DNA of 13,213 nucleotides from Cyanobacteria bacterium P01_D01_bin.156 (GTDB lineage: Bacteria; Cyanobacteriota; Cyanobacteriia; Phormidesmidales; Phormidesmidaceae), in assembly GCA_039024555.1 (NCBI GenBank), contig JBCCQQ010000102.1, positions 1 through 13,213 of the forward strand, in the 5' to 3' direction. This document shows, in pieces, positions 1 to 13,213 of the stretch. Positions within the stretch are counted from its first letter, which is position 1, and every line of letters starts with the position of its first letter. Below the pieces are notes generated by a model. The model was given only the letters and a program-made list of their open reading frames with translations, was not told the origin of the DNA and ran no database searches. A program made the translations under genes and the position numbers.

Positions 1-201
1 CAGCGGCTGGCCTTTATGCGCCAGGGCAAACTCTGGGCCATTGGGGCCGTGGCCAACACCCTTACCCCTGAGGTAATCAATCAAGTATTCGATGTAGAAG
101 TGGCGATTTTGGATACCCCCGTGGGGCTTCAGATTTGTCCTGTAGCTGCGTCTTCACCTATCCCACCTGCTGTTGGATTAACCGAAGAAGCCATAGTTTA
201 G
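1..201 (+). CDS. 3' end of an iron-complex/heme ABC transporter ATP-binding protein (FecE/HmuV family), 5'-truncated by the window
   Basis: Frame is open from base 1: QRLAFMRQGKLWAIGAVANTLTPEVINQVFDVEVAILDTPVGLQICP. This resembles the typical FecE C-terminus (R-I-x-x-M-x-x-G ... G ... LT-x-E-x-I-x-x-VF). It lies directly upstream of a TonB-dependent receptor. Confidence 0.85.
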   Translation, partial: QRLAFMRQGKLWAIGAVANTLTPEVINQVFDVEVAILDTPVGLQICPVAASSPIPPAVGLTEEAIV

Positions 202-223
202 GGCTAACTCTGCTAGTTCAACA

Positions 224-2629
224 GTGTTTACATTTCACCCAATTACGTGTTCCTTAATTGATTTTTCCAGGATGAACATCACCCGATTATTGCGAATTTT
301 TCTTTTCAGTACTCCTTGTTTTGCTTTACTGATGGCAGCTCCTGCCATAGCTTCTGGGCAAAATGAAGCTTGTATAGAGGGTGCGATCGCTTGTGAAGAA
401 GACCTGCAGGTAGAACCGCCGCCCGAGGCCCCGTTCTTAGCTCAGGATGCACCTGAGGATACTGAAGAAGAGGACACCGAGGACGATGGTTTGTTGCGCA
501 TTACCGTCACCGGTACCCGTACTCCGCGCCCCATTCAAACAGCGCCAGTTACCGTGGATGTAATTGATGCCGATGATGTCAATCGCCTGTTGATTCGCGA
601 TATCTCTGACCTTACTCGCTATGAGCCTGGGGTCTCTGTTAACAACAATCTTCAGTTTGGTCTCCAGGGTTTTAATATTCGAGGAATTGACGGTAATCGA
701 GTATTGATTCAAGTGGACGATATTCGTTTACCCTCAGCCTTTCAATCCGGTGATAGGGTCACCGTGGGTCAGGGCTTTAATGTCGGTCGAGATTATTTTG
801 ATACTGAAATTTTGCAAACGGCTGAGATCTTGCGAGGTCCTGCCTCAACGCTCTATGGCAGTGATGCCTTAGGTGGAGCGGTCAGCTATTTCACCCTAGA
901 TCCGACAGCGCTAATTGATGCCGTTGGGCGTGATTCGGCTGCCACTGGGTCTACAAATTTTGATAGTCGTAACTCAGGTTTTACCAGTACCCTTGTGCAA
1001 GTAAATCGCTTTGACAATATTGATACACTACTGGCCTATTCTCGGCGGGATAGCTCCGAAGCGGAAAATCTTGGCGATGATCAAGATAGCGATCGCAACA
1101 GCGTGCTCGGTAAGCTAGTTTACAACCTTGATGACAGCAGCTCTTTTGACTTCACCCTAGAGCATTTTGACAATGATACAGACACGACAACATCTGAGGA
1201 AAATCTACCTTTAATTACAGGCACCACCACTAGCTTTGAAGAGGAGATCGATATAACCCGAACTCGTTTGAGTTTGGCTTACAACTATGACAATTCTGAA
1301 AGCTCTTCTTTAATTGATGCGGCCCAGGCGCGAATTTATTTTCAGGATTCGCGCACCCAGGAGGAAAACGAACGGGAACTTGTTGCCTTTGACTTCGCTA
1401 CCCGTCAGGCATTTCCAGCTCTACGGCTCAGTGAAAACCTGTTTGTGGATCAGGTCTTTGGGGGAGATGTTCAACTGCGTAGCGATTTTGATTGGGGTCA
1501 GAGCAACCATCGGCTTATTTATGGTGTAGATGTTTCCAATACGTTTAATGCGCGTCCTCGAGATCGAGTCCAAACTAACCTAATTACCCGAACCTCCACC
1601 CAAGATGCTATTCCAGACGATTTCCCTACCCGAGATTATCCCAACACAGATACCTTGAGAGTTGGGGTGTATCTTCAGGATGAAATTTCCTTAGGAGATG
1701 GCAAATTTAATATTATTCCGGGTCTGCGCTATGACTATTACGATTTGAATGCTCAACCAGACGAAGACTTTAGTCGAAACGGAGCCACAGCCGCTGATTT
1801 TAGCGACAGTTCTTTTTCTCCTAACCTGGCCCTGGTGTATCAGCCCACAGATCAGCTAAGTTTTTATGGTCGCTATTCCCGTGGTTTTCGTGCGCCGCAA
1901 TATGACGAAATTAACAGCGGCTTTACCAACCAAATCTTTGGCTATCGTACTGAGCCCAACCCCGATTTAGAAGCAGAAACCAGCAACAGCTTTGAAGTGG
2001 GCATGCGGGGTAACTTTTCCAGGTTCAACTTTAGTTTGGCCGGTTTTTACAACCGCTACAACGACTTTATTGACAATCAGCTGATCGATACCGAATTTGT
2101 TGGTGGTCGTCCCTTCTCCGTGTTTCAAAATGTCAACATTGATGATGTAGAAACCTACGGTATTGAGGCTAAAGCGGAGTATCAGTTTAGTCCTGACCCA
2201 GGCGGCTTTAGCCTGTTGGGTGCACTCTCTTGGACCGAGGGCAACAATCTTACTGACGATATTCCCCTATCTACCGTTGATCCTATCGAAGCGGTGTTAG
2301 GTCTGCGGTATCAGGCACCCGATGCTCGTTGGGGGGCTGAGTTAGTTAGTACCTTGGTAGGCGAAGCCCGAGGAGAAGGGTTTGACCCAGAGGCTGATCA
2401 AGATCCCTTTGTACCGGATGGCTTCTCGGTGTTTGATCTAATTGGTTATTACCAGGTGAATCCTAATCTTACGTTGAATTTAGGGCTATTCAACTTGTTT
2501 GATACTGACTATGAACGCTATTCGGACGTACGCTTTTTAGATAGTAATGACAGTCTGTTTGATCTGCGGCGAGCTCGTTTTGAACAGCCGGGATTACATG
2601 TGCAGGCAGGCGTTACCTGGCAGTTTTAG
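224..2629 (+). CDS. TonB-dependent outer-membrane receptor, heme/hemoglobin family (HutA/PhuR-like)
   Basis: Signal peptide, acidic linker, TonB-box-like ITVTGTRT, plug motifs (FNIRGIDGNRVLIQVD, EILRGPASTLYGSDALGG), FRAP and NPDL motifs, NLFD motif and C-terminal Phe. The start may be ATG 272 rather than GTG 224. Confidence 0.93.
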   Translation: MFTFHPITCSLIDFSRMNITRLLRIFLFSTPCFALLMAAPAIASGQNEACIEGAIACEEDLQVEPPPEAPFLAQDAPEDTEEEDTEDDGLLRITVTGTRTPRPIQTAPVTVDVIDADDVNRLLIRDISDLTRYEPGVSVNNNLQFGLQGFNIRGIDGNRVLIQVDDIRLPSAFQSGDRVTVGQGFNVGRDYFDTEILQTAEILRGPASTLYGSDALGGAVSYFTLDPTALIDAVGRDSAATGSTNFDSRNSGFTSTLVQVNRFDNIDTLLAYSRRDSSEAENLGDDQDSDRNSVLGKLVYNLDDSSSFDFTLEHFDNDTDTTTSEENLPLITGTTTSFEEEIDITRTRLSLAYNYDNSESSSLIDAAQARIYFQDSRTQEENERELVAFDFATRQAFPALRLSENLFVDQVFGGDVQLRSDFDWGQSNHRLIYGVDVSNTFNARPRDRVQTNLITRTSTQDAIPDDFPTRDYPNTDTLRVGVYLQDEISLGDGKFNIIPGLRYDYYDLNAQPDEDFSRNGATAADFSDSSFSPNLALVYQPTDQLSFYGRYSRGFRAPQYDEINSGFTNQIFGYRTEPNPDLEAETSNSFEVGMRGNFSRFNFSLAGFYNRYNDFIDNQLIDTEFVGGRPFSVFQNVNIDDVETYGIEAKAEYQFSPDPGGFSLLGALSWTEGNNLTDDIPLSTVDPIEAVLGLRYQAPDARWGAELVSTLVGEARGEGFDPEADQDPFVPDGFSVFDLIGYYQVNPNLTLNLGLFNLFDTDYERYSDVRFLDSNDSLFDLRRARFEQPGLHVQAGVTWQF
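383..390. repeat. HIP1 octamer GCGATCGC (also at 1089-1096 and 3814-3821)
   Basis: Three exact copies in the first 4 kb. HIP1 is over-represented in most cyanobacterial genomes. Confidence 0.7.
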
Positions 2630-2833
2630 CGTTTGTAGCGTTTTAAGAACAAGACATAATAGGGTAATCTCTTGTGGTTGCCCTGACAAGCATCGGGAAT
2701 GTGTCTTGCACTTAAAAAATTGTCACTATCCTCCTTGGGCTCAAAGTCGTAACGCTACAGTGCACGTAGCCTTTTATCCAGTGGTCTAAAAGGGCCATTG
2801 TCGCTGTGGTTAGTCTCCCTACCCTTTGCAAAC

Positions 2834-3253
2834 CTATTGCTCTGTGGCAGGTTTAGGAACGGTTGCTATCCCCAAACTTGCATTCTCAATAGTCCTTAGT
2901 GTATCCATCACGGTAATCACGTTACCGTGATACGTTTGCTCGTCTGCTTTAATGGTAATCAATGCTTTTTGATCCGGTTCAATCTGCTCGACAATTCGCT
3001 GGCGTAGATTGTCTTCTGTAACAGATAGTTTATCTAGAAAGAGACTACCGTCTGGCTCAATGGTAACGGTAAAATCAGCAGGCTCTTGAGGCTTGGATGT
3101 GTCGGTTTTGGGTAAGTTGACCGGTAGTCCTTCCGTGCGAGTTAGGAAAAGGGTTGAAACGATGAAAAATGCAAGAATTGCAAAAATCACATCGATCATC
3201 GGCAAAATATTAATCTCAAACTCGTCGCCATGATCGTTATCTAGGATGCGCAT
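2834..3253 (-). CDS. exbD: Biopolymer transport protein ExbD
   Basis: EINILPMIDVIFAILAFFIV transmembrane motif with the conserved Asp, VNLP, and IKAD...HGNVITVMD. Overlaps the end of exbB. Confidence 0.95.
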   Translation of the reverse strand: MRILDNDHGDEFEINILPMIDVIFAILAFFIVSTLFLTRTEGLPVNLPKTDTSKPQEPADFTVTIEPDGSLFLDKLSVTEDNLRQRIVEQIEPDQKALITIKADEQTYHGNVITVMDTLRTIENASLGIATVPKPATEQ

Positions 3254-3890
3254 ACTCGGGAGTTCCTACCTTATGGCTGTAGTGATTTTCGTACAGTAGT
3301 TCGAGCTGACCACCGTTTTCTTGTAAAAGAGCAATCTGCCGCTTGTAGAGACCGCGAAACAGATTAGCAAATAGCAAAGTAAAAATTGCGACAACCATGC
3401 CTGCTGCGGTTGAAACTAACGCCTCACTGATACCACCAGTGACGGCTTCAGCATTGGAGCCAATGCCACCAATTTCAATTGCATCAAATGAATGAATGAG
3501 TCCCAAAATAGTCCCAAGCAGCCCCAGCAGTGGTGAAACTGTAATTATTGTCTGAAAGACAGTATTGAATCGCTTGAGGATTGGTAACTCCGCTTGAGTA
3601 GCGCTTTCTAGAGCTAAACGAAATTGGCTAGGAGACGCATTTTCAATCTCTAGCGCTTCAAGAAAAATACGAGATATGGGTAAGTGAATACTTTGTCTGA
3701 GGATGGCAAACACATCCATCGGTGTGTGACGGTAGGTTGCCAAAATCTTTTTGACGACCTGGCGCTGACGGCGATTGATGCGGCTCCAGAATACAACACG
3801 CTCAACGGAGAGTGCGATCGCAATCAGAGAGAACAATGCCAAGGGCCACATGACAATGCCCCCTGCCTGAAAAATTTCCATAAACGACAT
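3237..3890 (-). CDS. exbB: MotA/TolQ/ExbB proton channel protein ExbB
   Basis: GGIVMWPL, ERVVFW, SPLLGLLGTILGLI and GGISEALVSTAAG motifs. Confidence 0.95.
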   Translation of the reverse strand: MSFMEIFQAGGIVMWPLALFSLIAIALSVERVVFWSRINRRQRQVVKKILATYRHTPMDVFAILRQSIHLPISRIFLEALEIENASPSQFRLALESATQAELPILKRFNTVFQTIITVSPLLGLLGTILGLIHSFDAIEIGGIGSNAEAVTGGISEALVSTAAGMVVAIFTLLFANLFRGLYKRQIALLQENGGQLELLYENHYSHKVGTPEYAHPR

Positions 3891-4077
3891 AGCAGTAGCT
3901 CCTTCAAGGCTTAACCCGACAACCTAGAACAACTGTGTATGTTCTGACAATGACATCCTGAAGTGGCCATAGGTGATGTCAGAGAAGCAGCACCTCATCC
4001 AACTAGTGGCAGTATGTCCTAGCTCAAATCATACAAGGGATCAGCGGCTCATGTTTTAATAATTATCCATTTATTAA

Positions 4078-4092
4078 TGATATTGAATGTCA
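4078..4092. promoter_or_regulatory. Putative Fur box in the exbB/tonB divergent promoter region
   Basis: TGATATTGAATGTCA matches the 7-1-7 form TGATAATnATTATCA at 11 of 14 positions. It sits in an AT-rich intergenic region between iron-uptake genes. A weaker Fur-like tract lies near 4205-4238. Confidence 0.5.
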
Positions 4093-4301
4093 TATATGAA
4101 TCTAATTTAGAACGTATATAAAAGATAATGCACCGCTTAAAACAGCTGAACTACCTTACTAAAGGTTCAAAATTCTAGATTCTAAATGCTTTGAATGCAA
4201 TATTAGTTAGTCAATTCTTATTTAAATTTTTTCTCAATAGATATAGACTAGTGCATGTACCCCGTCGCCGCTATTACCAATAGCCCACAAATTGCTTTTG
4301 T

Positions 4302-5849
4302 ATGGCGCTTTCCCAGACATGCATTGAACAGCACAGCAAGGAAGACTCGATCTCTCGCAGATGGGCTAAGTGTGGGCTGCTCTGTGCTGCCGGTTTACAT
4401 GCTGGATTGATTTCTTTGTTAGCCCTAAGCCCAACTCCCGAGAAGCAAGAGCGTATTGAGTTAATCGTTATGGCCTCTAGTCAGACAAGTGCTCTGGCAG
4501 AACCCCAGCTATTGGAGCAAGCGGAAGAACCGACACCCGTACCTGAGCAGTGGCCACCTCAAAGTCAACAACTGGAAGAGCCGCAAAATAATCCACCCCA
4601 ACTGTTGAAAGAATCGGAAGACCCCGATTCTAAAGAAGAGTCAAAAGAGCCAGAAGCAGCTGAAGACTCGAAAGAACTAGATGCGGCTGAGGAGCTTCAA
4701 GAGCCGGAGGTTACGGAGAATTCAAAAACATCAGAAGTGGCTGAAGAACCTGAAGCATCCGATGTTTCAGAAGACATTTCAGAAGAACCGGAAGACTTCA
4801 CATCTGAAGCTGTGGAAACGGCTGAAAATCTCCCAGCAGCAGCACCAGTCTCAAATAGCGCACCTCCTATTCGGGTGGCCACCAACTCTGCCCCTAGTCT
4901 GGCCATTCCGCTAAATATTGGTCCAAGGGCAAGCGTCCCAGGTACGAATGAGACCAGTGACTCTAGCTCAGAAGACACCGATTCCAAAAACGCTAACCCA
5001 GGGGACAATTCTCAAAATCAGCCAGAAGCACGCCCACAAGAGCCCACAAGAGCTAACTCACGCCGTAGTCAATTTGGCTGTCGTAACTGCATTAGACCCG
5101 ATTACCCTGAAGCGGCTTTAGATGAAGCAGCGGAAGGAGAACCTCAAATTGAGTTTGAGGTCGATCAAGACGGTAATGTTATTAGTGCCCGTCTGGCTCA
5201 GTCCAGCGGCAGCCCAGCATTGGACCAAGCTGCATTAGACGCTATTAGACAGTCCACCTTTACCGCAGGGGGGCAGGGCCGTTCTCGAACCATCGCTGTG
5301 GATTTTTCCATTGAGGGCACCCAACGAAATCGGACGGCGCGGCAACGGGGTGAACGACCCACCATCGAAGAAACCGCAACGGCAGAACCAGCATCTGCTA
5401 ACAATGGAACCGCAGCCACCGCAACCCCTGCACCAGTGGAAAATACAACCACAGTTCCTGCAGCTAAGCCTGCCCCAGATACTGATGGCACAGACATTGA
5501 ACAACAACCTGAAACACCAACAACAGCTGAGAATCTTAGTGAGAGCAGCGAGGACGATGAAATTGCCGATACGCAAGAGCAAACACCATCTTCCGCATCG
5601 CCAGAACCAGTGACGGATACTCCTCATCCTGAACCATTAGAGACACCGCCTTCTCCAAATTCGCAGGTTTCAGCAGAGCCCCAGCCAAGTACCCCAGCGG
5701 TTCCAGCTTCCCAGACGGAGATACCTCCAATTCCTCAGACAGTTACAACACCCGAGCCAGCTACAGTACAGGAATCACCCGTACAAGTAGCTCCACAGCC
5801 TGTTCTCGATAATCTTTCCCCTGTTGACGAATCTGTTCCCGGAAGCTAG
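4302..5849 (+). CDS. tonB: Energy transducer TonB with a long C-terminal Pro/Glu/Thr-rich extension
   Basis: N-terminal TM helix with the conserved His (AAGLHAGLI), an acidic/Pro-rich spacer, and a TonB_C domain (PDYPEAA...GEPQIEFEVDQDGNVISARLAQSSGSPALDQAALDAIRQSTF). Divergent from exbBD. Confidence 0.9.
   Translation: MALSQTCIEQHSKEDSISRRWAKCGLLCAAGLHAGLISLLALSPTPEKQERIELIVMASSQTSALAEPQLLEQAEEPTPVPEQWPPQSQQLEEPQNNPPQLLKESEDPDSKEESKEPEAAEDSKELDAAEELQEPEVTENSKTSEVAEEPEASDVSEDISEEPEDFTSEAVETAENLPAAAPVSNSAPPIRVATNSAPSLAIPLNIGPRASVPGTNETSDSSSEDTDSKNANPGDNSQNQPEARPQEPTRANSRRSQFGCRNCIRPDYPEAALDEAAEGEPQIEFEVDQDGNVISARLAQSSGSPALDQAALDAIRQSTFTAGGQGRSRTIAVDFSIEGTQRNRTARQRGERPTIEETATAEPASANNGTAATATPAPVENTTTVPAAKPAPDTDGTDIEQQPETPTTAENLSESSEDDEIADTQEQTPSSASPEPVTDTPHPEPLETPPSPNSQVSAEPQPSTPAVPASQTEIPPIPQTVTTPEPATVQESPVQVAPQPVLDNLSPVDESVPGS
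4635..4769 (+). repeat. Degenerate 27-bp (9-aa) in-frame tandem repeat in the tonB spacer, about 5 copies
   Basis: EESKEPEAA / EDSKELDAA / EELQEPEVT / ENSKTSEVA / EEPEASDVS. The first two DNA units are gaagagtcaaaagagccagaagcagct and gaagactcgaaagaactagatgcggct. Confidence 0.6.
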
Positions 5850-5896
5850 TTAGCTGTTTAAAGAAGAACGTTCTTTGTATTCTCTAACCCATCGCA

Positions 5897-6787
5897 ATGA
5901 ATAGCCATCAACCTTTAAAAATGGTTCCTTATACCCGCAACGTATTTTTGGGCTTGGGCCTTGTAGTAAGCCTAAGCGCCTGCAGCTTTGGTGCATCAGA
6001 TCCGATTTCAACAGAGACTGTACTGTCTGAAACGCCACCTGACAAGATTGTAGCTCTTACTTCCATTAGTGCTGACATTGTTGAGACTTTGGCCGCTGAT
6101 ACTCTGGTCGGTATTCCTGGCAGTCCCCTTCTAACCAACGATCCACGATTTAAAGGACTGACGACGGTGAGCAGTGGACGCACCGAACCCGATTTAGAAA
6201 AAATTGTGGCATTAAAACCAGATTTGGTGATTGGAGCTGCCGGTTTTCATGATAAGACCCTAGAGCGACTGGCTGATTTAGACATTGATGTTCTATCAAT
6301 AGAGGTCAACAGTTGGGCGAGTCTTAAAACTATCACCCAAACCTTAGCCACCCAGCTAAATGTTGACGCAGCTCCATTAGTCGAGCGCTATGATGCCTGT
6401 CTTGCCAAAGCGCCTGAGCAAGGCCCTACAGCTTTGGTGCTGGCCAGCCGAGAGCCTTTACTATCGCCAAATAAGCAAAGCTGGGCCGGAGACTTTCTAG
6501 AAAAGTTTAATGTTCAAAATATAACCGCTGACATCCAAGGTCAAAGTGAATTTCAGGGCTACATCACCCTTTCTCCTGAAAAAGTGTTGGAATTGGACCC
6601 ACAGCAGCTACTGTTTGTTGACACTACCGACACTGTTGCAACAGAAATTAGCGAGCTAAAGACCGATCCATTTTGGGGCCAGCTAACGGCTGTAAAATCG
6701 GACCAAGTGTATGGCTTTGACTATCATGGTTTGATTAACCCTGGGAGCATCCAGAGTGTTGAGCAGGTGTGTGAAGCCCTTAGCTAA
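5897..6787 (+). CDS. Iron-complex/heme ABC transporter substrate-binding lipoprotein (FecB/HutB-like, Peripla_BP_2)
   Basis: Lipobox SLSAC, KIVALT, PDLEKIVALKPDLVIG, LSPEKVLELDP and DPFWGQLTAVKSDQVY motifs. The start could be a few codons downstream. Confidence 0.92.
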   Translation: MNSHQPLKMVPYTRNVFLGLGLVVSLSACSFGASDPISTETVLSETPPDKIVALTSISADIVETLAADTLVGIPGSPLLTNDPRFKGLTTVSSGRTEPDLEKIVALKPDLVIGAAGFHDKTLERLADLDIDVLSIEVNSWASLKTITQTLATQLNVDAAPLVERYDACLAKAPEQGPTALVLASREPLLSPNKQSWAGDFLEKFNVQNITADIQGQSEFQGYITLSPEKVLELDPQQLLFVDTTDTVATEISELKTDPFWGQLTAVKSDQVYGFDYHGLINPGSIQSVEQVCEALS

Positions 6788-6807
6788 CAATAGAAGCACT
6801 CGAAATA

Positions 6808-6936
6808 TATCGCTCGCTGGTAGTCCTATAGGTGTAAGGATGCGTTGTTACGCTCGCAAAGTCTACAAGGTATTGAATCACTGCGAGCAGTATAACTAAT
6901 CAACTTGGAATTAATGACCAAGTTTATCGAGCGATA
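6808..6936. repeat. Nested imperfect inverted repeats between convergent genes (possible terminator or decayed recombination site)
   Basis: TATCGCTCG (6808-6816) pairs with CGAGCGATA (6928-6936). GCTCGCA (6852-6858) pairs with TGCGAGC (6882-6888). Both pairs are centred near 6871. Confidence 0.4.
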
Positions 6937-7026
6937 GCGAACAATTTATAAAAATAACGAGCGAGCTGCTCACTGCGTTGGTGCAGTTCCTGATTATGCA
7001 GTTGTCACTCAGTTTCGGAAACAGTT

Positions 7027-7890
7027 CTAATTCTTCCATAGCGCATTTGCCAATGCCCCAGAGATGATTAATGTACCGCCTATTAACGTCCACAGAGTAG
7101 GCACTTCACTAAAAAATACAACGCCAAGGATGGCGGAAAAAATAACCTGTATGTAGGAATACGATGTCACTTTACCAGCCTTTTCTGCTGCCATCGCTTT
7201 AGTGAGTCCAACTTGCCCTATCTGGGTAAACACACCAACCAATAGCAATAACAGAAGTTCGTTAACGTCTGGAAAAACAAAGTTATTGCCAAGTAAAAGC
7301 AGTGAAATGGGAAGTGCAATAAGAGGAAAATAAAAAATAATAACGGAGCTGTCTTCTGTCTGACTTAAACGTCGCACGATCACATAGGCCACTGCGCTGC
7401 CAAATGCACCTATCAACGCTGCCATTACACTCAGTGGCGGCAGTCCCAACATTTCGCCACTGGTTCCAGGACGTACCATAACTATCAGGCCAACAAAACT
7501 TAGGATGATACAGAGCACTGTTGAGCGCTTTACTGACTCACCTAGAAAAAACAAGGCCAGAATAGCGGTAAAGGCAGGATGCGTATATTGGAACACTGTT
7601 GCATCCGCTAGTGGAAGTGTGGAAACTGCATAGTAAATGCAGACTAACGCCAATGTCCCTACAGTACCCCTGGCAACTAACAGGAGATGATTATGTCCCC
7701 ATACAGAGAGACCCTTACGCTTTATGTCTAAATAGCTAAGCAACAAAGACACTGATGCCCGTGCAGCAATAATCTCTAATACGGGAATGCCATAACCTGC
7801 CACAGTTTTTACACAGGTCGACATCATTGCAAAACCTAATGCTGACAGCAAGATATAACGGATGGCAACAGGAATTGTGCTTAGAGTCAT
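7027..7890 (-). CDS. DMT/EamA family transporter, probable last cassette gene
   Basis: About 10 hydrophobic segments in two EamA repeats (YYAVSTLPLADATVFQYTHPAFTAILALFFLGE; YIQVIFSAILGVVFFSEVPT). Follows the attC-like site at 8103 in array orientation. Confidence 0.92.
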   Translation of the reverse strand: MTLSTIPVAIRYILLSALGFAMMSTCVKTVAGYGIPVLEIIAARASVSLLLSYLDIKRKGLSVWGHNHLLLVARGTVGTLALVCIYYAVSTLPLADATVFQYTHPAFTAILALFFLGESVKRSTVLCIILSFVGLIVMVRPGTSGEMLGLPPLSVMAALIGAFGSAVAYVIVRRLSQTEDSSVIIFYFPLIALPISLLLLGNNFVFPDVNELLLLLLVGVFTQIGQVGLTKAMAAEKAGKVTSYSYIQVIFSAILGVVFFSEVPTLWTLIGGTLIISGALANALWKN

Positions 7891-8102
7891 TAATCAACGG
7901 TCTTAAGAAAAAGGAAGTTGCATCTTAGCAGATATTCCAATTACTCTCGCCTAAAGTTGGCAATGTCGCCCATGGTTTTTCTTGGCAATATAGACGACTT
8001 AGACTTGCAACCGTTACTACAACAGTCTAAAAAAACAAATGCTTGTCTACATAGATACAGGCGATTTCATTAGTAGCTAGTGACGTCGCACTACTGTTTG
8101 CC

Positions 8103-8188
8103 GCGTAACGTTTCTGGTTAGCGTTTACCAAGACTTTTATACCCAACTTAAGTAGTTTCAATCAATCCGCTGCACCAGAGTATTCTGG
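8103..8188 (-). other. Degenerate attC site
   Basis: Minus strand: R'' CCAGAAT (AAC lost), 5 bp, L'' GGTGCAGC ... L' GCTAACC, 6 bp, R' GTTACGC. On the plus strand TCTGGTTAGCG pairs imperfectly with CGCTGCACCAGA, which carries one extra base. Length 86 bp, about 65 bp after the stop at 8254. Confidence 0.7.
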
Positions 8189-8253
8189 TGTGTGAAATTC
8201 TGGCTAAAAATTAATATAGAAGTTACATCAGTCACATCTCCAGCAACTGCAGT

Positions 8254-9254
8254 TCAAACTTTGAGTCGTGCTAGTGCGAATTTTCCCCGTTCCATCACTG
8301 ATGGATAGGAATCCTGCGACAGTAATTTAGCAATTGGTAACGCATCATCCTTTCCAATAACGTCTAGCTTAGCAATGAGCATATTACCGGCCACTCTTCG
8401 AACTGACGGAGAATTATCTCTAGTTGCTTCTTTGAGGATTTCTAAGAACGATCGATCTAACGTTATTGCCCTCTCACCAAGACCTGGCTCATGACGCCCT
8501 TCGCACCAACGAATATTTATCCATACCCATTTTCGATCCTCGAACCATACTATACGCTCTTCCAATTGACTAAGATATGCCTTAGCGCGAACCGCTGGTT
8601 GAACAGCTTCCTTGGAGATAGTTGGTAAAAATTTATCAAGCACGGGCTTTCGGCCTGCTTGTCCAAGAATTGAAGCCGCCGGACCCGCTGTCACATTAAT
8701 AAGTTTCGATGCCAGTCGTGACGGTACACCATCAATAGAAAGAAGACTTATCAGTACTTCTAGATCCTCGTTCTGTAAGCGTCCCCAAGTATGTAAGTGT
8801 GGCAAAATTGCCCAGAGTGTCTCTAGTATGTACTCAGGTTTAGTGTTAGCTGCTATATCTGCGGGACATGTTCACGAGCTGCGGCTCGCACCTGAGGAAC
8901 CCAATCGTTTAACCGTCGGAGAACCATAGCAAAAAGAAACCCATTCGGCGCACCTTCATGTAAAGAACGCAATGCCTTTTCACGTAGATACCCGTTGCCA
9001 TGACAATGATCTAACCAAGGAATTAGCAAACGATGTTCACGAAGCCTAAACAACTTAGATCTTGAGTGTGGTTCTAAATAAATTTCATAACGAAAGGTTC
9101 TTTCCCAATCCTCTAATTTGGTAACAGATAATAACGAGGTTACATTTATATATTCAGATACTGCTGAAGCTAGATCAAGATGTCCATTAGCAGCATGTGC
9201 AAGATTTCGTACTGCACCTAAAACCCTATCCCCGTCATCTTGTTGATGTGTCAT
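8254..9254 (-). pseudogene. Frameshifted cassette gene, HEAT/ARM-repeat-like hypothetical protein (about 332 aa if repaired)
   Basis: ORFs 8853-9254 and 8254-8805 join if 2 nt are removed from TATAT at 8854-8858, giving ...AAREHVPQIAANTKPEYILETLWAILPHLHTWG... HEAT-like motifs occur in both halves (NGYLREKAL, LNDWVPQVRAAA, TRDNSPSVRRVA, LSQDSYPSVMERG). Confidence 0.8.
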
Positions 9255-9342
9255 GCTCAGAGCGTGAGTATAGTGTTCTTTATGACAAATGTAAGAATTC
9301 CCTTAGATGATTCCAGTTCATAGGAAATAGGGTTATTGTGCG

Positions 9343-9427
9343 GCATAACGGGGAGCTGAGCGGCGGTCAGTATTGCTTGATTGCTGCCTGAATTTTCCAA
9401 TCCGTCCGCTCCTGCGTAAGGTTATGC
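9343..9427 (-). other. attC site (intact, 85 bp)
   Basis: Minus strand: R'' GCATAAC, CTTAC, L'' GCAGGAGC, GGACGG ... CCGCC, L' GCTCAGC, TCCCC, R' GTTATGC. R'' and R' are perfectly complementary. The extra bases lie in the L'' arm, including an extrahelical T on the bottom strand. It begins 30 bp after the vapC stop. Confidence 0.9.
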
Positions 9428-9457
9428 AGCATTTTGTCTGAAAATTCAATTACTCAA

Positions 9458-9871
9458 TTACTGGACTGGGATGATATCAAAAGTATCTTGATTACCAATG
9501 CGATAGAACAAAAAATCTGAATCAAGAGTGAGAATTTGCCGAGCACCTGTCTGCTCAGCTGCCAGAACTAATGATGCATCAGCTAAATCCATAGGCCGAT
9601 CCTGATACTTTTCCATCAGCTCAAATAAACGCTTGTAATCCCCTTCCTGAATTTCATAATTCACTAACAATTTGTCTAAAAGTAATTGCCCTAGCTGCTT
9701 TTGCATTTTCCATCCACCTCGATGGAGAGCTAGATACATGGCTTCGGTCAAGCAAGACCAAGTAGTTAGGAGAGGAGAGGCAAGCGTTATAACCGCATTG
9801 CGATAAGCTTTGTGTTGAGGTTGGGTGCGATCGACCAGGCAAAGTAAAACTCCCGCATCACAAAGAATCAA
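9458..9871 (-). CDS. vapC: PIN-domain ribonuclease toxin (VapC family)
   Basis: ILCDAG, TWSCLTEAMYL, YQDRPMDLADASLV and ILTLDSDF carry the acidic PIN residues. The TTG start overlaps the upstream TGA stop (TTGA), implying translational coupling. Confidence 0.92.
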   Translation of the reverse strand: MILCDAGVLLCLVDRTQPQHKAYRNAVITLASPLLTTWSCLTEAMYLALHRGGWKMQKQLGQLLLDKLLVNYEIQEGDYKRLFELMEKYQDRPMDLADASLVLAAEQTGARQILTLDSDFLFYRIGNQDTFDIIPVQ

Positions 9872-10128
9872 AGCTCTAGCCCCTGTTTACGATATTTAGA
9901 TAGTAGATGCTCCCGATAGTCATTAGGTGGTTCGGTAGTTTTACTTTGTAGATGATCAACTGCTGTGAACCATTGTGTCCATGTTTCAGTTACAGCAGCT
10001 TGATAACCGCCTGATTTGGCCCATGGCTGGCGTTTATAAGTTAAAAAATCGATAAAATCATTAACTTGCTGCAAGAGTGCATCTGGCAGGTGCTGCAGCT
10101 TGGCGATAGCAATTTCGCGAATCGTCAT
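9868..10128 (-). CDS. Putative antitoxin with a DUF2281-like N-terminus
   Basis: MTIREIAIAKLQHLPDALLQQVNDFIDFL resembles DUF2281 (LP-x4-EV-x-DF-x2-FL). It is 86 aa and immediately upstream of the PIN toxin. ATG 10128 is preferred over TTG 10155. Confidence 0.8.
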   Translation of the reverse strand: MTIREIAIAKLQHLPDALLQQVNDFIDFLTYKRQPWAKSGGYQAAVTETWTQWFTAVDHLQSKTTEPPNDYREHLLSKYRKQGLEL

Positions 10129-10165
10129 AATCCAAAAACTAAGGAATTTTAACAAGTATCTTCCA

Positions 10166-10202
10166 ATTATATTTCAAGTAATGAAAGGTTACCCATTACT
10201 TG
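10166..10202 (-). promoter_or_regulatory. Toxin-antitoxin promoter: -10 box plus inverted-repeat operator
   Basis: Perfect TATAAT on the minus strand (10171-10166), 37 bp upstream of ATG 10128. Just upstream is a perfect 9-bp inverted repeat, CAAGTAATG (10175-10183)-N10-CATTACTTG (10194-10202). Confidence 0.6.
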
Positions 10203-10228
10203 GGTTTGGTCAATTTTTTGAGTTAGCG

Positions 10229-10299
10229 GCACGATATATTCGTTACAATGCCATTTGCAAATATGCTCTGTGCTCAATGTATTAATTGTTTTGTTGTGT
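10229..10299 (-). other. Possible vestigial attC between cassette 1 and the TA module
   Basis: Minus strand: ACACAAC overlaps the TGA stop (R''-like) ... TTGTAAC, 6 bp, ATCGTGCCGC. The last is three transitions away from the GTTATGCCGC seen at the other junctions. The inner arms pair poorly. Confidence 0.35.
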
Positions 10300-10757
10300 C
10301 AAATGCCAAGGTGCAACAAAAAGTAGTTGTCATTAGACTCTTCAACTTGCTTGGCATACTTGCCAATCGTTTGGAGTTTATCAACAAGTTCATCACGTTG
10401 AAGAATAATCTTTTCGTAATTTCCGGTCTCTGATTTACCTTCAATCTCGGTCCAAGCTCCGGTGAGTGTAAGAGATGGGGTCCCGAGCAAAAACAGATTG
10501 GTCCATGCACTAAAGATTGCCGAGGCTTGTGCGGATCCTTTCATACGAATTACGGTTGGCCCATATAAACAAAGGCCAAAACCTTCTTGCTTTTTTGCAG
10601 GGTTATACGTTGGAATCCAGGTTAGCGAGTCACCTATGTATCGAACGACATCATCATGGATCTGCATAGCACGCGGATCATTGATTAGGCTATTGTAATC
10701 CGACTCAGAGTAGTCTTGGCGTGAAAGAAGTAAGAAGTCGTGGTTAAGACCAGCCAT
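10299..10757 (-). CDS. Hypothetical protein, first integron cassette (152 aa)
   Basis: Intact ORF starting 22 bp after the attI crossover (G|TTATGCCGCTACTTGAAGAACA ATG), the promoterless layout typical of cassettes. No catalytic motif recognised. Confidence 0.85.
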   Translation of the reverse strand: MAGLNHDFLLLSRQDYSESDYNSLINDPRAMQIHDDVVRYIGDSLTWIPTYNPAKKQEGFGLCLYGPTVIRMKGSAQASAIFSAWTNLFLLGTPSLTLTGAWTEIEGKSETGNYEKIILQRDELVDKLQTIGKYAKQVEESNDNYFLLHLGI

Positions 10758-10773
10758 TGTTCTTCAAGTAGCG

Positions 10774-10834
10774 GCATAACTATGCGTTATCCAGACAAAG
10801 TCTGGATAAATACCTTCAGTCGGAGTTATCCAGA
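10774..10834 (-). other. attI site with accessory integrase-binding-like repeats
   Basis: Minus strand: L box GGATAAC, 5-bp spacer GCATA, R box GTTATGC (10792-10774). This has the same 7-5-7 geometry as attI1. TTATCCAGA recurs at 10787, inverted at 10801 and direct at 10826. Confidence 0.8.
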
Positions 10835-10850
10835 AAGCTTTAACGTATCT

Positions 10851-10874
10851 TTAATAGTTCACTTGAACTATTAA
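10851..10874. promoter_or_regulatory. 24-bp palindrome upstream of intI, LexA-box-like operator
   Basis: TTAATAGTTCA-CT-TGAACTATTAA has perfect 11-bp arms. The core AGTTC-ACTT-GAACT differs from the cyanobacterial LexA consensus AGTAC-N4-GTACT by one base per half. Confidence 0.5.
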
Positions 10875-10922
10875 GTAATAATTGCTACATAGGAGTTTCG
10901 ATATTTTTACGTATCAATTGAT

Positions 10923-11889
10923 ATGTCATCTAAGCCAAGAACTTTACTGGAAGCCGTTCGTGATGCCATTCGCATAAAACATTACTCATATAGAACCGAA
11001 AAAAGTTACATCAATTGGATTAAGCGATACATTCAATTTCATAACTGGCAGCATCCTAGAAATATGGGAGGTCCAGAAATTGAAGCGTTTTTAACCCATT
11101 TAGCTGTTACCAAAAAGGTTGCTGCTTCTACCCAAAATCAAGCACTCTGCGCCTTACTGTTTCTGTACCGTACCGTTCTGCAGTTGGACTTAGACCTGAA
11201 TATAGATGCGGTTAGGGCTAAAACGTCCCCAACGTCTTCCTACGGTCCTATCAAAAGAGGAAGTAAGGGCCGTTATTCAGCAACTTTCGGGTGTCTATCG
11301 TCTGGTAATACAGCTTTTATACGGCTGTGGCTTTAGGTAGATTGAATGTCTACGACTCAGGCTCAAAGACATCCAATTTGCTCAACATCAAATAGTTGTT
11401 CGCGATACTAAAGGCATGAAAGATCGAGTCACTATGCTCCCTAATCTTTTAGTCATACCTCTAAAAGAACATTTGCAACATGTTAACCGGCTACACAAAC
11501 AAGATTTAGAGAGAGGGCAAGGGGCTGTTGATTTACCATTTGCCTTGACTAAGAAGTATCCCAATGCCTGTCGAGAATGGGGATGGCAATATGTGTTTCC
11601 CTCGGAAAGATTTTCTAAAAATCCTCGAACCAGTCAGTGGCAGCGCTATCATCTGCATGAAACAGGTTTACAAAAAGCTGTTAAACAGGCAGTACGCCAA
11701 GCGGGCATCCATCAAAAAGTTAGTTGTCATACGTTTCGCCATAGCTTTGCGACTCACTTGTTACAAAATGGCTATGATATTCGCACTATTCAAGAGTTGT
11801 TGGGCCATAAAGATGTTAAAACTACGATGATTTACACTCATGTACTAAATCGTGGTGGGCATGGAGTACGCAGCCCACTGGATTGTTAA
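10923..11889 (+). pseudogene. intI: Integron integrase IntI, inactivated (about 321 aa if repaired)
   Basis: N-terminal HYSYRTEKSYINWIKRYI...VAASTQNQALCALLFLY, the IntI-specific insertion ([27 protein letters not shown]), [19 protein letters not shown] and [16 protein letters not shown]. An extra A in AAAA (11220-11223) shifts the frame, and there is an in-frame TAG at 11338-11340. Confidence 0.95.
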
Positions 11890-11965
11890 TTAGCCATCAT
11901 CGGCAGGGGCAATATCTGTCATTTTGTGTTTCATTTGAACCATTACCCGAATCCATCTAATCGCT

Positions 11966-12649
11966 ATGACCGCCACTACGTCACTAAATGTCTTTGTTGC
12001 CGGAGCCAGTCGTGGTGTGGGCTTTGAAGTTGTGAAAGGATTAACTCAACAAGGCTATCAAGTTGTGGCCTTGTTGCGAACCGATGATATACGCTCTCAG
12101 CTCGAATCTCTGGGTGCAAGCGTCCAGGTAGGTGATGCGTTGGATGCTGACGTTGTGAAAGCAGCGGTGCAATGCTTTGCTTCTGAGCCATTTTCTGTGG
12201 TGACCACACTCGGGGGCAAAGGTTTTACCCGTGACCAACCCCGCGCTGACTATCTGGGTAACCGCAATCTTGTAGATGCAGTAAAATTACGGCCCTGTCA
12301 GCGATTTGTTTTGGTGTCTTCGATTGGGGTGAGAGAGAGTGCCGTTGCGCTCCCTGAGCAAGTGCTAGAAACACTGCGTCCCGCACTCCTTGCCAAAGCC
12401 AAGGCCGAAGAATACCTGATAGCGAGTGGTTTCTCCTTTACTATTGTGCGTCCTGGGGGTTTGCTATCCGAGCCCGCTACGGGTACGGGCGTTCTTGTGG
12501 CAGATGCGCGTGTTGCAGGTAGCATCACACGGATCGATGTCGCTGGTTTGGTAATTCAGTGTTTAGTATCGTCCAAAGCTGAAAACCAGGTGCTTTCGGC
12601 AGTTGATCGCACTTGCAATGAGCATCCTATCGCTCCATTTGTACTGTAA
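11966..12649 (+). CDS. Atypical SDR / NAD(P)H-binding oxidoreductase (NAD_binding_10; ChuY/flavin-reductase-like)
   Basis: VFVAGASRGVG Rossmann motif, GDALD, DYLGNRNLVDA, FVLVSSIG, KAKAEEYL, TIVRPGGL and ITRIDVA. Confidence 0.88.
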   Translation: MTATTSLNVFVAGASRGVGFEVVKGLTQQGYQVVALLRTDDIRSQLESLGASVQVGDALDADVVKAAVQCFASEPFSVVTTLGGKGFTRDQPRADYLGNRNLVDAVKLRPCQRFVLVSSIGVRESAVALPEQVLETLRPALLAKAKAEEYLIASGFSFTIVRPGGLLSEPATGTGVLVADARVAGSITRIDVAGLVIQCLVSSKAENQVLSAVDRTCNEHPIAPFVL

Positions 12650-12875
12650 AAAGCTTATTGGAAAAAATATTTCAAGACAGTCTTTTCCAAAAACTGGCTG
12701 GTTAATTGGTTAGCGAAGGAGAGGAGTACTGTACAAACTTAGCGACACCGAACCCAATGACTGGCAATATCACTACCCACCGGACAACCCAATGAAGTAA
12801 TGGCAATTTTGAACAAAAAGATTAGAGTCGAATAGGAATGAAGAGCTGTGCATCTGCCAAACAAGGGGGGTAGCC

Positions 12876-13213
12876 ATGGTCTTAGAAACACAGAATCTGC
12901 AGGGCGGCTACGGCGAGAAAACCATTGTCGAACAAGTTACCCTGGCCGTAGGAGAAGGAGAATGGCTGAGTATTTTGGGGGCCAATGGTTCTGGTAAGTC
13001 CACTCTGCTACGGCTGATGGGGCGTATTTTAGCCCCTCAGCAAGGTGTTGTTTCTTTGTCAGGAAAAGATATCCAGCAGCTATCGCCCACAGCTGTGGCC
13101 CGCAAGCTCGCGTTACTGCCCCAGCAACAGGTATTGCCAGCAGGTCTGAGTGTTTATCAGCTGGTTAGTTTGGGGCGGTCTCCTCACCAGCCATGGTGGC
13201 AGTGGGACCTGAC
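12876..13213 (+). CDS. Iron-complex/heme ABC transporter ATP-binding protein (FecE family), 3'-truncated by the window; absent from the ORF track
   Basis: ATG 12876 follows AAGGGGGG. MVLETQNLQGGYGEKTIVEQVTL...ILGANGSGKSTLLR (Walker A)...LALLPQQ (Q-loop)...LVSLGRSPHQPWWQWDL, open to the window end. Confidence 0.92.
   Translation, partial: MVLETQNLQGGYGEKTIVEQVTLAVGEGEWLSILGANGSGKSTLLRLMGRILAPQQGVVSLSGKDIQQLSPTAVARKLALLPQQQVLPAGLSVYQLVSLGRSPHQPWWQWDL

Follow-up and report, generated by a model that had tools for sequence, protein, structure and literature searches.

A decaying cyanobacterial integron with a broken integrase gene and a shortened attI site

Integrons in cyanobacteria have already been recorded (PMC2426708, PMC4889954, PMC8352920) and are not rare, and intI pseudogenes are likewise in print, about one third of intI genes being broken according to the part of PMC2426708 drawn on here. 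The catalogued cyanobacterial chromosomal integrons (PMC2426708, PMC4889954; cyanobacterial attC model in PMC8352920) have an intI gene divergent from the array, an attI simple site and few cassettes, together with attC sites that carry two unpaired bases on the L'' arm and further attC sites scattered in the genome. The locus analysed here resembles them in all these respects and differs in that its integrase is broken and its attI shortened. It lies in a window of 13,213 nucleotides (the whole stretch of DNA analysed) from Cyanobacteria bacterium P01_D01_bin.156. Pseudo-integrons, as far as presented in the portions of PMC2426708 and PMC3108266 used here and exemplified by class 2 intI2, share with this locus a frameshift or nonsense mutation in intI, a small frozen array and a second, intact intI of another clade; unlike intI2 with its single stop, the window gene has two lesions, and the array holds no resistance cassettes. 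Within this family 46 of 121 genomes have an IntI above cut-off, and in a set spanning the phylum 12 of 121 do. Broken copies are frequent in the family, with in-frame stops in 10 of 41 near-full-length matches and 22 further matches that are partial. The nearest named protein, 68% identical, is the integron integrase of Kovacikia minuta plasmid pB.

The locus is a genuine cyanobacterial integron in decay, neither intact nor new. An initial annotation had described a complete integron, which holds only in the IntegronFinder sense (intI plus at least one attC), since the integrase is broken and attI is 80 bp short. The same annotation had the integrase opposite five co-oriented unrelated genes. 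The integrase is indeed on the + strand and five genes are on the - strand, but two of these form a toxin-antitoxin pair, so that not all are unrelated.

The integrase pseudogene (10923..11889, + strand, about 321 codons) falls into two pieces. On TIGR02249, whose cut-off is 265 bits, the first scores 112.9 bits and the C-terminal one 283.9 bits, while XerC/D models stay below 100 bits. All six catalytic residues (R-K-H-R-H-Y) are present and align with those of IntI1, IntI3, XerC and XerD, with a PF00589 match. The IntI-specific insertion, the additional domain around patch III, is common to the window protein, IntI1 and IntI3 and is missing in XerC and XerD, to whose E. coli forms the window protein is 25-30% identical. 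In the tree the window row falls into a five-row cyanobacterial clade (support 100/100, 87-92% identical) nested in a larger cyanobacterial clade of 17 rows (96/93). Two rows were faulty, C43 being a wrong long-branch ORF and a phage-type row appearing twice, but neither affects the window placement. Judged from its sequence, the integrase is therefore a true IntI, and a grouping with XerC/D, which would have spoken against an integron, was not what the tree returned.

Two lesions interrupt the gene when compared with an 88.9%-identical paralog on contig C92. The first is a frameshift, the A-run 11220-11223 being one base too long, and the second an in-frame TAG at 11338-11340 where the paralog has CAG. 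The C92 copy is itself 5'-truncated. Could the integron be fully active, the breaks being sequence errors or read through? The extra base does sit in a short A-run, and the catalytic residues and low dN/dS would fit a working enzyme. The lesions, however, are 120 bp apart and independent, and the frame is open at both positions in four orthologs or paralogs. Both lesions recur without differences in a separately assembled contig of run X1 spanning 11093-11604, a contig that probably comes from the sample behind this genome's assembly and is hence not independent; other contigs in runs X1 and X2 lack the extra base. As a third and a fourth lesion lie nearby (a frameshift in a HEAT-repeat gene and a decayed attC, both described below), a fully active integron is very unlikely. 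The intact intI reading frame by which functional integrons are recognised is absent, and the decaying locus would yield no full-length IntI. dN/dS between the window intI and intact relatives is 0.07-0.10, and 0.077 between two intact orthologs; as the window gene resembles intact orthologs in this respect, its inactivation is recent by this measure.

The attC at 9343..9427 (- strand) scored 84.8 bits on - and 14.4 on + with a covariance model that we built ourselves from sites gathered by similarity to this very site, which makes its score partly circular. It has the R''-L''...L'-R' order with an unpaired spacer, extrahelical bases and perfectly complementary R boxes on the strand opposite intI. 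The first unpaired base differs from the usual bottom-strand G, and changes of that base had a small effect on integration according to the part of PMC2727003 consulted. A genome search placed the family of this site at 14 places on 10 contigs. The model also recovers attCs of class 1 and 3 integrons, and it matched 9 of 15 intI-flanking loci of relatives (two of these matches being training sequences), always opposite the intI strand, and none of 18 control loci. The intact 85-bp attC of the initial annotation was thus borne out, and its failure in a covariance model, which would have counted against an integron, did not occur. A strict hand-made attC rule was dropped, since its 7 matches took in the window site and one family member and missed the rest of the family.

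A second, decayed attC (8103..8188, - strand) retains R', has three changes in R'' and, at 9.4 bits (E 1.1), is not significant by score alone. Its position supports it. In comparison with contig C16, identity is 83 of 86 bases to the left of the R box but 26 of 79 to its right, and C16 has its own attC at the same point (25.4 bits). The 87-bp segment common to both (8024..8110) is 96.6% identical; in C16 it is joined to a truncated TonB-receptor gene, and the cassettes that come after it are a different set. The degenerate attC sites proposed earlier thus come down to one; the model gave no match in the gap between ORF152 and the antitoxin gene or past the EamA gene. A candidate at about 6954-7010, past EamA, is at 48 nt too short, has the wrong spacer, gave z-scores of -0.9 and -0.2 and no model match. 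Another at 10147-10230, in the gap between ORF152 and antitoxin, is without L boxes or a model match, and a run X2 contig of cassette length has both genes.

The predicted 7-5-7 attI simple site was also confirmed (10774..10792, - strand; L box 10786-10792, 5-bp spacer, R box 10774-10780). It is the sole match to the pattern in the window, against 22 matches in the 6.6-Mb genome. The crossover maps between 10780 (G) and 10779 (T), at G/TT, as related attI copies share sequence that begins only there (up to AAC), and contigs of runs X2 and X5 terminate at 10780. Sequence left of the crossover differs in all 23 distinct attI-family loci except one pair, a comparison across other loci and genomes rather than between strains of the species at this one locus. 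Invariant gene content had been named as a result against an integron; what adjoins this attI family varies between copies, which favours one. These data decide against a XerC/D-like or phage integrase remnant beside chance palindromes. For that reading speak the modest folding of the 9343-9427 site alone (MFE z-score -2.0 to -2.3) and the presence of just one clear attC. It is refuted by the TIGR02249 score above cut-off, the IntI-specific insertion, the tree placement, the tie of the attC family to intI loci, and homology breaks that are exact at the crossover.

In the portions of PMC4792948 and PMC3146285 considered, class 1 attI1 is described as about 65 bp long, its simple site being accompanied by the direct repeats DR1 and DR2. 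Taking the attI1 sequence of L097 for comparison, we found the 7-5-7 simple site and the G/TT crossover in both, and likewise a direct box some 27 bases beyond the crossover. The two part at about +47, where the box is direct again in attI1 but inverted in this attI family. The window keeps a remnant of a phased box array (10793..10842), in which the box at 10804-10810 is direct and that at 10825-10831 inverted. Between two 17-bp repeats, 80 bp of the array of intact relatives are missing, so that the distance from crossover to start codon is 142 bp here vs 222 bp in the three closest intact relatives. Assembly collapse is unlikely to explain the short attI, as the repeat common to both ends measures 17-20 nt and the short form recurs in two other records (L192 and L203). 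A palindrome between attI and the intI start (10853..10872), kept in alignment with the three closest relatives, is a candidate operator. In a scan for Pc, promoter-like sites numbered 8 vs 12.2 expected by chance, and the cassette strand had no such site upstream of attI. An Rfam scan of the window gave no match.

The locus has two cassettes, not five. Cassette 1 (9349..10779, - strand, 1431 bp), delimited by matching R boxes, holds ORF152, an antitoxin gene, a PIN toxin gene and the attC; run X2 has a contig of 1439 nt that matches 9346-10780 apart from 105 differences. ORF152 (10299..10757, - strand, 152 aa) has distant homologs (42-43% identical, in one gammaproteobacterium and one planctomycete) and no match in Pfam, NCBIfam or PADLOC; its matches in the Atlas were clusters without a name and, below the naming bar, one weak row with a DUF1877-like fold. 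The DUF2281/VapB-like antitoxin (9868..10128, - strand, 86 aa) matches NF050009 and PF10047 weakly, below cut-off; its homologs begin at the same ATG, and the L072 homolog exceeds the PF10047 cut-off. Its stop overlaps the start of the intact VapC-type toxin (9458..9871, - strand), which scores 36.3 bits on PF01850, above cut-off, and a PIN toxin followed by attC occurs in 4 of 12 related loci. Such a coupled pair immediately before attC is typical of the toxin-antitoxin cassettes of chromosomal integrons, and the array in G003 also has a HigB-type pair; unlike those cassettes, the pair here shares one cassette with an unrelated ORF. PADLOC gave no match that would suggest a defence role for the cassette genes.

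Cassette 2 (8109..9348, - strand, 1240 bp), between the two attCs, carries a HEAT-repeat pseudogene (8254..9254, - strand) whose frame is split by a 2-nt insertion near 8853-8856. Its counterpart in G050, 77% identical in DNA, is a single 337-aa frame. HEAT-type matches underlie the family assignment. The EamA/DMT transporter gene (7027..7890, - strand; PF00892) lies beyond the last supported attC. As a third cassette it is not supported, since its homologs in G048 and G050 come after a SelO-type gene, and the sole sign of a cassette is a 9.7-bit site (E 4.8) after the G050 copy.

How the integron worked follows established integron biology. IntI would join the double-stranded attI at the R-box G/TT (10780/10779) to the folded bottom strand of a cassette attC. 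Because IntI inserts incoming cassettes at the attI crossover, the newest cassette would be the one next to attI, with ORF152 and the toxin-antitoxin pair, and the HEAT cassette behind it the older. The array now appears close to locked, as cassette 2 is without a sound second attC and cassette 1 would require attI x attC recombination, generally by a cognate integrase. Toxin-antitoxin cassettes are known as array stabilisers from Vibrio chromosomal integrons, and the intact pair probably protects cassette 1 from loss. The cassette-capture platform of the initial annotation stands as a past one. Given the intI pseudogene, the shortened attI, the decay of one of two attCs and the broken cassette gene, it is not working in cis.

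It might still be used in trans, as proposed for CALINs, with the local intI dead and the genome's only intact IntI (contig C49) moving cassettes here. The many attC-family sites, an orphan full-length attI on contig C21 with attCs downstream, the intact simple site and the complementary attC R boxes would suit such use, as would the 18 of 23 attI-family loci where intI is missing from its usual place although the neighbours differ in nearly all of them. (The idea that an orphan attI moves as a unit with one fixed end was rejected, as homology stops at varied points; loss of intI fits better.) However, the C49 IntI is 59.6% identical and belongs to a different attI type with differing boxes, and attI is generally specific to its cognate integrase in the part of PMC4792948 available. 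The decayed second attC and the broken HEAT gene suggest little use, and no alternative junction at the crossover appeared among the listed run X1 joints, contigs that show presence and not absence. We therefore regard use in trans as improbable.

The locus is very probably a small non-sedentary chromosomal integron that was functional until fairly recently and is now frozen. A sedentary one, in the definition taken from the accessible part of PMC4889954, is fixed across a species or has more than 19 attCs. The present locus has two attCs, and in 14 of 14 loci of other species (three of them short) no integron genes or attCs lay beside the iron-binding-protein gene. In G011 an intI fragment lies 0.6 kb from the same oxidoreductase gene, and the locus may therefore have a greater age than it would seem from the other comparisons.

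One trait alone is unusual, a long, regularly spaced array of docking sites that is intact in related cyanobacteria. In 23 of 39 cyanobacterial loci the attI region has boxes of alternating orientation, spaced by about 20 bp (period 40-42 bp), vs none of 44 loci in two other phyla. In intact relatives the alternation extends over 140-220 bp; the window retains only the first two extra boxes. No description of such a periodic array, or of how cyanobacterial attI sites are built at all, came up in our literature searches, within the portions of papers they returned, and most environmental attI sites are reported without accessory repeats (PMC3146285). We give an even chance to the proposal that cyanobacterial integrons use an extended attI, with 6-10 more candidate IntI-binding boxes past the simple site, alternating and two helical turns apart (40-42 bp), the period being kept across IntI clades 57-70% identical while box sequence depends on the clade. 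On this proposal, wrapping or loading of several IntIs by the array would increase cassette capture, or the array would allow IntI self-repression where the proteobacterial LexA box is missing; it would contract in steps of 40 or 80 bp, as in this window, and often outlast the integrase gene as an orphan site servable in trans.

In conclusion, the locus itself matters little, being one more decayed cyanobacterial integron in a class already on record. It is of use as a natural example with the crossover mapped to the base and a short attI variant, and with a three-gene cassette found intact in another sample. Because attI occurs naturally in short and long forms, what the accessory sites do can be tested directly. 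Moreover, attI sites are unknown for most integrons and not searchable, as stated in the part of PMC4889954 consulted, and the 40-42 bp period would serve as a signature by which attI sites of cyanobacteria, orphans included, could be searched for. The family-level attI pattern could therefore matter more than the locus itself.

The two pieces of the intI pseudogene, at 10923-11219 and 11341-11886 on the + strand, scored 112.9 and 283.9 bits on TIGR02249, the integron-integrase model (cut-off 265 bits), and below 100 bits on the XerC and XerD models. Aligned with an X at both breaks, the window protein showed the IntI-specific insertion and had lost none of its six catalytic residues; in a tree of 30 rows (among them a C43 row that is a wrong ORF and a duplicated phage-type row) it fell within a cyanobacterial clade of 5 rows with support 100/100. 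Identity was 87-92% to the rows of this clade, 48-49% to IntI1 and IntI3 and 25-30% to E. coli XerC and XerD, the nearest named integrase being that of Kovacikia minuta. The model scores, the insertion and the clade thus bear out the initial annotation of an IntI-type integrase rather than XerC/D, and that the locus is something other than an integron is scarcely conceivable.

Compared with a paralog on another contig, C92 (88.9% DNA identity), the A-run 11220-11223 of the gene is one base longer, and a TAG replaces CAG at 11338-11340. A contig from run X1 matches 11093-11604 with zero differences, which excludes a slip of a single assembly, yet is not independent because X1 is probably the source sample of this genome; the extra base is missing from other contigs of X1 and of X2. 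dN/dS against three intact orthologs was 0.095, 0.069 and 0.072, near the 0.077 found between two intact orthologs, so that the inactivation would be recent. The window locus would no longer be a source of IntI, and that the integron is still active is very improbable.

The attI simple site (10774-10792, - strand) was the only match to the simple-site pattern in the window, with 22 matches in the genome. In three relatives with an integrase of the same clade, and in an orphan copy on C21, likeness to the window begins at AAC 10778-10780 and runs toward intI only, which fixes the crossover position. Moreover, a 1439-nt contig of another run, X2, matches 9346-10780 apart from 105 differences and stops at 10780, where an X5 contig likewise terminates. 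A motif search found the attI family of the window in 16 of 173 host-family genomes and in 5 metagenome contigs; among 23 distinct loci drawn from part of these places (window included, three identical metagenome records counted as one), the sequence left of the crossover differs in all but one pair. Gene content beside attI therefore differs between copies of this attI family, and the proposed 7-5-7 site holds, with homology breaking at its crossover.

From the crossover to the start codon we counted 142 bp in the window versus 222 bp in G021, G003 and G042; the missing 80 bp leave a gap between two 17-bp repeats. The short form also occurs at two other loci (L192 and L203), and L209 is intermediate. 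A palindrome between attI and intI (10853-10872), kept in three relatives, is a candidate operator. One first-cassette end (L053:4330-4465, L207, L065) adjoins two attI copies in G021 and also an attI of another IntI clade in G034, from a different family.

Starting from the attC at 9343-9427, three nhmmer rounds collected a family of sites of 82-88 bp, and a covariance model of ten of them, the window's own site excluded, gave this attC 84.8 bits when read on the - strand, against 14.4 for the + strand. Pairing cells make up 83.9% of the training set, versus 25-47% of slid controls. As training sites had been picked by similarity to the window's site, two outside checks were made. At E < 0.001 the model matched 9 of 15 intI-flanking loci of relatives (two of the nine being training sequences), all on the strand opposite intI, and 0 of 18 control loci. 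On class 1 and 3 integrons it gave the aadA2 attC 34 bits and the aac(6')-Ib attC 20.9 bits, with weak matches for those after dfrA12 and blaGES-1. The site proposed as intact thus passes a model that also finds class 1 and 3 attCs. In the genome, with 150 of 1980 first-look candidates scored, 14 matches passed E < 0.001; they are spread over 10 contigs, and eight of them are training sites.

Of the degenerate attCs claimed, one stands, at 8103-8188, though by score alone (9.4 bits, E 1.1) it would not. C16, a contig linked to the window, matches it at 83 of the 86 bases on the left side of the R box and at 26 of the 79 on the right, and has its own attC of 25.4 bits at the matching position; this break is the pattern that a recombination crossover would leave.

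The array as read here is two cassettes with four genes and not five unrelated cassettes, the EamA gene lying beyond the last attC. EamA homologs in G048 and G050 (88-90%) lie downstream of a SelO-type gene, with similarity ending at the start codon, and only a 9.7-bit attC-like site follows the G050 copy. Cassette 1 (9349-10779, 1431 bp), whose R boxes are perfectly complementary, carries ORF152, an 86-aa antitoxin and a PIN toxin. Searches of Pfam, NCBIfam, PADLOC and Atlas assigned no family to ORF152; it has two homologs, 42-43% identical, in other phyla, the planctomycete one with long direct repeats on both flanks by eye. An attC follows PIN toxin homologs in 4 of 12 related loci. Upstream of the antitoxin, visual inspection of 10145-10202 shows an inverted repeat of 9 bp (10175-10202) together with an extended -10-like motif, which likely form a self-regulated promoter; a different strain in run X1 has the antitoxin-toxin pair in common with the window only up to 10187. 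Cassette 2 (8109-9348, 1240 bp) carries a HEAT-repeat gene, a single 337-aa frame in G050, with a 2-nt insertion in the window.

The window is one entire contig (C102, 13,213 bp) from a draft genome that totals 6.6 Mb over 149 contigs. A cyanobacterial host is supported by the photosystem II family gene present on C16 and by the match of the integrase to that of Kovacikia minuta. In its left half the window carries genes for iron uptake (TonB-dependent receptor, exbD, exbB, tonB, binding protein). Here exbD, exbB and a long acidic tonB (2834-5849) separate the receptor and binding-protein genes, which are adjacent or nearly so in relatives' loci holding both. Around the iron-binding-protein gene, intI, cassette gene and attC were all absent in 14 of 14 relatives' loci (three short). 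In G011 an intI fragment lies 0.6 kb from the same oxidoreductase gene as in the window, which hints at some shared history of the locus. A small-ORF remnant (12730-12840) lies downstream of this oxidoreductase gene, whereas G011 and G012 have the ORF on its upstream side. The window opens with the end of an iron ABC ATPase gene (1-201) and closes with the start of one (12876-13213); C84 terminates in the same start and C16 opens with the same end, and these common ends suggest a tandem duplication or homologous insertion of the whole 13.5-kb block. The C16 copy of the receptor gene is truncated at base 798 and runs directly into the 87-bp segment 8024-8110. Beyond this segment lie other cassettes, a 200-bp repeat (C16:7950-8154) and the final 139 bp of the binding-protein gene; copies of the repeat, 91-98% identical, are found on many contigs and often at their ends.

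Elsewhere in the genome, C49 encodes an intact IntI of another clade, 59.6% identical to the window's, with its own attI and cassettes. This integron (C49:1-4400) has an attI with a 42-bp period, and attCs at 2686-2769 and 4277-4360; among its cassette genes are one with an mCpol domain and one for a Tse2-like ADP-ribosyltransferase. The C92 paralog is 5'-truncated, and C89 and C124 hold two intI remnants. A full-length orphan attI of the window's family, without intI, lies at C21:42886-43049, with genes and two attCs downstream; such orphan sites (L190-L215) number several per genome in this genus. An attC cluster without intI (C44:8530-12100) holds AAA-ATPase, DUF4435 and DUF4238 genes, possibly a defence set. 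That the window platform is used in trans is improbable; the attI x attC reaction is, according to PMC4792948, generally specific to the cognate integrase.

According to PMC8946536 and PMC2727003, IntI joins double-stranded attI to the folded attC bottom strand, and the newest cassette inserts adjacent to attI. The window's orientation fits this reaction because the - strand, which carries the cassette genes, also bears the 8-base L'' arm. Cassette 2 would be stuck without a sound attC, while excision of cassette 1 would need attI x attC and thus, generally, the cognate integrase. Toxin-antitoxin pairs in cassettes have a role in holding cassettes in place, and the pair here probably retains cassette 1. 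In conclusion, we consider it highly likely that this integron is frozen. The "complete integron" of the initial annotation is a genuine one; its intactness is not upheld, given two intI lesions, the 80-bp attI loss and a decayed second attC.

This decayed integron belongs to a class already known. With the window's genome included each time, IntI above cut-off was found in 23 of the 41 relatives, in 46 of the 121 genomes of the family and in 12 of 121 taken across the phylum; in the family set 10 of 41 near-full-length matches had in-frame stops, with 22 more matches partial. These counts agree with the published record, which gives cyanobacterial intI genes and a pseudogene share near one third (PMC2426708), 43% predicted inactive (PMC3108266), further integrons of cyanobacteria (PMC4889954, PMC9668308, PMC3607928) and an attC model for them (PMC8352920, PMC9176274); PMC12901181 was a further source for the comparison with known integrons.

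We also measured attI periodicity as the best 40-base self-match at lags 36-44 in the 330 bp upstream of intI. It reached at least 27 in 23 of 39 cyanobacterial loci and at least 24 in 33 of 39, with a cut-off of 27 picked after the data were first inspected. None of 28 proteobacterial and none of 16 planctomycete loci reached 27 (three of the 16 planctomycete loci reached 24-25), these two phyla being labelled from record titles, after loci with less than 250 bp upstream or an unmatched protein start were dropped (6 of 34 and 7 of 23). The 5 loci from a single family in another class of the cyanobacterial phylum all stayed below 27, as did the window. Shuffles preserved single-base content only, and related loci are not independent. 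In an anchor-free count, core words of like orientation had a spacing of 40-42 in 105 of 535 pairs, and those of opposite orientation a spacing of 20-21 (61 of 214 pairs and 63 of 360); the other phyla, with few such words, showed no peak. Anchored, L-like boxes lie at +7, +47, +88 and +126-133 and R-like boxes at +26, +66 and +105-111, and we infer that these are putative IntI-binding sites. In 18 of 23 attI-family loci intI is absent from its usual position, and homology stops at varied points. Accessory repeats are missing from most environmental attI sites, as PMC3146285 reports, and no description of the phased array was found in the main text of the open literature searched. The phased attI array is the one lead that merits bench work, the window itself carrying only a truncated form with boxes +7, +26 and +46.
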